64,000 nucleotides of DNA, taken from contig UQYF01000005.1 in assembly GCA_900545175.1 (NCBI GenBank), positions 29,890 to 93,889 of the forward strand. Reading direction: 5' to 3'. This DNA is from an uncultured Eubacteriales bacterium. GTDB lineage: Bacteria; Bacillota; Clostridia; Lachnospirales; Lachnospiraceae. How positions within the stretch are numbered: the first letter of the stretch is position 1; every line of letters begins with the position of its first letter. Of this stretch, positions 1 to 64,000 are shown in pieces. The position numbers and the translations under genes were made by a program. Under the pieces are notes generated by a model, which was not told the DNA's origin, ran no database searches, and worked only from the letters and a program-made list of their open reading frames with translations.

Positions 1-554
1 TCTATTTTCCGCTCGGCGGGAACAGGAATGGGAAATTAAAAACCTACAGAAACGTGTTCATAGTATTTCTGCTCACAGGAATATGGCATGGAGCTAATTT
101 TACATTTCTTGTATGGGGGCTGATGTATGCGTTTTTCCAGATTATTGAACGTCTGTTTCTTGGAAAGCTGTTAGAGAAAAATCCAGTAAAGCCGTTTAAC
201 TGGATATATACAATGTTAATTGTAGTGCTTGGCTGGGTTTTGTTCAGGTCTGACAATATCGTCTATTCGCTGCAATATATAGGTGCAATGTTCGGAAAAT
301 ATAATGGCGGCACAGCAGGTTATGATATTTACCAGTGTCTTGGATTTTTGTCGATGGAGCTTATATTGGCATTCATATTTGCGTTTATAGGAATGGGATT
401 TGCATCGAGGTCGCTTCGAGGCTTGTATGACAGAATCAGAAAAAAAGAGTGGTTTATGGTGCCTGACATGCTGCTCATGCTTGTGCTTCTTGTCATATGT
501 ATCTTAAGAATAATAAGTGGTACATATAATCCGTTTATTTATTTTAAGTTTTGA
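1..554 (+). CDS. MBOAT-family membrane-bound O-acyltransferase (DltB/AlgI-like), C-terminal fragment; the ORF is open to the window start
   Basis: Frame open from nt 3; multi-TM hydrophobic sequence with the WHG motif (GIWHGANF) typical of the MBOAT C-terminus; stop at 554. Confidence 0.55.
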   Translation, partial: YFPLGGNRNGKLKTYRNVFIVFLLTGIWHGANFTFLVWGLMYAFFQIIERLFLGKLLEKNPVKPFNWIYTMLIVVLGWVLFRSDNIVYSLQYIGAMFGKYNGGTAGYDIYQCLGFLSMELILAFIFAFIGMGFASRSLRGLYDRIRKKEWFMVPDMLLMLVLLVICILRIISGTYNPFIYFKF

Positions 555-646
555 TGGAAAGACATGGTTATAATATACAAAAATCTCTTTATCAAAATAA
601 GAATTTGCACAAACTTTACAAAAAAAATATATTTTCTGAAAATGAA

Positions 647-674
647 TTGACTTTTGATTTTGAAGTTGTATAAT
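647..674 (+). promoter_or_regulatory. sigma-A type promoter TTGACT-N16-TATAAT upstream of the amino-acid ABC operon
   Basis: TTGACT at 647-652 and TATAAT at 669-674, read directly. Confidence 0.5.
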
Positions 675-708
675 AAGCCACAACAGAACAAAGTACAACA
701 CATAAACG

Positions 709-745
709 AAGGCGTTTATCCGAAAAGGATAAGCGCCTTTTTCGT
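709..745 (+). terminator. Leader hairpin plus T-run (putative attenuator) between the promoter and the SBP start
   Basis: AAGGCGTTTATCC-gaaaa-GGATAAGCGCCTT followed by TTTTTCG; it lies inside the 5' UTR of the 807 gene. Confidence 0.45.
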
Positions 746-806
746 GTTTACTGTCTGTTTTGCAGGTGTAAAGGAAATATTTATAAGAGAAAAAGGAGGA
801 CTGTGT

Positions 807-1655
807 ATGGGAAAGAATATTTTAAAGAGAGTCGGCTGCATTGCACTTGCAGCGATTTGTGTGATGGGAATGACGGCGTGCAGCAAGAAGGATGCTTCAC
901 AGGCATCGGCAGACGGAGTAAGACATATCGTGGTTGGTACAGGTAACGGAGCAGCCCCGTTCTGTTATCTTGATGAGAATGGCAATTCAGTCGGTTATGA
1001 TATCGATGTGCTAAATGAGTTAGATGCGAGACTTCCACAGTATGAATTTGAGATTCAGGCGATGGACTTTTCAACACTTATTGTTTCTATTGATTCAGGC
1101 TCAATCAATTTTCTTTCTCATCAGCTTGTACAGTCTGATGCAAGGAAGGAGAAATATCTTTTCCCAAGCCAGTATTACTGCTTGTCTCCGATGAGCCTTG
1201 CTGTAAGGAGCGATTCGGGAATAACAAGCATGGCTGATATGGCAGGAAAGACGATGGAGCAGAATCCGAGTGCTTATGAGTATCAGATGCTCATGGCATA
1301 CAATGACGCACATCCGGGTCAGGAGCTTGATGTCATAGCAGTATCGGATCAGTCTACAGCTGATGGCTTTTTGAAGGTTTCAAATGGTCAGGTTGATGCT
1401 TCACTTACATACAAGGCAACCTTCGACAGTGTTATTCCAGAGCTTGGCATAGATAATCTTATGCTCACGGATGTTGTAATGTGTGAGGACACATACCTGA
1501 TGTTTCCTAAGACAGAGCAGCAACTGTGTGATGATATAGATGCAGTTCTAAAGGAAATGGTTGCAGATGGGACGCTTTCAAAGATTTCTGAAAAGTGGTA
1601 CGGCGAAGATGTATTCGGTCTGTACGCAGACATGGTATCAATCACAGCTGAATAA
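807..1655 (+). CDS. Amino-acid ABC transporter substrate-binding lipoprotein
   Basis: AAAGGAGGA RBS before ATG 807; signal peptide with lipobox (LAAICVMGMTAC); periplasmic binding protein family 3-like sequence. Confidence 0.8.
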   Translation: MGKNILKRVGCIALAAICVMGMTACSKKDASQASADGVRHIVVGTGNGAAPFCYLDENGNSVGYDIDVLNELDARLPQYEFEIQAMDFSTLIVSIDSGSINFLSHQLVQSDARKEKYLFPSQYYCLSPMSLAVRSDSGITSMADMAGKTMEQNPSAYEYQMLMAYNDAHPGQELDVIAVSDQSTADGFLKVSNGQVDASLTYKATFDSVIPELGIDNLMLTDVVMCEDTYLMFPKTEQQLCDDIDAVLKEMVADGTLSKISEKWYGEDVFGLYADMVSITAE

Positions 1656-1806
1656 AATATAAAAAACATACAATCCTATAATAATATATGTATTTGACAA
1701 AGGCTGTCATGCAGGGAATCAAATCCCTATATGGCAGTCTTTTAAATTATATGAAGATGTGGATACTTATTTTTGTGTATATCCGGATACGAAAGGAGTG
1801 GTAAAT

Positions 1807-2511
1807 ATGGGACATAGTTATGACTGGGCATCCATTCCAAGCTATATTCCAAAGGTCATGAAGGCATTCCCGCTGACAATACAGATACTTCTTCTGTCAT
1901 TGATTTTTTCTTTGATTATCGGAGCGGTGGTTGCGTTAGGAGCGCTCAGTAAGAATAAGGCTGCAAAGGCGGCAGCTAAGGGATGGATATCATTTATGAG
2001 AGGTATTCCTACACTCGTCCTTATATTTTTACTTTATCTTGGTCTTCCGCAGCTTATGAATGCACTTGGTGTAAATATGAGTGGGATAAGCAAGACAACG
2101 TATATTGTTGCATGTCTCTCACTAAGCACATCGGCAAATATGGCAGAGATGATGAGAGCGGCATACCTTTCGGTAAATAAGGGACAGAAGGAAGCAGCAT
2201 ACAGCGTTGGAATGAAGCCTTTAATGGCTTTTAGAAGAATTATTTTTCCTCAGGCATTAGGAGTTGCTATTCCAACACTTGGGAACAATATAATAATGCT
2301 TTTCAAGGAAACATCACTTGCATTTACAATAGGTGTCATAGATATCCTTGGAAAAGCAAGAGCACTTAGCTCTGCAAGCTATGGAACTAACAGGCTTGAG
2401 ATATACATTGCAACAGGCCTTATATTCTGGGCAGTATGTTTTATATTGGAAAAACTCACCAAGTTTGTAGAGAAGGTATATACAAAGGGCAGAAAACAGG
2501 CGACAAGTTAA
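1807..2511 (+). CDS. Amino-acid ABC transporter permease (His/Glu/Gln/Arg/opine family)
   Basis: Multi-TM protein with an EAA-like loop; RBS GAAAGGAG before ATG 1807 (the ORF is also open from 1759). Confidence 0.75.
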   Translation: MGHSYDWASIPSYIPKVMKAFPLTIQILLLSLIFSLIIGAVVALGALSKNKAAKAAAKGWISFMRGIPTLVLIFLLYLGLPQLMNALGVNMSGISKTTYIVACLSLSTSANMAEMMRAAYLSVNKGQKEAAYSVGMKPLMAFRRIIFPQALGVAIPTLGNNIIMLFKETSLAFTIGVIDILGKARALSSASYGTNRLEIYIATGLIFWAVCFILEKLTKFVEKVYTKGRKQATS

Positions 2512-2535
2512 AAATATGGAAATGAGGAAGAGCGT

Positions 2536-3243
2536 ATGATTATTAATTTCAGATTTATTGCAGAGTCGATACCCAAGCTTTTCGGTGCCATACCGATAAC
2601 TCTGCTTATGGCGTTTGCTTCGGCGGTTATAGGCTGGCTGCTTGGGCTTGGAATTGCGCTTATAAGAAAAAATAAGGTTCCGGTGCTTTCACAGATATTT
2701 GCAGTGTATGTCTCGTTCCTTAGAGGTGTACCTATGATCATACTTTTGTACATATCCTACTATGCACTTCCTAATGTTATTTACAGCTATGGTGTAAGCA
2801 TTGGCAGGGAGATAAATGTGGATTCGGTACCTGCAGTTGCTTATGCTATCATAGCACTGGTGCTTGAGCAGTCGGCATATGCATCGGAGATATTCCGCTC
2901 ATCGCTTGCAGCAGTTGATGAAGGGCAGATGGAAGCAGCATACAGTGTAGGAATGACAAAGACGCAGGCACTTGCAAGAATTGTTCTTCCACAGGCTATG
3001 GCTATAGCACTTCCGAATTTAAGCGGTCTGTTCTTAGGACTTGTAAAGGGAACATCGCTTGCATATTACGTCGGTGTATATGAAATCACAGCCACTGCAA
3101 ATCTTCTTGCCATGCCGGCACTCAACTTTATTGAAGCTTATATAATGACAACTATTATTTATGAAGTTATAAGCTTTATCTTCAATAAAATATTCAGGGT
3201 TGTAGAAAATAATCTTAAAAGGTTCAGGGCGGTGGCAGCATAG
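2536..3243 (+). CDS. Amino-acid ABC transporter permease, second subunit
   Basis: Paralogous to the previous permease (QMEAAYSVGM motif repeated in both). Confidence 0.8.
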   Translation: MIINFRFIAESIPKLFGAIPITLLMAFASAVIGWLLGLGIALIRKNKVPVLSQIFAVYVSFLRGVPMIILLYISYYALPNVIYSYGVSIGREINVDSVPAVAYAIIALVLEQSAYASEIFRSSLAAVDEGQMEAAYSVGMTKTQALARIVLPQAMAIALPNLSGLFLGLVKGTSLAYYVGVYEITATANLLAMPALNFIEAYIMTTIIYEVISFIFNKIFRVVENNLKRFRAVAA

Positions 3244-3344
3244 CAGGGAAGACGGCACATAACTCAATATTAAAAAGCGATTTATCAAAAATATTAAATT
3301 TTAATAAGCTTGTTTAACTAAATAAATAGAAGGAGGGCTGTATT

Positions 3345-4100
3345 ATGGCAGAAATGGTTGAACTTAAAAATATACATAAATCATTCGGCAGCAACCACAT
3401 TCTAAAAGGTGTGAATATGAGTATCGGAAAAGGAGAGGTCGTGGTAATACTTGGTCCGTCCGGCTCAGGAAAGACAACATTACTCAGGACAATCAATTTT
3501 CTTGATGCGGCTGATGAAGGAATAATATCGGTCAGCGGATTTGAGGTAGATGCTAAGAAACATTCTAAATCACAGGTTATAGAGCTTAGAAGAAAGACTG
3601 CCATGGTTTTTCAGAACTATAACCTTTTTGCCAATAAGACGATACTTGAAAATGTCATGGAAGGACTTGTTACGGTAAAGAAATTCAAAAAATCAGATGC
3701 CAAGGAGATGAGCCTTGAGATATTGAAGAAGGTAGGGCTTGAACAGAGATGTGATTTCTATCCGGCACAGCTTTCAGGAGGACAGCAGCAGAGAGCCGGA
3801 ATTGCGAGAGCACTTATATTAGACCCGGATGTTATTCTCTTTGATGAACCGACATCGGCACTTGACCCGGAGCTTGTAGGTGAAGTTTTAAATACCATCA
3901 AGGCTGTTGCGCAGACAGGTATCACAATGATTGTTGTAACACATGAGATTGCGTTTGCGAGAGAAGTAGCATCGAGAGTTGTATTTATGGAAGGCGGAGT
4001 TGTTGTCGAAGAGGGAAAGCCGGAAGAAATTCTTGTGGCACCAAAGCATTCGTCTACACAGAGATTCTTAAAGAGAATAACAAATCCGAATGCGGAATAA
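3345..4100 (+). CDS. Amino-acid ABC transporter ATP-binding protein
   Basis: Walker A GPSGSGKTT, signature LSGGQQQR, Walker B ILFDEPTSALD. Confidence 0.9.
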   Translation: MAEMVELKNIHKSFGSNHILKGVNMSIGKGEVVVILGPSGSGKTTLLRTINFLDAADEGIISVSGFEVDAKKHSKSQVIELRRKTAMVFQNYNLFANKTILENVMEGLVTVKKFKKSDAKEMSLEILKKVGLEQRCDFYPAQLSGGQQQRAGIARALILDPDVILFDEPTSALDPELVGEVLNTIKAVAQTGITMIVVTHEIAFAREVASRVVFMEGGVVVEEGKPEEILVAPKHSSTQRFLKRITNPNAE

Positions 4101-4121
4101 ATGGGAAGAGAGGTGGATAAT

Positions 4122-5843
4122 ATGTCAGGATTATCAGCGATTAATACAGTATGGGTGTTAATAGGTGCGGCACTGGTTTTCTTCATGCAGGCGGGCTTTG
4201 CAATGGTTGAGGCAGGCTTTACAAGAGCTAAAAATTCAGGAAATATCATTATGAAAAATCTTCTTGATTTAGCCATAGGAACAGTAATCTACTGGTTTGT
4301 CGGATTTGGGATAATGTTTGGAAGCGGAACTGTTATAGGAACAATCGATTTTTTCATAACAGGAAATTATGACAATATTCTTCCGGATGGTGTGTCAATA
4401 TGGACATATGTTATTTTTCAGACAGTATTCTGTGCGACAAGTGCAACAATAGTGTCGGGAGCGATGGCAGAGAGAACTAAGTTTTCTGCATATTGTATCT
4501 ACAGTGCGGTTATTTCACTTATTATTTATCCTGTGTCAGGTCACTGGATATGGGGCGGCGGCTGGCTGGCACAGCTTGGATTCCATGATTTTGCAGGTTC
4601 GACTGCGGTACATATGGTAGGCGGTGTTGCAGCTTTGGTAGGCGCTAAGATGCTTGGAGCGCGCATCGGAAAGTATGACAAGGATGGAAATTCAAGGGCG
4701 ATACCCGGACACAATATAGTTATAGGTGCACTCGGAGTGTTCATTTTATGGTTCTGCTGGTTCGGCTTTAACGGCTGTTCTACTGTGAATATGGAGGGTG
4801 ATAACATTGCTCTTGCCGGAAGGATATTTATGAATACCAACTTAAGCGCAGCGGTTGCAAGTGTCACAACAATGATTTTTACATGGATAAGGTACAGAAA
4901 GCCTGATGTATCTATGACACTTAACGGAGCTTTGGCAGGGCTTGTCGGAATAACAGCCGGCTGCGATATGGTAAGTCCGGCAGGTGCCGCATTTATAGGT
5001 CTTGTATGCGGGATTGTGATTGTGCTTGCGGTAGAATTCATAGACAGAAAATGTAAAATTGATGACCCGGTAGGTGCAATCAGTGTACACGGTGTATGTG
5101 GTATGCTTGGCACTGTCATGACAGGTCTTTTGTCAGAGTCGGAAGGACTGTTTTACGGAAAAGGATTTGGATTTTTCGCAGTTCAGGTTCTCGGTGTGGC
5201 GGCAGTTATTTTGTGGGTTGTGATTACTTCATTTATATTGTTTAAAATTATCGACAAGACGGTCGGACTGCGCGTTTCAAAGCGTGAGGAGATTGAAGGA
5301 CTTGATACTAATGAACATGGACTTTCAAATGCCTACGCTGACTTCCTTCCGAATGTTCAGGTTGATTCACTCGCAGGTGATTTTGCACAGGTCAGTGGAC
5401 TTGAGAAGCCTACAGATGTCCCTGTTGATGTTGCGATTCCGATTGCAGCTGCTTCGGATTACAGTGAGGCTGATAAGAAGGGAATTCTTACAAGAATAGA
5501 TATCATATTAAAACAGTCAAAATTTGAAGAACTAAAGGATGCGATGAACGATATCGGTGTAACAGGCATGACTGTCACACAGGTGCTTGGCTGTGGTATA
5601 CAAAAGGGTGCTACAGAGTATTACAGAGGCGTTCCTGTGGACATTCAGCTTCTACCGAAAGTGAAGGTTGAGATAATAGTTGCAAAGGTTCCTGTTGAGC
5701 AGGTTGTATCAACTGCAAGAAAGGTTCTCTACACAGGACATATCGGAGATGGCAAGATATTTATCTATGATGTGAGGGATTGTGTGAGAGTGAGAACGGG
5801 CGAAACAGGATATGACGCTATGCAGGGAATAAATGAAGCGTGA
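4122..5843 (+). CDS. amt: Ammonium transporter (Amt/MEP family) with a C-terminal fused P-II (GlnB/GlnK-like) nitrogen regulatory domain
   Basis: N-terminal ~400 aa is a multi-TM Amt; C-terminal ~110 aa matches P-II (GMTVTQVLGCGIQKG...RGVPVDIQLLPKVKVEIIV...GDGKIFIYDV...RVRTGE). Confidence 0.85.
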   Translation: MSGLSAINTVWVLIGAALVFFMQAGFAMVEAGFTRAKNSGNIIMKNLLDLAIGTVIYWFVGFGIMFGSGTVIGTIDFFITGNYDNILPDGVSIWTYVIFQTVFCATSATIVSGAMAERTKFSAYCIYSAVISLIIYPVSGHWIWGGGWLAQLGFHDFAGSTAVHMVGGVAALVGAKMLGARIGKYDKDGNSRAIPGHNIVIGALGVFILWFCWFGFNGCSTVNMEGDNIALAGRIFMNTNLSAAVASVTTMIFTWIRYRKPDVSMTLNGALAGLVGITAGCDMVSPAGAAFIGLVCGIVIVLAVEFIDRKCKIDDPVGAISVHGVCGMLGTVMTGLLSESEGLFYGKGFGFFAVQVLGVAAVILWVVITSFILFKIIDKTVGLRVSKREEIEGLDTNEHGLSNAYADFLPNVQVDSLAGDFAQVSGLEKPTDVPVDVAIPIAAASDYSEADKKGILTRIDIILKQSKFEELKDAMNDIGVTGMTVTQVLGCGIQKGATEYYRGVPVDIQLLPKVKVEIIVAKVPVEQVVSTARKVLYTGHIGDGKIFIYDVRDCVRVRTGETGYDAMQGINEA

Positions 5844-5887
5844 TTGTGCGTTCATAAAGACAACTGATATAAGGAGGAGCAGGCATT

Positions 5888-6898
5888 ATGAAGGTTGTTG
5901 TATGTCAGGGAGAGACAACCGGCTATCCGTCAAGGGATGAGCTGGTTGCTCTCTGGAAGGAAGAGATAGGTAAGATACCTGAGGTTGATGAGCTTGTAGT
6001 AAGAGAAAATTTTGATTATGAAAAAGTTGATGAGATTGCGGACGATGCAGATGCACTCATCGGTGTATGGATAAAGGATGGATTTTATACGGATGAATTT
6101 TTTGACAGGCATAAAAAGCTTAAATATATCGCAACAACAGCTCATGGCTTTGGAAAGATTGATGCGGAGTGTGCAAAAAGACATGGAGTCACTTTTACTA
6201 ATACTATATATGGAAACGTAACCATAGCACAGTATGCGATGGCACTTCTTATGAATATATGCCACAGGATTGACGCATTAAACGACATGTACCGGGAGGC
6301 ATGTGATGAACATAAGAATGTGATGATGGGAAGGAATCTTCCAAGACAGATAAGACAGATTGAGCTGTATGAAAAGACAATAGGAATTGTAGGCTTAGGA
6401 GCTATCGGACTTTGTATGGCCCGGATGGCAGCAGGCTTTGGAATGAAGGTTATAGCATATAACCACCACAAAAAGACAGGTTCGGAATATGATTTTGTCG
6501 AGCAGGTTTCCCTTGACGAGCTGTTAAGAAGGTCGGATGTCATATCTATACATTGCCCATCAACGGATGAGACAAGAGGAATGATTGACAAGAATGTGAT
6601 TAATAAGATGAAGGACGGAGTAATCCTTATCAACACTGCAAGAGGTGATATCATAGTTGAGGATGACTTGGTGGATGCGCTGAATTCAGGAAAAGTATAT
6701 GCGGCAGGACTTGATGTTGTATGTAACGAGCCGGTTGTACAGAGAATACCGCTTATGGACTGTCCGAATGCAATCATTACACCTCATATGGCGTGGGCTC
6801 CGGCTGAGGCAAGATACAGGACAGTTAGGATAGCATCAGATAATCTAAAAAACTGGATTGAGGGTCATCCGACAAGTGTTATTAACGGAAAGGGCTGA
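5888..6898 (+). CDS. D-isomer-specific 2-hydroxyacid dehydrogenase (NAD-binding)
   Basis: RBS AAGGAGGAG; Rossmann GxGxxG motif (GIVGLGAIGLCMA); catalytic-domain similarity to the glycerate/phosphoglycerate dehydrogenase family. Confidence 0.8.
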   Translation: MKVVVCQGETTGYPSRDELVALWKEEIGKIPEVDELVVRENFDYEKVDEIADDADALIGVWIKDGFYTDEFFDRHKKLKYIATTAHGFGKIDAECAKRHGVTFTNTIYGNVTIAQYAMALLMNICHRIDALNDMYREACDEHKNVMMGRNLPRQIRQIELYEKTIGIVGLGAIGLCMARMAAGFGMKVIAYNHHKKTGSEYDFVEQVSLDELLRRSDVISIHCPSTDETRGMIDKNVINKMKDGVILINTARGDIIVEDDLVDALNSGKVYAAGLDVVCNEPVVQRIPLMDCPNAIITPHMAWAPAEARYRTVRIASDNLKNWIEGHPTSVINGKG

Positions 6899-6902
6899 TT
6901 AA

Positions 6903-8351
6903 ATGGCGGTAAATGAGAGAACTCTGAAGATGGGAAGTGCACCGATATTTCCACTGCTTGTCTCAATGGCTGTACCGGGACTTTTAGGAACACTGACTAC
7001 ATATCTGTACCGTACTGTCGACCAGATATTTGTCGGAAATTTTGTAGGGCGCACTGCACTAGGCGGCATATCGGTGCTTTCACCGTTTAACAATGTTATA
7101 ATTGCACTCTCACTTTTTATCACTGTCGGCGGAACCTCGCTTTTAGCACTTACAATGGGGCGGAAGGATTATGATGAGGCAAACAAGCTGTTTGCCAATA
7201 TAGTGATTCAAGCGATTGCAATGGCACTTATAGTCTCGGTACTTTTCTTTGTATTTGCCAGGCTTTTTGTCGGCGTGTGTGGAGCAAAGAAAGGCACACA
7301 GACTTATGAGTACGCTGTGCTATACTTAAAGATTGTCACATGCGGGCAGGTCTTTAACATGTTAAATCAAGGACTTGCAGCGATAATAAGGACTGAGGGC
7401 GCAGCAAAATATTCGATGTTTGCAAATATTGTAGGTGCTTTTTTTAATATAGTACTCGATGCACTTCTCATAATTGTATTTAAAATGGGAGTTGCAGGTG
7501 CTGCGATAGCAACGATAGTGAGCCAGCTTATGGGAGCAGCGTTCAGTGCAGCATTTTTTTTAACAGGAAAAAGTTCATTAAGATGGGCAGGCTTTGCGGT
7601 GGTTGATGTAAGGCAGATGTTATATATAGCTAAAATGGGTATTGCGCCTTCAATATTTCAGATGTTGTCATTGTTTACCAATATTCTTTTAAATAAATCA
7701 CTTCAGTACTATGGAGATTTAGATCCGGTATATTCATTGATTGGCGGCGGAGAGCTGTGCATATCGGCAGTTGCCATAGTTAACACGGTTGATAGTTTTA
7801 TTGTTTCAATGACATCGGGAATCAATCAGGCTGTATCACCTTTGATAAGTTATAATTATGGTGCTAAGAATTATTCCAGAGTAAGAAAAGCTTCGCTTTG
7901 TTCACAGGCTATGGCAGGAGTGTTTGCGATAGTGATATGGTCGGCTATGATGCTTGCACCTGAATTTGTGTGCAGCCTGTTCGGAAAAGGCGATGAGGCA
8001 CTGATAAGTTATGGTGCGATGGCAATGAGAGCCTGCAAGATGTTCGCACTTTTCGGAGGCTTCCAGATGCTTGTGAGCATGTATTTCAGTTCAATAGGAA
8101 AGCCGCAGGTTGCGACATTTGTATCAATATCAAGGCATGGACTTTTTCTTATTCCGGCGATGCTTATAATACCGCAGTTTATGGGACTTAAAGGTGTCCT
8201 TTATGCTAATTCGGTCTCCGATGGCTGTTCACTTATAGTAGTGTCACTTATGTATTTACATGAGATGAGAAGATTATCTAAGCTTAAGGATGGAGAAGAG
8301 ATACCTTCAAAAAGGTTGATCAATATATCTAAAAAGAGTCTTACAGAATAG
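6903..8351 (+). CDS. MATE-family efflux transporter
   Basis: 12-TM, ~480 aa, internally duplicated architecture typical of MATE proteins. Confidence 0.75.
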   Translation: MAVNERTLKMGSAPIFPLLVSMAVPGLLGTLTTYLYRTVDQIFVGNFVGRTALGGISVLSPFNNVIIALSLFITVGGTSLLALTMGRKDYDEANKLFANIVIQAIAMALIVSVLFFVFARLFVGVCGAKKGTQTYEYAVLYLKIVTCGQVFNMLNQGLAAIIRTEGAAKYSMFANIVGAFFNIVLDALLIIVFKMGVAGAAIATIVSQLMGAAFSAAFFLTGKSSLRWAGFAVVDVRQMLYIAKMGIAPSIFQMLSLFTNILLNKSLQYYGDLDPVYSLIGGGELCISAVAIVNTVDSFIVSMTSGINQAVSPLISYNYGAKNYSRVRKASLCSQAMAGVFAIVIWSAMMLAPEFVCSLFGKGDEALISYGAMAMRACKMFALFGGFQMLVSMYFSSIGKPQVATFVSISRHGLFLIPAMLIIPQFMGLKGVLYANSVSDGCSLIVVSLMYLHEMRRLSKLKDGEEIPSKRLINISKKSLTE

Positions 8352-8363
8352 GGAGGATTAATT

Positions 8364-9446
8364 ATGAACATTGAAAAATTAATGAGCGAAAATGCTGCAA
8401 AGAAGCCGGCAAGCAGGAGAGCAAGCAATGTAACGGCAAATGTAGATTTTTCAAAGCTTATCAGGATGGGATTTAATGAGCATCCTTACGGAATGTCACC
8501 GAAGGCTCTTGAGATTATGAAGGCTGAGACTGAAAAATCCAACTTTTACGGAGATTTCGGAAAGGGTGCGCTAAAGAAGGCAATAGCGGATTTTTACGGT
8601 CTTGATTTTGCAAATGTAGCTGCCTCAGCCGGTTCAAGCCCGCTTATCGAGACGATAGGCTGTGCATTTTTAAATCCTGGTGATGAAGTCTTAATGTGCC
8701 CTACATTTGCGGCATTTATAGATATGGCGCAGATAAGGCAGGCTGTTCCTGTTGTCGTTCCGTTAAATGAAGACAAGACTTATGACCTTGACGGACTTTA
8801 CAATGCGATAACAAAGAAAACAAAAATAATAGTTGTATGTAATCCGAACAATCCTACAGGTACATATGTGGGAAGAAAGCAGGTAGTCGATTTTATCAAA
8901 AAGGTTCCTGATGACATTATTGTGCTGATGGACGAGGCGTATCTTGAGTTTGCAACCGCTAAGGACTGCCAGAGCATGTACCCTCTTATAAAAGAGATGC
9001 CTGATAAGCCTATTATTGTTCTTAAGACATTTTCAAAATATTATGGTATGGCAGGTGTGCGTGTCGGGTATGCACTTGCTGCACCGGAGCTTATAGCTGC
9101 CATCGAAAAGTGTCCGAGTGCGATGATAAGCAAGGCAGGGCAGGCAGGAGCGGTTGCAGCACTTGAGGATCAGGAATATTATCAGGAGGTTAAGAAAAAA
9201 ATCGTTGAAGGAATGACATATCTAGAGACGCAGATGGCAGAGCTAGGATGTAAGGTATATCATTCACAGACTAACTTTATATTATTTGACCCTCATATTG
9301 ACGCACAGCTTGTGCGTTCTAAGATGATGGAGGCCGGAATAATGATATCTGCACCAGGGCTGTGCAGAGTATCTGTCAGCACAATGGATAACAACAGATT
9401 ATTTATAAAGACCCTGAAAGAAATTATGGGAAAGCAGCCTGATTGA
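8364..9446 (+). CDS. Class I/II pyridoxal-phosphate aminotransferase (histidinol-phosphate aminotransferase-like)
   Basis: Length and motifs (NPNNPTG, KTFSKYYGMAGVRVGY with the PLP lysine) typical of the HisC family. Confidence 0.75.
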   Translation: MNIEKLMSENAAKKPASRRASNVTANVDFSKLIRMGFNEHPYGMSPKALEIMKAETEKSNFYGDFGKGALKKAIADFYGLDFANVAASAGSSPLIETIGCAFLNPGDEVLMCPTFAAFIDMAQIRQAVPVVVPLNEDKTYDLDGLYNAITKKTKIIVVCNPNNPTGTYVGRKQVVDFIKKVPDDIIVLMDEAYLEFATAKDCQSMYPLIKEMPDKPIIVLKTFSKYYGMAGVRVGYALAAPELIAAIEKCPSAMISKAGQAGAVAALEDQEYYQEVKKKIVEGMTYLETQMAELGCKVYHSQTNFILFDPHIDAQLVRSKMMEAGIMISAPGLCRVSVSTMDNNRLFIKTLKEIMGKQPD

Positions 9447-9599
9447 AAATGCTGTGCAGGACTTAAAAATTCAGCTTGACAATTCATATGCGTTTAATTA
9501 TTATTAGTTCATAAAATAAGAGATGCGAAGCATCAATTTTTTATGAGCATGAAGCGAAAGCGGATTGCAGATATCATTGACTATATGAAAAAGCTATGA

Positions 9600-9905
9600 A
9601 GGGAAGAAGTAGATATTTTTAGGAGCCTACAGAGAGCTGCCGGGTGGTGAGAGGCGCACAGGTAACGGAATATTGAATACATCCTAGAGCATTGCACCGA
9701 AAGAAAGATAATTTTTTTAGTAGGCTGTGACGGCAGCACCCGTTATAGTGCAGAGGTATCGATTAAAAGTGTGAAGGATTACTTCTGAAACAGCTTTTGG
9801 TCTGTACTTGGTGAGGCACCGGATGTGAGTTCGGTGTGAAGTAAGGTGGTAACACGTTTATATACGTCCTTACAGTAGTAATCGCTGCTGTAAGGATTTT
9901 TTTAT
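9600..9905 (+). ncRNA. T-box leader riboswitch (likely tyrosine-specific) controlling tyrS
   Basis: Stem-I like region with AGAGAG/GGTGAGAG; candidate specifier loop GAA-UAC-A; T-box-like AAGGTGGTAACACG; terminator TCCTTACAG...CTGTAAGGA plus T7 at about 9868-9905. Confidence 0.55.
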
Positions 9906-9963
9906 TCTTTGAGCAGCGCATATAATTTGGTAAGTGTGCGGCTTAGCACGGAAAGGACAAAAA

Positions 9964-11184
9964 ATGGGTATTTACGAAGAGCTTAAGGCAAGAGGTCTTA
10001 TAGCACAGGTAACAAATGAAGAAGAAATCAGCAAGATGATCAATGAAGGAAAGGCTACCTTCTATATAGGATTTGACTGTACGGCTGATTCTCTTACAGC
10101 AGGACATTTTATGGCGCTTACACTTATGAAACGTCTTCAGATGGCAGGAAATAAGCCGATCGCATTAATCGGCGGCGGAACAACCATGATAGGTGACCCT
10201 TCCGGAAGAACCGATATGCGTAAGATGCTTACGAAGGAAGATATTGAGCATAATGCTGAATGTTTCAAGAGACAGATGGAGAGATTTATTGACTTTAGTG
10301 ATGGAAAAGCTCTTATGGTAAACAATGCCGACTGGCTTTTAAATCTCAACTATGTTGAACTGCTTCGTGAAGTCGGAGCATGCTTTAGTGTCAACAATAT
10401 GCTTCGTGCAGAGTGCTATAAGCAGAGAATGGAGAAGGGACTCTCATTCCTTGAGTTTAACTACATGATAATGCAGAGCTATGACTTCTATATGTTATAC
10501 CAGAAATACGGCTGTAACATGGAGTTCGGCGGAGATGACCAGTGGAGCAACATGCTCGGAGGAACAGAGCTTATCCGCCGTAAGCTAGGTAAGGATGCAC
10601 ATGCCATGACAATAACGCTTCTCACCGATTCTAACGGTAAGAAGATGGGAAAGACTGCCGGAAACGCTGTATGGCTTGACCCTGATAAGACTTCACCTTA
10701 CGATTTCTTCCAGTATTGGAGAAATGTTGACGATGCAGATGTAATGAAGTGCATTAAGATGCTCACATTTATTCCGCTTGAGGAGATTGAAAGGATGGAG
10801 AGCTGGGAAGGCAGCCAATTAAATGAAGCTAAGATGATTCTCGCATACGAGCTTACCAAGCTTGTTCACGGCGAGGAGGAAGCTGATAAGGCTAAGGCAG
10901 GCGCACTTGCAATATTCGGTGGTTCAGGAGACTCATCGAACATGCCTACAGTTGAGATTGAGGAAGCTGATTTCAGGGATGGCTTTGTTGATATACAGAC
11001 ACTTCTTGTAAAGGCAGGTCTTTGTCAGTCACGCGGCGATGCAAGAAGAAATGTTGAGCAGGGCGGCGTTACAGCCAATGATGTGAAGGCAACGCTTGAC
11101 ACAAAGTTTGCCAAGGCTGATTTCGGTGATGGAATCGTTGTAAGAAGAGGAAAGAAGAGCTTTAAGAAGGCAGTTCTCAAGTAG
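9964..11184 (+). CDS. tyrS: Tyrosyl-tRNA synthetase
   Basis: HIGH-type motif region (TADSLTAGHFMAL), KMGKT (KMSKS motif), C-terminal S4 domain; preceded by the T-box. Confidence 0.9.
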   Translation: MGIYEELKARGLIAQVTNEEEISKMINEGKATFYIGFDCTADSLTAGHFMALTLMKRLQMAGNKPIALIGGGTTMIGDPSGRTDMRKMLTKEDIEHNAECFKRQMERFIDFSDGKALMVNNADWLLNLNYVELLREVGACFSVNNMLRAECYKQRMEKGLSFLEFNYMIMQSYDFYMLYQKYGCNMEFGGDDQWSNMLGGTELIRRKLGKDAHAMTITLLTDSNGKKMGKTAGNAVWLDPDKTSPYDFFQYWRNVDDADVMKCIKMLTFIPLEEIERMESWEGSQLNEAKMILAYELTKLVHGEEEADKAKAGALAIFGGSGDSSNMPTVEIEEADFRDGFVDIQTLLVKAGLCQSRGDARRNVEQGGVTANDVKATLDTKFAKADFGDGIVVRRGKKSFKKAVLK

Positions 11185-11211
11185 AGGGAGCGTTCATAGG
11201 ATCTTAAACAG

Positions 11212-11254
11212 CAGACCGTAAGAGAGAAATTTGTTCTTACGGTCTGTTTTCTAT
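11212..11254 (+). terminator. Intrinsic terminator after tyrS
   Basis: CAGACCGTAAGAG...CTTACGGTCTG followed by TTTTCTATTTT. Confidence 0.7.
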
Positions 11255-11455
11255 TTTATGGTTCCGGTGTCAAAACATGCTAATCATTTTATAAAATAAT
11301 TTATTATTTTTTAAATAGTATATTGCAATATATAATAGCTTGTGATATGATACAATAAATTCATCAGAGAAGAACTGAAAAGTGCTTTATTCTATCGGAT
11401 GGTTTTTTGATGAATTGACAGGTCGGATATTATAATTAAGGAAGGGAGTGTTTAC

Positions 11456-11764
11456 ATGAATACGCAGATGAAGAAGGGTGTTTTGGAGCTGTGTGTTCTC
11501 TCGATGTTAAATCGCAGTGACAAGTACGGATATGAGCTTACGGAGAGCTTGTCTGAGGAGATGTCGATAGCGCCTGGGACATTGTATCTTATACTTAAAA
11601 GGCTCAAGGATGACGATTGTGTCGAGACATATTTAGTGGAGTCGGAGTCAGGTCCGGCGAGGAAATATTATCACCTGACAGATAAGGGAATACAGAGTCT
11701 GGAACAACAGAAAAACGACTGGCAGCAATTTATAAAGATTGTCGGCAAGTTCATAGGCGAGTAG
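11456..11764 (+). CDS. PadR-family transcriptional regulator
   Basis: Winged-helix PadR signature (LELCVLSMLNRSDKYGYEL...GTLYLILKRLK). Confidence 0.85.
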   Translation: MNTQMKKGVLELCVLSMLNRSDKYGYELTESLSEEMSIAPGTLYLILKRLKDDDCVETYLVESESGPARKYYHLTDKGIQSLEQQKNDWQQFIKIVGKFIGE

Positions 11765-11782
11765 TAGAGGGAGGAAAGATTT

Positions 11783-13219
11783 ATGACAAGAGCAGAATAT
11801 ATGGAAGAGCTTGCGAAGGCACTTAAGGATTATGACGAGGATTTTGCATTAGATATTATCGGGGATTACAGGAGACATTTCGATGAGGCGGCTGCTGACG
11901 GAAGAAGTGAGGAGTCAGTATGTGAGGAGTTAGGAAGCGTAGAGGATTTTATAAGGGATATACCGGAGGAGTTTAAAAGAAACAGTGAGCCAGATGAGAA
12001 GGAGCAGGACGATGCTGAATTTTCTGAGAAAGCCGGAGAAGAGGCACATTCAACAGGAAAGAATGATGATATCACGGACGATTTTGAAAAGCTTGCAAGT
12101 GACATAGGCAAGCTTGTAAACGAAGCCGGAAGGATGGCAGGCAAGGCCGGTGTAGCCGCCGGAAAAGCTGCAATCAAGGCGGCAAAAAGTGCTGATTCAG
12201 CTATAAGTAAGCTAAGCGAAGTTATATCTGACAAGATAAATGAAGCGATGGAAGATAAGACATCAGACATTTTTGATTCGGACGAGGGCAGTGATGATGA
12301 AGGTGGCAAAGCTGCCAAGGATATAGCAGGTGGCATGAACCTTGACAAGGATGACATTTTTGAAGAAAAGACAGATGACAATACTCTCATAGTATGCAGC
12401 TATACCGGCATCAGAGGAATCAAGATGAGTGTAGTAGAACCACATGTGGAACTTACACAGAGTGATACGGATGCAGTGACAATCACATTGTCAAGACCTC
12501 TTACTAAGAAGGAAAAGATGTATATGAGTCCTGTTGTGACTGTGGAGGACGGAATACTTAAGGTTAAACAGGAGAACAAAAGCAGGGCGTTCTCATTCCT
12601 CAATAATATTGGAAATGCACCTCTCATATATTATGTAAATATTCCTGCAAAATTTGAAAAAATCAATATTTCTACGGTCAGCGGCGGCATAATTATTCAG
12701 AGTCAGATAGTAACAGACGGCTGTAAGCTCTCAACAGTAAGTGGCTCGATAAAGACAGAATATGAAATACAAGCTGACAAAATAAAGCTTAATACGGTGA
12801 GTGGCTCTATAAAAACAGGTATGCTGTTATATGCAAAGAAACAGGAGTTGAGTTCTGTGAGCGGAAGCATAAAAGCTGTGGCAGGGCAGGACAGCTTCAG
12901 TTTAGATACTGTCAGCGGATCGGTCAAACTTGCTATAGCTGCACCCTGCAGTGGAAATATAAATACGGTTTCCGGTTCAATAGTGATTAATCTCCTAGCT
13001 GACATAGGAATTGACATAAAGAGTTCAGGGATGAGCGGATCCATGAAGCTGATGACAGATAAGCATGTTGATTGGAATAATGGTGAGAATGAAAAGAATG
13101 TTCATTTCGGATTCTCAAAATCAGACAGACATGCGATATTCGGGGATGGCTTAGCAAGAGTGACAACAGGCTCCGTAAGCGGTTCGGTGAAGGTATACGA
13201 TTTCGGAAAAATGGAATAG
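11783..13219 (+). CDS. DUF1700-like N-terminus, a long acidic/lysine-rich disordered linker, and a C-terminal DUF4097 beta-helix repeat domain (LiaG-like)
   Basis: N-terminal MTRAEYMEELAKALKDYDEDF typical of proteins encoded after padR; about eight tandem TVSGSIK-type repeats near the C-terminus; no TM segment visible. Confidence 0.7.
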   Translation: MTRAEYMEELAKALKDYDEDFALDIIGDYRRHFDEAAADGRSEESVCEELGSVEDFIRDIPEEFKRNSEPDEKEQDDAEFSEKAGEEAHSTGKNDDITDDFEKLASDIGKLVNEAGRMAGKAGVAAGKAAIKAAKSADSAISKLSEVISDKINEAMEDKTSDIFDSDEGSDDEGGKAAKDIAGGMNLDKDDIFEEKTDDNTLIVCSYTGIRGIKMSVVEPHVELTQSDTDAVTITLSRPLTKKEKMYMSPVVTVEDGILKVKQENKSRAFSFLNNIGNAPLIYYVNIPAKFEKINISTVSGGIIIQSQIVTDGCKLSTVSGSIKTEYEIQADKIKLNTVSGSIKTGMLLYAKKQELSSVSGSIKAVAGQDSFSLDTVSGSVKLAIAAPCSGNINTVSGSIVINLLADIGIDIKSSGMSGSMKLMTDKHVDWNNGENEKNVHFGFSKSDRHAIFGDGLARVTTGSVSGSVKVYDFGKME

Positions 13220-13233
13220 TAAGCGTAGGACAG

Positions 13234-13282
13234 AGGGGTGTGACATTATTGTATAACAATGTTGTCACACCCCTTTGTCTTA
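13234..13282 (+). terminator. Intrinsic terminator
   Basis: AGGGGTGTGACA...TGTCACACCCCT followed by TTGTCTTATTT. Confidence 0.7.
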
Positions 13283-13392
13283 TTTATAAAGGTTGTATTA
13301 ACTTTTTATAAAGTCCATTGACTTAGGAATTTGAGGGTGGCATTATTGCTTATAAACACAAAAAGAATGCAAAATTGGAAATGGAGACTATT

Positions 13393-15546
13393 ATGGGAAA
13401 ATTGATTAAGTATCTGGCTGAGCATAAGCTGGCAGTGTTTATAATTCTGCTGCTTCTGGTTGTGCAGGCATTCTGTGACCTTTCACTTCCGTCATATACT
13501 TCCGATATTGTCGATGTCGGAATACAGCAAAGCGGTATAGAAGGCGCAGCGGCTGAGAAGTATACGCAAAAGACGTATGAAGCTTTAAAGCTTTTTATGA
13601 ATGATGAGGATATAGCATATATGGATGAATGCTATGACGCGGACGGTGAAGTGTATGTCCGCAGGAATCTGTCATCAAAGGAGCTTGATAAGTTAAATAA
13701 TACGCTGCTCACAGCGGCAGGCATGGTATATTCGGTTCAGACATCCGGACAGTATAGCATTGCAGAGCTTGTTGACGGCTATAATGCAGGGCTTGTGACA
13801 AGGGAAGCTTTGTCGGCATTGACGCAGCAGGTCGAAGCTGCCATGGGAGATATGGCGGCTTCGATGAAATCCCAGATGGCTGTTGAGCTTGTAAAGAGTG
13901 AGTATACAGCCCTTAATTATGATCTTAATGCGATTCAGAGACATTATCTTCTGATTATGGGAGCTAAGATGCTTGCAATGACATTACTCATGGTTGCTGC
14001 TGCAATAGGAGTGGGCTTTATCGGCGCAAGAACTGCTGCTGCGATAGGACGTGACCTTAGGGAGAAGCTTTTTACGAAGGTCATAGGCTTTTCAAATGCG
14101 GATATCAACAAATTTTCTACAGCATCCCTCATAACAAGAAGTACTAACGATGTCCAGCAGGTTCAGCAGGTATCGGTTATGATGCTTAGAATCGTACTGT
14201 ATGCTCCTATCATTGGAATAGGCGGTATTATAAAAGTTACCGGAACAGACACAGGAATGGGATGGATAATAGGTGTTGCTGTCGGTGCAGTGCTTTCACT
14301 TGTGCTTGTGCTGATGGTTGTCGCAATGCCTAAGTTTAAAAAGATGCAGAGTCTTGTTGACCGTGTCAACTTAGTATCTAGAGAGCTACTTACAGGAACT
14401 ATGGTTATAAGAGCGTTCAGCAGGGAGAAGCATGAGGAGGAGAGATTTGACAAGGCTAACAAGGATCTTATGTCTACACAGCTCTTCACTAACCGTGTCA
14501 TGTCCATAATGATGCCTGCAATGATGCTTATTATGAATGCGATTACTGTACTCATAGTATGGATGGGCGCAAAAGGAATAGATATCGGACGTATGCAGGT
14601 AGGTGACATGATGGCATTCATAACCTATACAATGCAGATTGTCATGGCTTTCCTTATGATTACGATGATATCGGTTATGCTTCCGAGAGCAGGTGTTGCA
14701 GCTGACCGTATTGAGGAGGTTTTAAACACAAAGGAGACAATAGAGGATAAGGCTGATGCCTGTGAGGCGGATAAGAAGCTTGCCGACTGCAAGGGTGTTG
14801 TTGAATTTAAGAATGTATCCTTCAGATTTGACGGCGGAAGCGAAAATGCAATCTCTAATCTGACCTTTAAGGCAGAACCTGGAAAGACAACAGCGATTAT
14901 AGGAAGCACAGGCTGCGGAAAATCGACTGTTGTGAATCTTTTAGACAGATTTTACGATGTTACAGAAGGGAGCATAACACTTGACGGTGTTGACATCCGT
15001 GATATATCGCAGAAGGAGTTGAGAAGCCATATCGGTCTTGTGCCTCAAAAAGGTGTGCTGTTCTCAGGAACGATTGAGAGCAATATCAAATACGGCGGAG
15101 ATTTTGTCACAGATGAGGATATGAAGGAGGCAGCAGCTATCGCACAGGCTACGGAGTTTATCGACAGTAAGAAGGACGGATATGCCGACTCGATAGCACA
15201 GGGCGGAACTAATGTGTCCGGAGGACAGAAGCAGCGGCTCTCAATAGCGAGAGCTATTGCAGTAAGGCCAAAGGTGTATGTGTTTGATGACAGCTTTTCG
15301 GCACTTGATTTTAAGACGGATGCAGCTCTTAGAAAGGCATTATCTGCCAGAACCAAGGATGCTTCCGTGATTATAGTAGCACAGAGAATCTCAACTATAA
15401 TGAACGCAGACCAGATTATTCTTTTGAATGAAGGCAAGGTTGCAGGAATCGGAACACACAAGGAGCTTTTAAAGAATTGCCCTGAGTATTTAGAAATTGC
15501 AAAATCCCAGCTTTCCGAAGCGGAACTTGCAGGAGAGGAGGCGTAA
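13393..15546 (+). CDS. ABC exporter, fused permease/ATPase subunit 1 of a heterodimeric multidrug-type exporter
   Basis: 6 TM N-terminus, Walker A GSTGCGKST, signature VSGGQKQRLSIARA, Walker B VFDDSFSALD; the ORF is also open from 13375. Confidence 0.85.
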   Translation: MGKLIKYLAEHKLAVFIILLLLVVQAFCDLSLPSYTSDIVDVGIQQSGIEGAAAEKYTQKTYEALKLFMNDEDIAYMDECYDADGEVYVRRNLSSKELDKLNNTLLTAAGMVYSVQTSGQYSIAELVDGYNAGLVTREALSALTQQVEAAMGDMAASMKSQMAVELVKSEYTALNYDLNAIQRHYLLIMGAKMLAMTLLMVAAAIGVGFIGARTAAAIGRDLREKLFTKVIGFSNADINKFSTASLITRSTNDVQQVQQVSVMMLRIVLYAPIIGIGGIIKVTGTDTGMGWIIGVAVGAVLSLVLVLMVVAMPKFKKMQSLVDRVNLVSRELLTGTMVIRAFSREKHEEERFDKANKDLMSTQLFTNRVMSIMMPAMMLIMNAITVLIVWMGAKGIDIGRMQVGDMMAFITYTMQIVMAFLMITMISVMLPRAGVAADRIEEVLNTKETIEDKADACEADKKLADCKGVVEFKNVSFRFDGGSENAISNLTFKAEPGKTTAIIGSTGCGKSTVVNLLDRFYDVTEGSITLDGVDIRDISQKELRSHIGLVPQKGVLFSGTIESNIKYGGDFVTDEDMKEAAAIAQATEFIDSKKDGYADSIAQGGTNVSGGQKQRLSIARAIAVRPKVYVFDDSFSALDFKTDAALRKALSARTKDASVIIVAQRISTIMNADQIILLNEGKVAGIGTHKELLKNCPEYLEIAKSQLSEAELAGEEA

Positions 15547-15551
15547 GACGG

Positions 15552-17396
15552 ATGAGCGAAAATAGAGAATATTCAAAGAGCAGAAATATGGGCAGACGTG
15601 GTCCGGGAGGGCATGGAATGATGCCCGGCGAGAAGGCAAAGGACTTTAAAGGTACGACAAGGAAAATTCTGTCATATGTTGGCAGATATAAGATTGCAAT
15701 AGTGCTTGTAATGATATGTGCTGTTATGGGAACTATTTTTAATATAGTAGGTCCTAAGGTGCTTTCTAAGGCGACAACAGAGATATTTAACGGTCTTGTA
15801 TCTAAAGTGTCGGGTGGAGCAGGTATTGATTTTCACAAGATAGGTGTTATTTTACTTATCCTTCTTGGACTTTATTGTGTCAGTGCACTGTTTTCATTCA
15901 TACAGGGCTTTATAATGAGCGGCATTTCACAGAAGCTAAGCTTCAGAATGAGAAAGGAAATTTCTGAGAAAATTAACAGAATGCCTCTTGCATATTTTGA
16001 ATCTAAGACTGTCGGAGAAGTGCTTTCAAGAATAACCAACGATGTTGATACATTCGGAATGAGCCTTAACCAGAGTATCACGACACTTATCACATCTGTG
16101 ACAACGCTTATAGGTGTATTTATAATGATGATGACTATAAGTCCTCTTATGACGCTTATTGCACTTGTGATACTTCCGATATCAGCATTTTTGATAAGTG
16201 TTGTTGTAAAGCATTCGCAAAAGTACTTTAAGGCACAACAGGAATACTTAGGAGATATCAACGGTGCTATCGAGGAATCATACAGCGGACACACCATAAT
16301 AAAGGCATTTAACCGCGAAGAGAAAGTAAATGAGAGCTTTCAGGAGACAAATGCGAAGCTGTATTCATCAGCGTGGAAATCACAGTTCTTATCTGGACTT
16401 ATGCAGCCTATAATGACATTTGTCGGAAATCTTGGCTATGTTGCCGTGGCTGTGACAGGTAGTATGCTTGCAGTTGCCGGCTCGATTACGGTAGGTGATA
16501 TTCAGGCATTTATACAGTATGTAAGGAGCTTTACACAGCCTATAACACAGATTGCACAGGTATTTAACATGCTTCAGTCGATGGCTGCCGCAGCAGAGAG
16601 AATATTCGAATTCCTTGACGAGGAAGAGGAGCCTGTAACTGAGAATCCTGTAAGGCTTGATGAGATTAAGGGAGAGGTTGATTTTGAGCATGTTAAGTTC
16701 GGCTACGACCCTGAGAAACCTGTCATCCACGATTTTACATGCCATGTAAAACCGGGAAGCATGGTGGCAATCGTAGGTCCTACAGGAGCAGGAAAGACCA
16801 CGATGGTTAAGCTTCTCATGCGCTTTTATGATGTCAATTCCGGATGTATCAGGGTTGACGGAGAAAATGTCAAGGATTTTGAGAGAAGGAATCTACGTGA
16901 AGCATTTGGAATGGTGCTTCAGGATACCTGGCTGTTCAAGGGAACAATCATGGAAAATATCAGATACGGACGACTTGATGCTACCGATGAGGAGGTTATC
17001 GCAGCAGCTAAGGCGGCTAATGCTGACCATTTTATAAGGACTCTTCCGGGTGGCTATGATATGGAGCTTAATGAGGAGGCAAGCAACGTCTCTCAGGGAC
17101 AGAAGCAGCTTCTCACAATCGCAAGAGCCATTCTTGCCGACAACAGGATAATGATTCTTGATGAGGCTACAAGCTCGGTAGATACAAGAACAGAACAGCA
17201 CATTCAGGATGCGATGGCAAATCTTATGAAGGGAAGAACGAGCTTTGTCATAGCTCACAGACTCTCAACAATAAGAGATGCGGATGTCATTCTTGTGATG
17301 AAGGACGGAGATATTATAGAGCAGGGTAATCACAACGAGCTGCTTGCAGGAAACGGATTCTATGCACAGCTTTATAACAGCCAGTTTGAGGCATAA
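15552..17396 (+). CDS. ABC exporter, fused permease/ATPase subunit 2
   Basis: Walker A GPTGAGKTT, signature VSQGQKQLLTIARA, Walker B ILDEATSSVD; adjacent to subunit 1. Confidence 0.85.
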   Translation: MSENREYSKSRNMGRRGPGGHGMMPGEKAKDFKGTTRKILSYVGRYKIAIVLVMICAVMGTIFNIVGPKVLSKATTEIFNGLVSKVSGGAGIDFHKIGVILLILLGLYCVSALFSFIQGFIMSGISQKLSFRMRKEISEKINRMPLAYFESKTVGEVLSRITNDVDTFGMSLNQSITTLITSVTTLIGVFIMMMTISPLMTLIALVILPISAFLISVVVKHSQKYFKAQQEYLGDINGAIEESYSGHTIIKAFNREEKVNESFQETNAKLYSSAWKSQFLSGLMQPIMTFVGNLGYVAVAVTGSMLAVAGSITVGDIQAFIQYVRSFTQPITQIAQVFNMLQSMAAAAERIFEFLDEEEEPVTENPVRLDEIKGEVDFEHVKFGYDPEKPVIHDFTCHVKPGSMVAIVGPTGAGKTTMVKLLMRFYDVNSGCIRVDGENVKDFERRNLREAFGMVLQDTWLFKGTIMENIRYGRLDATDEEVIAAAKAANADHFIRTLPGGYDMELNEEASNVSQGQKQLLTIARAILADNRIMILDEATSSVDTRTEQHIQDAMANLMKGRTSFVIAHRLSTIRDADVILVMKDGDIIEQGNHNELLAGNGFYAQLYNSQFEA

Positions 17397-17399
17397 AAA

Positions 17400-17468
17400 G
17401 TCTGGGACAGGTGTCTGACCCCTTGTCCCAGTTTTGGGACATAGGGGTCAGACACCCCTGTCCCAGAC
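17400..17468. other. 69-nt composite imperfect palindrome (24-26 bp outer stem enclosing a 7-bp inner hairpin) with no T-tract, between the ABC exporter stop and the next start codon
   Basis: GTCTGGGACAGGTGTCTGACCCCT / TGTCCCAGttttGGGACA / AGGGGTCAGACACCCCTGTCCCAGAC, read directly. Confidence 0.6.
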
Positions 17469-17484
17469 AGAATGGAGATGGATT

Positions 17485-19479
17485 ATGAAGCGTCTGATTA
17501 ACAGCAGGAAGGATTTGTTCACTATCCCTAATCTTATGGGGTATTTTCGTATAATACTTATTCCTATATTCATGGCGGTCTATATAGGAGCTGACAACAG
17601 GGCGGATTATATCGCTGCCGCAGTCATACTTGGAATATCCGGGCTTACGGACTGTTTTGACGGAAAAGTGGCAAGACATTTTAATATGATAACTGAGTGG
17701 GGCAAGGTGTTAGACCCTGTGGCGGATAAGCTTACGCAGGCGGCAGTGTTTATAAGCCTGTCCTTCCGCTATCCTACGATGAGATATCTTGTGATACTCT
17801 TTGTCGTGAAGGAAATGTTCATGGGTATTATGGGTGCTGTCATGTTAAAAAAAGGAAGCATGATGGACGGAGCAAGGTGGTACGGAAAGCTCTGCACTGC
17901 AGTGCTGTACGGAGCGATGTTCATGCTGCTGCTGGTAGTTGACCTCTCATATTTTGCGGCGGGGCTTATTATCTCAATCTGCATTATCATGAACGTCTTT
18001 TCGTTTGCATGTTACATAGTGTACTATGTGCGCGTGCTTATGAATAAGCCTGTTACAAGCGGAAAAATTAAGATGTGGAAGCCTGTGACGACAATTATCG
18101 GTTTTGTCCTTGTGTATGTGGTTATCAATCTGGCGATAGCGGTTGTAGGAAGCTCTAAGCAGCCGGAGTATAATGGCGATAAGCAGGTTGCAATGCAAAG
18201 TACTGATGGCACTGAGCGGGCGGTCATTGTCGAGGATAATTCGGATGCACTTTTAAGCAGAGTAAGGATGATACAGAATGCACAGTCGGAAATAATTCTT
18301 TCTACCTTTGATTTTATGTCGGATGAGAGCGGCAGGATAATGATTGGCGCACTGTGTGAAGCGGCTGAAAAAGGAGTGAAGGTGGAGGTGCTTGTCGATG
18401 GCTTTGACGGTGTTCTTCATATGAAGTGGAATCCTTACTTTTATGCATTGTCTGCGAATGAAAATGTAACTCTGATGATGTACAATGAGATAAATCCGTT
18501 CACTATGTACAAAGGCATGGCGAGAATGCATGACAAGTATCTTGTTGTGGACAGACAGATTTATATGCTTGGCGGAAGGAATACATTTAACTATTTCCTC
18601 GGAGACTACAGTAATTACAAAAATTATGACAGGGATGTTCTTGTGTGGAGGAGAAAGCCGGCAGCACAGCAGGAAAATGCGTCTGTCAATGAGCTTTTAG
18701 CTTACTATGAGACGGTCAAAAACAGCGGTGAATGCAGCAGTTTCGCACATGGAAAAAGTCTTGCGGACAGATACTGTGTGAAGCACGCTATGGAGCGTAT
18801 AGAGGAGGAATATGAAAAATACTGCTCTGAACATGAAGAGCTTTCAGATGAGTATTCCTATGAGGATAATACGTTTCAGGTTGAAAGTATAGCTCTGCTT
18901 TCAAATCCGGTGAATGCAGGAGTGAAGGAGCCTGTTGTATGGCATAAGCTTATGAGCCTTATAGGCAGTGCTAAGGAGTCCGTAAAGCTGCACACACCAT
19001 ACATAATCTGTAATGATATGATGTATGATACTATAAAGGACGCAGCCGCAGGAAAGGAAGTCACGGTAATGACTAATTCCGTTGCGAACAATGGCAACAG
19101 CTTCGGAGCGGCAGACCTTGAAAAGAACAGGGACAGAATGCTTGACACAGGTGTAACTTTATTAGAATACGATGGTGGAGTGTCATACCACGGAAAGAGC
19201 ATGGTGATTGACGATGACATATCCGTGGTCGGATCGTTCAATATGGATATGAGGAGCGCATATCTTGACACAGAGCTTATGCTTGTGATTAAAAGTGATG
19301 AGCTGAATGCACAGCTTCGTACTATCATGTCGGAATATGAAAAATCGGCGGTAATAGCATTGCTGGATGGCAGATATGACAATCCTAACAATGTTGTGCC
19401 GCAGGAGATAACAACAACGCGCAAGGTGAGAAAAAATATCATAAAGATGCTGTTTTACTGGGCGAGGTTTCTGTTCTGA
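17485..19479 (+). CDS. Fusion protein: N-terminal CDP-alcohol phosphatidyltransferase domain plus a C-terminal phospholipase-D/cardiolipin-synthase-like domain with two HKD motifs
   Basis: CDP-OH-P motif DGKVARHFNMITEWGKVLDPVADKL; HKD motifs HDKYLVVD and HGKSMVIDDD; N-terminal TM helices; the ORF is open from 17434 but the RBS-compatible start is ATG 17485. Confidence 0.75.
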   Translation: MKRLINSRKDLFTIPNLMGYFRIILIPIFMAVYIGADNRADYIAAAVILGISGLTDCFDGKVARHFNMITEWGKVLDPVADKLTQAAVFISLSFRYPTMRYLVILFVVKEMFMGIMGAVMLKKGSMMDGARWYGKLCTAVLYGAMFMLLLVVDLSYFAAGLIISICIIMNVFSFACYIVYYVRVLMNKPVTSGKIKMWKPVTTIIGFVLVYVVINLAIAVVGSSKQPEYNGDKQVAMQSTDGTERAVIVEDNSDALLSRVRMIQNAQSEIILSTFDFMSDESGRIMIGALCEAAEKGVKVEVLVDGFDGVLHMKWNPYFYALSANENVTLMMYNEINPFTMYKGMARMHDKYLVVDRQIYMLGGRNTFNYFLGDYSNYKNYDRDVLVWRRKPAAQQENASVNELLAYYETVKNSGECSSFAHGKSLADRYCVKHAMERIEEEYEKYCSEHEELSDEYSYEDNTFQVESIALLSNPVNAGVKEPVVWHKLMSLIGSAKESVKLHTPYIICNDMMYDTIKDAAAGKEVTVMTNSVANNGNSFGAADLEKNRDRMLDTGVTLLEYDGGVSYHGKSMVIDDDISVVGSFNMDMRSAYLDTELMLVIKSDELNAQLRTIMSEYEKSAVIALLDGRYDNPNNVVPQEITTTRKVRKNIIKMLFYWARFLF

Positions 19480-19535
19480 AATGTGTGAAGTTTAGTGCTC
19501 AAATTACAAATGTATATCAGAAAATTATAAAGTAT

Positions 19536-19567
19536 GCGGCATAGTCGGTTTTGGCTATGCCGTTTTG
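19536..19567 (+). terminator. Intrinsic terminator after the PgsA-PLD fusion gene
   Basis: CGGCATAG-loop-CTATGCCG followed by TTTTGC. Confidence 0.6.
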
Positions 19568-19705
19568 CAAAAAAAGTAAAAAGCAGTGGCGGATTGTGAA
19601 GATACTTAGGAATGTGTCGGACAAATACTATAAAGTTTAAATTGCATAGTGTTGTGTATAATGATAGAATTAGCTGAAAGATTTTATGAAAATGGAGATT
19701 GCGTT

Positions 19706-22700
19706 ATGGAGAGAGTTATAAATGCAGATGAGAGCTGGATAGCAAATCCGGAGGTCTTTAGGGTGAACAGGGAGGATGCTCATTCAGATCACGCTTTTTA
19801 TGAGGAGAAGGTTACTGAGTATGGGCTTGACATGCCGCTTAGACAGAGCCTTAACGGTACTTGGAAATTTTCTTATGCCGATGTGCCGCAGAAGAGAGTT
19901 AAGGATTTTTATGAGGAGAATTCTGATATAAGCAGCTTTGCCGACATCAAGGTTCCGGGGCATATTGAGCTTGCAGGTTATGATACATGTCAATATATCA
20001 ACACAATGTATCCTTGGGAGGGACATGAAGATCTGCGTCCGCCTTTTGTACCGGTAAAGCACAATCCGGTTGGCTCATATGTGACATATTTTGATATCGA
20101 TGAGGCACTTCTCGGAAAAAAGACGTACATTTCATTTCAGGGTGTCGAGAAGGCCTTCTATGTGTGGATAAACGGTCAGTTTGTGGGATATTCGGAGGAC
20201 AGCTTCACACCGTCAGAGTGGGACATAACACCTTTTATAAAGGAGAAGGAAAATAAGCTTGCGGTTGAGGTCTATAAGCACAGCAGTGCAAGCTGGCTTG
20301 AGGATCAGGATTTTTTCAGATTTTCGGGAATATTCCGCGATGTGTATATCTATGCTGTGCCGGATACTCATGTGAGGGATATTTTTGTAAAAGCAGAGCT
20401 TAAGGATGATTATATAACAGGTACACTTGACTGCGAACTTCAAATTGATGGCAACATATCAGGAACAGTGGGTTATGAGCTTGTCGATAAGTCAGGTAAG
20501 AGCATACTTATGCGAATGGGACTTGCTTTAAAAGAAAAAATGCATTTTAAGGCGGATGTGCCTGACGTGCTTACATGGAGTGCTGAAGTTCCGAATCTGT
20601 ATCTTCTTAACATATCTGTATACAATGAGGATGGTGAGCTGATTGAATATATTCCGCAGCGTATCGGCTTCAGACGCTTCGAGATGAAGAACGGCATAAT
20701 GTGCATCAACGGAAAGAGAATTGTATTCAAGGGTGTCAACAGGCATGAATTCTCATGTGTGAACGGAAGAGCGCTAAGGAAGGAGGAGCTTCTTGAGGAT
20801 ATAAGGATTATAAAGAGCCTTAATATCAATGCTGTGAGAACCTGCCACTATCCAAATCAGAGCTACTGGTATGAGCTTTGCGATGAGTTCGGAATATATC
20901 TTATAGATGAGGCTAATCTTGAGACACATGGAACATGGTGCATCAATACCGGAAATGAGGAGCCTTATATAACACCGGGAAGTGAACCTATGTGGAAGGA
21001 GGCTGTGCTTGACAGAGCCAGGTCCATGTTAGAAAGAGATAAGAATCATCCGAGCGTGCTTATATGGTCATGCGGAAATGAATCTCATGCTGGCGAAGAT
21101 ATTCTTGCCATGAGCAGATTTTTCCACGAAAGAAATCCGGAGAGACTTGTGCATTATGAAGGCTGTGTCCATGACAGAACGTATTCGGATATAACAGACA
21201 TGGAGAGCAGAATGTATGCAAAGCCTGCCGAGATAAGGGAATACCTTGACGCTAAGCCAAAGAAGCCTTACATAAGCTGTGAATATATGCATGCTATGGG
21301 AAATTCATGCGGCGGCATGGAAAAATATACGAAGCTTGCGTACGACTACGAGCAGTATCAGGGCGGATTCATATGGGATTTTGCAGACCAGGCGATACTT
21401 ACAAGGGATGGTAAATTGATAGATGAGGATGTCATCGGAAGATATGGGAATGTCAGGACATACGAGAAGCTTCCGAATATAACTCCGGGAAGCCTTGAAT
21501 TCAAGGTTGGAGGAGATTTCAAGGAAAGACCTTGCGATTACTATTTTAGCGGAGATGGAATAATATTTGCTGACAGAAAGCTTTCACCTAAGGCACAGGA
21601 GGTCAAGTATCTCTACCAGAATATCAAGCTGCATTTGACAAATCAGGGTGTGCTTATTGTAAATGAGAGCCTTTTTGAGTCAACCTATGATTACATGTTC
21701 GAGGTTCGTCTGTTAAAGGATGGAAAAGCTGTGTGGGCAGGAACCTTTGCGAGTGATGTGGCTGCGGGTGCTGAAGAGTTCGTTCCGGTTAAATTCCCTT
21801 CAATGGAAGAGAACGGAGAGTATATCATGGAATGCCGCGCTGTGCTTATGGGCTACAGACCTTGGGCAAATGTCGGACATATAGCAGCCTGGGGGCAGAG
21901 TGAACCTTTGGTGGTAAAAAATGATAAATCGGCAGAGCAGGCAGATAGGCTGTCCGGAGAGCTTTCAGAAGAGGAAAACACACTGTCCGGTAAGGAGGTT
22001 AAATATTTTGACGATGTGGTAATGGGTGCAACCTGCATAGGTGTCAAGGCCGGACATACCCACGCAATATTCTCACGTCAGGAAGGCGGACTTATATCAC
22101 TTCGAATCAAAGGGCTTGAGACTGTAGAAAAGGTTCCGACACTGGAATTTTTCCGCGCAGCAACCGACAATGACAAGGGCAACCGCTTCCCGGTAACAAG
22201 TGCCATATGGCAGGGAATAAGCCAGATGCAAAGAAGTGATGCTGTCAAAGTCATATATGAGCTGAGAGACGGACGAAAGCTTGACGGAACAGTAACACCT
22301 GATGAATTTATCTTAAGTAAGACGGATGAACTTTACGGAACAGGACTTAAGGGTGCAGAATTTGCAAAGAATATTGCCGCTGTGGAGATAATCTGTCACT
22401 ATACCTTCTACACTAATCCTGTATCGGATGGTGAAATAATATACCGTATGCTTCCTGACGGAACCATAGAATGCCAGGGACGCTTCAATGGAAAAGAAGG
22501 GCTTCCCGATATGGCAGTATTTGGAATTAATATCACAATGGACAAGATGTTTGACAGAATGGAATTCTATGGAAGAGGACCGGAAGAAAATTATAATGAC
22601 CGCTGCGCCGGTGCAAAGCTTGGAATATATAAAGGCAGAGTGTCAGACAATGTCACACCGTATCTTGACCCACAGGAGTGCGGCAACCGCCATGATGTGC

Positions 22701-22975
22701 GTTATGTAAAGGTTGTAGATGAGTTTGGACATGGACTTAGAATAGATGCGCTTGATAAGCCGTTTGATATGACTGTACTTCCTTATTCACAGCAGGAGCT
22801 TCAGAGCGCATATAAGATTAATGATCTGCCAGTTGGACGTTATACATATGTAAGAATTCTTGGTGCAGCAAGAGGTGTATGCGGTGATGACAGCTGGGGT
22901 GCACCTGTATATCCTGAGTATTGTGTCAGTGCAAATAAGGAGCAACGAGTTGCTTTTGCAATAAAGGGATTGTAA
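19706..22975 (+). CDS. lacZ: Beta-galactosidase, glycoside hydrolase family 2 (LacZ-like, ~1090 aa)
   Basis: GH2 sugar-binding, TIM-barrel and small-chain domains; acid/base region NESH(A)G and WSCGNE-type motif; RBS GGAGA before ATG 19706. Confidence 0.85.
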   Translation: MERVINADESWIANPEVFRVNREDAHSDHAFYEEKVTEYGLDMPLRQSLNGTWKFSYADVPQKRVKDFYEENSDISSFADIKVPGHIELAGYDTCQYINTMYPWEGHEDLRPPFVPVKHNPVGSYVTYFDIDEALLGKKTYISFQGVEKAFYVWINGQFVGYSEDSFTPSEWDITPFIKEKENKLAVEVYKHSSASWLEDQDFFRFSGIFRDVYIYAVPDTHVRDIFVKAELKDDYITGTLDCELQIDGNISGTVGYELVDKSGKSILMRMGLALKEKMHFKADVPDVLTWSAEVPNLYLLNISVYNEDGELIEYIPQRIGFRRFEMKNGIMCINGKRIVFKGVNRHEFSCVNGRALRKEELLEDIRIIKSLNINAVRTCHYPNQSYWYELCDEFGIYLIDEANLETHGTWCINTGNEEPYITPGSEPMWKEAVLDRARSMLERDKNHPSVLIWSCGNESHAGEDILAMSRFFHERNPERLVHYEGCVHDRTYSDITDMESRMYAKPAEIREYLDAKPKKPYISCEYMHAMGNSCGGMEKYTKLAYDYEQYQGGFIWDFADQAILTRDGKLIDEDVIGRYGNVRTYEKLPNITPGSLEFKVGGDFKERPCDYYFSGDGIIFADRKLSPKAQEVKYLYQNIKLHLTNQGVLIVNESLFESTYDYMFEVRLLKDGKAVWAGTFASDVAAGAEEFVPVKFPSMEENGEYIMECRAVLMGYRPWANVGHIAAWGQSEPLVVKNDKSAEQADRLSGELSEEENTLSGKEVKYFDDVVMGATCIGVKAGHTHAIFSRQEGGLISLRIKGLETVEKVPTLEFFRAATDNDKGNRFPVTSAIWQGISQMQRSDAVKVIYELRDGRKLDGTVTPDEFILSKTDELYGTGLKGAEFAKNIAAVEIICHYTFYTNPVSDGEIIYRMLPDGTIECQGRFNGKEGLPDMAVFGINITMDKMFDRMEFYGRGPEENYNDRCAGAKLGIYKGRVSDNVTPYLDPQECGNRHDVRYVKVVDEFGHGLRIDALDKPFDMTVLPYSQQELQSAYKINDLPVGRYTYVRILGAARGVCGDDSWGAPVYPEYCVSANKEQRVAFAIKGL

Positions 22976-23184
22976 TGCGTAGATTTTTTAGACAATTTGA
23001 TTGATGAGATTATTTATGACAGATATTGTTTGTTAAATAAAAAACAATATTTTATATAATGACCACTTAGCACTTGAAATTTTTGTCGAAATATGAGAAA
23101 ATACAATTAATTGCGGAGAGTGGTGCCAGACACGCCACGCAGACAGCTTCGCAAATGGAATCTGATTCTGAAAGGAGTTTTACA

Positions 23185-23877
23185 ATGATTTATTCACATG
23201 AAGTAGAAAAGATGTGTACAGTCGCTCAGGGCGTACATCATGGCGCAGCGCCGGTTCCTACAGAAGGAAAATGGGTAAGAAATAAGCAGGTTACAGATAT
23301 TTCCGGTCTTACACACGGTGTAGGCTGGTGTGCACCACAGCAGGGTGCCTGCAAGCTTACTCTTAATGTTAAGGAAGGTATCATCCAGGAGGCTCTTGTT
23401 GAGACTATCGGATGTTCAGGTATGACACATTCAGCAGCTATGGCAGCTGAGATTTTACCTGGCCTTACAGTATTAGAGGCTATGAATACAGACCTTGTAT
23501 GTGACGCTATCAACACAGCTATGAGAGAGCTCGCATTACAGATTATCTACGGCAGAACACAGAGTGCTTTCTCTGAGGAAGGTCTTCCTGTAGGAGCAGG
23601 CCTTGAGGATCTTGGTAAGGGTCTTCGTTCACAGGTTGGTACAATGTATGGTACTCTTAAGAAGGGACCACGTTACCTTGAGATGGCAGAGGGCTATGTA
23701 ACAGGAATCGCTCTTGATGATGAGGGTCAGATTATCGGTTATCAGTTCGTAAGCCTTGGCAAGATGACAGATTTCATCAAGAAGGGTGACGATGCTAACA
23801 CAGCTTGGGAGAAGGCTAAGGGTCAGTACGGAAGAGTTGCTGATGCAGTAAAGATCATCGATCCAAGAGTAGAATAA
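23185..23877 (+). CDS. Conserved hypothetical Cys-containing protein that pairs with the GGGtGRT protein (possibly a NifU/IscU-like scaffold fold)
   Basis: RBS GAAAGGAG; conserved cysteines (WCAPQQGACKL, IGCSGMTHSA); strongly biased codon usage; immediately upstream of the GGGtGRT gene. Confidence 0.55.
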   Translation: MIYSHEVEKMCTVAQGVHHGAAPVPTEGKWVRNKQVTDISGLTHGVGWCAPQQGACKLTLNVKEGIIQEALVETIGCSGMTHSAAMAAEILPGLTVLEAMNTDLVCDAINTAMRELALQIIYGRTQSAFSEEGLPVGAGLEDLGKGLRSQVGTMYGTLKKGPRYLEMAEGYVTGIALDDEGQIIGYQFVSLGKMTDFIKKGDDANTAWEKAKGQYGRVADAVKIIDPRVE

Positions 23878-23893
23878 TCAGGAGGACAGTATA

Positions 23894-24904
23894 ATGGCTT
23901 TATTTGAATCATATGAAAGAAGAATTGAGAAGATCAATTCTGTTTTAAATAGCTATGGAATCGCTTCTATCGAGGAAGCTGAGAAGATTACTAAGGATGC
24001 CGGCCTTGATGTTTACAACATGATCAAGGGCGTTCAGCCAATTTGTTTTGAGAACGCTTGCTGGGCTTACATTGTAGGTGCTGCAATCGCTATTAAGAAG
24101 AATGCACGCAAGGCTTCAGAGGCTGCTGCTGCAATCGGTGAGGGCTTACAGGCTTTCTGTATCCCTGGTTCTGTTGCAGACCAGAGAAAGGTTGGTCTTG
24201 GTCATGGTAACCTCGGTAAGATGTTACTTGAGGAAGAGACAGACTGCTTCTGCTTCTTAGCAGGCCACGAGTCATTCGCTGCTGCAGAGGGTGCTATCGG
24301 TATCGCTAACAATGCTAACAAGGTACGTCAGAAGCCGCTCCGCGTTATCCTTAACGGACTTGGCAAGGATGCTGCCCAGATTATTTCAAGAATCAACGGC
24401 TTTACATACGTTGAGACAGAGATGAATTATCACACGGGAGAGGTTAAGGAAGTATTCCGTAAGTCCTACTCCAACGGTCCTAGAGCTAAGGTTAACTGCT
24501 ACGGCGCTAACGACGTAACAGAGGGCGTTGCAATCATGTGGAAGGAGAATGTTGATGTATCCATCACAGGTAACTCAACTAACCCTACAAGATTCCAGCA
24601 TCCTGTTGCAGGTACTTACAAGAAGGAGAGAATTGAGGCAGGCAAGAAGTATTTCTCAGTTGCTTCAGGCGGTGGTACAGGCCGTACACTTCATCCAGAT
24701 AACATGGCAGCAGGTCCTGCTTCCTACGGTATGACAGATACTATGGGACGTATGCACTCAGATGCTCAGTTCGCCGGTTCTTCATCAGTTCCTGCCCACG
24801 TTGAGATGATGGGTCTTATCGGTATGGGTAACAACCCTATGGTTGGTGCTACAGTTGCAGTTGCAGTTGCCATTCAGGAAGCTGCTGACAACAATAGATT
24901 CTAA
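23894..24904 (+). CDS. GGGtGRT-family protein (conserved protein of unknown function)
   Basis: Eponymous motif SVASGGGTGRTLHPDN present; RBS AGGAGGA; strongly biased codon usage. Confidence 0.8.
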   Translation: MALFESYERRIEKINSVLNSYGIASIEEAEKITKDAGLDVYNMIKGVQPICFENACWAYIVGAAIAIKKNARKASEAAAAIGEGLQAFCIPGSVADQRKVGLGHGNLGKMLLEEETDCFCFLAGHESFAAAEGAIGIANNANKVRQKPLRVILNGLGKDAAQIISRINGFTYVETEMNYHTGEVKEVFRKSYSNGPRAKVNCYGANDVTEGVAIMWKENVDVSITGNSTNPTRFQHPVAGTYKKERIEAGKKYFSVASGGGTGRTLHPDNMAAGPASYGMTDTMGRMHSDAQFAGSSSVPAHVEMMGLIGMGNNPMVGATVAVAVAIQEAADNNRF

Positions 24905-24979
24905 GAGAATCTATTATAAGTTCTAATATTGTGCGGTTTTAAAGGGTTTGCGTTAGTGTGAAAAGCTACGAAAAAGGAT

Positions 24980-25038
24980 ATGTAACTAACACGTAACTAA
25001 CAGGTAACTAACACACGTAACTAACAAATAACTAACAA
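24980..25038 (+). repeat. Five direct copies of GTAACTAACA (the last is ATAACTAACA) phased at 11/11/13/11 nt, in the 3' region of the GGGtGRT gene
   Basis: Copies start at 24982, 24993, 25004, 25017 and 25028, read directly. Confidence 0.8.
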
Positions 25039-25043
25039 AAATA

Positions 25044-25088
25044 AAGAGGGTCACAAGCACTGAAAAGTGTTTGAGATCCTCTTTTTAA
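25044..25088 (+). terminator. Probable intrinsic terminator (imperfect stem plus T5)
   Basis: AGAGGGTCACAAGCAC...GTGTTTGAGATCCTCT followed by TTTTT. Confidence 0.45.
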
Positions 25089-25537
25089 TAATGTGAAAAC
25101 AGCCTCAACCAAGCATCTGATATAAGATTATTTTATCGGTTTAGGTAAAGCGGATTGCGAATGTCCGCTTTACAGAGCATCAGTATAACAAAAATAAAAA
25201 TGCATTTGCATTTATAGAGCATATGTTCGGCAATAGCCAAGATGGTAAAAATATACATATAAAAATATAAAATGATTGCTTGAAACACATGATAACTCAT
25301 GAATTGCCGGAAAGACTTGAAGTATGCCGAATATGAAGTATAATAAATTTGATACACATGAAAAATGAAGCCGCAGTAAAACTTCTAAAGAAAGATGTGA
25401 GCATTTTTATAAGAGATTTTTGCTGCACACAGAGCAGGTTTGAAAGAGAAACTTTCAAACTATGTATTGGTGGCAGTACGGTGAGCGGTGCATGCAGTAT
25501 GCAGAGGGATAAAAAATGAAAGCGAGGGAGAAATATT

Positions 25538-26131
25538 ATGGGGCGTTTATTATTGAACAGCAGAGGACTTAATACAAGGCTTGGATGTCAGCAGATTCTT
25601 GAATGCATTCGGGATGAAAAGCTTGAAGAGAAGCGCATGTTCATCGTGTCGTATACTCCTTATGGAGTGGATGATTTGATTGTCAGTAACTGCATAGAGA
25701 TACTTGGCTTTAAAAAAGAAAATCTGTATCTGTCCGCAAATGGGATTCCGGAAGATGTGATACCGGATTACATATTTGTGACGGAAGGGAACACGTTTGA
25801 AGTGTTAAAGTATATGAGAGATAACGAGCTTGTGGATTATATCAGGAGCTTGATGAAGGGTGGTGCAGTTACATATATCGGCAGCTCGGCGGGAGCTATG
25901 CTTGCAGGCGCAGATATAATGCTTGCGGGAGATTTTGATAGAAATTTTGTCGGGATGACCGATTTTACCGCACTTAATTTATTTGATGGCACGATTATTC
26001 CGCATTATGAGCCGGAATATTTAGAAAACTATATCAGAAATACGGAGGCACATGTTATTAACAGGTATTCTAAGATTTTATCTGTATCAAATGAGGATGT
26101 GCTTGTGATTGACAATCAGAATGAAATATAA
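25538..26131 (+). CDS. Peptidase S51 (dipeptidase E / class I glutamine amidotransferase-like) family protein
   Basis: GSSAGAM motif around the nucleophilic Ser, ~200 aa, fold-level similarity to PepE. Confidence 0.6.
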   Translation: MGRLLLNSRGLNTRLGCQQILECIRDEKLEEKRMFIVSYTPYGVDDLIVSNCIEILGFKKENLYLSANGIPEDVIPDYIFVTEGNTFEVLKYMRDNELVDYIRSLMKGGAVTYIGSSAGAMLAGADIMLAGDFDRNFVGMTDFTALNLFDGTIIPHYEPEYLENYIRNTEAHVINRYSKILSVSNEDVLVIDNQNEI

Positions 26132-26268
26132 AGGCGGGAGTAAAAAATACAATGGTGAATACTATGAATTAACCGAAGCTTTTAAGAATGTACTGTAATG
26201 CCGCTTTCAGAGAATGAGGTTTCAATTACAGATGGACTTAAAAATGATGAGGTCAGAGAGGAGTCAAC

Positions 26269-27504
26269 ATGAGTGAGGTACTGTACTGGGTTATGGGCAT
26301 AATAGCCAAGATTCATAATTATATAATGCATTTAAATGATAAGTTTGAGTATAATTTTTCGGATAAGGATATGCATTTCCTTGTTATAGGTTTACTTGGA
26401 ATGCTGATGATTTTTGTTGTTTATCCGCTTTTTAAATGGCTTGCACAGAAAAAACATATCATGGTTATAGCGTGGATATATGTGTTTACACTTATTCTTG
26501 TTATCACATTTGCAATCGAAATCGGACAGAAAATCAGCAATACAGGAAACATGGAATTTGCGGATATAGTATTAGGTATTATGGGATTCATTGTTATGTT
26601 TGCGATATTTGCCGTGTTCCGCGGAATATACCATGGAATAAGATGGCTTTTTTCGCATAGATTCGTGAAGAAGGATTCTGCTTCTGAAGTCAATGACAAT
26701 GTGAATGAAAATGATGATACAAATAGCAACAATGTAAAAAAGAGTGACAATATAAGCAATGGCGCTTATGCTGATATGGAAAAAAGAAATGACACAATAA
26801 ACAGAAAAAATAATATAAACAACAATATAAATAATAAAATAAATAACGATGCCGGTTACAATCTGAAGATAAGTAAAATATTATCGGATAATACTAATGC
26901 CAATAATAAAATAAAGAAAAATGAAGGCAAAAATATAGATATAACTGGCTGTAAAAACACAGAAAATACAGAAACCAATAATAAAAATAATAATACAGAA
27001 AATAATAATAAAAATTATAATGAAAAGGACAATTATGGCTATGCACAAAAGCGTCAGAAAAATGAACCAAGCGTAAAGAGAGGCACGCATATGGCTAAGC
27101 CTGAAATATCTGAAAGCAATATCAGAAAATCTGATAGGATGGTTAGACCGGCTTTTGACATTGACAAAACAGGTGTTGATAAACAAAATATCGGCAATTC
27201 GGATATAAGTAAATTTGACAGTGATATAGCTGACATAGATATGGTAAGCGAAGATGAGAATAACTTAGCTGTTTCAGGTACGGATAATTTTAATGCATAT
27301 GAATATGTAAATAGAGAGGATGCCGATAAGCTTGACGTAGAGAATGCGGCTGCCAAAGATGTGATATATCAGCCGGATGATGACGAGCCGGAATATAAGC
27401 CTGACGGAGATTATGAGTATGAATTCAGTGAAGCCGATATACAGATTATAGAGGAACTGGCTAAAGAGGAAGAAGCAGTTTTAAACAGTGAGAATGATAC
27501 TTAA
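26269..27504 (+). CDS. Hypothetical membrane protein with an extended Asn-rich low-complexity region and an acidic C-terminus
   Basis: 3-4 N-terminal TM helices, then NNINNNINNKINND / NTETNNKNNNTENNNKNYNE tracts; very AT-rich codons. Confidence 0.5.
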   Translation: MSEVLYWVMGIIAKIHNYIMHLNDKFEYNFSDKDMHFLVIGLLGMLMIFVVYPLFKWLAQKKHIMVIAWIYVFTLILVITFAIEIGQKISNTGNMEFADIVLGIMGFIVMFAIFAVFRGIYHGIRWLFSHRFVKKDSASEVNDNVNENDDTNSNNVKKSDNISNGAYADMEKRNDTINRKNNINNNINNKINNDAGYNLKISKILSDNTNANNKIKKNEGKNIDITGCKNTENTETNNKNNNTENNNKNYNEKDNYGYAQKRQKNEPSVKRGTHMAKPEISESNIRKSDRMVRPAFDIDKTGVDKQNIGNSDISKFDSDIADIDMVSEDENNLAVSGTDNFNAYEYVNREDADKLDVENAAAKDVIYQPDDDEPEYKPDGDYEYEFSEADIQIIEELAKEEEAVLNSENDT

Positions 27505-27532
27505 AATATGATAAAAATAATTCAATAAAAAA

Positions 27533-27580
27533 TACCGGAGTGTATGATTGAAAAAATATGCACTCCGGCATTTTTTATTT
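27533..27580. terminator. Bidirectional terminator between convergent genes
   Basis: CCGGAGTG...CACTCCGG followed by CATTTTTTATTTTT. Confidence 0.5.
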
Positions 27581-27662
27581 TTAAGGAGCGTGTGTAAAAC
27601 ATGCCATGCGATTAACTGTGTATAACTAATAGACAGAGCCTGTACGTTTGGACTATGTCCGG

Positions 27663-28472
27663 TTAGTGGGCGCAGGCTTCAGCTTCGTCATACTTTTTCT
27701 TGAGGTCGGCAAGCTCATCATCGGTATGAAGTATCTCGACTTCGCCTAGAGGGTATTTCCGTCCGTTTGCTTCGAGAAAACGGTATGCCATCATAAATGA
27801 TATGTCATCAAAATTAGTCATATATGTATTGTTGATTCGATTGATATCCCATGCAGGTGTATTGTATGACGTTAAATCCATGGAGCGGAATATCTGGTCA
27901 AATGAGTCGAGGCAGATACGCTTTTGCTGTGCCATGTCAGATGACACTGTCTGTACATCAAATACTTTCAAATATATGCGCAGCCATCCGCCTATAGGAG
28001 CTTTGAACCACTGGTGTACAGTCTGATATTCCTTCTGCATTGACAAAATCAGATATTCCCAGTCAGTTGACACATATGAAGCATCAACGATAGTCTGTAT
28101 CTGTGAAGGAGTTAGCGTAAGTCCGTACTTGGCATTGAATTTTTCAACAATCCTGAGTCGTTTTGGAACAGCATTCGGAAGCTGCTCGGACTTTGGAATT
28201 GCACTGTTTCTGATTTCTTTAGCTTCTTTTTTCTTTGCTTTATCATCAGAACCGGTGAATGATTTTATTATCTTATAGAAAATATAGAACGGAAGGAACA
28301 TGGCTCCTAAGACAAACGAAAGACCTACAAGACTGCTAGAAGCGTTGGAGAAGAAAAGACATATAAGAATAAATATTATAAGTCCTTTCTTTTTCTTTAA
28401 TTTCTCAAATATTTTTGGATTGTTGCGCGCATATGCAAAATACCATATAAGAAAAAATATTATTAATCCCAT
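27663..28472 (-). CDS. Hypothetical membrane protein
   Basis: Two N-terminal TM helices; no recognisable motif. Confidence 0.5.
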   Translation of the reverse strand: MGLIIFFLIWYFAYARNNPKIFEKLKKKKGLIIFILICLFFSNASSSLVGLSFVLGAMFLPFYIFYKIIKSFTGSDDKAKKKEAKEIRNSAIPKSEQLPNAVPKRLRIVEKFNAKYGLTLTPSQIQTIVDASYVSTDWEYLILSMQKEYQTVHQWFKAPIGGWLRIYLKVFDVQTVSSDMAQQKRICLDSFDQIFRSMDLTSYNTPAWDINRINNTYMTNFDDISFMMAYRFLEANGRKYPLGEVEILHTDDELADLKKKYDEAEACAH

Positions 28473-28494
28473 TATCTTAAATCCCCCTGTAAAT

Positions 28495-29298
28495 TTAACA
28501 TTGTGAATTGTTATGCTCTGATTTTATACGCATTGCCATGTTAGCAAGTGAAGCATCGTAATAAGGGCCTACAAGAAAAATGTAAGCAACGCCTCCTGTC
28601 AGTGTGGAAAGCAACAGCCAGCCGATGAAGGAGAGATTGAGAACAAAAAGATTGAGCTTGTTTCCGTTCATCATATCACGGCTTAGGCGGAACACTTTGC
28701 GTCTGTCTATGTCAGGGTCTTCGGCAAGAAGATATGGAACCATGAAGGTCTCATAGCTTTTGATTACGCCCGGCACAATTAGGAGAAGCGACCATAAAAA
28801 TATTTTCAAACGTCTTAGAAACTGAATCAGAATCACATTCAGGTAATTATTTTCAAAACCAGCTATAATGGTTCTGTATTTCGGCTCCTGATAGTGTGCA
28901 TTCATGTAAAAGCGGCAGCAGCCGATTTCAAACGGATACACAACAAGAAAATTGTACATCAGCTTAATAAGGAATGATACAATACTTGCAAGTGCAAAGC
29001 GCCGTAACATTATAGAGTAGGTATCGTAACCGATAGTCTGTATTATTGATGAGATGTTGTTATACATTGCAGAATAAAACTCATCAAATGATGCAGAGGT
29101 TGTAAGCGACTGATAGAATGCTTCTGTGTCAAATGCACTTTCAACCTGCATTGTGCCATCTAATATGTAATTAAAGATAAGAATTATTCCTGTTCCTGTG
29201 ATAAAGCTTGCCAGCACGCACTTGAAAAAATAGGAGCTCAAAATTCTGCGTGCAGCTTTTTTAATGCTTGAAATCTGGTGATTCATATTAATCTCCAT
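28495..29298 (-). CDS. Hypothetical integral membrane protein (DUF975-like)
   Basis: ~267 aa, several TM helices, architecture resembling DUF975 membrane proteins. Confidence 0.45.
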   Translation of the reverse strand: MEINMNHQISSIKKAARRILSSYFFKCVLASFITGTGIILIFNYILDGTMQVESAFDTEAFYQSLTTSASFDEFYSAMYNNISSIIQTIGYDTYSIMLRRFALASIVSFLIKLMYNFLVVYPFEIGCCRFYMNAHYQEPKYRTIIAGFENNYLNVILIQFLRRLKIFLWSLLLIVPGVIKSYETFMVPYLLAEDPDIDRRKVFRLSRDMMNGNKLNLFVLNLSFIGWLLLSTLTGGVAYIFLVGPYYDASLANMAMRIKSEHNNSQC

Positions 29299-29576
29299 TC
29301 CGCAGGCACAATATGCCGGAGGAATCGCGAGTCAAATGTTAGATTTGGCTCTGCGATAGATGCTGTTTGTGATGCCTGCGGCACAAATAGCTGTGTGAAA
29401 AATCAGATATCAATCTGTGTTTTTTCGCACTGACCTCACATTATAATATATAGTTCTTAGCAGTCACGCTATAGTGATAAAAGCGAACACTGTTTTTTAT
29501 TATATTCTAAGCAATAGATAAATTCAAGTTAATGATTTACGAATATTAGCGGATATGGGCGGGAGCCAAATGAAGA

Positions 29577-29605
29577 TTGACAACAGGTTTCGCTTATGAT
29601 AATAT
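29577..29605 (+). promoter_or_regulatory. sigma-A type promoter TTGACA-N17-TAATAT
   Basis: TTGACA at 29577-29582, TAATAT at 29600-29605. Confidence 0.55.
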
Positions 29606-29675
29606 GATTTAATCCTAAATGATACAGAAAATGCATTTTTTCAATATAAATATGGAAGGTAAAACGGAGGAAGCT

Positions 29676-29990
29676 ATGGCAGAAAATACTATGAGTGAGA
29701 AAGCCGGAAATAATACTAAGGCACCATATAAAGCACCGAAGTCTAATAATAAGAAGCAGGTAGAGAATATCCAGCTTGAGACAAGAAAGAATCTTATAGA
29801 GCAGCTTATAAAATATCGCAAGGCTAAGAAGATTACACAGGCTGATATATCAGACAGCACAGGAATACAAAGACCTAATATAAGCCGTCTTGAGAGCGGT
29901 AAATATAACCCTACACTTGATATGATCGTCCGTGTTGCAGACAGCATAGGTCTTGAAGTTGAGATTACACTCAAGGAAAAGAATAACTAG
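29676..29990 (+). CDS. XRE-family helix-turn-helix transcriptional regulator
   Basis: HTH_XRE region (KITQADISDSTGIQRPNISRLESGK); GGAGG RBS before ATG 29676 (the ORF is open from 29619). Confidence 0.7.
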   Translation: MAENTMSEKAGNNTKAPYKAPKSNNKKQVENIQLETRKNLIEQLIKYRKAKKITQADISDSTGIQRPNISRLESGKYNPTLDMIVRVADSIGLEVEITLKEKNN

Positions 29991-30021
29991 TTATAATGCG
30001 AATAGAATCGAGGGAATATAA

Positions 30022-30954
30022 ATGAACAGAATTTTGGTTACCGGAGGAGCAGGTTTTCTTGGTTCACATCTTTGTGAGCGGCTTCTAAATGAAGGAAATG
30101 ATGTTATCTGTGTTGATAATCTTTTTACAGGAAGCAAGGATAATATCAGAAAGCTGATTGGAAATCCCTACTTTGAATTTATAAGGCATGATGTAACAGA
30201 ACCGCTGTATGTGGAGGTTGACCAGATATATAATCTTGCATGTCCGGCGAGTCCTCCTCATTATCAGTATAACCCTATTAAGACAGCCAAGACAAGTGTC
30301 TATGGTGCAATGAATATGTTGGGTCTTGCCAAGCGTACACATGCGCGCATACTTCAGGCAAGTACCAGCGAGGTTTATGGTGATCCTGAGGTTCATCCGC
30401 AGCCGGAGAGCTATAGAGGGAATGTCAATCCTATAGGAATTCGTTCCTGCTATGATGAAGGAAAGAGAATGGCTGAGACCTTATTTTTTGATTATCACAG
30501 ACAGCATGATGTTGACATTAAGGTTATCCGCATTTTTAATACATACGGACCGAGAATGAATCAGAATGATGGAAGAGTTGTTTCTAATTTTATTGTACAG
30601 GCGCTAAAGGGTGAAGATATAACCATATATGGTGATGGCAGCCAGACCAGAAGCTTCTGTTATGTGGATGATATGATTGAAGGAATGATTAGGATGATGA
30701 ATTCAAGAGATGGCTTTACAGGACCGGTTAATCTTGGAAATCCGGGTGAATTCACAATGAAGCAGCTTGCGGATATTGTCATTGAGCTTACTCACAGTTC
30801 GTCTAAGATTGTATATATGCCGCTTCCGTCAGATGATCCTACACAGAGAAAGCCAATCATAGACCTTGCACAAAAAGAGTTGTCATGGCAGCCGACTATT
30901 AAGCTGGAGGATGGGCTTAAAAAGACGATAGAGTATTTTAAGACCGTTATATAA
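30022..30954 (+). CDS. UDP-glucuronate decarboxylase (UDP-xylose synthase), NAD-dependent epimerase/dehydratase family
   Basis: [11 protein letters not shown] Rossmann motif, catalytic YxxxK (YDEGKR), ~310 aa, UXS/ArnA-like. Confidence 0.8.
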
Positions 30955-32394
30955 ATGAGACAGGAAAGAAGAATATTACGAAATATTATTTATGCATTTG
31001 CTGCTCAGGGAATATCGCTTTTACTTAGTATACTTACTTCGCTTATACTTCCTAAGTTTTTTGATAAAGCAAACTACGGTTACTGGTCGCTTTTCCTATT
31101 TTATACAGGATACACAGGCTTTTTCCATTTTGGATTAAATGATGGTGTATATTTAAAAATAGGCGGTATTGAATACAGCGATATGGACAAGAAGATGCTC
31201 GGCGGACAGTTCTGGTTCGGAGCTTTGTTTCAGTCAGTTATTGCAGCCGGGATTATTATATGGGCGCTCACGGCGGGAAAAGGTGCTGACACTGAATTCG
31301 TGTTCATAATGACAGCGATGTATATGCTTTTGTACAATCTTACATTGTATCTCGGCTGTATATTTCAGGCAGCGAACGAGACAAGACTATATTCAATGTC
31401 AGTGATGATTGATAAAATTGTATTTATGATATCAATACTGGCATTGTTTGTTATAAAAAGCAGTGATTACAAGACTTATGTATGGCTCTACATGCTTGCG
31501 AAGCTGTGCGCTATGGCATACTGCGTATATAAAGGGCGCGAGGTAGTATTTGCCGGGAGAACGGCATTCGGTTCCGTCGTGCGAGAATCACTTGACAGCA
31601 TTAAGATAGGTATAAATCTTACAATAGCCAACATAGCCGGTAATCTTATACTCGGCGGAGGAAGATTTATTATAGACCGATACTGGGGGATTGAAGATTT
31701 CGGAGAAGTGTCATTTTCTCTCACGCTCACCAATTTCTTTTTGTTGTTCGTGTCACAGATTTCCATGGTTCTGTTTCCGGCACTCAGGCAGATTGATGAA
31801 AAGAGGCAGAAAGATCTGTTTGCAATGTCAAAGCATGTCTTAAATGTGATACTTCCGGTTGTATTTATGGTATATATACCTGCCAAAGAGATACTTAAGC
31901 TGTGGCTTCCGCAGTACGAGGTGAGCCTTGCGTATATGGCGATTCTTCTTCCACTGTGTATTTTTGACGGTAAGATGAACCTTGTATGTGCCACTTATTT
32001 TAAGGTGCTTAGAAAGGAAAGATTTCTTTTGCTTGTAAATCTTATTTCAATGGCACTCAGTATTGTCTTGAGTATTTTTGGCGCATATGGTCTGCACAGT
32101 ATCGATTCAATCATACTCTTTATGGTATGTTCGATAGGCGTAAGGTATTTTATATCGCAGATTTATCTTGAAAAGCTGCTTGGACAGGAAAAAGAGCAGG
32201 TTAAAGCGAGAGTGAAGCTTCTTGAAGAGCTTATACTGGTCACGGTATGTGCATATGTATGCTGGAAGCTGCCGTCACTTACTGCATTTATTGTCGCAGC
32301 AGCTGTGTATGCCATTTATCTTGTGCTTAACAGGGAGAGTGTAATATATCTTTTAAAAATGATAAAAGGAAAGATAAAAAAACAGACTATCTGA
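30955..32394 (+). CDS. Polysaccharide/oligosaccharide flippase (Wzx-like, MOP superfamily)
   Basis: ~480 aa, 12-14 TM; start codon overlaps the UXS stop (TAAATG), implying co-transcription. Confidence 0.65.
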   Translation: MRQERRILRNIIYAFAAQGISLLLSILTSLILPKFFDKANYGYWSLFLFYTGYTGFFHFGLNDGVYLKIGGIEYSDMDKKMLGGQFWFGALFQSVIAAGIIIWALTAGKGADTEFVFIMTAMYMLLYNLTLYLGCIFQAANETRLYSMSVMIDKIVFMISILALFVIKSSDYKTYVWLYMLAKLCAMAYCVYKGREVVFAGRTAFGSVVRESLDSIKIGINLTIANIAGNLILGGGRFIIDRYWGIEDFGEVSFSLTLTNFFLLFVSQISMVLFPALRQIDEKRQKDLFAMSKHVLNVILPVVFMVYIPAKEILKLWLPQYEVSLAYMAILLPLCIFDGKMNLVCATYFKVLRKERFLLLVNLISMALSIVLSIFGAYGLHSIDSIILFMVCSIGVRYFISQIYLEKLLGQEKEQVKARVKLLEELILVTVCAYVCWKLPSLTAFIVAAAVYAIYLVLNRESVIYLLKMIKGKIKKQTI

Positions 32395-32435
32395 TGTGTC
32401 TTATACGAAAATCAGAGTAGGCAAGGAGGATTATT

Positions 32436-33494
32436 ATGGGAATTATCAGAGAAGTGTTCGGACATGACAGCCATGGAGCTACAGTATATTCATACACTGT
32501 GACCAATGACCATGGAACCAGAATAAGACTTATTGAGATGGGAGCAGCATTGCAGTCACTTGAGGTTGCCGACAGGGATGGCAATTTTGCGGATGTTGTG
32601 CTTGGATATGACAATGTCGCCCAGTATGAGACCGCTAACGGTGAGAATTTTGGAGTTGTAGTAGGACGTAACGCCAACCGCATAAAGGACGCACGCTTTA
32701 TGATAAAAGGAAAAGAATACAAGCTTGCGAAAAATAGCGGAGAGAATAATCTTCACAGCGGTCCGGATGGGTACAGCTCAAGAAGATGGGAAAGTGAGAT
32801 TGCTGATAACGAGAGAGGACAAGCGGTAAGATTTTCTCTTGTAAGTCCGGACGGAGACCAGGGAATGCCTGGAGAACTTCATGTCTCTGTCACATATATT
32901 CTCACTGACGATGACAGCGTGATTCTTGAATATGAGGGTGTTGCGGGTGATGACACTATAGTGAATCTTACCAATCATTCTTACTTTAATCTTGCAGGAC
33001 ATGCTTCAGGTACAGTATATGACCAGAAGATGTGGCTTGCGGCAAGTGAGTTCACTCCTTCGGATGCAAGCCTTATCCCGACAGGTGAGTACAGAAGTGT
33101 CAAGGGAACTCCAATGGATTTTACAGAGCCTAAGGCTATCGGGGAAGATATAAATGCTGATTATGAACCTCTTATTCTTGCAGGAGGCTATGATCATAAT
33201 TTTGTCTTAGATAACAAGGGCGAAGTGGAGCTTGCAGGAAGTCTTTATGATGAGAAGAGCGGAAGATTTATGGAAGTGTTCACACAGATGCCGGGTATTC
33301 AGATATATACAGGCAATTTCCTAAGTGGAAAATCAAGAGGCAAGGATGACTGCTATTATGAGAAGCGTGACGGAGTCTGCTTTGAGACACAGTTTTTCCC
33401 GGATGCGGTAAATAACACGGCATTTGAATCACCGGTAGTTCAGGCAGGCGTGCCGTTTGATTTCGTTACAGCATATAGATTTTCCGTAAAATAA
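32436..33494 (+). CDS. galM: Aldose 1-epimerase (galactose mutarotase)
   Basis: Mutarotase motifs (NLHSGP...GYSSRRW, FFPDA, catalytic His/Glu context). Confidence 0.8.
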   Translation: MGIIREVFGHDSHGATVYSYTVTNDHGTRIRLIEMGAALQSLEVADRDGNFADVVLGYDNVAQYETANGENFGVVVGRNANRIKDARFMIKGKEYKLAKNSGENNLHSGPDGYSSRRWESEIADNERGQAVRFSLVSPDGDQGMPGELHVSVTYILTDDDSVILEYEGVAGDDTIVNLTNHSYFNLAGHASGTVYDQKMWLAASEFTPSDASLIPTGEYRSVKGTPMDFTEPKAIGEDINADYEPLILAGGYDHNFVLDNKGEVELAGSLYDEKSGRFMEVFTQMPGIQIYTGNFLSGKSRGKDDCYYEKRDGVCFETQFFPDAVNNTAFESPVVQAGVPFDFVTAYRFSVK

Positions 33495-33654
33495 TTTATA
33501 AAATAGAGATGCCAAGCATCGTTTTTATGAGTGGGAAGCGAAAGCGGATTGTGAATATCGTTTACAATAGTGTTGCTGTAAATGACATTGAAAAGATTAA
33601 TAATATTTAATTTTCTGTTATATATGCAATAAAATGAACTGCGATGTGGAGATT

Positions 33655-34344
33655 ATGATGAATAGTAAGCTTGAAAGCATTAATAAAGATGAAGCATTCC
33701 GCTATCTGGGTTATGGTTTATCAATTCCTGACAGACAGACATTAGAGCTTGCGGACGACTGTGAGAAAAAGCTGCTCAGTGTTATAAATGCAAGATACAC
33801 ATACCGATATTTTGAAATAGACAAAAATAACACTTCCAAAGAGTGTGTGGCTCTTAATGGTACTTCACTCAGCTTATGCGGCAGTTCGATATCCGGGCAT
33901 CTTGAAGGGTGTGAGGGAGTTGTACTTTTTGCAGTTACGCTTTCTGATGGGGTTGACAGGCTTATAAGGCAGCTGTCAGTAAAGAGCATGTCGGCAGCTG
34001 TTGTTGCGGACAGCTTAGCATCTGCGGCAGTCGAGCAGGTGTGCGATATCGCAGAGCGTGAAATAATGAAAGAGTTTGAAGGCAGATATACTACGTGGCG
34101 TTTCAGTCCGGGGTATGGTGATTTTCCATTGGAGACGCAGCACCTTTTTCTTGATGTGCTTTCAGCTCAAAAAAGAATCGGAGTTAATATTACAGGGGGT
34201 GGACTTATGACCCCCTGTAAGTCGGTTACGGCAGTTATAGGTATTTCAAATAGCGAGGTCGAGAGAAAAAGACGCGGCTGCAGTGTCTGTCGTATGAAAG
34301 ACACATGCAGATTCAGGAAGAAAGGTGAACACTGTGGATTTTAA
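33655..34344 (+). CDS. Methionine synthase activation (reactivation, AdoMet-binding) domain protein, stand-alone
   Basis: ~230 aa encoded immediately upstream of, and overlapping, an 809-aa MetH that lacks the activation domain; GGAGA RBS. Confidence 0.6.
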   Translation: MMNSKLESINKDEAFRYLGYGLSIPDRQTLELADDCEKKLLSVINARYTYRYFEIDKNNTSKECVALNGTSLSLCGSSISGHLEGCEGVVLFAVTLSDGVDRLIRQLSVKSMSAAVVADSLASAAVEQVCDIAEREIMKEFEGRYTTWRFSPGYGDFPLETQHLFLDVLSAQKRIGVNITGGGLMTPCKSVTAVIGISNSEVERKRRGCSVCRMKDTCRFRKKGEHCGF

Positions 34345-36754
34345 GACATTACTTGAAAAGAAGAACAAAGCTGATAAGAAATATATATTGTTAGATGGAG
34401 CCATGGGAACGATGCTTCAGGCATCGGGGCTTAAGCTTGGGCAGATACCGGAAGTGTTATCATTTACCAATGAGGAGCTTCTTATCGGAATACACAGACA
34501 GTATGTCAAGAGCGGTTCGGATATAATATACACGAATACCTTCGGCGGTAACAGATATAAGCTTGAAGGCTGCGGTTATACAGTTGAGCAGGTTATTAAA
34601 AAAGGAATAGAGAATGCGAGAAAAGCATGTGAGGGAACTGACTGCATAGTAGCTCTAGACTTAGGACCTATAGGCAGGCTGGTTGAGCCTACAGGAGATC
34701 TCAAGTTCGAGGAAGCATATGATATATATAAAGAACAGGTTATAGCCGGAAAAGATGCGGATATTATCATATTCGAGACTATGACTGATTTGCTGGAGCT
34801 TAAGGCGGCTGTGCTTGCGGCTAAGGAGAATACAGAGCTTCCGATTATCTGTACAATGACATTTGAGCAGAATATGAGAACCTTCACCGGCTGTCAGGTA
34901 TCAGCAATGGCACTTACAATGGAGGGACTAGGAGTCGATGCGCTTGGAGTTAACTGTTCGCTTGGACCTGATGAGCTCTATCCTGTGGTTGAGGAGCTTG
35001 GAAAATATACGAGACTTCCGCTTGTAGTAAAGCCGAATGCCGGACTTCCTGACCCTGTGACGAATGAATACAATGTAAGCCCAAAGGAATTTGCATCTAA
35101 AATGGCAAAAATGGCACAGATAGGTGCTACGATAATGGGTGGCTGCTGTGGAACAAGCCCTGAATATATCGCAGAGCTCAAAAAAGCACTCGATAATGCA
35201 GAATTTATAAGAAAAGAGAATGTTATTCCTTCGGCAGTGTGCTCCGCAAGCAGTACGGTTGTGATTAACCAGCCAAGAATAATCGGCGAGAGAATCAATC
35301 CTACAGGCAAGAAGCTGTTCAAGCAGGCGCTCAAGGAGCATAATCTTGACTATATCATGAATCAGGCATTAGAGCAGATAGATGGCGGTGCAGAGATACT
35401 CGATGTGAATGTCGGACTTCCTGAGATAGATGAAAAGAGCATGATGGTCGATGCAATAAGAGCCATTCAATCGGTATGTGATGTACCTCTTCAGATTGAC
35501 AGTACGATACCGGAAGTCTTAGAGGCAGGACTCAGGGTATACAGCGGAAAGCCTATAGTGAATTCGGTGAATGGTGAGGAGAACTCTCTTAATAATGTAC
35601 TTCCGCTTGTAAAAAAATACGGAGCATGTGTTGTCGGACTCACACTTGATGAGAATGGAATACCTAAGACAGCTCATGAGCGTGTCGCCATAGCAAAGAA
35701 GATTCTTGACAGGGCACTCTTACTTGGCATACCTAAGGAGAATGTATTTATCGACTGTCTTACTCTTACAGCCTCGGCAGAGCAGGACGGAGTGATGGAA
35801 ACCTTGAATGCACTTCATACAGTACACTATGAGCTTGGACTTAATACAGTGCTCGGAGTTTCCAACATATCCTTCGGACTTCCGTACAGAGAGCTTGTAA
35901 ACCAGAATTTCCTTGCGATGGCTCTTACATATGGACTGACACTTCCGATTATCAATCCTAACATTGTATCTATGACAGGAGCAGTGCGCGCTTACAGACT
36001 TCTCACCGGAATAGACAGAAATTCAATGGATTATATACAGGCATATAATGGCTATGTTCCGGCAAAAGCAGGCAAGGCAGAAAGCAGTGCAAAAAATGCA
36101 GCAGGTACTGAGAATATTCAAGGCTCTGAGAAGGGTACACTTGCATACGCAGTAGAGAATGGGCTGAAAAATGATGGTGCAAGACTTACGGAGCAGATGC
36201 TTGAACATATGGAACCGTTAGAGATAATTAATGGAACACTTATACCGGCACTTGACAGAATCGGCAAGAATTTTGAGAAGGGCAAAGTGTTCCTTCCACA
36301 GCTTATTCTTGCCGCAGAAGTGACTCAGGCTTCATTTGAGGTTATAAAAAAGAAGCTTGCAGCAGATAACAAGACACCTGTAAGCAAGGGCAAGATTGTG
36401 ATGGCTACGGTCAAGGGCGATGTACACGATATCGGAAAGAATATCGTGAAGGTCATTCTGGAAAATTACGGCTACACGGTTATTGACCTTGGCAAGGATG
36501 TTGACTACATGACAGTCGTGAATGCGGCAATAGAGCACAAGGCAAAGCTTGTCGGCCTGTCGGCACTTATGACGACAACTCTTGTGAGCATGGAAAACAC
36601 TATCAAGCTGCTTAGGGAAAATAATGTTGATTGTAAGGTTGTCGTTGGCGGTGCAGTCCTGACCCCGGAATATGCCAAGCAGATTGGTGCCGATTACTAT
36701 GCAAAGGATGCCATGGACACTGTTGCGGCAGCCAGAGAAGTCTTTGGTGAATAA
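34325..36754 (+). CDS. metH: Cobalamin-dependent methionine synthase core (Hcy-methyltransferase + pterin-binding + B12-binding domains)
   Basis: LLDGAMGTMLQ (Hcy domain), GGCCGTSPE, B12-binding DxHxxG (GDVHDIGKNIV); GTG start overlaps the upstream gene. Confidence 0.9.
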   Translation: MNTVDFKTLLEKKNKADKKYILLDGAMGTMLQASGLKLGQIPEVLSFTNEELLIGIHRQYVKSGSDIIYTNTFGGNRYKLEGCGYTVEQVIKKGIENARKACEGTDCIVALDLGPIGRLVEPTGDLKFEEAYDIYKEQVIAGKDADIIIFETMTDLLELKAAVLAAKENTELPIICTMTFEQNMRTFTGCQVSAMALTMEGLGVDALGVNCSLGPDELYPVVEELGKYTRLPLVVKPNAGLPDPVTNEYNVSPKEFASKMAKMAQIGATIMGGCCGTSPEYIAELKKALDNAEFIRKENVIPSAVCSASSTVVINQPRIIGERINPTGKKLFKQALKEHNLDYIMNQALEQIDGGAEILDVNVGLPEIDEKSMMVDAIRAIQSVCDVPLQIDSTIPEVLEAGLRVYSGKPIVNSVNGEENSLNNVLPLVKKYGACVVGLTLDENGIPKTAHERVAIAKKILDRALLLGIPKENVFIDCLTLTASAEQDGVMETLNALHTVHYELGLNTVLGVSNISFGLPYRELVNQNFLAMALTYGLTLPIINPNIVSMTGAVRAYRLLTGIDRNSMDYIQAYNGYVPAKAGKAESSAKNAAGTENIQGSEKGTLAYAVENGLKNDGARLTEQMLEHMEPLEIINGTLIPALDRIGKNFEKGKVFLPQLILAAEVTQASFEVIKKKLAADNKTPVSKGKIVMATVKGDVHDIGKNIVKVILENYGYTVIDLGKDVDYMTVVNAAIEHKAKLVGLSALMTTTLVSMENTIKLLRENNVDCKVVVGGAVLTPEYAKQIGADYYAKDAMDTVAAAREVFGE

Positions 36755-36881
36755 TTGTATATCCGGAATTCGGATATTTGTGGATCAGGAGCAGAGAAAC
36801 CCTTATGAGGCGGATTTTTACGAATGTCTCTTGAGCTTTTGACCATGGGATTATTTTGATGGAAGATAAAGGTATGTGAAG

Positions 36882-37466
36882 ATGAGAGAAAATCAGTTTT
36901 TTGCACTTATGGGCAGAATGAAATATATAAACCGATGGGGACTTATGAGAAATACCAGAACGGAAAATATATGTGAGCACAGCATGGATGTTGCTATGAT
37001 TGCGCATGCGCTCGGCGTGATTAACAACGTATATTATGGCGGCAGTCTGAATCCTGACAGGCTTGCGCTTATGGGAATGTATCATGATGCAACAGAGATT
37101 ATCACAGGAGATATGCCTACTCCCGTAAAGTATTATAATCCGCTTATACGCAATGCGTACAAGGAAGTCGAGAGTGTGGCAAAGGATGAGCTTTTAGATG
37201 GACTTCCGAACGAAATGCGTCCGTATTATGAGCCTTTAATGCAGGATACAGAGAAGGAAGCAGTGATGTGGCTGTATGTAAAAGCTGCTGATAAGCTGTC
37301 GGCTCTCATAAAATGTATCGAGGAGCGCTCAATGGGAAATCAGGATTTTTGCAAGGCAGAGGAGACAACCTTAGAATCAGTGCTCGACATGAAGCTGCCG
37401 GAGGTTCAGTTCTTTGTTGACCATTTCATACCGGCTTATGGGCAGACGATTGACGAGTCTAAGTAG
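36882..37466 (+). CDS. HD-domain 5'-deoxynucleotidase (YfbR-like)
   Basis: HD motif (EHSMDVAMIAHAL...YHDATEIITGDMPTPVKY). Confidence 0.75.
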   Translation: MRENQFFALMGRMKYINRWGLMRNTRTENICEHSMDVAMIAHALGVINNVYYGGSLNPDRLALMGMYHDATEIITGDMPTPVKYYNPLIRNAYKEVESVAKDELLDGLPNEMRPYYEPLMQDTEKEAVMWLYVKAADKLSALIKCIEERSMGNQDFCKAEETTLESVLDMKLPEVQFFVDHFIPAYGQTIDESK

Positions 37467-37523
37467 TCTGACAGAATGTAGAAGAAAGCTCTGGTTTTGG
37501 TATAATTTTATGGGAGTATATGA

Positions 37524-39560
37524 ATGGGTAAGTCTTTATTTATAGCTGAGAAGCCTAGTGTGGCACAGGAATTTGCCAAGGCATTAAAATATAATACGGT
37601 GCGCCGTGACGGTTATGTAGAATCTGAGGAAGCTGTCGTGACATGGTGTGTAGGACATCTTGTCACGATGAGCTATCCTGAGTGTTATGACCCGGCGCTA
37701 AAAAGATGGAGTCTTGATACACTGCCATTTATTCCGACCGAGTGGAAATATGAGGTCATTGAAGGAGTAAAAAAGCAGTTTGACATTGTATCAGGACTCC
37801 TTAATCGTCCTGATATAGATACTATATATGTATGTACCGACTCAGGACGTGAAGGAGAATACATATATCGTCTTGTGGAGCAGGAAGCGCATGTAGAAGG
37901 AAAAAACAGAAGACGTGTCTGGATAGATTCACAGACAGAGGAGGAGATTCTTAGAGGAATCAGGGAAGCGAAGGATTTGTCAGAGTATGACAGCCTTGCC
38001 GATGCAGCATATCTGCGTGCAAAGGAAGACTACCTTATGGGAATCAATTTTTCGCGCGTGCTCACTTTAAAATACGGAAATACAATCTCTAACTATTTGA
38101 AGTTACAGAAAAATACCGTGATTGCTGTAGGCCGCGTTATGACATGTGTGCAGGGAATGATTGTAAGACGTGAGCGTGAGATAAGACAGTTTGTCGAGAC
38201 TCCTTTTTACAGAGTGTTAGCAAAATGCAGCCTTGGAAACAGCTCATTTGAAGCGGAGTGGAGAGCGGTTGAAGGTTCAGAATATTTTGCGTCACCCAAG
38301 CTTTACAAGGAGAACGGCTTTAACAAAGAGGAGGATGCGAAAGCTCTGATAGAGCTTATGTCAGGGATGAAGATGCCCGACAATGCCAGAAATCTAAGCC
38401 TGATTCCTCCGTCAGAGGCTGTCATTACCGGACTTGAAAAGAAGAAGGAGAATAAGAGTGCTCCTTTGTTGTTCAACCTTGCCGAGCTGCAGAATGAATG
38501 TTCAAGGCTCTTTAAGATAAGCCCCGATGAGACGCTTAAGATAACCCAGGAGCTGTATGAGAAGAAGCTTGTGACTTATCCTCGAACTGATGCGAGAGTG
38601 TTATCGACGGCTGTAGCCAAGGAAATACATAAGAATATAGGCGGGCTTAAGAATTATGAACCTGCGGCGGGATTTGCTGCCGAGATACTATCAAATGACA
38701 GCTATAAAAGCATAGCAAAGACAAAGTATACGAATGATAAGCAGATTACAGACCATTATGCGATTATTCCTACAGGGCAGACAGGTGCAGTGCGAGGTCT
38801 GTCAGCTATGGCTGCGAAGGTCTATGAAACCATTGTAAAAAGATTTCTTGCGATATTTTACCCTCCGGCTGTATATCAGAAGGTTGCAATAGTTATGAAA
38901 AAAGATACAGAAAGCCTTTTTTCAAGCTTCAAAGTGCTTATATCCGAGGGCTACTACAAGGTGGCAGGAGTGCCTGCTTCGCAGAATAAGACAGGTAAAG
39001 CAAATGATGATGAGACTGAGGATGTGAAATGCGATGCAGCTATGCTTGAGCTTTTGCAGAAGTTAAAAAAAGGGGATATGGTTCCGGTTAACGAATTTTT
39101 TGTAAAGGAAGGAAAGACAGCGGCACCTAAAAGGTATAATTCCGGTTCAATAATACTTGCAATGGAGAATGCGGGACAGCTCATAGAGGATGAGGAGCTA
39201 CGAGCGCAGATAAAGGGAAGCGGAATAGGAACAAGTGCGACAAGAGCGGAAATTTTAAAAAAGCTTATTGACAAAGGATATATAAAGCTAAATAACAAGA
39301 CGCAGATTATTACACCTACTCTGTTAGGTGAGATGATATATGATGTTGTCGCAGCTTCAATAAAATATCTTTTAGACCCGACTCTCACGGCAAGCTGGGA
39401 GAAGGGGCTTACAGGTGTTGCTGATGCAAGCATATCATGTCAGGAATACTTAGATAAGCTTGAAGGGTTTGTTGCTAGAAGAACACTTGCCGTAAAACAA
39501 GTAAGTAACCAGTACATGTTAAGACCTTACTTTGACAGCGCAGCAGCCTTTTACAAATAA
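37524..39560 (+). CDS. topB: DNA topoisomerase III
   Basis: TOPRIM N-terminus (LFIAEKPSVA), type IA topoisomerase domains, ~680 aa. Confidence 0.85.
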   Translation: MGKSLFIAEKPSVAQEFAKALKYNTVRRDGYVESEEAVVTWCVGHLVTMSYPECYDPALKRWSLDTLPFIPTEWKYEVIEGVKKQFDIVSGLLNRPDIDTIYVCTDSGREGEYIYRLVEQEAHVEGKNRRRVWIDSQTEEEILRGIREAKDLSEYDSLADAAYLRAKEDYLMGINFSRVLTLKYGNTISNYLKLQKNTVIAVGRVMTCVQGMIVRREREIRQFVETPFYRVLAKCSLGNSSFEAEWRAVEGSEYFASPKLYKENGFNKEEDAKALIELMSGMKMPDNARNLSLIPPSEAVITGLEKKKENKSAPLLFNLAELQNECSRLFKISPDETLKITQELYEKKLVTYPRTDARVLSTAVAKEIHKNIGGLKNYEPAAGFAAEILSNDSYKSIAKTKYTNDKQITDHYAIIPTGQTGAVRGLSAMAAKVYETIVKRFLAIFYPPAVYQKVAIVMKKDTESLFSSFKVLISEGYYKVAGVPASQNKTGKANDDETEDVKCDAAMLELLQKLKKGDMVPVNEFFVKEGKTAAPKRYNSGSIILAMENAGQLIEDEELRAQIKGSGIGTSATRAEILKKLIDKGYIKLNNKTQIITPTLLGEMIYDVVAASIKYLLDPTLTASWEKGLTGVADASISCQEYLDKLEGFVARRTLAVKQVSNQYMLRPYFDSAAAFYK

Positions 39561-40001
39561 GTGCAAGATATAATGAATGCAGGCGGGTTAACATGCTTGC
39601 ATGATTAACGAGCAATGAAATTATTGAGTGAGCTGTGCTCACGATATAATGAGCGCAAGAGAGCCATAGGGAGCTTGCTCACTTTTGGCGAACGGCGAAT
39701 TGGCTCATGATAGTTGCGAAGCAACGGTAAGCACCGAAGGTGCGAATCATGATATAATGAGCAAAAAAGTCAATATGCCTGTGTATTTATGAACTGAGGA
39801 TTATTGAACAGCATTGTTCATGATATTTTACGATATGGCAAAATGCCAAGAGAAAAACAGATTGTTTTAGATTAGCTGATGTGATAATATACTTAGATAG
39901 GTTATAAGATTTTTACCGGATGGGTATTATAATTGATTTGTGCGAAGCAGATAGTATAAAATCAGGTTCTGTTTTGGTTTAACACGGAAATGAGGAGTAT
40001 T

Positions 40002-40670
40002 ATGTCAGATGAGTTGAAGATAGACAGATTATACAATCTTGATGAGACGATTGCAGCTAAGCTGTTCGTTGGACTTGAATATCCATGGCAGGCGCTGCCG
40101 CTTATTGGTGATTTTATCAAGGAGCTTGGAAGAACGCTTGATAAGACTGAATATGATGAGGTTTCTGAGAACGTATGGATAGCAAAGAGTGCTGCGGTGG
40201 CACCTACAGCGTACATTAACGGACCTTGTATTATAGGAAAGAACTCAGAAATACGGCATTGTGCGTTTATCAGAGGGAATGCTATTGTGGGCGAGGGCGC
40301 TGTCGTTGGCAATTCAACAGAGCTTAAGAATGTTGTTCTTTTTAACAAAGTGCAGGTGCCTCATTATAACTATGTCGGTGATTCGATTCTAGGGTATAAG
40401 TCACATATGGGAGCAGGCTCGATAACATCTAATGTAAAGTCCGATAAGGCGCTTGTCAAAGTAAAATGTAATGGCGATGTCTTAGAGACAGGACTTAAAA
40501 AGTTCGGAGCAATGATAGGAGATAATGTGGAAGTCGGTTGCGGCTGTGTTCTTAATCCGGGAACGGTTATAGGCCGCAGAAGCAATATTTACCCGCTGTC
40601 ATCGGTTAGAGGCTATGTCGCAGAGAACAGCATATACAAAAAACAGGGTGAAGTGGTTGAAAAACGATAA
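40002..40670 (+). CDS. Left-handed beta-helix (hexapeptide-repeat) protein, GlmU C-terminal/acyltransferase-like, function unknown
   Basis: Repeated [LIV]G-x4 hexapeptides (IIGKNSEI, IVGEGAVVGNSTEL, IGDNVEVGCGCVLNPGTVIG). Confidence 0.6.
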   Translation: MSDELKIDRLYNLDETIAAKLFVGLEYPWQALPLIGDFIKELGRTLDKTEYDEVSENVWIAKSAAVAPTAYINGPCIIGKNSEIRHCAFIRGNAIVGEGAVVGNSTELKNVVLFNKVQVPHYNYVGDSILGYKSHMGAGSITSNVKSDKALVKVKCNGDVLETGLKKFGAMIGDNVEVGCGCVLNPGTVIGRRSNIYPLSSVRGYVAENSIYKKQGEVVEKR

Positions 40671-40745
40671 AAAGCATTATTATTGTCAAGAATAATTGTT
40701 GAGATATTTTATGGCATATAATACACGCTGAAATGGAGGATTAAT

Positions 40746-41615
40746 GTGAGTAAGGTTGCTATAGTTACGGACAGTAACAGCGGAATAACGCAGGCTGACG
40801 CAAAGAAGTTTGGAATATCGGTGCTGCCGATGCCGTTTTATATAAATGATAAGTTGTATTATGAAGATATTGATTTGACACAGGAACAGTTCTATAAAGC
40901 ATTAGGAGAGGATGCCAAGATATCGACCTCACAGCCGTCTCCGGGTGATGTGACAGATCTGTGGGATAAGCTTTTGAAAGAATACGATGAGGTTGTTCAT
41001 ATCCCGATGTCAAGTGGACTTAGCAGCTCATGCCAGACAGCTATTATGTTATCGGATGACTATGATGGCAAGGTTCAGGTTGTAAACAACCAGAGAATTT
41101 CGGTTACGCAAAGACAGTCTGTTTTAGATGCGATGGCGATGGCTGACAAGGGCTATAGCGCAGCGCAGATAAAGGAAAAGCTTGAGCAGACAAGATTTGA
41201 GTCGAGCATATATATAACTCTCCAAACACTGTATTATCTGAAGAAGGGCGGAAGAATAACACCGGCAGCTGCTGCACTGGGAACTCTTTTAAAGCTTAAG
41301 CCTGTGCTTCAGATTCAGGGTGAGAAGCTGGATGCATTTTCAAAATGCCGCACATTAAAGCAGGCTAAGCAGACTATGATTAATGCGATACAGGATGACT
41401 GCAAAAAGCGCTTTGGAAGCTCTGAGAAGGGCGAGAATATGTATATTGAGATAGCATATTCGGGAGAGCCTGATGAAGGAAAGCTTTTTTATGATGAAGT
41501 AAAAGAGCTTTATCCGGAGCATGATATAGTCATGAACCCGCTTTCACTCAGCGTATCCTGTCATATAGGACCGGGTGCTGTTGCACTTGCATGCGTTAAG
41601 AAGCTTGATATATAG
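40746..41615 (+). CDS. DegV-family fatty-acid-binding protein
   Basis: N-terminal VAIVTDSNSGITQ typical of DegV; GTG start with GGAGGA RBS. Confidence 0.85.
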   Translation: MSKVAIVTDSNSGITQADAKKFGISVLPMPFYINDKLYYEDIDLTQEQFYKALGEDAKISTSQPSPGDVTDLWDKLLKEYDEVVHIPMSSGLSSSCQTAIMLSDDYDGKVQVVNNQRISVTQRQSVLDAMAMADKGYSAAQIKEKLEQTRFESSIYITLQTLYYLKKGGRITPAAAALGTLLKLKPVLQIQGEKLDAFSKCRTLKQAKQTMINAIQDDCKKRFGSSEKGENMYIEIAYSGEPDEGKLFYDEVKELYPEHDIVMNPLSLSVSCHIGPGAVALACVKKLDI

Positions 41616-41722
41616 CCTGTGATATACAGTATATGAAGTTAGATGTACAGGAGCTGATTAAAAGATTATCTATACACAAAAAGAGAGCTGTTTTTACAAG
41701 CCTCTCAGAATAGAGGATAAAT

Positions 41723-43027
41723 ATGGAAAATATTGTATCTAAACTGATAATGTACGGAGATATGCCTGCTGATTCAATACTTATGAAGCTGTGTGAAGTT
41801 TCAAAGAAGGCAAAGGACGCAGATGTACCTAAGGATGAGCTTGTCATAGAGGCATATAGACAGGTAAAGAGACTGCTTGTGCTGGCAACTTCGTATGGTT
41901 TTGACAATAATCTATGGCACAACTATCTTACATTTCTTCTCATAACGGATGAGAATCCTTTCAGCATCACATGTGAGAAGGTCGGTGCTAAGGATGGCAG
42001 TGCCAATTATTTTGCAAAGAATGATTTCAAAGCATTCTATGATTTGTTTCACTATGATTTTTCGTGGCTTGAAGAAAGACTTGGCATAGACAGCTTTGGC
42101 ATCTTAGAGAATTACAAGGCAATAGGGAAGCCGGAGCTGATGTATAACAAGAATGTGAGCGAGAAAGTAAGGAATCTGTCTCTTAAGCTTGGAGAAGCTA
42201 AGGATGTCGATGATATTTTTGACCTTGTCACAGGCTTTTATAAGGCTTACGGTGTTGGAATGTTCGGACTCAATAAGGCATTCCGCTTTTCCTCCGACCA
42301 GGATGGAAAAATTAATTTTCAGCCTATCAATAATATGGAGAAGGTTATGTTAAATGACCTTGTAGGATATGAGATTCAGAAGAAAAAGCTTGTGGATAAT
42401 ACGAGAGCCTTTGTTGAAGGGAAGAAAGCGAACAATGTTCTTCTATTCGGCGACAGCGGAACCGGTAAATCAACAAGCATCAAGGCTATAGTGAATGAAT
42501 TCTATGACCAGGGTCTTAGAATGATAGAGATTTATAAGCATCAGTTCAAGGATTTATCGAATGTCATCGCATCAATTAAGAACAGAAATTATAAATTTAT
42601 CATTTACATGGATGACTTATCTTTTGAAGAATTTGAGATAGAATATAAGTTCTTAAAGGCAGTGATTGAGGGCGGAGTCGAGACAAAGCCGGATAATATT
42701 CTCATATATGCTACATCAAACAGACGTCATCTCATAAAAGAGACCTGGAATGACAGGGATGATGTTCAAAATGACAATGGAATGCATCGCTCGGATACGA
42801 TGCAGGAGAAATTGTCTCTTGTGAACAGATTCGGTGTCACAATCAACTATTCCAAGCCAAGCCAGAAGGAATATTTCAATATAGTTATTGAGCTTGCGAG
42901 GAAAAACGGAGTCAACATGACGGACGAGCAGCTATGTGCCGAAGCTAATAAGTGGGAACTAAGCCATGGCGGAATCTCAGGACGAACAGCGCAGCAGTTC
43001 ATAAATTATTGTCTTGGTCAGCAGTGA
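41723..43027 (+). CDS. AAA+/P-loop ATPase of the DUF815 family
   Basis: Walker A LLFGDSGTGKST, Walker B IIYMDDLSF; ~430 aa. Confidence 0.6.
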   Translation: MENIVSKLIMYGDMPADSILMKLCEVSKKAKDADVPKDELVIEAYRQVKRLLVLATSYGFDNNLWHNYLTFLLITDENPFSITCEKVGAKDGSANYFAKNDFKAFYDLFHYDFSWLEERLGIDSFGILENYKAIGKPELMYNKNVSEKVRNLSLKLGEAKDVDDIFDLVTGFYKAYGVGMFGLNKAFRFSSDQDGKINFQPINNMEKVMLNDLVGYEIQKKKLVDNTRAFVEGKKANNVLLFGDSGTGKSTSIKAIVNEFYDQGLRMIEIYKHQFKDLSNVIASIKNRNYKFIIYMDDLSFEEFEIEYKFLKAVIEGGVETKPDNILIYATSNRRHLIKETWNDRDDVQNDNGMHRSDTMQEKLSLVNRFGVTINYSKPSQKEYFNIVIELARKNGVNMTDEQLCAEANKWELSHGGISGRTAQQFINYCLGQQ

Positions 43028-43060
43028 AGAGCAACATTTTAGCAGGGATGGAGAAATTCT

Positions 43061-44146
43061 ATGATTAAGGGAGTAGATATATCTACCTTACTTGAACTTG
43101 AAAAACTTAAAACAAAATATTATGACAATGGAGCTGAAAGAAAGCTTGAAGAAATCTTAGCTTCACATGGAGTCAACAGTGTGAGACTGAGGTTGTGGAA
43201 CAGTCCCTTCGACATTGATGGAGTGGCATACGGCGGCGGAAGTGACGACCTTGTGACTGTCATTGAGACTGCCAGAAGATGTAAGGCTGCCGGAATGAGC
43301 TTCTTGCTTGATTTTCATTATAGTGATTTCTGGGCTGACACAGGCAGGCAGATTAAGCCTAAGGCATGGAGAAGCTATAAGCTTGACAAGCTTTGTGAAG
43401 CAGTGAAAAGATATACAGTGTCAGTGCTTGAGTATCTTGCGGCAGCAGGTGTTTCACCGGATATGGTTCAGCCGGGCAATGAGATATCGAACGGAATTCT
43501 CTGGCCGGAAGGAAGATTCCCTGAGTACGAAGCGGCTTGCAGGCTTTTAGAGGCAGCTATATCGGGAATACGCTACGGTGCACCAAAAGCAAAGGTTGTG
43601 CTTCATACTGCGGCAGAGCCGGAACACGAAGTATATACGGCATTTCTTGACGAGTATGGCAAAAAACTTGATTACGACATTATAGGAATTTCATATTTTC
43701 CTTATAAAAAATCATACGGTCTTGGCACTTTGAAAGAGAATATTGACAGGCTTTCCGAAAAATACGGCAAAGAAGTATGTGTTGTGGAGACTGCAATGCC
43801 TTATACAGTGCAGGATTATGCCATTAAAGAAAAGCTGAGAGCCAACGCAAGAAAAGGCATGGCATCGAAGAATACAGCAATTCTTCAAAATCTCAATTAT
43901 GACATAAGCCCCGAAGGGCAGCTTAAGTATATGCAGGAATTCGTTGTAATGGTGCAAAAATGCGCTTCATGCATAGGATTTTACTATTGGGAGCCTGCGT
44001 GGATTCCGGTTGTCGGTTCAGGATGGGCAACGAGCGCCTCTATTCAATATCTCGGAGTGAAGGAGCCATGCGGGAATGAGTGGGCTAATCAGGCTCTATT
44101 TGATTATGAAGGAAATGCGCTTCCTGCGTTAAAGGCATTTGAATAA
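43061..44146 (+). CDS. Arabinogalactan endo-beta-1,4-galactanase (GH53), apparently cytoplasmic
   Basis: GVDISTLLELE N-terminus and the PGNEI catalytic-acid region typical of GH53; no signal peptide. Confidence 0.75.
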   Translation: MIKGVDISTLLELEKLKTKYYDNGAERKLEEILASHGVNSVRLRLWNSPFDIDGVAYGGGSDDLVTVIETARRCKAAGMSFLLDFHYSDFWADTGRQIKPKAWRSYKLDKLCEAVKRYTVSVLEYLAAAGVSPDMVQPGNEISNGILWPEGRFPEYEAACRLLEAAISGIRYGAPKAKVVLHTAAEPEHEVYTAFLDEYGKKLDYDIIGISYFPYKKSYGLGTLKENIDRLSEKYGKEVCVVETAMPYTVQDYAIKEKLRANARKGMASKNTAILQNLNYDISPEGQLKYMQEFVVMVQKCASCIGFYYWEPAWIPVVGSGWATSASIQYLGVKEPCGNEWANQALFDYEGNALPALKAFE

Positions 44147-44339
44147 GTGGATTTAATAGACAATAATAAATAAGTTATTTTAAAAGGAATGAATAACATG
44201 ATAAATTGAGTTGCTTCTCAAATAGCATGTTATCCATTCCTTTTTTTAGAGAGTTATGCAGATAATTGTGAAGCTATATAAAGAGCAAATTGACAAAAAC
44301 ACATAACAATTCGGAAAAAAGCAGCGCAGTTATCTGGTT

Positions 44340-45344
44340 TTAATTATTGTCAGCCGGAGCCTTTCCTACAGATTCACGCAACACAACTGTTGAGTGGAGA
44401 AGCATTGTGCTCACAGGAAGTCCCGACATTAAATCTTTTAGAAGAGCAAATGCTGATTTGCCAAGAGCAAACCGCTCCTGCCTTATGGTGGTTAAAGGAG
44501 GTGCAAGATATTTTGCTACGGGAAGGTCATCAAAGCCTGTTACACTGACATCCTCCGGAACGCGGAGTCCGAGCTTGTGAAGTTCATTTATTGTTCTTGC
44601 CGCAATCAGGTCGCTTGCACACATGATTGCTGTGGCACCTTTATCTGTGAAAGACTTGACAAAATCGGACACTGTCTCGTCAGGGTAGTAGACAGTATGT
44701 CCGATGAGCTGCATATCAAGGTCAAGCTCAGCTTCGTTCATTGCCTGTATGAAGCCCTGATATCTGAGTGCGGATATGTAGCTGTTCTTTGAACCGTTTA
44801 GAAAGGCTATCTTTTTGTGACCGTTTTCTTTAAGGTAATGTATGAGTGTCGAAAAACCGACATGAATATCCGTTCCCACATATGCAATATGCTCATTGGA
44901 AATATAGTTGTCGAAGAGAACAGTAGGGATTGTAGTCTTTTCAAGCTGCTTCATATATGCCTCATTGAGCTCAAGCCCAAGGAAAAAGGCACCTGAATAG
45001 CCGTTCTGTTTCATAAGGCTGTCGTAGGTCTGCCATGTCTGGAAATACTGGTCTATGGGAACAATATCCACCTCAAACTGAGCCTCACTTGCAACGAGGC
45101 GGAAGCCTGCTATAAGCTCATAACCGAACTGGTTGATATTCGCATATTCCATATTCTCTACTATAATACATACCTTCTGCCTTGAAGCCGGCTTCTTCTC
45201 CTTGATAACATAGCCCATCTCAATTGCGGTATCTAAGACCTGCTGACGCATCTCCTCACTGATATCGCTGGCACCATGCAGTCCCTTAGAGACTGTACTT
45301 ATAGAAATGCCGAGTCTTTCGGCGATGTCCTTTATAGTTACCAT
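44340..45344 (-). CDS. LacI-family transcriptional regulator
   Basis: N-terminal HTH (VTIKDIAERLGISISTVSKGL) plus a periplasmic-binding-fold domain; RBS AAGAGGA. Confidence 0.85.
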   Translation of the reverse strand: MVTIKDIAERLGISISTVSKGLHGASDISEEMRQQVLDTAIEMGYVIKEKKPASRQKVCIIVENMEYANINQFGYELIAGFRLVASEAQFEVDIVPIDQYFQTWQTYDSLMKQNGYSGAFFLGLELNEAYMKQLEKTTIPTVLFDNYISNEHIAYVGTDIHVGFSTLIHYLKENGHKKIAFLNGSKNSYISALRYQGFIQAMNEAELDLDMQLIGHTVYYPDETVSDFVKSFTDKGATAIMCASDLIAARTINELHKLGLRVPEDVSVTGFDDLPVAKYLAPPLTTIRQERFALGKSAFALLKDLMSGLPVSTMLLHSTVVLRESVGKAPADNN

Positions 45345-45377
45345 ATATCCTCTTTTCTTCGAACTGTTTTTACACAA

Positions 45378-45387
45378 GTTTTCGAAA
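45378..45387. promoter_or_regulatory. Perfect palindrome TTTTCGAAAA, candidate LacI-family operator (autoregulatory position)
   Basis: Central-CG palindrome 34 bp upstream of the regulator start. Confidence 0.35.
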
Positions 45388-45509
45388 ATACATAATTGAA
45401 ATTATACGAAAATGATAGCACATTTTTACGCTAATGTAAATAACAATATCAAAATACCCAAAACAAACAATAAAAGCACGAAAAAATATGCAAAATGCAC
45501 AAAAGGCTA

Positions 45510-45538
45510 TTGACTTTTGCAGAACAGGAGAGTATTAT
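45510..45538 (+). promoter_or_regulatory. sigma-A type promoter TTGACT-N17-TATTAT for the sugar ABC operon
   Basis: Read directly. Confidence 0.55.
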
Positions 45539-45549
45539 CAGTACATAAG

Positions 45550-45559
45550 CTTTCGAAAG
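45550..45559. promoter_or_regulatory. Perfect palindrome CTTTCGAAAG (plus adjacent GTTTCGTAAC), candidate LacI-family operator just downstream of the -10
   Basis: Central-CG palindrome positioned at +10 to +25 relative to the predicted promoter. Confidence 0.4.
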
Positions 45560-45630
45560 TTTCGTAACAGCTGTTTTAGAAGAGGAGCTTACGGAGTTCG
45601 GGAGAAAAAAAGAAAGAGAGGACATTTATT

Positions 45631-46989
45631 ATGAGAAAGTTCAAAAAGGCTTTATCGGTCGCACTTGTAACGGCGATGGCATTTACATCACTTACAGCGT
45701 GCAGCAAGAGCAACAATGCAGGTAATGGTGACACGACAGCAACTACAGCAACTACAGCAGCACCAACATCTTCATCAGCAGCATCAACAGATGGTGAGAC
45801 AGAGACAACCAAGACTGCCGCATCGGACAGACCGACACTTGCAGATTATGGCTCAGGCACAATTAAGATCTGGGTTGCAGATAAGGTTGTTGATTTCACA
45901 CAGGCAAGATGTGATGAATTCTTCAAGGCTAACCCTGATATGGCAGGCTACACAGTAGAGATTCAGGCAACAGGTGAGGGCGATGCAGCCGGCAATATGG
46001 TAACAGATGTTCAGGCAGGAGCTGATATCTTCGGCTTCGCACAGGATCAGTTAGCACGTCTTGTTGCAGCAGGTGCACTCATGCCGCTTACAGGATATTA
46101 TGAGAACTTCGTTTCAACTAACAATGATGCAGGTGCCGTAGGTGCTTCTAAGGTTGGTAACACGGTATATGCTTTCCCTATCACATCCGATAACGGATAT
46201 TTCTTATATTATGATAAGAGCGTGGTTACAGATCCTACAAGCCTTGACGCGATCGTAGCTGACTGCGAGAAGGCAGGCAAGAACATCTACATGGAGATTA
46301 ACTCCGGCTGGTATCAGACAGCATTCTTCTTCGCTACAGGCTGTAAGCTTGAGTATACAACCGATGAATCAGGTGCATTCGTAGGCTCTGATGTTACATA
46401 CGCAAGCAAGGAAGGCGTTGCAGCATTTAAGGCTATGATTAACCTTGCTAAGTCTCCTTCATTCCAGAATGGTTCATCAGTTGATAAGGCAACTAACCTT
46501 GCAGCTATCGTAGATGGTGTATGGGATGCAGATGCAGCTAAGGCAGTATTCGGTGACAATTATGCATGTGCTAAGCTGCCAAGCTTCACAGTTGATGGAC
46601 AGAGCTATCAGATGAGCGGCTTCGGCGGATTTAAGCTTATCGGTGTTAAGCCTCAGACAGAGCAGGGCAAGCAGCTTGTATGTCTCGCACTCGCTGAGTA
46701 CTTATCTAACGAAGAGACACAGCTTGCACGTTTCAATGAGGCTGCATGGGGACCATCTAACCTCGTAGCACAGCAGAGTGATGCAGTTAAGGCAGATGCA
46801 GCTTTATCAGCACTCGCAGAGCAGCTTGCTTACACAATTCCACAGGGTCAGTATCCTGGAGATTACTGGACAGACGCTACATCACTTGGTGATGATGTAA
46901 TTGCAGACAAGTATGACAATATGAGCGATGATGAACTTATGAAGGTCCTTGAGGACTTCCAGGCTCGTCAGCAGTCCTATGCCCAGTAA
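45631..46989 (+). CDS. Oligosaccharide ABC transporter substrate-binding lipoprotein (MalE/CycB family) with a Thr/Ala/Ser-rich linker
   Basis: Lipobox LTAC; T/A/S-rich tether; family-1 SBP. Confidence 0.8.
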   Translation: MRKFKKALSVALVTAMAFTSLTACSKSNNAGNGDTTATTATTAAPTSSSAASTDGETETTKTAASDRPTLADYGSGTIKIWVADKVVDFTQARCDEFFKANPDMAGYTVEIQATGEGDAAGNMVTDVQAGADIFGFAQDQLARLVAAGALMPLTGYYENFVSTNNDAGAVGASKVGNTVYAFPITSDNGYFLYYDKSVVTDPTSLDAIVADCEKAGKNIYMEINSGWYQTAFFFATGCKLEYTTDESGAFVGSDVTYASKEGVAAFKAMINLAKSPSFQNGSSVDKATNLAAIVDGVWDADAAKAVFGDNYACAKLPSFTVDGQSYQMSGFGGFKLIGVKPQTEQGKQLVCLALAEYLSNEETQLARFNEAAWGPSNLVAQQSDAVKADAALSALAEQLAYTIPQGQYPGDYWTDATSLGDDVIADKYDNMSDDELMKVLEDFQARQQSYAQ

Positions 46990-47015
46990 ATAATTCAAAT
47001 GAATTTAATCTGAAG

Positions 47016-47046
47016 CCGGGGGGAATTAATTCCCCCCGCACTTTTA
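47016..47046 (+). terminator. Strong intrinsic terminator after the SBP gene
   Basis: Near-perfect palindrome GCCGGGGGGAATTAATTCCCCCCGC followed by ACTTTT. Confidence 0.75.
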
Positions 47047-47185
47047 ATAAGAGAGGTCATTTGTGCAGAGGAGGCAGCACGGATGGGATGATTGTAACAG
47101 TGCTTTTATGACAGGCACATGAGTGCCGTCCGCTCTGCGTGAATGACCGCAGTAATAAACCAGAATTGAGGAGGTAATTGCAGAC

Positions 47186-48565
47186 ATGGCTGATCAAAAA
47201 AAGAAAGGAAAGGTCTCCGGAGCAGTTAAGGCGGTTGGAGCTGATATAAAGGATATTGGAACCACCTTTGCAAAGGGCGACTGGAAAACCAGAGTTTCCT
47301 TTTTGATTATGGGCTTTGGTCAACTTACCAGAAAGCAGTGGGTAAGAGGAATAGCATTTTTGGGTTCGGAGGTTCTTTTTATCCTGTATATGGTGTTCTT
47401 CGGGGCAGGGTATCTTAAGGACATAGGAACACTCGGAACAAAGGTCGGAGGATATGATGCTAACTATGTGTATACATACGGAGATAACAGCTTCCTTATC
47501 TTGTTATATAGTATTCTGAGCATATTTATTATCCTGGCATTCGTCTTTGTGTGGAGACTCAACATAAGGGATAACAAGGATAACCAGAATAAGCTTATCC
47601 TTCCTTCGAACAAGGACGATATTGCAACACTTTTTGATGAGCATTTCGACAAGACACTCCTCGCTCTGCCGGTGCTTGGTGTGTTCATGTTTGTGCTTCT
47701 TCCTATTATTTTTATGATTTGTATAGCATTCACTAACTACGATGCTACACATCAGTCACCGACTAATCTATTCACATGGGTTGGACTTACGAACTTTAAG
47801 AATCTGTTCTCTATCGGAACCGGCGGTTTTGGAAAGACCTTCGGAACGGTTCTTTCATGGACACTTATATGGGCATTTTTTGCAACCTTTTTGAACTATT
47901 TCCTCGGCATGGCGGTTGCCATCCTCATCAACAAGAAGGGCATTAAGTTCAAGAAGCTGTGGAGAACAATCCTTGTTATGACGATTGCCATTCCGCAGTT
48001 CATCTCCCTTCTCTATGTGGGAAAGATGTTCGCAAATGACGGACTTGTGAATATGTATCTCCTGAAGTGGGGGTGGATAAGCCAGCCTATTCCGTTCTGG
48101 ACGAATCCTACACTTGCCAAGATTACAATTCTTCTGGTTAACCTCTGGGTGGGTATTCCTTATGTAATGCTCATCACGACAGGACTTCTTATGAATATAC
48201 CTGAGGAGCTTTACGAGAGTGCCAAGATTGACGGTGCCAATGCGTTCCAGACCTTCAGGAAGATTACACTTCCGTATATGCTTTTCGTGACAGGACCTTA
48301 TCTGCTCACATCGTTTACGGGCAACTTAAATAACTTCAACATTATTTTCCTGCTCAATCAGGGAAAGCCGCAGTCACTTTCACTTTCGGGCGGTGCAGGT
48401 TACACCGATCTGCTTGTAACGTGGCTCTATAAGATGACTGTCGAAGATACTAACTACAAGATGGCGGCTGTTATCGGTATCATGGTATTCGTGGTAACCG
48501 CTGTTGTATCATTGGTGGTATATAATATGCTTCCATCAGTTAAGGACGAGGAGGGATTCCAATAA
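47186..48565 (+). CDS. Sugar ABC transporter permease (MalF/GanP-like)
   Basis: Multi-TM with EAA motif region (ESAKIDGANAFQTFRKITLP). Confidence 0.85.
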   Translation: MADQKKKGKVSGAVKAVGADIKDIGTTFAKGDWKTRVSFLIMGFGQLTRKQWVRGIAFLGSEVLFILYMVFFGAGYLKDIGTLGTKVGGYDANYVYTYGDNSFLILLYSILSIFIILAFVFVWRLNIRDNKDNQNKLILPSNKDDIATLFDEHFDKTLLALPVLGVFMFVLLPIIFMICIAFTNYDATHQSPTNLFTWVGLTNFKNLFSIGTGGFGKTFGTVLSWTLIWAFFATFLNYFLGMAVAILINKKGIKFKKLWRTILVMTIAIPQFISLLYVGKMFANDGLVNMYLLKWGWISQPIPFWTNPTLAKITILLVNLWVGIPYVMLITTGLLMNIPEELYESAKIDGANAFQTFRKITLPYMLFVTGPYLLTSFTGNLNNFNIIFLLNQGKPQSLSLSGGAGYTDLLVTWLYKMTVEDTNYKMAAVIGIMVFVVTAVVSLVVYNMLPSVKDEEGFQ

Positions 48566-49434
48566 TGGCTAAACAACATAATATGCGTACGCGCAAGAAA
48601 GTAAGCAATACAATTGTTTATATAGTATTGGTCCTTATAAGTATAATATGGCTGTTCCCGTTTTTATGTCTGGTGCTCCAGAGCTTCCGTTCATACATTA
48701 CGGAGCTTGGCGGAATGGTTGATTACCTCTTTCCGAAGAAGTTCTCACTGGACTCCTATAAGTTCTTGTTCAGCGGTGAGACTAAATTCTTAAAGTGGTA
48801 TGGAAATACACTTATAATTGCTCTTTTTGTATCAATAGGTCAGACAGCATTCGTTCTCTGTGTGAGCTACGCGCTCTCAAGAATGCGATTTAAGGGCAGA
48901 GAGTTACTCATGAGATTCTGGTTAATCCTTGGAATGTTCCCGGGCTTCCTCACCATGATATGTCTCTACTTCCTGTTAAAGCAGTTCGGTCTTACACAGG
49001 CAGGAGCTGTTCCGGGACTCATCCTTATCTCGGTTGCAAGCTCCGGAATGGGTTACTATGTATGCAAGGGCTACTTTGACACGATTCCTAAGTCTCTCGA
49101 CGAGGCGGCAAGAATTGACGGTGCGACAAGAGCACAGATATTTGTGAAGATGATTATTCCGCTTTCCAAGCCGATGATTATCTACACAGCACTCACAGCA
49201 TTCATGGCTCCATGGTGCGATTATGTATTTGCTTCCTATGTTGCATTCGGTAATGACAGCGGCTACAATGTTGCGGTTGCCATGCAGCGCTGGGTATGGA
49301 CAAATGATTTCCAGGGATATTTCACAAGATTCTGTGCAGGCGGTGTGCTTGTAGCGATTCCTGTAACGGTATTGTTCCTGTGCTTACAGAAGTATTATGT
49401 AGAAGGTGTAACCGGAGGAGCTGTAAAGGGTTAA
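48565..49434 (+). CDS. Sugar ABC transporter permease (MalG/GanQ-like)
   Basis: EAA motif (DEAARIDGATRAQIF); start overlaps the upstream stop. Confidence 0.85.
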   Translation: MAKQHNMRTRKKVSNTIVYIVLVLISIIWLFPFLCLVLQSFRSYITELGGMVDYLFPKKFSLDSYKFLFSGETKFLKWYGNTLIIALFVSIGQTAFVLCVSYALSRMRFKGRELLMRFWLILGMFPGFLTMICLYFLLKQFGLTQAGAVPGLILISVASSGMGYYVCKGYFDTIPKSLDEAARIDGATRAQIFVKMIIPLSKPMIIYTALTAFMAPWCDYVFASYVAFGNDSGYNVAVAMQRWVWTNDFQGYFTRFCAGGVLVAIPVTVLFLCLQKYYVEGVTGGAVKG

Positions 49435-49440
49435 GTTTTG

Positions 49441-49494
49441 GCTGTGGCACTAAGAAATATGATTTAATGCTTAGTGCCGCAGCTTTTTTCTTTT
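49441..49494 (+). terminator. Intrinsic terminator
   Basis: CTGTGGCACTAAG...CTTAGTGCCGCAG followed by CTTTTTTCTTTT. Confidence 0.7.
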
Positions 49495-49606
49495 GATAAA
49501 GCTCAATTGATGGCTGCAGAGAGTTATAATAAAACGGTGGTTCTGTCAAATCAGCTGAGCTGGATTTGGAATATAGGAATATTTTGAATAGAAGAAGAGG
49601 TTTGAA

Positions 49607-51226
49607 GTGGAAAAAAAGAGCAGGATTAATTGCAGATTCGGCTGGCGCTTTCTTAGTCTTATGCTTGTATTGATTCTATGCATGGGATGCCTTGCAGCGT
49701 GCAGTAATAATGGCTATAAGTATGAGCAGAAGCTGAACATTGTCGATGACAATTATAGGAATTATTATGAGATATTTGTCTATTCATTTTATGATTCGGA
49801 CGGTGATGGAACAGGCGATTTGAACGGTGTTACACAGAAGCTTGACTACATACAGGATATGGGGTTTAATGGTATATGGCTTATGCCGATAATGCCGTCG
49901 GACACATACCACAAGTATGATGTGAAGAACTATTGTGAAATTGATCCTAAGTATGGAACGATTGACGATTTTAAGAATCTTGTCGGTGAGGCTCATAAGA
50001 GAGGCATAAATGTAGTTATCGATATGGTAATTAACCACACCTCCTCAAGCCATAAATGGTTTATTGATGCATGCTCATATCTTAGAACGCTTGACAAGGA
50101 TAAGGAGCCGGAGGCGGCAGAATGTCCTTATGTGGAGTACTACCACTTCTCCAGAGAGAAGGTCAGTGATACCTATTACAGGGTGAGCGGCACGGACTGG
50201 TTCTATGAGGGCTCCTTCTGGTCGGAGATGCCGGATCTGAATCTGGCGTGTGAGCCTCTGATAGAGGAGCTGTACAATACTGCTGATTTCTGGCTGGATA
50301 TGGGAGTGGACGGTTTCAGAATGGACGCAGCAATGCACTTTGAGGAGAATCAGCCAGAGTTCAATGAGCAGGTTCTGAACGGATTGTATGAACACTGCCG
50401 TGAAAAGAATCCTGATTTCTATATGGTGTCTGAGGTATGGGCAGGTTTCAGCACCGTAAGGGACTATTATGCGAGCAGGACACCTAGCATGTTCAATTTC
50501 GATGCGGGAAATAATGAGGGAAAGCTTATAAAGACTGCCAGAGGAGCACTCAAGGCGGCGGCATTAGCCGGCGCAATGGTGAGATACCAGAATGAATTCT
50601 CACAGATTAATCCTGATTATATTGATGCGCCGTTTCTGACTAACCATGACATGGGAAGAGTTTCCAATGCTCTTATGAATGATGAGAATGATATCAAGAT
50701 GGCAGGAGGTCTTCTCATGATGATGAGCGGAAGTCCGTTTGTCTATTATGGTGAGGAGATAGGAATGGCAAGCTTAGGATCTAAGGATGAGAACAAGAGA
50801 CTTCCTATGATATGGTCATCGGATGCATCTGTAAAAGGAATGACAGCAGGTCCTGCCGATGCTGATGAAGGAATTACATCGGCATTTGAAGCTGTAGATA
50901 AACAGCTTAAGGATAAGAATTCAATACTTAATTATTATAAGAGGGCACTGAGGCTAAGAAATGAGAACCCTGAGATTGCAAGAGGAGTTATAGAGCTTGT
51001 GGACAGTCTGTGTGACGGAAATCAGGCAGCTATAACAAAGAGTTATAATGGAAGCACAATAGGAATCGTATATAATACATCAGATGATGAGATAAGTGTC
51101 AATATTGCAGGAACAGTGCTTTCGGATATGGGAATCCGTGGGTATCTTACACTTAATAATGAGAAGATTACATTAAAGGACGGTATTCTTGTGATGCCGT
51201 CACAGTCGATATGTATTCTTAAATAG
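49607..51226 (+). CDS. GH13 alpha-amylase-family lipoprotein (alpha-glucosidase / oligo-1,6-glucosidase / neopullulanase-like)
   Basis: GH13 regions I-IV (VIDMVINHTS, GVDGFRMDAA, EVWA, LTNHD); lipobox LAAC. Confidence 0.8.
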   Translation: MEKKSRINCRFGWRFLSLMLVLILCMGCLAACSNNGYKYEQKLNIVDDNYRNYYEIFVYSFYDSDGDGTGDLNGVTQKLDYIQDMGFNGIWLMPIMPSDTYHKYDVKNYCEIDPKYGTIDDFKNLVGEAHKRGINVVIDMVINHTSSSHKWFIDACSYLRTLDKDKEPEAAECPYVEYYHFSREKVSDTYYRVSGTDWFYEGSFWSEMPDLNLACEPLIEELYNTADFWLDMGVDGFRMDAAMHFEENQPEFNEQVLNGLYEHCREKNPDFYMVSEVWAGFSTVRDYYASRTPSMFNFDAGNNEGKLIKTARGALKAAALAGAMVRYQNEFSQINPDYIDAPFLTNHDMGRVSNALMNDENDIKMAGGLLMMMSGSPFVYYGEEIGMASLGSKDENKRLPMIWSSDASVKGMTAGPADADEGITSAFEAVDKQLKDKNSILNYYKRALRLRNENPEIARGVIELVDSLCDGNQAAITKSYNGSTIGIVYNTSDDEISVNIAGTVLSDMGIRGYLTLNNEKITLKDGILVMPSQSICILK

Positions 51227-51314
51227 AGTTAAAACAGAATGGTTCCGGATATGCATAAGCTATGCTGTGCACAATATTCCGGGATACATCCGAAGTATGA
51301 TAAGGAGGCAGATT

Positions 51315-52796
51315 ATGAGACAGGTAGGTATGCTTATGCCTGTTGCTTCCCTTCCGGGAAGACATGGTATAGGTGATTTTGGAAAGGAAAGTTATCATTT
51401 TGTTGATTTGCTTAAGGAGGCAAAGGCAGCTATATGGCAGATGCTTCCGTTAAATCCCCTTGGATATGGCAATTCGCCGTATCAGCCATATTCTTCATGT
51501 GCCGGGGATGAGATTTATATAAGTCTTGATAAGCTGTGCGAGGAGGGGCTTTTAAAGAGAGTACCTGATTTTCACGCTAATGCGTCACATATTGACTATC
51601 AGGCTGTCAGGGCTTTTAAGGGAAAGTATCTTAGAAAAGCTTTTGAGAAATTTAAGCCTGATGCTGGGTACAGGAAATTCATAAAAATGGAATGGGTATA
51701 TAATTATGCTGTATTCCTAACATTAAAAAAGCAGAATAATCTTGTGGCATGGAATGAGTGGCCGATTAAGCAGCAGAACTGGATAAAGGATCACGAATAT
51801 GACCTCACACCGCTTAAGGAGGACATCGAGTACGAAATGTTCGTCCAGTATGAATTCTATAAGCAGTGGATGGAGCTTAAAAAATATGCCAACAAAAAAG
51901 GAATAAAGGTTATGGGAGATATTCCGATATATGTTGGAATAGATTCGCTTGATGTGTGGTCAGGTCAGGAGAACTTTCTTCTCGGAGCTGACGGAAAGCC
52001 GACATTTATCGCAGGAGTACCACCTGATTATTTCAGTGCGACAGGTCAAAGATGGGGAAATCCAATATATGACTGGGACTATATGGAAAAAGATGGCTTT
52101 AGGTTCTGGTTAAATAGACTTGATTACAGCAGTAAGCTCTTTGATATCATAAGAATAGACCATTTCAGGGCATTCGACAGCTATTGGAAAATTCCGGCAG
52201 AATGTGAGACTGCGGTTGACGGAGAGTGGAATTACGCTCCGGGTTATAAGCTTTTTGATACTATATTCAAGGAGATGCCGGATATCAATATCATTGTTGA
52301 GGATTTGGGTGATTTAAGACCTGAGGTATTGGAGTTAAGAGACCATTACGGCTTTAAGGGAATGAGAATCGTACAGTTTTGTTTTACAGAAAATGATGTG
52401 GCTGACGGTGAATATACAGATACTCATAATCTTGTTTTGTACACAGGAACACACGACAACGATACGATAAATGGCTGGTATAAGAGCCTTTCAAGAAAAG
52501 AGCAGAACCGGACAAGAAAATTCTTAGACAAAGCGGGAATACCTGATGGCCCGGTTTCATGGAGAATGGTTTCGTTTACTCTTTCACAGGACTGCTATAT
52601 GGCAATACTTCCTTACCAGGATGTATGTGATTTAGGAGCGAAGACAAGGCTTAATCTTCCGGGAACGCTCGGTTCGCCTAACTGGGAGTGGAAAGCGAAG
52701 AAGCTTGATGATTTAGCAGCGAGGACAGAAGCGTTTGCGGCACTTGTAAAGCATCCTGTGAAGCGTCCTTCGCATAAGAATAAAAAGCAGGCATAG
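51315..52796 (+). CDS. malQ: 4-alpha-glucanotransferase (amylomaltase, GH77)
   Basis: GMLMPVASLPG...GIGDFG N-terminus, catalytic-region motifs (RIDHFRAF, WGNP); AGGAGG RBS. Confidence 0.85.
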   Translation: MRQVGMLMPVASLPGRHGIGDFGKESYHFVDLLKEAKAAIWQMLPLNPLGYGNSPYQPYSSCAGDEIYISLDKLCEEGLLKRVPDFHANASHIDYQAVRAFKGKYLRKAFEKFKPDAGYRKFIKMEWVYNYAVFLTLKKQNNLVAWNEWPIKQQNWIKDHEYDLTPLKEDIEYEMFVQYEFYKQWMELKKYANKKGIKVMGDIPIYVGIDSLDVWSGQENFLLGADGKPTFIAGVPPDYFSATGQRWGNPIYDWDYMEKDGFRFWLNRLDYSSKLFDIIRIDHFRAFDSYWKIPAECETAVDGEWNYAPGYKLFDTIFKEMPDINIIVEDLGDLRPEVLELRDHYGFKGMRIVQFCFTENDVADGEYTDTHNLVLYTGTHDNDTINGWYKSLSRKEQNRTRKFLDKAGIPDGPVSWRMVSFTLSQDCYMAILPYQDVCDLGAKTRLNLPGTLGSPNWEWKAKKLDDLAARTEAFAALVKHPVKRPSHKNKKQA

Positions 52797-52885
52797 TATT
52801 ACATAAGAAAAATAGCGCAGATTGTTGTTATGACGTTAAAAGAACCTTCATATACTTTTAGAAGTAAAGTATATGGAGGTTTTTT

Positions 52886-53239
52886 GTGGGCAAAATTATA
52901 CAGGTGTTAAAGATTGCAGCGGCTGCAGTTGTCGTTTCGATAATATTATTGCTGCTCGGAGCTTTTATTTCATATAAGCTGCGGCTGTCGGACGCACAGA
53001 TATCACTCTTTGCGGCTGCGATATATGCAGTGGGAGCGTTCATAGCCGGGTTTGGGACAGGGCGGCTGAAAAAAGAAAAGCGCCTGCTGTGGGGGCTGTG
53101 TGCCGGAGTGTTATACTTTTGTGTTATTCTTCTTGTGTCGATTGTCTCGGGAATGGGACTGCGCTTAGATGCAGGCAGGCTTATAAAATGTGTGATAATC
53201 TGTCTCGCATCAGGAGCTGCTGGTGGAATTATCGGATAG
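52886..53239 (+). CDS. Small hypothetical membrane protein (3 TM)
   Basis: 117 aa, hydrophobic helices, GGxxG-rich. Confidence 0.45.
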   Translation: MGKIIQVLKIAAAAVVVSIILLLLGAFISYKLRLSDAQISLFAAAIYAVGAFIAGFGTGRLKKEKRLLWGLCAGVLYFCVILLVSIVSGMGLRLDAGRLIKCVIICLASGAAGGIIG

Positions 53240-53255
53240 AAAAATAAAAAAACTA

Positions 53256-53284
53256 TTGACAAATTCAATAAGTTAGATTATAAT
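53256..53284 (+). promoter_or_regulatory. Consensus sigma-A promoter TTGACA-N17-TATAAT (orphan; no ORF follows)
   Basis: Exact consensus hexamers and spacing, read directly. Confidence 0.6.
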
Positions 53285-53337
53285 ACATATTGTTAGTGAT
53301 AACTAACCACGTACATAACATACATAATTCTTCTAAA

Positions 53338-53368
53338 AATGGCAGGGAATAGGGCACCCTGCCATTTT
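53338..53368 (+). terminator. Intrinsic terminator about 55 nt downstream of the orphan promoter
   Basis: GGCAGGG-loop-CCCTGCC followed by ATTTT. Confidence 0.6.
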
Positions 53369-53564
53369 GCTGTTAATCAATAGGAATCAGATAATCATCA
53401 ATTAATATATCAATGTATTCACACACAAATAATGCTTGAAAAAAATAAAAAATAAAAAAGGATTTTTTGTTTTGGACAAAGTATATAGAAATAGAGGCTG
53501 TTTTTGGGAAAGGAAATACAGCCGGTATAAATAATCCGCAATATAAGGAGCTTGGAGAAGAAAA

Positions 53565-55382
53565 TTGATCTATTCGGATGATATTATTGAGGAGGTCAGA
53601 GGGCGAAGTGACATTGTAGATGTCATATCGGGGTATGTCAGGCTGACCAGAAAGGGAAGTTCATATTTTGGACTTTGCCCTTTTCATAATGAAAAGTCAC
53701 CTTCATTTTCTGTGTCGGGTTCAAAACAGATGTTTTATTGTTTTGGCTGCGGTGAGGGAGGAAATGTATTTTCATTTATAATGAAATATGAGAATTATAC
53801 TTTTCCGGAAGCAGTGAAGATGTTAGCGGACAGAGCAGGTGTACAGCTTCCGGAAGTCTCAATGTCACCGGAGGAGAGAAAGCAGCAGGATATCAAGTCT
53901 CAGCTCTACGATATCAATAAGGAAGCTGCCATGTTCTATTACAGAATGCTCAAATCTCCCGGTGGTAAGAGAGCATATGAATATTTTAAGGATAAACGTA
54001 TGCTCACGGATGAGACTATAGTGCATTTCGGGTTAGGAGCGTCAGGCACATATAAAGATGAACTGTACCGCTATATGAAAAGTAGAGGCTACAGTGATGA
54101 ACTGCTAAGAGAGACGGGTCTTTTTATTTACAATGAAAAAGAAGTAAGAGACAGGTTCTTTAACAGGGCAATGTTTCCGATTATGAATCAGGCTAATAAA
54201 GTCATAGGCTTCGGCGGGAGAGTCATGGGAGATGGGGAACCTAAATATCTCAATTCTCCGGAGACTAAGATATTTGACAAGAGCAGAAATCTGTTCGGTC
54301 TTAATCTGGCACGAAGCTCAAGAAAGAAGAACATGATAATCTGTGAAGGCTATATGGATGTCATAGCTATGCATCAGGCGGGCTTTGATCAGGCTGTAGC
54401 TTCACTCGGAACAGCTCTTACTACCGGACATGCGTCTCTTATGAAGAGATATACGAATGATGTTTTGGTATGCTATGACAGTGACGGAGCCGGAACTAAG
54501 GCCGCGATAAGAGCTATAGGGATGTTAAGGGGAGCCGGCTTGAGAACTAAAGTCATCGATATGAAGCCATACAAGGATCCTGATGAGTTTATCAAAAATC
54601 TGGGTGCACAGGCATTTCAGGAGAGGATTGACAATGCTAAGAACAGCTTTATGTTCGAGCTGTCAGTGCTTGAAAGAGAGTACGAGCTTGGTGACCCTGA
54701 TGGAAGAACGGCATTTTTAAATGAAGCGGCTAAGAAGTTGGTTGATTTTTCTGATGAAGTAGAGAGAAATAACTATATTGCAACAGTTGCATCTGAATAT
54801 CATATAAGTGTTGACAGCCTCACGAGACTTGTTGGAAAATGGGCGGCACATGAGCTTGCAGCGGGAAAAAGAGATAACAGAAATGATTATAACAGCGCTG
54901 AGAAACAGGCTGCGGCTTTTGGCGGTGAGAACAGGAGCCGTGTAAAGGCATCCGGCGTGTCAGAGAAAGACGACGGAATAAAGAAGGCACAGAGACTGCT
55001 TCTTACATGGCTAATTGAGGAGCCGAAGTTATATGTACCTGTGTCTAAGCATGTGAGACCTGATGATTTTACTGAGGAGTTATACTATAAGGTAGCACTT
55101 ATTTTGTTCGACCAGTTTGAAAAAGGAGAGCTTAATCCCGCAAAAATAATATCGAGCTTTACAGAGGAGGAGAGCCACAGGGAGGTTGCAAGGCTGTTTA
55201 ATACCGAGCTTCCGGGTGACTTAGAAATGCGGGATAAAAATAAGGCGCTTGATGATATCGTGAAAAGGATTGTTACTAACAGCCTTGACATTAAATCAAA
55301 GAATGTGCGTGATATCAGCGAGCTGCAACAGATAAAGCAGAAGCAGAGTGCGGTAAATACATTGCATATTTCATTGAACTAA
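53565..55382 (+). CDS. dnaG: DNA primase
   Basis: Zinc-ribbon CPFHNEKSPSFSVS...CFGCGEGG, TOPRIM domain; TTG start; followed by sigA. Confidence 0.9.
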   Translation: MIYSDDIIEEVRGRSDIVDVISGYVRLTRKGSSYFGLCPFHNEKSPSFSVSGSKQMFYCFGCGEGGNVFSFIMKYENYTFPEAVKMLADRAGVQLPEVSMSPEERKQQDIKSQLYDINKEAAMFYYRMLKSPGGKRAYEYFKDKRMLTDETIVHFGLGASGTYKDELYRYMKSRGYSDELLRETGLFIYNEKEVRDRFFNRAMFPIMNQANKVIGFGGRVMGDGEPKYLNSPETKIFDKSRNLFGLNLARSSRKKNMIICEGYMDVIAMHQAGFDQAVASLGTALTTGHASLMKRYTNDVLVCYDSDGAGTKAAIRAIGMLRGAGLRTKVIDMKPYKDPDEFIKNLGAQAFQERIDNAKNSFMFELSVLEREYELGDPDGRTAFLNEAAKKLVDFSDEVERNNYIATVASEYHISVDSLTRLVGKWAAHELAAGKRDNRNDYNSAEKQAAAFGGENRSRVKASGVSEKDDGIKKAQRLLLTWLIEEPKLYVPVSKHVRPDDFTEELYYKVALILFDQFEKGELNPAKIISSFTEEESHREVARLFNTELPGDLEMRDKNKALDDIVKRIVTNSLDIKSKNVRDISELQQIKQKQSAVNTLHISLN

Positions 55383-55415
55383 GGGAAAAATAAGATTAAT
55401 TATGGAAGGACGGAC

Positions 55416-56528
55416 ATGACCATGGATGAGAACATGTTGAAATTTGATGAAAAATTAAAGGAACTTCTTGCTGCCGCAAAGAAAAAGAAAAACACGCTTG
55501 ATTATCAGGAGATTATGGATGCATTTGCAGAGATAGACCTTGATCCTGATAAGATGGACAAGATTTTTGATTTCCTTGAGGCAAGCAATATCGATATTAT
55601 CCGTACAACGGATGATGATATAGATGATGAGCCGATTCTGCTTGACGATGATGACGATATCGATATAGAGAAGATTGATTTATCTATACCTGAGGGAGTC
55701 AGCATTGAAGACCCTGTCAGAATGTACTTAAAGGAGATTGGTAAAGTGCCGCTTCTTTCTGCCGAGGAGGAGATTGAGCTTGCAAAGAGAATGGAGAATG
55801 GCGACCAGAATGCCAAGAAGAGACTTGCTGAGGCCAACCTTCGTCTTGTTGTAAGTATTGCAAAGAGATATGTAGGAAGGGGCATGCTTTTCCTCGACCT
55901 TATTCAGGAAGGTAATTTAGGTCTTATAAAGGCTGTTGAAAAATTTGATTATCGTAAAGGCTACAAGTTCTCGACATATGCTACATGGTGGATTCGTCAG
56001 GCTATAACAAGAGCTATTGCAGATCAGGCGAGAACAATCAGAATACCGGTTCATATGGTTGAGACGATCAATAAGCTTATTCGCGTGTCAAGACAGCTCT
56101 TACAGGAGCTTGGCAGAGAGCCGTCACCTGAAGAGATAGCAGCAGAGATGGATATGCCTGTTGAGAGAGTAAGAGAGATTTTAAAGATTTCCCAGGAGCC
56201 TGTTTCAATGGAGACACCTATCGGTGAGGAGGAAGACAGCCATCTTGGTGATTTCATTGAGGATGACAATGTTCCGGCTCCTGCTGAGGCAGCAGCATTT
56301 ACGCTTCTTAAGGAACAGCTCGATGAAGTGCTTTCAACACTCACAGACCGTGAGCAGAAGGTATTAAGACTCAGATTCGGTCTTGAGGACGGAAGAGCGA
56401 GAACCCTTGAAGAGGTAGGAAAAGAGTTCAAGGTAACAAGGGAGCGTATCAGACAGATAGAGGCAAAGGCTCTAAGAAAGCTTCGTCACCCAAGCAGAAG
56501 CCGCAAGCTTAAGGACTATCTTGACTAA
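55416..56528 (+). CDS. sigA: RNA polymerase primary sigma factor (sigma-70/SigA)
   Basis: Acidic region 1.1, regions 2-4 ([36 protein letters not shown], region 4 HTH). Confidence 0.9.
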
Positions 56529-57277
56529 TGGAAAAATTTAAAAGTCCTGTCAGGATGTCCATGAGACTACATAAGGTAGCCGATATGATAACACCGGGGC
56601 TTACAGTCGCCGATATCGGGACAGATCATGGATATATTCCGATATATCAGGTTCTGACAGGCGGTTCGGATTATGCATATGCATGTGATGTAGCTGAAGG
56701 ACCGCTAGGAAGAGCGAAAGACAATGTAAGCTTGTATAATGTGGGTGACAGAGTGCAGACTGTGTTGTCAGACGGCCTTAAGGGGCTTATAGGAATCACA
56801 CAGCACAAGCCGGAGTCGATAGTCATTGCAGGAATGGGCGGAACATTAATATGCCGCATATTAAATGAGGGAGCCGTTGTGGCAGAACAGGCAAAGGAGC
56901 TTGTATTGTCGCCACATTCCGAGTGGTATGAAGTCAGATGTTTTCTGATGGATAAAGGCTATGAGATTATCGACGAGGATATGCTTAAGGAAGACGGAAA
57001 ATACTATGTGATAATAAAGGCTGTTCCTGTATGCAGAACCGATTCAGATATACACGATGTAGATTATGATGAAGATGAACTGCACTACGGAGCGGCACTT
57101 ATAAAGAAAAAACATCCGGTTCTTGTGGAGTTTATCCACAAGGAATTAGATACATGTTCTAAGATAAAGCATAACCTTATTGAAAACGGCGGCAGTACAT
57201 CGTTAGAAAAGCTTGCTGTGTTTGAAAATAAGGAGAATAGTCTCAGGAGAGTATTAGACAGAATAATGGAGGTATAA
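56528..57277 (+). CDS. trmK: tRNA (adenine22-N1)-methyltransferase TrmK (YqfN-like)
   Basis: SAM-MTase motif VADIGTDHGYIP; conserved position after sigA as in Bacillus. Confidence 0.7.
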   Translation: MEKFKSPVRMSMRLHKVADMITPGLTVADIGTDHGYIPIYQVLTGGSDYAYACDVAEGPLGRAKDNVSLYNVGDRVQTVLSDGLKGLIGITQHKPESIVIAGMGGTLICRILNEGAVVAEQAKELVLSPHSEWYEVRCFLMDKGYEIIDEDMLKEDGKYYVIIKAVPVCRTDSDIHDVDYDEDELHYGAALIKKKHPVLVEFIHKELDTCSKIKHNLIENGGSTSLEKLAVFENKENSLRRVLDRIMEV

Positions 57278-57280
57278 TGT

Positions 57281-58888
57281 ATGAATCTTATGGAGGCAGC
57301 ATTAGAAGCACAGAGCAGATATCCGCATAAGATTGTGCTTGCAAGAGCGGATGGCAAGCTCTGTGAGCTTTCTGACAATATATTTGTTGAAGATACACGT
57401 AATTATGAGTGGGTGACAACAGCTGATACGTCAGGAATGCAGACATACAGAAGAAGTGTCACATTGCTCATGTTAAAGGCTGTAAGGGATGTGTATGGCA
57501 GGGAAGTGAAGGTATGTGTTGAGTACTCGTTAAGCCGTGGCTATTATTGCAGCGTGTCAGGAAATGTAAAGGTTGACAGTGTATTTATAGAAAAAGTGTC
57601 AGAGAGAATGAGAGAGCTTGTGGACAGAGCTCTTCCTTTTACAAAATTTACAGTAGGTCTGGATGAGGCTATAAGAATATTCCATGAGGAAGAGATGTAT
57701 GACAAGGAGAAGCTTTTCAGATACCGCCGTGCATCGAGGGTCAATCTCTATGAGCTTGATGGCTACAGGGATTATTTCTATGGATATATGGTTCCGGATA
57801 CAAGCTATCTTACAGTGTGGGAATTGTTCTTATATGATAAGGGCTTCGTTTTGCAGCTTCCTGAGAAGAATGCACCGGAAGAGCTTCCGGAATTTAATCC
57901 GCAGAATAAGCTTTTTCATGTCCTTGATGAGTCGACTAAGTTGGCAGCTAAGCTCGGTATAGCAAATGTTGGAGATTTGAATGATGCTGTGGCAAGCGGT
58001 GAGATTAATGAGCTGATTCTGGTGCAGGAGGCGCTGCAGGAGAAGAATATCGCAGATATTGCTGAGGATATTGCATCAAGACCTGAAGTGAAATTCGTGA
58101 TGATAGCGGGACCATCGTCGTCAGGAAAGACGACATTTTCGCACAGGCTGTCGATACAGCTTAGAACCCAGGGGTTAAGACCGCATCCTATAGGACTCGA
58201 TGATTATTTTGTCAACAGAGAGAATACACCTAAGGATGAGGATGGAAATTATAATTTTGAATGCCTTGAAGCGATTGATGTAGAGCAGTTTAACAGCGAT
58301 ATGACAAGGCTTCTTGCCGGCGAGGAGGTTGAACTTCCGACATTCAATTTTAAAACCGGGCGCAGGGAGTACAAAGGAAATATTAAGAAATTAGGACCTG
58401 ATGACATTCTTGTGATAGAGGGTATTCACGGACTTAATGATAAGCTTTCACATTCACTTGATAAGAAAAATAAGTACAAGATATATATAAGTGCACTGAC
58501 TCAGCTTAATGTTGATGAGCATAACAGAATACCTACCACAGACGGCAGACTGATAAGGCGTATGGTCAGAGATGCCAGAACAAGAGGCACGAATGCAAAA
58601 GGAACCATTGCAATGTGGGATTCTGTAAGGAAAGGTGAGGAGAAGAATATTTTTCCTTATCAGGAGACAGCAGATGCGATGTTCAATTCGGCAATGTTAT
58701 ATGAGCTGGCAGTGTTAAAGCCATATGCTGAGCCGGCACTTTTTGGCATAAGACCGGGAGAGCCGGAGTATGAGGAGGCAAAGAGACTGCTTAAATTCCT
58801 TGACTATTTTCTCACAGTCGGTAGCGAAGAGCTTCCGAAAAATTCAATTATCAGGGAGTTTGTAGGAGGAAGCTGCTTTAAAGTATAA
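57281..58888 (+). CDS. P-loop nucleoside/uridine-kinase-family protein with an extra N-terminal domain
   Basis: Walker A IAGPSSSGKTTF in the central region; ~535 aa. Confidence 0.55.
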   Translation: MNLMEAALEAQSRYPHKIVLARADGKLCELSDNIFVEDTRNYEWVTTADTSGMQTYRRSVTLLMLKAVRDVYGREVKVCVEYSLSRGYYCSVSGNVKVDSVFIEKVSERMRELVDRALPFTKFTVGLDEAIRIFHEEEMYDKEKLFRYRRASRVNLYELDGYRDYFYGYMVPDTSYLTVWELFLYDKGFVLQLPEKNAPEELPEFNPQNKLFHVLDESTKLAAKLGIANVGDLNDAVASGEINELILVQEALQEKNIADIAEDIASRPEVKFVMIAGPSSSGKTTFSHRLSIQLRTQGLRPHPIGLDDYFVNRENTPKDEDGNYNFECLEAIDVEQFNSDMTRLLAGEEVELPTFNFKTGRREYKGNIKKLGPDDILVIEGIHGLNDKLSHSLDKKNKYKIYISALTQLNVDEHNRIPTTDGRLIRRMVRDARTRGTNAKGTIAMWDSVRKGEEKNIFPYQETADAMFNSAMLYELAVLKPYAEPALFGIRPGEPEYEEAKRLLKFLDYFLTVGSEELPKNSIIREFVGGSCFKV

Positions 58889-58949
58889 AAAAATATAGAC
58901 AAAACAGATGAATTTTGTTTACTTTTTGGCTAAGAAATGTTAAAATAAT

Positions 58950-59320
58950 GTCTACCAGTTGGCTGAATAATCGCGGCTGCATATGTCGAAAGACCGCAGG
59001 TGAGGAAAGTCCGGGCTTCATAGGGCAGGATGCCGGATAACGTCCGGTGGAGGTGACTCTAAGACCAGTGCAACAGAAATATACCGCCACAGGCGTAATG
59101 CCGAGGCTCCGCAAGGACGTGGTAAGGGCGGAAGGGCAGTGTAAGAGACTACCGCCTGTCTGGTAACAGACAGGGCACATGTAAACTCCATCCGAAGCAA
59201 GACCGAATAAGAGACAGTGACGTGGCCCGCCAGTCTCAGGTTGGTCGCTTGAACCTGTTGGCAACAGCAGGTCTAGATAGATGATTATTCACGACATAAC
59301 CCGGCTTACAGGCTGACTGG
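58950..59320 (+). ncRNA. rnpB: RNase P RNA (bacterial type B)
   Basis: GAGGAAAGTCCGGGCTTCATAGGGCAGGATGCCGGATAACGTCCGG (P4 5' strand) ... AGGGCGGAAGGGCAG ... ACATAACCCGGCTTACAGG (P4 3' strand); P1 pairing of CCAGTTGGCTG with CAGGCTGACTGG. Confidence 0.85.
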
Positions 59321-59348
59321 TGGTTATTTACCAATAGGAGATTTTTCG

Positions 59349-61133
59349 ATGTATAATCGTATTTCTGATATGCATGATGACAGTAGCAGCATGAAGTTTG
59401 CCAAGGCAGTTTTACAAAAAGATTTTGTTATATTGAATGCGGAGGAAGCCCTATATAGTTTTTTGGGTAAGAACTCCGCATCTTTTTTCAATAAGCTTAT
59501 TCATCCTGATTACGAAGAGGAATTCCTTTTGGCATGCCATGGGATGAAGCCGGGAGAGAAGTATAGCATAATAACACTTATGCGTAACATGAATGATGAG
59601 TATTGTCCTGTTGATATACATATTAACATGTCCATGCCGATGGAAAATAATGACTGTTTTTATACAGTTGATATATATTGCATTGATATGATTGAGACAT
59701 CATTCCTGACTAATCAGCAGAAGATGGATAAGTATAGAATGTTCATGGAGATAAGTGGACTTGTATATATGGAATTCTGGCCGGAGACAGGAAGAATTGT
59801 TTTTTATGACTATGCAGTGAGAAAATCACATATCCTATATGAGAATAATATTGAAAAATGGTATAAGGATGTATTACAGTTCGCCATAGATAAAGGAAGC
59901 AATAAGGCTGAGATACAGAATCTGTATAATAGGCTTAAGAATCTTGAAAATCAGTTTTTGTGCACAATAAAGACAGGCTTTATGAATGAAGGGCATGTCC
60001 CGGAGACTTTGGTTATCAATGCAAGATATATTTCAAGACATAATGCGGACGTTATAGTGGGGATTGTGAACAGGAAAGACATAACGGACGATGACATTCC
60101 ATACTATCTTACGAAGGCAGGAAAGGATGCAGCGACAGGGCTTTTAAATAAGCGTGCTCTTATAGAGTATGCAACAGACAGGCTGGCAGATGCATGCGAT
60201 AATAAGCTGTATATGATACTTATAGACATAGATGACTTTAAGAGTATCAATGACACCTATGGTCATCTTATGGGAGATAAGGCGATAATTGTTCTTGCAG
60301 AGTCACTTACGGAGGCTCTTGATGGAAGAGGTGTTGTCGGAAGGTTTGGCGGAGATGAATTTTTTATTTTGACTGAGGACATTCCTGATGAACAGCAGCT
60401 TAGACTATTCTTAAAAGCAATGTTGTCACAGCTTCGCTATAATCAGGTTAAGAAGCTTAAGAATGTGCGTTTTACACTTTCGATGGGAATATCGCAATAT
60501 CCTCAGGCGGGAAATAGGTTTGACGACTTGTTCAAGCTTGCAGATAAGGCATTATATATTGCAAAAGATAAAGGCAAGAACAGGTATATCATATACAGGC
60601 CGCAGCTTCACGACTCGATAGATGTCATAGGAAGGCAGACTGAGACGGGCGGTTATCCTGTATACATTAAGGCACTTAAGGATGTCGTGAGAAATATTAT
60701 TGTCAATAAATGCAATGATATAAAAGCAATTCTAGAGGAGATTAAGAAAGCATTCAGTCTCGGTGCGGCAGCTGTGTACGGCATGACAGATTATAAAGCT
60801 ATAGTCTATACGGATGGATGTCCGGAAGGACTTTTGGATGTGGCTTTTATGGGAAGTGATTCGTACAAGGCACTTTTAGCAGTGGATAATGTGCTTGTTC
60901 TCAATAATTTAAGCTCGATTGAACGCGAGGATGAGAGCATATACACAAAGCTTGCGTCAACCGGCTGCTGCTCATATATAAGCATACAGCTTCCCGAAGC
61001 GCAAATGCCGGAGTATATCATAGCATTTTATATGTTCGGGATGAAACATAAGTGGGGAAATGTCGAGATTGACTATCTTACAATCCTTGCGGAAGCTATA
61101 TACAGCGCTCTTAAGAACGATAAACAGAAATAA
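59349..61133 (+). CDS. Diguanylate cyclase (GGDEF domain) with N-terminal sensory (PAS/GAF-like) regions
   Basis: RFGGDEFFIL active-site motif, inhibitory-site-like RxxD upstream. Confidence 0.8.
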   Translation: MYNRISDMHDDSSSMKFAKAVLQKDFVILNAEEALYSFLGKNSASFFNKLIHPDYEEEFLLACHGMKPGEKYSIITLMRNMNDEYCPVDIHINMSMPMENNDCFYTVDIYCIDMIETSFLTNQQKMDKYRMFMEISGLVYMEFWPETGRIVFYDYAVRKSHILYENNIEKWYKDVLQFAIDKGSNKAEIQNLYNRLKNLENQFLCTIKTGFMNEGHVPETLVINARYISRHNADVIVGIVNRKDITDDDIPYYLTKAGKDAATGLLNKRALIEYATDRLADACDNKLYMILIDIDDFKSINDTYGHLMGDKAIIVLAESLTEALDGRGVVGRFGGDEFFILTEDIPDEQQLRLFLKAMLSQLRYNQVKKLKNVRFTLSMGISQYPQAGNRFDDLFKLADKALYIAKDKGKNRYIIYRPQLHDSIDVIGRQTETGGYPVYIKALKDVVRNIIVNKCNDIKAILEEIKKAFSLGAAAVYGMTDYKAIVYTDGCPEGLLDVAFMGSDSYKALLAVDNVLVLNNLSSIEREDESIYTKLASTGCCSYISIQLPEAQMPEYIIAFYMFGMKHKWGNVEIDYLTILAEAIYSALKNDKQK

Positions 61134-61173
61134 TATTTATGATGCAATTAGCCGGCATAAGTTATGCAAAATT

Positions 61174-61228
61174 AAAGCTGTCACTATTGGACAAGAAATG
61201 TTCAAAGTGACAGCTTTTATAATTTTTA
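61174..61228. terminator. Bidirectional terminator between the GGDEF gene and pyrI
   Basis: AAGCTGTCACT...AGTGACAGCTT followed by TTATAATTTTT. Confidence 0.5.
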
Positions 61229-61298
61229 TAAGTATTCAAGCCTTCTGCATGTAAGAAATGTGAAGCTTAAATGGTTAAGCACAAATGTAAAGCTGCAA

Positions 61299-61727
61299 TT
61301 ACAGCTTGGTATATTTTTCTTCGCAGTATTTGCAGCGGTATACCTGCTTTTCTTCATCGGTCAGGTAGAATACCTGGTCAAGTTCCTGTTCGATAGAAGT
61401 GATACATCTTGGGTTCTTACACTTGATTATGTTGGTGACGGTTTTTGGAAGTGTCAGCTCCTTTTTCTCGACAATTTCACCGTTCTTTATTATGTTGACA
61501 GTGATATTGTGGTCTATAAAGCCTAATATGTCGAGGTCAACAAGGTCTAAGCCGCCGTCAATCTTTATAATGTCTTTCTTGCCCATCTTTTTGCTCTTGG
61601 CATTTTTTATGATAGCAACACAGCAGTCAAGCTTGTCAAGACCGAGCGACCGGTATATATCCATGCAGCGTCCGGCTTTTATGTGGTCGAGTACGAAGCC
61701 TTCGGTAAGTTTTCCTACATTTAACAT
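61299..61727 (-). CDS. pyrI: Aspartate carbamoyltransferase regulatory subunit
   Basis: Allosteric domain plus C-terminal Zn-binding CxxC...CxxC (CKNPRC...CKYC). Confidence 0.85.
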   Translation of the reverse strand: MLNVGKLTEGFVLDHIKAGRCMDIYRSLGLDKLDCCVAIIKNAKSKKMGKKDIIKIDGGLDLVDLDILGFIDHNITVNIIKNGEIVEKKELTLPKTVTNIIKCKNPRCITSIEQELDQVFYLTDEEKQVYRCKYCEEKYTKL

Positions 61728-61770
61728 GATTTAATCTCCATTCTGCCGCATACTTACGGCACAAGTTCTT

Positions 61771-62703
61771 TTACTGGTTCTTGAAATCAGGAATCATATC
61801 CAACAGGTACATTATAAGAGCCATTCTCACATATACGCCATACTGTGCCTGTTTGAAATAGGCTGCTCTTGGGTCGTCATCAACTTCAACGGATATCTCA
61901 TTTACCCTTGGGAGCGGATGGAGCACTATCATGTCATCCTTGGCGAGAGCCATCTTCTCACGGGTGAGTATGTAGTAGTCCTTCATTCGGAGATATTCCT
62001 CCTCATTGAAGAAGCGCTCACGCTGGACTCTTGTCATATAGAGAATATCAAGCTTTGGCATAACTTCGTCAAGACTTGTAACTTCCTCAAAATCAATGCC
62101 GTTTGCACACAGGACATCCTCTCTGATGTAATCAGGCACACAAAGCTCCTTAGGTGAGATGAGTATAAAATGAATATTGTTATATCTTACAAGGGAATTG
62201 ATGAGAGAATGAACCGTCCGTCCGAATTTTAAGTCTCCGCAAAGACCTATGGTCAGACCGTCAAAATGACCCTTCAGAGCACGGATTGTCATGAGATCGG
62301 TAAGTGTCTGTGTAGGGTGCTGATGACCACCATCACCTGCATTGATTACAGGGATTCTTGAATGCATTGAAGCAACTAACGGAGCACCTTCTTTAGGATG
62401 TCTCATTGCACATATATCTGCATAGCATGATATAACACGTATTGTATCGGCAACGCTTTCACCTTTTGAAGCGGAGCTTGAATCTGCGGATGAAAATCCT
62501 AGAACGGAGCCGCCGAGATTAAGCATAGCAGCCTCAAAGCTAAGACGTGTGCGGGTGCTTGGTTCATAGAAGAGTGTGGCTAACTTTTTGCCGGTCATAA
62601 CATGAGAATACTTTGCCGGATCGGATGCTATGTCGGCGGCAACGTCAAGAAGCTTGTCCAATTCTTCAACGGATAAGTCGAGCGGACTTAACAGATGTTT
62701 CAT
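61771..62703 (-). CDS. pyrB: Aspartate carbamoyltransferase catalytic subunit
   Basis: STRTR motif ([11 protein letters not shown]), HPTQ motif (HQHPTQTL), HPLP motif. Confidence 0.9.
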
Positions 62704-62846
62704 AACACTTTCCTCCTGAATAAATTATTATACAACTATTATATGCGTCACAAAACGCTTTTCAAATTATTATACATTTTTTAAAACAGGACTACAATAT
62801 GTTTTTTTGTATTTAATAAAAAATTTAAAGTAGTACTAAAAGCTCT

Positions 62847-62874
62847 TTGACATAAATAAAAAAGATGTTAATAT
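62847..62874 (+). promoter_or_regulatory. sigma-A type promoter TTGACA-N16-TAATAT
   Basis: Read directly. Confidence 0.5.
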
Positions 62875-62912
62875 GTTAGAGTGTTGATATATTAAATCAA
62901 AGGAGAGAAATT

Positions 62913-64000
62913 ATGAAAAAAATTAAAAAAATTCTGGCGGTTATGCTTGTGCTTGCTATGAGTATGGCTCTCGCTGCAGGATGCAGCAGCAAGTCAAAGC
63001 AGACGATGTTCAGCATTATGAAGGATGCAGGCACAATGACACATTATTCATATGATGTTGATATGAAGCTTGAATCAAGCATAAGCGGACTTGAAAATCT
63101 CGCACTCAAATTTACAGGCAAGACTGATGGGGAAGCCATGACAATGGGAGTGAAGGTAAGCTATTCATTCGTAACTGTTGATGTGGATGATTTCATCACT
63201 GTGACGAAGGATGCGATGTATGTTGATGTGCAGACATTGTTTGAGAAGCTTGCACCGATGCTTTTAGGGTCATCATATTCACTTGACGACTTTGAGAGTG
63301 AGTTCGGTGTTGAGTTAAAGTGCATTAAGGTTCCACTTGTTGAAGGATTGGTTAACTTAAGCAGCAGCGAAGAACTTGTAAATACATATGTATCAATTCT
63401 TGAGAGTGCATTTAAGGATATAAAGATTACAGATGAGAAGGGTACATTCACAGCTTCCGTAGATGGCGCTACAGAGCTTTCAAAGGTTGCAGATGCATTT
63501 ATAACAGCACTTCTTGACAATCAGGATACACTTCTTGCTGAGCTTGATAAGAATTCTGTTAGCGAAGCTAAGATTAAAGAGCTCTTTAACATCTATGTGG
63601 ATGAAGTTGTAAAGGGTATCGAAAAGTTCAACACAGATTATTCAATGGGACTTACAGACAGTGATATTGCTGACTTAAAGACAGAGGCAGCGGATGCCAT
63701 TGATGATGTATTAGCAGATGCAGATTTTGAAAATACAAGCGATGTTTACAAGGAAGCTTTTGATGAGCTTAAGAACAGCAAGGACGATGTAGTAAGTGAA
63801 ATAGCTGATTATAAGGATGGCACAGCTAGGTTTGATATAACTAACAACCTTACAGGAAAAGAAGGCAGCAGAGTATATACCTGCACATTTGATTTGACGG
63901 CAGAGAATACCAATACGGATGAGGACATCCAGCTCAATATCAATTCTGTAATGACAGAGGATAACAATATATCGGTAACTGTACCTGAGAGTTTTACGGA
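62913..64000 (+). CDS. Hypothetical lipoprotein, 5' portion (continues beyond the window end)
   Basis: GGAGAG RBS; signal peptide plus lipobox LAAGCSS; frame open for the remaining 1088 nt of the window (it was omitted from the ORF track only because no stop is reached). Confidence 0.6.
   Translation, partial: MKKIKKILAVMLVLAMSMALAAGCSSKSKQTMFSIMKDAGTMTHYSYDVDMKLESSISGLENLALKFTGKTDGEAMTMGVKVSYSFVTVDVDDFITVTKDAMYVDVQTLFEKLAPMLLGSSYSLDDFESEFGVELKCIKVPLVEGLVNLSSSEELVNTYVSILESAFKDIKITDEKGTFTASVDGATELSKVADAFITALLDNQDTLLAELDKNSVSEAKIKELFNIYVDEVVKGIEKFNTDYSMGLTDSDIADLKTEAADAIDDVLADADFENTSDVYKEAFDELKNSKDDVVSEIADYKDGTARFDITNNLTGKEGSRVYTCTFDLTAENTNTDEDIQLNINSVMTEDNNISVTVPESFT

Follow-up and report, generated by a model that had tools for sequence, protein, structure and literature searches.

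A short repeat between galM and metH

The window, by which we mean the whole 64,000-nucleotide stretch of DNA that was analysed, carries on its forward strand a galM gene (aldose 1-epimerase, 32436..33494; Pfam PF01263 (Aldose_epim), E 3.8e-80), which is followed on the same strand by a MetH activation-domain gene and metH (33634..36754; Pfam PF02965, PF02574, PF00809 and PF02310), the former likely starting at 33658. The 160 nt that separate galM from the MetH activation-domain gene contain a short element at 33497..33569 (+ strand), called copy 2 in the following. The initial annotation had described 33503-33560 as a second, homologous copy of an element at 9519-9580, and had named pairwise alignment as the way to check this. 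Local alignment of 33497-33569 with 9510-9584 gave 61 identical positions in 72 aligned columns (85%), with two small gaps and a score of 45, compared with a median of 9 when every other 200-nt slice of the window was aligned on either strand, 18 for the best unrelated slice, and a mean of 9.0 (sd 1.6, maximum 18) in 2000 shuffles. The two stretches are thus homologous far above background. They also share the exact 17-mer GAAGCGAAAGCGGATTG, whose two occurrences in the window lie at 9551-9567 and 33535-33551, and both contain the hairpin followed by a T-run (GATGC-NAA-GCATC, then T's) that had been read as a terminator pattern. Against a model of the whole family, copy 2 scores an E-value of about 2e-11 (nhmmer), and its sequence is unchanged across 13 metagenome contigs of the same species.

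From 5′ to 3′, copy 2 consists of hairpin A (33495..33531), with the GC core GATGC-CAA-GCATC at 33508-33520, an outer A/U stem and a T-run at 33522-33526; of the linker ATGAGTGGG and the invariant 17-mer (33527..33551), which contains GCGAAAGC at 33538-33545; and of a right part, TGAATATCGTTTAC (33552..33565), the counterpart of ...GCGAATATCATTGAC in other copies of the variant that we call type II, in which the 3′ arm of a further hairpin has decayed. The TTTACA-N10-TGTAAA inverted repeat that had been noted directly downstream does exist (33561..33582, + strand; arms at 33561-33566 and 33577-33582), but it does not belong to the element, because neither copy 1 nor any other family member has it. 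Chance alone should produce an AT-rich repeat with 6-bp arms of this kind about once in a few hundred bases.

Anatomy and subfamilies

Comparison of the subfamilies resolves a full unit of about 70-75 nt with five parts in order. Hairpin A, which is small and has GC-GAA-GC at its centre (a GCGAAGC cap), is followed by a short linker with ATGAGCARG at its end, by GCGAAAGC (or GCGAAGC in variants one base shorter, GCGAA(A)GC), by hairpin B, AAGCGGA(T)-TGCGAAT-(A)TCCGCTT, which overlaps the third part and can be written as AAGCGGA-TTGCGAAT-TCCGCTT, and by a terminal T(T/G)AC. Hairpin B is intact in type I and type III copies and has lost its 3′ arm in type II copies, which include window copies 1 and 2. 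In numbers, 13 of 36 non-redundant copies have an intact hairpin B, as does 25145-25173 of the window, GCGAAAGC or GCGAAGC lies in the core of 31 of the 36, and GC[N]AAGC within hairpin A of nine; invariance inside the core is partly a matter of ascertainment because the search patterns fixed 16-22 core bases. We also considered that type II might be a hairpin split by an inserted element and rejected this, as orphan right halves were not found.

The three predicted hairpins of the family differ in their evolutionary signatures. The stem of hairpin A differs compensatorily among subfamilies (GAUGC/GCAUC, GCUGC/GCAGC, UCGC/GCGA), with 87% of cells paired and two pairs showing double changes. 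Applied to 37 copies, RNAalifold prefers a weak alternative hairpin, GCAR..GC-GAAA-GC..UUGC (hairpin C), with no covariation. Both hairpin B and hairpin C are conserved in stem sequence, with zero double changes and a covariation term of -0.09.

Copies in the window and in other genomes

Copy 1 (9505..9584, + strand), likewise of type II, has its hairpin A core at 9522-9534 and a T-run at 9537-9542, followed by ATGAGCATG at 9543-9551 and the 17-mer. It lies directly 3′ of the tyrS leader promoter (TTGACA-17-TATTAT, 9476..9504; 11/12 matches, kept in five species) and directly 5′ of the tyrS T-box leader (9587..9874; Rfam RF00230, 110.4 bits), that is, between the −10 box and stem I, so that the tyrS leader probably starts inside the repeat. 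A third copy, found with a profile built from the known ones (nhmmer E about 1e-8), is the right module alone (25145..25173, + strand): a perfect 10-bp hairpin B, GTAAAGCGGA-TTGCGAATG-TCCGCTTTAC, with TTGCGAATG as its loop and a fold of -16.6 kcal/mol (z -5.3). It sits about 60 nt past the strong terminator at 25044-25083, within a 630-nt intergenic region. Finally, a relic, AGCAGTGGCGGATTGTGAAGATAC (19582..19605, + strand), between genes for a PLD-domain protein and a beta-galactosidase, has as its orthologue an intact type II copy in contigs of 'Firmicutes bacterium CAG:882' (L136, 19813-19860). All four copies lie on the + strand, which is the G-rich strand (GC skew +0.20) and also that of nearly all genes in the window.

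Outside the window, an exact-pattern scan of GTDB species genomes identified five sites in four Eubacterium/Eubacteriales MAGs, and a pattern scan of metagenome contigs returned 109 matching stretches. Three GC-rich environmental matches were discarded as chance, and all true ones come from human-gut assemblies. After removal of redundancy, and with diverged nhmmer copies included, about 30 distinct sites remain, all of them intergenic, and their contexts are unrelated: copies precede the tyrS T-box, the metH operon and a beta-galactosidase gene, directly adjoin the feoA ribosome-binding site on its 5′ side, separate the rplQ stop codon from the rplQ terminator, flank trpF on either side within a trp operon, and follow hybrid histidine-kinase paralogs. 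Four copies lie in the 64 kb window, one in 21 kb of L136 and none in 42 kb of L139/L141, and any per-genome copy number is extrapolated from the 64 kb alone. The TyrRS encoded in the window is 97% identical to that of CAG:882 (L136/L137) and about 83% identical to that of Agathobacter, which places the host among the Lachnospiraceae. The element is a strand-oriented repeat of about 45-75 nt, scattered over intergenic regions of human-gut Lachnospiraceae (CAG:882, Agathobacter and Eubacterium MAGs).

Two further observations concern the contigs that carry the repeat. In L010, L011 and L013, the rplQ terminator stem (GGAAGCGAATGTTGC...GCAGCATTCGCTTT) resembles an internally deleted repeat (CAGGAAGCGAA-TGT...) and may be a second, rearranged copy, and L053, which contains two repeat copies, also encodes a RAGATH-18 RNA (RF03064, 67.8 bits; 6615-6687).

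We found no match to the element in IMG/VR. Several GenBank matches are human faecal virome records labelled 'UNVERIFIED: Bacteriophage sp.' (L123-L127: MT835545, MT835578, MT835791, MT836195 and MT835651), whose gene content (sugar-binding proteins, flavodoxin, MatE and MFS transporters) marks them as bacterial chromosomal fragments rather than phage genomes. A phage origin was rejected on these two grounds, and a plasmid source because the sole plasmid matches were chance ones in Agrobacterium. At the Rfam gathering threshold, a search of the window and 10 loci recovered above threshold the T-box and the bacterial class A RNase P RNA of the window (RF00010, 290.7 bits; 58955-59324) and RAGATH-18 in L053, with no match to the repeat; relaxing the threshold to E up to 10 for four representative copies gave nothing plausible, the weak matches (leu/phe leader, Clostridiales-1, plastid motifs) being attributable to chance. 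Literature searches by sequence string and by topic found no account of the element, and we regard it as a previously undescribed repeat.

Empty sites in sister species

Gene order around copy 2 (Polysacc_synt-galM-MetHact-metH) is kept in sister species, whose MetH activation-domain proteins share 73-82% identity, and in three of them (L128, L132, L134) the galM stop codon is 30-40 nt from the next start, with the element absent. A fourth species (L130, MAG CM_BacCAG1528.41) has an unrelated 170-nt galM/MetH spacer (2331-2500) which includes a TTGAC-containing stretch; the junction has therefore expanded independently in two lineages. The tyrS locus tells the same story. Five species have the promoter CTTGACAA-N17-TATWAT in common, with the T-box about 20 nt later, and in L136/L137 (CAG:882 contigs), L138, L139 and L141 the promoter runs directly into the T-box; the window species alone has an extra 64-70 nt, which is copy 1, exactly between the −10 box and the T-box. 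Being absent from orthologous sites with the same gene order, copies 1 and 2 are lineage-specific insertions. The relic at 19582-19605 is the reverse case, since here it is CAG:882 that holds the intact copy. From the empty sites and the relic, the decisive evidence here, we conclude that copies come and go as species diverge and that they do not act as conserved regulators of the adjacent genes. Neither a target-site duplication nor terminal inverted repeats were seen at the one well-resolved empty site, that of tyrS.

Termination of galM and regulation of metH

The initial annotation had gone further and suggested that a factor-independent galM terminator is joined here to a regulatory element controlling the metH operon. 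The hairpin and T-run do fit a terminator pattern, on both strands, as in intrinsic terminators, a promoter-like site (GTTACA-16-TAAAAT) ends at 33492, and an Rfam search found no riboswitch upstream of metH. However, the hairpin A core of copy 2, whose stem has only five GC-containing pairs, reaches -5.0 kcal/mol (-9.4 kcal/mol when extended), compared with -20.7 kcal/mol for the T-box terminator (9866-9897) and -23.1 kcal/mol for the terminator at 25044-25083, both of them real terminators of the window. Unlike in intrinsic terminators, the extended hairpin A (-9 to -14 kcal/mol) consumes the U-run itself by pairing it in the outer A/U stem, and subfamilies other than that of the window have no T-run. 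The same terminator-like module is moreover found in the leader of an essential gene: in copy 1 it lies about 10-30 nt 3′ of the predicted tyrS transcription start, and efficient termination at that point would be expected to abolish the T-box-controlled transcript. The placing of copy 1 between promoter and T-box argues against an efficient terminator. Added to this, the family is spread over about 30 unrelated sites, the element is missing from the short galM-metH junction of sister species, and the inverted repeat is private to copy 2, all of which speaks against a coupling of galM termination to the metH operon, so that we regard the proposed model as highly improbable. Copy 2 is at most a weak terminator or stability element, acquired by accident.

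Other transcription signals fared no better. With TTGAC of the right end taken as a −35 box, no copy has a −10 box at proper spacing, and a promoter in or at the end of the element was rejected; by-eye comparison with motifs for sigma-54, SigH, SigD, the RAT antiterminator, the tRNA T-arm and group II intron domain V gave no fit.

Orientation, breakpoints and a possible route of spread

All but one of the distinct sites lie on the G-rich strand, and every site with callable neighbours has at least one co-oriented gene. The sole discordant site (the L014 group, on the C-rich strand) follows its downstream gene and not the GC skew; on one such case, a replication-linked bias for the G-rich strand is inseparable from a transcription-linked one. 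No transposase that could partner the repeat turned up, and no tnpA or tnpB gene adjoins any of its copies. A tblastn search with IS200 TnpA and E. coli RAYT as approximate queries, covering 1.3 Mb of fetched loci, returned one IS200/IS605 tnpA, in L018, and no RAYT. The L018 element (10880-12600) is of IS200/IS605 type, with a tnpA-like ORF at about 10960-11358, a 367-aa tnpB-like ORF at 11383-12486 and typical end hairpins; derivation of the repeat from this insertion sequence, the one compared, was rejected, the local alignment score falling within the range of shuffles.

In two comparisons, homology between loci ends inside the element. Three hybrid histidine-kinase paralogs (L096, L038, L022) share a near-identical 190-nt 3′ end together with the left half of the element and then diverge, a pattern suggestive of gene conversion or ectopic recombination with its end point in the repeat, and L076 and L053 have the same kind of breakpoint. 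We also considered site-specific cleavage as the source of these breakpoints and set it aside in favour of the simpler explanation, recombination between type I and type II copies.

Taken together, it is probable that 33497-33569 is a recently inserted member of a dispersed repeat family and not a regulator of metH. Copy 2 would then be carried passively in the galM-metH transcript, where the most that its weak hairpin and U-run might do is to terminate transcription in part or to change the stability of the mRNA. As for how copies arise, it is tempting to speculate that a trans-acting enzyme recognises the hairpins while the lagging-strand template is single-stranded, as for REPs and the ends of IS200/IS605 elements, a route that we put forward tentatively and hold to be possible rather than probable; after insertion, copies would decay roughly neutrally. 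A more ambitious version, which we consider rather unlikely, sees the repeat as an active element or signal on single-stranded DNA, with the mini-hairpins (GCGAAGC, GCGAAAGC) and the conserved-loop hairpin B being acted on by a hairpin-specific enzyme of Lachnospiraceae, of HUH type or otherwise, that has so far gone unrecognised, or serving on the lagging-strand template as a signal for priming or recombination of the chromosome.

The strongest competitor to a passively carried repeat is a functional RNA module, taken up time and again into mRNAs, to which an RNA-binding protein or RNase would bind or which would act as a 5′ or 3′ stabiliser, with hairpin A and the GNRA-capped hairpin C acting in the transcript. 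Such a module would fit the sense orientation to a neighbouring gene, which holds at every callable site including the one on the C-rich strand, and the covariation of hairpin A; several pairs are G-U and form on this strand only, the three substitutions of copy 2 in hairpin C all keep wobble pairing, and several copies end 5-15 nt 5′ of a Shine-Dalgarno sequence. Nevertheless, the contexts have no common function, sister species are empty at both window sites and one orthologous copy has decayed, hairpins B and C are conserved in their stems without covarying, and Rfam gave no match. We therefore think that an RNA module has only a modest chance of being the main explanation, while the covariation of hairpin A and the frequent placing just 5′ of ribosome-binding sites leave room for a role at the RNA level.

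Two further readings shift the function to the DNA strand or to a peptide. A DNA-level signal on the leading-strand sequence (a recombination hotspot, a mini-hairpin priming or primosome site, or a protein-binding palindrome) would agree with the strand bias, which goes with GC skew at all but one site, and with the ending of homology between paralogous or orthologous loci inside the element. The repeat core also contains AGCGG, which we take to be the Chi sequence of Bacillus subtilis, but any 5-mer recurs by chance in each kilobase, breakpoints of this kind are expected from ectopic recombination between any dispersed repeats, and most copies of the window lineage no longer have the palindrome. 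Even with GCGAAGC and GCGAAAGC known as mini-hairpins at single-strand initiation sites (PMC13037366), we consider a signal of this sort very unlikely. Least credible of all, and close to dismissed, is a family of small genes in which the conserved ATG would open reading frames for MS(R/K)KRKRIAN(I/V)... peptides of 14-32 residues. Most copies do have an ATG or GTG, a copy with a 6-nt deletion keeps an in-frame ATG, and some third-position changes are synonymous (ATC/ATT/ATA, GAC/GAT, GTC CGC to GTT CGA). However, Shine-Dalgarno sequences are not consistently present, the C-termini are unrelated flanking sequence, at least nine non-redundant copies have TAG or TGA at codon 4-5 (ATGAGCAAGTAGCG..., ATGAGCAGGCAGTGA), a one-base GAAA/GAA indel shifts the frame, and some copies (L082, L014, window 25145) lack a start codon; the small ORF was rejected for its early stops, frame-shifting indel, unrelated C-termini and inconsistent Shine-Dalgarno sequence.

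Implications

Small dispersed repeats of this kind reshape operons, as seen here with one copy that separates a conserved promoter from the tyrS T-box and a second that splits the tight galM-metH junction. They seed ectopic recombination, with two cases here of homology that ends in the element, and in metagenome-assembled genomes they make terminators, small ORFs and regulatory RNAs harder to annotate correctly; at the locus studied, recognising the repeat removes a false lead on metH regulation. Once catalogued, a family in the abundant gut Lachnospiraceae would be an aid to strain typing and to the reading of intergenic variation. If a dedicated mobilising enzyme exists, REP/RAYT-type biology would extend to Firmicutes, and an active element or signal on single-stranded DNA, if real, would be the first REP-like system described for Lachnospiraceae, a major group of gut Firmicutes.

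Comparison with known systems

We sort the repeat among the short interspersed intergenic repeats, several classes of which resemble it in part. BOX, RUP and SPRITE elements of Streptococcus pneumoniae, Correia elements of Neisseria and MITEs are likewise modular, noncoding, intergenic and transcribed with their neighbours, and their presence or absence differs among close relatives. However, they measure 100-160 nt or more, compared with about 45-75 nt for the repeat, and have no sequence similarity to it; unlike MITEs, the repeat has no inverted termini in its consensus and no target duplication at the empty tyrS site.

Likenesses at the level of DNA hairpins are found in two other systems. 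GCGAAGC and GCGAAAGC are classic extra-stable DNA mini-hairpins (Hirao and colleagues; PMC13037366), with GCGNAGC / GCGNNAGC as the motif definition, and the known cases are phage or plasmid single-strand origins or N4 promoters (PMC13037366). Both exact motifs are present in the repeat, where variants with a one-base indel switch between them. The known cases are, in contrast, not chromosomal dispersed repeats, and in the repeat the mini-hairpin is a predicted property and a lead. The ends of IS200/IS605 elements and PATEs rely for their function on DNA hairpins on one strand, have a strong orientation bias relative to replication, and are not expected to show terminal inverted repeats or target duplications. 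IS200/IS605 ends also adjoin short conserved tetra- or pentanucleotides, to which T(T/G)AC would correspond in the repeat. Different from these ends, the repeat has no similarity to the L018 copy, no adjacent tnpA or tnpB, and is a single unit rather than a pair of left and right ends.

The other parallel is with the REP/BIME sequences of Enterobacteria and Pseudomonas, which are mobilised by RAYTs. The repeat differs from them in having no GTAG-type 5′ tetranucleotide, in occurring as single or tandem same-orientation copies instead of inverted pairs (REPINs/BIMEs) or clusters, in its extra upstream mini-hairpin module and in its Firmicute host, and no RAYT gene was found in the sampled 1.3 Mb with the approximate queries. 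A REP-type palindrome is found as hairpin B in 13 of 36 copies and at 25145-25173, and is lost in copy 2 itself. With REP/BIME sequences, the family shares a short (20-40 nt core), sequence-conserved imperfect palindrome, an extragenic and co-transcribed location inside operons or at gene ends, dispersed copies with subfamilies and decayed relics, and insertion polymorphism.

Follow-up and report, generated by a model that had tools for sequence, protein, structure and literature searches.

A motif-dense block downstream of topB is probably a decaying array of a dispersed modular repeat of gut Clostridia

What occupies the 441 nt between topB and the LbH gene, a gap crowded with TATAAT-containing motifs and small hairpins, was the question raised by this locus. 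In the window, i.e., the whole 64,000-nt stretch of DNA that was analyzed, the topB stop codon lies at 39558-39560, and the true LbH start is the ATG at 40002, which follows a GAGGAG ribosome-binding site; close homologs are all 222 amino acids long, and the mechanically called ORF begins upstream of this ATG, at 39990. A first-pass annotation made from the sequence had described the gap as free of ORFs, and no credible ORF was found inside it. The same annotation had offered several readings of the block, namely, tandem promoter/terminator units that might be small RNAs, a degenerate repeat array, and a multisite operator. The repeat array was borne out: two to three units, all from one dispersed repeat family, follow each other in tandem in the block. 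The explanation that we consider likely is that the block is a dispersed, cotranscribed modular repeat that was inserted after topB, is now decaying, and can carry a promoter.

Three exact copies of GATATAATGA were present in the 64-kb window, at 39567, 39643, and 39751, all on the + strand and within a span of 194 nt, compared with an expected count of 0.30. The 12-mer GATATAATGAGC was exact at 39643 and 39751, and the 15-mer motif, at three or fewer mismatches, occurred at 39564, 39640, and 39748 on the + strand and at 39637 on the - strand. Six or more motif copies had been claimed at first pass; those in the areas of 39567, 39643, and 39749 stand, whereas the sequences at 39599, 39704, and 39820 are real but are, respectively, the 3' arm of the hairpin in the first unit (unit A), the 5' arm of the closing stem of a three-way junction, and a decayed terminal motif. 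The hairpins GTGAGC-TGT-GCTCAC (39628-39642) and GCACC-GAA-GGTGC (39731-39743) were exact as described, and a further perfect hairpin, GTTGC-GAA-GCAAC at 39713-39725, was absent from the earlier description. Tandem Repeats Finder reported nothing in the block because the units are unequal in length and content. The element at 39651-39687 that had been taken for a terminator turned out to be the core hairpin of the second unit (unit B); its TTTT is not kept in relatives, and a terminator scan found no terminator-like sites in 39400-40100. With no terminators predicted in the block, small-RNA units made of a promoter and a terminator were not supported.

Comparison with related genomes showed the origin of the extra length. 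The topB and LbH genes were adjacent in most of 80 related genomes, with a gap that was usually 12 to 130 nt and that reached about 1.9 kb in L001, L003, and L006. In the nearest species by LbH protein (L001, L002, L088, and L092; 88 to 92% identical), the sequence from the TAA to ...AAACAGATTGTTTTAG took 12 to 20 nt, so that the shared AGATTGTTTTAG promoter region was reached 12 to 20 nt past the stop codon, and the window was about 290 nt longer there; only 39853-39905 of the window was alignable with these species. Because the sister species are without the block and the topB-LbH gap is 12 to 130 nt in dozens of relatives, the block is, on this comparison, an insertion of about 290 nt after the topB stop in this lineage. 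The insert corresponds to the repeat array at 39561-39852 (+ strand; ends within 6 nt on either side), between the topB stop and the ancestral intergenic sequence. The latter, at 39853-40001 (+ strand), lies outside the repeat, aligns to L002, L092, L001, and L088, and holds the LbH ribosome-binding site as well as a promoter-like site at 39862-39890 (TTGTTT at 39862-39867, a spacing of 17 nt, and TGTGA-TAATAT at 39880-39890, assigned from consensus and conservation). Sister species without the block still keep this LbH promoter; neither a clear target duplication nor a TATAAT target was seen in their empty sites. Contigs of the same species keep the block with 0 to 7 substitutions, a divergence equal to that of the flanking genes. 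At first pass, a lack of conservation of the motif copies in relatives had been named among the findings that would refute the proposed readings; the copies are in fact not conserved in the corresponding intergenic region, but the cause is insertion, not chance.

Two further features of the region were observed. In L001 (894-2720) and L003 (1635-3486), glmS, encoding glutamine-fructose-6-phosphate aminotransferase, lies between topB and LbH, downstream of the shared promoter region; this placement in two close relatives hints that the LbH protein acts in amino-sugar metabolism. A degraded glmS was rejected as the origin of the block, with tblastn giving no similarity. In addition, independent metagenome assemblies of the same species broke within the block: L086 and L097 start at 39645, L087 and L098 start at 39705, and L099 starts at 39733. 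Positions 39645 and 39705 are module boundaries, and the breaks there are therefore as expected if the modules recur elsewhere in the sample; the repeat breaks metagenome assemblies at predictable points. Together with a core variant of the window that recurs unchanged at the unrelated locus L160, these breaks hint indirectly at several copies per genome.

The first matches to the family came from a low-stringency blastn comparison of the window block with a phage collection, in which five unverified "Bacteriophage sp." gut contigs were found to carry tandem units of about 82 nt, each starting with TGATATAATGAGCGCAAG and containing GCGAACGGCGAA. A strict 26-base search pattern built from these two strings was carried by at least 120 human-gut metagenome contigs, in which highly similar copies occurred at many unrelated loci, and by 4 IMG/VR contigs. 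When a covariance model of the unit core (R1) was run on the window, it scored 76.4 bits at 39640-39703, 22.2 bits (E = 0.005) at 39564-39619, and 18 bits at 39748-39797; the rest of the 64-kb window gave nothing else at E < 0.1, even with the filters off, so that the window has one array only. The same model found no match in 567 kb around LbH in 82 related genomes. Among the matches listed, the neighboring genes fell into 47 downstream and 32 upstream protein clusters. Their Pfam names included adenylosuccinate synthetase (purA), GGDEF, DUF6044, Y-family polymerase, radical SAM, PrmA, RuvA, UvrC, AAA ATPase, and GH53 hydrolase, with ruvA/B also represented, and no functional class was common to the downstream genes listed, as one would expect for a riboswitch or a gene-specific cis-regulatory leader. 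The arrays sit between ORFs, and with core hairpins of 24 to 29 nt, the lengths exclude a conserved reading frame. Read from metagenome contigs, the family is accordingly described here as a dispersed modular intergenic repeat of human-gut Clostridia.

Searches for a known counterpart were negative within the sources covered. No Rfam 15 family matched the block when the whole window was scanned at gathering thresholds, and for the block and two canonical arrays searched at E values up to 10, the best subthreshold scores were 14 to 23 bits against thresholds of 35 to 48, with traJ-II the best match at 22.6 bits of the 40 required. Thus, the Rfam scan that the first-pass annotation had suggested yielded no family at threshold for the block. 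The annotated plasmid collection gave no real match, the phage collection gave unannotated gut contigs only, a full-text literature search for two conserved core strings returned no relevant match, and the first 200 of the 408 supplement files of a gut structured-RNA survey contained none. In the window scan, a T-box leader (110 bits) was recorded at 9587-9874 and a bacterial RNase P RNA of class A (291 bits) at 58955-59324. Several neighbors of repeat units elsewhere were also recorded. On two IMG/VR contigs, RAGATH-8 (L105, 3573-3849) and RT-17 (L106, 985-1074) RNAs, which are typical of mobile-element neighborhoods, lie a few kilobases from units; on L105, a putative tyrosine-recombinase-like ORF, recognized by reading the sequence, follows the unit on the opposite strand. 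On L115, a CRISPR-like array (2586-3160; 36-nt repeat GCTGTAGTTCCCGGTTATTACTTGGTATGTTATAAT, period of about 66) lies some 170 nt past a repeat unit, which is placed in the would-be CRISPR leader.

Each unit consists, in order, of a T-R-T-G-A-TATAAT boundary motif (extended form, T-R-T-G-A-TATAAT-GAGC), a core, and a further element, either a hairpin or a three-way junction, whose end is again GATATAAT. Units are about 60 to 120 nt long and all have one orientation within an array. The core comprises GAGCGCAAGnGAG, a variable hairpin of 24 to 29 nt that often has a CUUG loop, and then CGAACGGCGAA, so that two near-invariant purine-rich strands flank a covarying hairpin; this invariance was partly imposed by the search pattern, which required those strings, and the more distant copies (L102, L103, and unit A of the window) differ in the flanks at a few positions. 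In 80 first units among the matches listed, the five bases before an invariant TATAAT were T in 48, R in 77, T in 71, G in 68, and A in 71, and the sequence upstream of the boundary motif was unrelated among loci. The second module is of several kinds: a simple hairpin, GAUCAUGA...UCAUGAU (HPa); AUUAUUGA-GUGAGC-UrU-GCUCAC-GAUAUAAU (HPb); or a three-way junction closed by GAUCAUGAU/AUCAUGAU and containing two 5-bp hairpins. Each of these ends in the next GAUAUAAU. In addition, there is a "type-2" module, which is longer but has a junction of the same design.

The array of the window follows this plan on the + strand, with a degenerate unit (39564-39650) upstream of an intact unit B that, with its junction and terminal motif, extends over 39640-39762. 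The degenerate core of unit A (39564-39619; R1, 22.2 bits, E = 0.0046) contains the boundary motif CAAGATATAATGAAT and then the hairpin GTTAA-CATG-CTTG-CATG-A-TTAAC (39587-39609), which has the family architecture with GUUAA/UUAAC in place of GCCAA/UUGGC; in strain L096, the substitution T39598C converts a G.U pair of this hairpin to G-C. Unit A is closed by an HPb module, ATTATTGA-GTGAGC-TGT-GCTCAC-GATATAAT (39620-39650; inverted repeat I3), which bears the next boundary motif and has near-identical counterparts in L100, L101, L172, L138, and others. The intact core of unit B (39640-39703; R1, 76.4 bits, E = 5e-15) is made up of the boundary motif CACGATATAATGAGC, GCGCAAGAGAG, a hairpin with a CUUG loop (39663-39689), of which an identical variant occurs at the unrelated locus L160, and CGAACGGCGAA. 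It is followed by a three-way-junction module (39700-39757) whose closing stem pairs 39705-39711 with 39746-39752 around the hairpins at 39713-39725 and 39731-39743, and by a terminal boundary motif, CATGATATAATGAGC, that matches the consensus exactly (39748-39762) and within which TGATATAAT (39750-39758) is an extended -10-like box facing LbH. The remainder, 39763-39852, is a decayed tail with an HPb-like ATTATTGAACAGCATTGTTCATGATATTTT at 39800-39829, a partial R1 match (39748-39797, 18 bits), and a small hairpin, TGGCA-AAA-TGCCA, that was read directly from the sequence at 39836-39848.

Base pairing in the units was maintained by compensatory change. Core hairpin variants included CAUG/CAUG, UAUG/CAUA, CACG/CGUG, and UGUG/CACA, as well as GCCAA/UUGGC versus GUUAA/UUAAC. 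Among 24 distinct three-way junctions, 99.1% of the cells were paired, five pairs were changed on both sides, and 28 cells carried double changes, compared with 8.0 +/- 2.3 in shuffles. One-sided changes that kept a standard pair accounted for nine cells, all of them G.U on the folding strand, where the other strand would give A.C mismatches; the fold is strand specific, on the sense strand of the neighboring genes. The fold energies of the two strands were dominated by loop bonuses and did not discriminate between them.

These observations bear on the proposal that the block is a multisite operator, i.e., a cluster of protein-binding sites, or a set of tandem promoters that belongs to the topB-LbH region alone. 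The recurrence of the motif at spacings of 76 and 108 nt, with a TATAAT core, is in its favor, but the motif lacks palindromic symmetry, and none of the genes adjoining the block encodes a regulator. Furthermore, units lie beside dozens of unrelated genes and are present or absent among close relatives, the block is missing from the same intergenic region of sister species that keep the LbH promoter, and what was seen was covariation of base pairs, not conserved palindromic binding sites. An operator of this kind is therefore very hard to credit.

Several other structural candidates were rejected. A pseudoknot between GCAAG and the CUUG loop was dismissed since the loop varies (CUAG, CUGG, UUUA, and GAA) with no compensating change. 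An alternative-pairing attenuator through TATAATGAGC/GCTCATGATA (I4 and I7) was dismissed since it is not conserved and strain L096 breaks one of the pairings; the GCTCAT at 39703, which pairs with the ATGAGC of the motif, is specific to the window, strain L096 having an A at 39704 and most family members having GATCAT, with A where the pairing requires C. A small peptide starting at the ATG of the motif was rejected for lack of a ribosome-binding site and because unit lengths are not multiples of three; a hammerhead or other known ribozyme in the three-way junction was rejected in view of the missing CUGAUGA/GAAA core and the missing Rfam match; and type III toxin-antitoxin repeats were rejected since no toxin gene follows and the downstream genes differ.

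Loci that share flanks but differ in unit number revealed how arrays change. L169 has one core where L159 has core, three-way junction, and core; L119 has one core and L145 has two; L100 has two core units and L144 has one; and a type-2 unit present in L138 is missing in L161. In every pair, the loci differed by one complete unit flanked by GATATAAT copies. At some loci, the array ended directly after a core, with no right-end hairpin. Arrays also mark synteny breakpoints: in some cases, what follows a given upstream gene differs from contig to contig, and the change of partner falls exactly at the array (L112 versus L101; L132 versus L123 versus L100). The arrays may be sites of ectopic recombination.

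Orientation was strongly biased. Among the matches listed, the downstream gene was on the same strand as the array in 76 cases and on the opposite strand in 9 (about 90%), the corresponding ratio for the upstream gene was 73:19, and only 1 of 65 arrays was antisense to both neighbors. Among 58 loci of at least 5 kb, GC skew on the folding strand, a noisy proxy over 5 to 14 kb, was positive at 47 and clearly negative at 10, where the array still faced the downstream gene. Because these 10 loci follow the downstream gene, a constraint linked to transcription fits the sequences better than an insertion bias linked to replication. In 18 of the 59 unique contexts among the matches listed, the upstream stop codon, which belonged to a codirectional ORF, lay in or abutted the first motif, and this was the only overlap with an ORF. 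Several upstream proteins end in ...MI, read from ATGATATAA. At the left junctions of L163, L175, L128, L218, and L222, RuvA, a sigma factor, and others end in ...MI or ...L through the TAA in TATAAT; use of this TAA as the stop implies that the insertion replaced the original C-terminal codons or stop.

The exact gain and loss of units between direct GATATAAT copies, together with the lack of inverted terminal repeats and the strand-specific folding, is also what would be expected of nonautonomous single-stranded DNA elements that resemble REP-RAYT or IS200/IS605 derivatives, depend on an HUH/Y1-type enzyme acting in trans on hairpins of one DNA strand, and insert beside a GATATAAT-like site. 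Each unit would then end in its own target, which would lead to tandem arrays. The TGATAT sequence may be likened to CTTG/ATA, at which rolling-circle Rep proteins nick DNA. The recurrent triloops GCGAAGC and CCGAAGG are textbook examples of mini-hairpins that are exceptionally stable as DNA, and the hairpin fold of the family could therefore matter in DNA rather than RNA. Triloops of this C-GAA-G type are best known in single-stranded DNA, from initiation signals and phage origins (PMC13037366). However, a tblastn search of 876 kb of flanks, from 128 loci, with two IS200-type TnpA sequences detected no transposase or other mobilizing gene, the single match being a 19-residue fragment in L181. 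In addition, at 10 of the 58 loci the folding strand is the C-rich one and the array is oriented with the downstream gene, which speaks against a bias tied strictly to the replication strand, given the noise in local skew; the sister empty sites have no TATAAT target; and some arrays stop after the core. Single-stranded DNA transposition is, on balance, a rather improbable account of the family. A miniature inverted-repeat element (MITE) moved by a DDE transposase was rejected, since the ends are direct, not inverted, GATATAAT copies and there is no clear target duplication relative to the empty sites.

The capacity of the repeat to carry a promoter, a part of the preferred reading, was suggested by the boundary motif, which by its sequence fits the Gram-positive sigma-A extended -10 consensus TRTGnTATAAT. 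The "tandem promoter units" of the first-pass annotation are thus upheld as regards the promoter consensus, but not as regards the terminators. Among the motifs of the window, only the third carries the TG (39750-39758). In about 20 of the 46 unique downstream genes among the matches listed, the terminal hexamer precedes the start codon by 18 to 48 nt, as a -10 box would if the leader were short. No -35 enrichment was seen upstream of the boundary motif of first units; this is compatible with extended -10 promoters, though it is not proof of them. At L107, L129, L142, and L183, direct reading showed a G+C hairpin and a T run just upstream of the array, and between this terminator-like element and the next gene, nothing but the boundary motif resembles a promoter. 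At L149 and L109, the array ends only 10 to 20 nt before the ribosome-binding site, given also as 10 to 18 nt before the start codon, so that it must be part of the 5' untranslated region there and be transcribed. From these features, we infer that transcription of the downstream gene can start from the boundary motifs without the help of a -35 element. In the window, TGATATAAT at 39750-39758 could provide a second, upstream start for LbH; the effect of the array on LbH is probably small because the conserved promoter of LbH itself is still in place, 100 nt downstream.

Placement in a 5' untranslated region at L149 and L109, the strong bias toward the orientation of the downstream gene, the covariation of pairs, and the conservation of single-stranded segments would also be consistent with a functional cis-acting RNA leader or a small-RNA array that has been recruited as a regulon and has a partner in trans, for instance a regulatory or antitermination protein or an enzyme that processes RNA. 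The arrays at L105 and L101, which have a promoter-like box on one side and an intrinsic terminator on the other, as do stand-alone RNA genes, point in the same direction. Against this, the downstream genes have no common function, units are present or absent, or vary in number, among close strains at a single locus, and no Rfam family was reached at threshold (Clostridiales-1, 14 bits versus 48; traJ-II, 22.6 versus 40). Moreover, no switch-like alternative pairing is conserved, GCTCAT/ATGAGC being broken in L096, with most members carrying A at that position. A dedicated RNA leader was accordingly judged improbable, slightly more so than transposition of single-stranded DNA.

Under the reading that we prefer, that of a decaying, cotranscribed modular repeat, two to three units would have been inserted just past the topB stop codon in this lineage and would since have partly decayed. 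Units are gained and lost singly at the boundary motifs, and arrays lie between genes that are usually codirectional, often starting from the upstream stop codon and facing the downstream gene. The array would be cotranscribed with its neighbors, its RNA presumably folding without terminating transcription, and the boundary motifs would serve as promoters that are independent of a -35 element. A bolder proposal is that the family is a self-propagating mobile cassette, in which a promoter that needs no -35 element is fused to a folded leader module, and that it spreads to positions beside GATATAAT-like sites through single-stranded DNA or template switching, a mechanism that would be new for Clostridia and that possibly depends on an unrecognized trans-acting enzyme. 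We regard this as unlikely, if somewhat less so than the two accounts weighed above; if true, the cassette would rewire transcription and seed synteny breakpoints across gut Firmicutes.

For the locus itself, the consequence is modest, with LbH retaining its own promoter and the array partly decayed. For the family, the promoter consensus at the boundaries, together with the facing of the downstream gene in about 90% of cases, could explain promoter turnover and strain-level differences in expression in gut commensals. In well-studied pathogens, dispersed repeats of the BOX, REP, and Correia types influence how operons are expressed, how stable mRNAs are, and how genomes rearrange. Rfam 15, the annotated plasmid and phage collections, and the two-string full-text search yielded no comparable family from the dominant Clostridia of the gut.

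Among known systems, Clostridiales-1 RNA (RF01699) shares with the repeat its occurrence in Clostridiales and the human gut, a multistem structure, a long hairpin with a GCUUGC loop, and independence of any gene class. It was the only family that weakly matched both the window unit and L106, at 14.2 and 12.5 bits, compared with a gathering threshold of 48 (E of about 2.7), but its outer closing stem is missing in the block, which is not a member; the resemblance may reflect a distant relationship or coincidence. The subthreshold sites were at 39645-39754 in the window and at 4389-4420 in L106. The BOX elements of Streptococcus pneumoniae are short, modular, noncoding intergenic repeats of the form boxA-boxB(n)-boxC with a variable number of modules; their transcripts are predicted to form stable stem-loops, they can influence the expression of neighboring genes, and no enzyme is known to mobilize them. 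The gut family has in common with them its short, modular, intergenic form and variable internal units, but it shows no sequence similarity to them and differs in its extended -10 boundaries, three-way junction, strong downstream bias, and gut Clostridia hosts.

REP/BIME and REPIN elements with RAYT, in enterobacteria and Pseudomonas, are, like the gut family, extragenic hairpins in mosaic tandem arrangements; they often lie within operons just past stop codons, are cotranscribed, and have neither terminal inverted repeats nor target duplications. REPs are imperfect palindromes of 20 to 40 nt in alternating orientation with a conserved GTAG, whereas the units of the gut family are 60 to 120 nt long and lie in one orientation, and the tblastn search of the flanks found no RAYT-like gene near the copies. 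Correia elements of Neisseria are dispersed repeats, transcribed as structured RNA, that bring promoter boxes to unrelated genes, as the gut family may do; their ends are inverted repeats and their insertion duplicates a TA, neither of which is seen in the gut family. Highly similar upstream sequences before nonhomologous genes have been described as "putative mobile promoters" (Matus-Garcia et al., 2012; PMC3488235), and the gut family likewise places near-identical sequence ahead of genes that are not homologous. In comparison with BOX, REP/BIME, Correia elements, and mobile promoters, the gut repeat is a familiar kind of element, whereas the family itself appears to be new.

Follow-up and report, generated by a model that had tools for sequence, protein, structure and literature searches.

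A candidate small RNA gene between DUF3792 and dnaG-sigA that shares the terminator of its upstream neighbour in a clade of human-gut Lachnospiraceae

Results

Organization of the locus

The DNA analysed here is a stretch of 64,000 nucleotides, which in the following is called the window. Upstream of dnaG and sigA, and downstream of malQ and a gene of the DUF3792 family, it holds a short unit that consists of a promoter, a predicted RNA body and a terminator-like hairpin. A sequence-only reading of the same DNA had placed a small RNA of about 80 nt between a small membrane-protein gene and the dnaG-sigA operon, and this placement was borne out, with DUF3792 as the upstream gene and dnaG and sigA downstream. 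The features of the locus are:

51267-52796: malQ, the flanking gene upstream of DUF3792
52886-53239, plus strand: DUF3792 membrane-protein gene (Pfam PF12670, E = 1.6e-26); its 3' UTR holds the whole unit
53256-53284, plus strand: sigma-A-type promoter, with the -35 TTGACA at 53256-53261, a 17-nt spacer and the -10 TATAAT at 53279-53284
53289-53368, plus strand: predicted primary transcript of about 77-80 nt, its start inferred from promoter geometry
53292-53307, plus strand: 5'-terminal hairpin GTTAGT-GATA-ACTAAC, i.e. GTTAG(T)-loop-(A)CTAAC, from fold and comparison
53308-53339, plus strand: unstructured, near-invariant stretch CCA-YR-TACATAACATACATAATTCTTCT followed by an A-run; candidate interaction (seed) region, predicted to be unpaired
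53340-53368, plus strand: intrinsic-terminator-like stem-loop of 8 G+C-rich pairs with the 9-nt loop AATAGGGCA and a tract of 4 U; common to the DUF3792 mRNA
53457-53492, plus strand: promoter-like block of the downstream operon, AAAGGATTT-N12-AAAGTATATAGAAAT; it delimits the sRNA and lies outside it
53565-55382: dnaG, downstream of the unit
55416-56528: sigA, downstream of dnaG

Rfam was searched at E <= 10 over 52700-53700 and at the gathering threshold over the whole window, and neither search found a family for the unit. The best plus-strand Rfam 15 score over the unit was that of STnc220, with 17 bits versus a gathering threshold of 60 (E = 8.5). The literature was searched for DUF3792 and for sRNAs of Lachnospiraceae at the locus, and no report was found. 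The unit appears to match no described RNA family. Elsewhere in the window, a class A RNase P RNA (291 bits, 58955-59324, plus strand) and a T-box leader (110 bits, 9587-9874, plus strand) were the only Rfam families above threshold.

A conserved promoter of the unit

The exact consensus promoter that had been claimed at 53256-53284 is present, and TTGACA-N17-TATAAT is the sole 12/12 sigma-70-type match in the 64-kb window, where 0.03 such matches would be expected from shuffled sequences. The perfect TATAAT is a minority allele: eight of ten strains of the same species carry TATTAT (T at window position 53282), and the -10 of most related species is TATTAT, TACAAT or TATGAT, which corresponds to an 11/12 match overall. 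Among the distinct variants, 23 of 24 retain the -35 TATTGACAAA, a -10 of the form TAnnAT and the 17-nt spacing, and the AGTTAG just 5' of the -10 (53271-53276) is invariant. Spacer positions 1-10 and the DNA on either flank vary freely in the same 24 variants. With hexamers and spacing fixed while the spacer drifts, the unit appears to have its own promoter, maintained by selection. Polymorphism within the species was too low in the ten strains to be informative.

The pentamer GTTAG or its complement is found three times in this region, once in the invariant element before the -10 (53271-53276) and once in each arm of the 5' hairpin (53292-53296 and 53303-53307). The copies are spaced 20 and 11 nt apart and lie roughly on one helix face. 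They may represent an operator for some repressor, or a '-16 region' promoter element. As a repeated operator, GTTAG-N6-CTAAC was rejected, showing no enrichment in the window.

Anatomy and fold of the predicted RNA

Judging from the promoter geometry, the RNA would start between A53289 and G53292, that is 5-8 nt past the -10, and would end in the U-tract at 53365-53368. An 82-nt transcript from 53291 folds into these two hairpins, separated by an unpaired middle part; the folding energy is -24.1 kcal/mol (z = -4.2), and none of 200 shuffled sequences equalled it.

The small hairpin GTTAGT-gata-ACTAAC, also part of the sequence-only reading, is located at 53292-53307. Five of its stem pairs are invariant; the sixth pair and the loop vary (GATA, GACA, AGAA, CAACAA), with energies of -3 to -5.4 kcal/mol across the variants. 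The stem shows no covariation, so that its invariant core pairs count neither toward nor against an RNA structure as opposed to a DNA inverted repeat. In the case of L003 and L088, a U-G wobble occurs inside this hairpin, which would fit an RNA stem and would be mismatched as a DNA palindrome. The position at the extreme 5' end would fit the role of a stabilising stem-loop.

The hairpin is followed by the candidate seed stretch, in which 25 of 27 positions are invariant in nine independently retrieved species. Variation in the seed region is limited to the Y/R at 53310-53311 and to the length of the A-run. As a whole, the only variable parts of the transcript are the loop and sixth pair of the first hairpin, the two positions past CCA, the length of the A-run and two basal pairs of the terminator.

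Coding capacity

The sequence-only reading had seen no start codon or ribosome-binding site after the promoter, and this was correct in part. A TTG at 53290 does open a frame of 20 codons, closing at a TAG in the terminator loop; no Shine-Dalgarno sequence precedes it and the frame is not conserved. This plus-strand micro-ORF, (T/A/C)TG-TTA-GTG..., was rejected on three grounds: the missing Shine-Dalgarno sequence, the third codon positions from 53313 to 53334, all of which are fixed like the rest, and the indels in the A-run that shift the frame (+1 in L010, +2 in L001). Two further candidates were rejected as well. An ATG at 53339 is present in the window only and absent in the relatives. 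A minus-strand ORF that starts in the hairpin loop is 30 aa long in the window and 82 aa long in L003, and neither its start nor its ends are conserved between species. Altogether, the comparison showed no conserved protein-coding frame in the unit.

The shared terminator

The terminator consists of TGGCAGGG-AATAGGGCA-CCCTGCCA at 53340-53364, followed by TTTT at 53365-53368. The hairpin at 53340-53364 escaped a simple terminator scan, as its loop measures 9 nt and the scan accepted no more than 8. The A-run on its 5' side lengthens the helix to 12 pairs, and the energy of -13.8 kcal/mol becomes -17.9 kcal/mol when this A/U extension is included. The 12-pair helix is fully paired in the 14 distinct sequences, without one broken pair, and two basal pairs show compensatory double changes (C-G/U-A and A-U/G-C). 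The terminator loop is invariant inside the clade.

Thus, the intrinsic terminator that had been read to about 53368 holds as to place and structure, with a covarying stem-loop and a U-tract. It holds less well as to strength: there are just 4 U, and a d'Aubenton-Carafa-type score is about 0. On this measure the terminator looks marginal rather than strong, so that read-through from the promoter into dnaG-sigA would be possible, and a large share of the transcripts may continue into these genes.

Relatives carrying the unit and selection

A genome-collection scan with DnaG yielded ten close relatives (79-87% DnaG identity) and 70 remoter Lachnospiraceae. The close relatives are metagenome-assembled genomes (MAGs) named as Lachnospiraceae, 'Eubacterium sp.' or 'Firmicutes bacterium CAG:882'. 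Eight of these related species carry the unit (L001, L003-L008 and L010), and in L002 the copy is cut by the contig end. CAKRJT01, CAUCXT01, DNFT01, UQZF01, FR895355 and CAKRIL01 are among the MAGs of carriers. A metagenome scan with the 21-nt core added 21 human-gut contigs with a complete unit; two other matches, L082 and L083, were discarded as unrelated low-complexity sequences. An 88-nt covariance model scored 110-121 bits in nine species loci and the 21 metagenome contigs, and found no homologue in the 70 more distant Lachnospiraceae dnaG loci. There is no second copy elsewhere in the 64-kb window, and viral contigs do not contain the core 21-mer. As far as these collections reach, the unit seems to be confined to a single genus-level clade of Lachnospiraceae from the human gut.

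The gene order malQ-DUF3792-unit-(dgt)-dnaG-sigA is found in every copy except L087. In this gut contig of 2x coverage (780-900), the gene ahead of the RNA body and dgt encodes a cupin domain and is equipped with a terminator of its own. The -35 region differs as well, with TTGCAT-N16-TATGAT ahead of the same RNA body, and the transcription start would sit 4 nt nearer to the hairpin. Either L087 represents a rearranged strain or its assembly is chimeric.

Conservation and covariation in related genomes had been proposed as a check on the small RNA, and both were found. The unit is 88-95% identical to that of the window, compared to 31-55% at four-fold degenerate sites of dnaG and malQ, which are near saturation, and the helix carries the two compensatory terminator pairs. 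The intergenic DNA flanking the unit is not alignable among the relatives. Approximately 70 of 80 transcript positions are invariant, including the terminator loop. Such conservation goes far past neutral expectation and points to selection on the promoter, the body and the stem. It also exceeds what a simple seed model would need, which could indicate protein binding or another constraint.

Origin in the 3' UTR of DUF3792

The distance from the DUF3792 stop codon to the start of the -35 is 17 nt in the window and approximately 70 nt in L001. The promoter therefore lies in the DUF3792 3' UTR, outside the ORF, in both. Between the stop codon (53239) and 53340 there are no other hairpins.

Insight into the origin of the unit comes from L009 (CAMAKT01), which is the outgroup to the carriers in a neighbour-joining tree of DnaG. 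There, 8 nt past the DUF3792 stop codon, one finds CAGCAGGG-ATTGGGAGAAAA-CCCTGCTG-TTTT. This hairpin, CAGCAGGG..CCCTGCTGTTTT, is homologous to the terminator of the window and differs in its loop; the promoter, the 5' hairpin and the RNA body are absent at the L009 locus. Since L009 has the homologue directly after the DUF3792 stop codon, the hairpin was ancestrally the DUF3792 terminator. The approximately 105 nt of promoter and body that separate stop codon and terminator in the ingroup would thus go back to a single gain, or to a single loss in L009. The loop has another sequence in L009, whereas all ingroup copies agree in it, which suggests that it became part of a constrained RNA. A terminator that serves only the upstream gene, which had been named as an outcome speaking against the small RNA, consequently describes the ancestral state; the hairpin is now common to DUF3792 and the sRNA unit.

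At its other end, the DUF3792 transcript has a 5'-UTR hairpin of 17 pairs (52841-52883, plus strand; CCTTCATATACTT...AAGTATATGGAGG), whose 3' arm contains the Shine-Dalgarno sequence GGAGG. It is conserved in eight species, with two compensatory pairs at the base, and looks like an element that sequesters the ribosome-binding site.

The downstream operon

The block AAAGGATTT-N12-AAAGTATATAGAAAT is conserved in the clade, L009 included. In the window it is homologous to AAAGGAAAT-N11/12-RNNGAATAT, which is found 5' of dgt in many remoter Lachnospiraceae loci that lack the sRNA (L011-L070). This motif resembles the sigma-H (sigH) consensus, and the -10 GAAT of the family-wide sigH-like motif is changed to GTAT in the present clade. 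Because the family-wide block lies 3' of the terminator, the downstream operon has a promoter-like element of its own. Terminator and sigH-like block are separated by anything between about 3 and about 90 nt, and the sequence in between is unalignable. In the stretch from the terminator to dgt/dnaG, L004 and L009 have no sigma-A-type promoter that reaches 9/12, and the window has a single one, a 9/12 match at 53418-53446.

The order dgt-dnaG is ancestral in the family and has been lost, with dgt, in the window and L001. This dGTPase-like HD-domain gene is missing from 53369-53564 of the window and from 2762-3000 of L001, and is present ahead of dnaG in all other relatives and throughout Lachnospiraceae. 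Its absence reflects a lineage-specific deletion from the dgt-dnaG-sigA operon. The metagenome variant L101 has, at about 1790-1960, an additional sequence of approximately 144 nt with a G+C-rich hairpin (CCCATTACCCTTGGGTGATGGG), inserted after the sigH-like block and ahead of dgt.

An antiterminator was looked for and not found: no helix competes with the terminator, which persists in a 280-nt fold. Because of the operon's own promoter-like block, the variable spacing and the lack of an antiterminator, a classical attenuator is disfavoured.

Target searches

Possible targets of the RNA were searched in 64 kb of one genome. In the initiation regions of dgt, dnaG and sigA, pairing was no better than with shuffled seeds, and no conserved complementary target was found among the neighbouring genes. 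The segment AAUUCUUCU can pair via G-U wobble with ribosome-binding sites of the AGGAGGAUUA type, e.g. at 32424-32434 and 8351-8360; this pairing is indistinguishable from chance. The 15-nt perfect complement TTTTAGAAGAATTAT lies at 2229-2243 (plus strand) within a cystine-type ABC permease gene (1807-2511) and was equalled by just 3 of 1000 shuffled seeds. As a target it was rejected, as the site encodes a common FRRII motif and its synonymous positions are not kept in five relatives. Two other candidates were likewise set aside. A 7-nt match, UUCUUCU/AGAAGAA, to the dnaG ribosome-binding site of the window is missing wherever dgt lies in between. The loop of the 5'-UTR hairpin of DUF3792 offers a pairing site in the window alone; the L007/L008/L010 subclade lacks it.

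Discussion

A small RNA as the preferred reading

The existence, anatomy, selection, non-coding status and evolutionary origin of the unit emerge from the comparison of sequences, and on these grounds we consider it very probable that it is a real, selected transcription unit. The proposal of a small RNA of about 80 nt is supported by the selection on unit and promoter, the covariation in the terminator stem, the lack of a conserved frame and the lack of an Rfam match. In detail, a near-consensus sigma-A promoter 17 nt past the DUF3792 stop would drive a non-coding RNA of about 78 nt. The 5'-terminal hairpin would protect its 5' end and be followed by a 27-nt invariant single-stranded stretch, first A/C-rich and then U/C-rich, and the 3' end of the RNA would be formed by the stem-loop at which the DUF3792 mRNA terminates too. 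The unit would have been lodged once, as about 105 nt between the DUF3792 stop and a pre-existing terminator, or lost once in L009.

Regarding mechanism, a trans-acting candidate sRNA that probably works by base-pairing is the likeliest, and we give it about an even chance. Such an RNA would exert its effect in trans, most likely as a base-pairing partner of mRNAs that uses the invariant unpaired stretch, and with the help of G-U wobble AAUUCUUCU could pair with ribosome-binding sites that are rich in purines. What we infer from the features described above is that the unit is transcribed, where the RNA begins, that it acts in trans and that it does so by base-pairing.

Alternative explanations

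The fixed position of the unit makes it necessary to weigh a role in cis. The unit is always co-oriented with and immediately 5' of dgt or dnaG-sigA, and L087 keeps the linkage to dgt though DUF3792 is lost. It could thus be a cis-acting leader or attenuator, with the sigma-A promoter as the vegetative promoter of (dgt)-dnaG-sigA and a leaky terminator that sets, or lets a trans factor tune, the transcription that reaches the operon; the short RNA would then be a by-product or have a second role. In this reading the layout would parallel that of E. coli, with a promoter, rpsU, the terminator T1, dnaG and rpoD. The marginal terminator, with 4 U and a score near 0, agrees with this, as does the scarcity of sigma-A promoters past the terminator (none of at least 9/12 in L004 or L009, just one, of 9/12, in the window), and the invariance at sequence level would suit a factor-binding site. 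We nevertheless regard such a leader as rather unlikely. No such unit precedes the operon in L009 or in about 70 further loci of Lachnospiraceae, which carry the conserved sigH-like block instead, and this block is also present here, 3' of the terminator, at a spacing and with an intervening sequence that are not conserved. Further, there is no alternative antiterminator pairing, the terminator being kept in the 280-nt fold; no cis-regulatory Rfam family was found at E <= 1; and complementarity to the ribosome-binding sites of dgt, dnaG and sigA is not significant. There is also a slim chance that the RNA is a read-out of sigma-A holoenzyme activity that feeds back on dnaG-sigA in a lineage-specific autoregulatory loop, either in cis (by regulated read-through or by occlusion of the sigH-like promoter) or in trans. 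If true, a feedback loop for the housekeeping sigma factor would have evolved through the capture of a neighbouring gene's terminator.

The near-complete invariance of the RNA brings in proteins as partners. Ordinary terminator loops drift, as the loop of L009 illustrates, and the one of the unit does not, so that the RNA could be a protein-binding decoy or sponge, with ACAUAACAUACAUAA / UUCUUCU and the terminator loop as binding sites, that titrates or recruits Hfq or a KH- or S1-domain protein instead of pairing with mRNAs. (AN)n-like motifs have been reported for the distal face of Gram-positive Hfq, and the near-repetitive (AN)n-like pattern AC-AU-AA-c-AU-AC-AU-AA of the RNA recalls them. 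That the 64-kb search gave no conserved mRNA target counts weakly in the same direction. A decoy is improbable all the same, as the RNA has no repeated high-affinity motifs of any defined family, e.g. no GGA loops for CsrA, and occurs as a single copy per genome region examined. In the last reading to be considered, there would be no dedicated RNA function: the promoter would be a chance occurrence or relic, or part of a DNA-level regulatory site, and the hairpin merely the DUF3792 terminator that it ancestrally was. The stem of the 5' hairpin, which never covaries, and GTTAG or its complement at 53272, 53292 and 53303, in roughly helical phase like an operator, are compatible with this. However, more than 60 invariant transcribed positions, set against saturated neutral sites, go beyond one operator; the promoter hexamers are selected; the GTTAG-N6-CTAAC palindrome is not repeated above chance in the 64 kb; and the U-G wobble of L003 and L088 is a mismatch for a DNA palindrome. 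The probability of this reading is therefore very low.

Significance

Almost no regulatory RNAs are known from the abundant, mostly uncultured gut Lachnospiraceae. With promoter, seed and terminator all defined, the locus is a clean candidate under strong selection, and its fixed place ahead of dnaG-sigA makes a tie to replication and transcription capacity possible. As a candidate sRNA it holds no mechanistic surprise so far. It also provides a rare before/after view of the birth of an sRNA gene, with stop codon and terminator in the outgroup versus about 105 nt of promoter and RNA body between the two in the ingroup, where even the terminator loop afterwards became invariant.

Comparison with known systems

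Small RNAs that have their own promoter and share the terminator of an mRNA are known, namely DapZ of Salmonella, MicL of E. coli and ArgX of Lactococcus lactis (PMC9438474). With its 66 nt, ArgX demonstrates that the layout of a 3'-end sRNA with its own promoter exists in Firmicutes (PMC9438474). Like these three, the unit is short, ends at the terminator of the preceding gene, has its own conserved promoter and contains a conserved unpaired region 5' of the terminator hairpin. In contrast to them, its promoter lies 17 nt past the stop codon and not inside the coding sequence. The unit has no sequence similarity to them and is confined to one genus-level clade, with a bare stop codon and terminator in the outgroup.

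With classical intergenic trans-acting sRNAs such as Spot 42 and RoxS/RsaE, the unit has in common a promoter, a Rho-independent terminator and the size class, as well as high conservation across species that are saturated at synonymous sites and a 5' stem-loop followed by an open seed. It differs from them in that C-rich motifs, a hallmark of RsaE/RoxS, are missing and the seed is A/C- and U/C-rich, and in that it matches no Rfam sRNA family.

In the macromolecular-synthesis operon of E. coli, promoters are followed by rpsU, the internal terminator T1, dnaG and rpoD. A strong promoter and a partial terminator directly 5' of dnaG and the gene of the housekeeping sigma factor are found in both organisms. 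Unlike rpsU, the segment ahead of the terminator encodes no protein here, and the genes that follow are preceded by a conserved promoter-like block of their own. Moreover, the present arrangement is a recent, lineage-specific addition and not an ancestral feature of the operon. Altogether, the unit is best described as a genus-specific candidate sRNA gene that appears to share the terminator of its upstream gene, a layout that belongs to an already known class.
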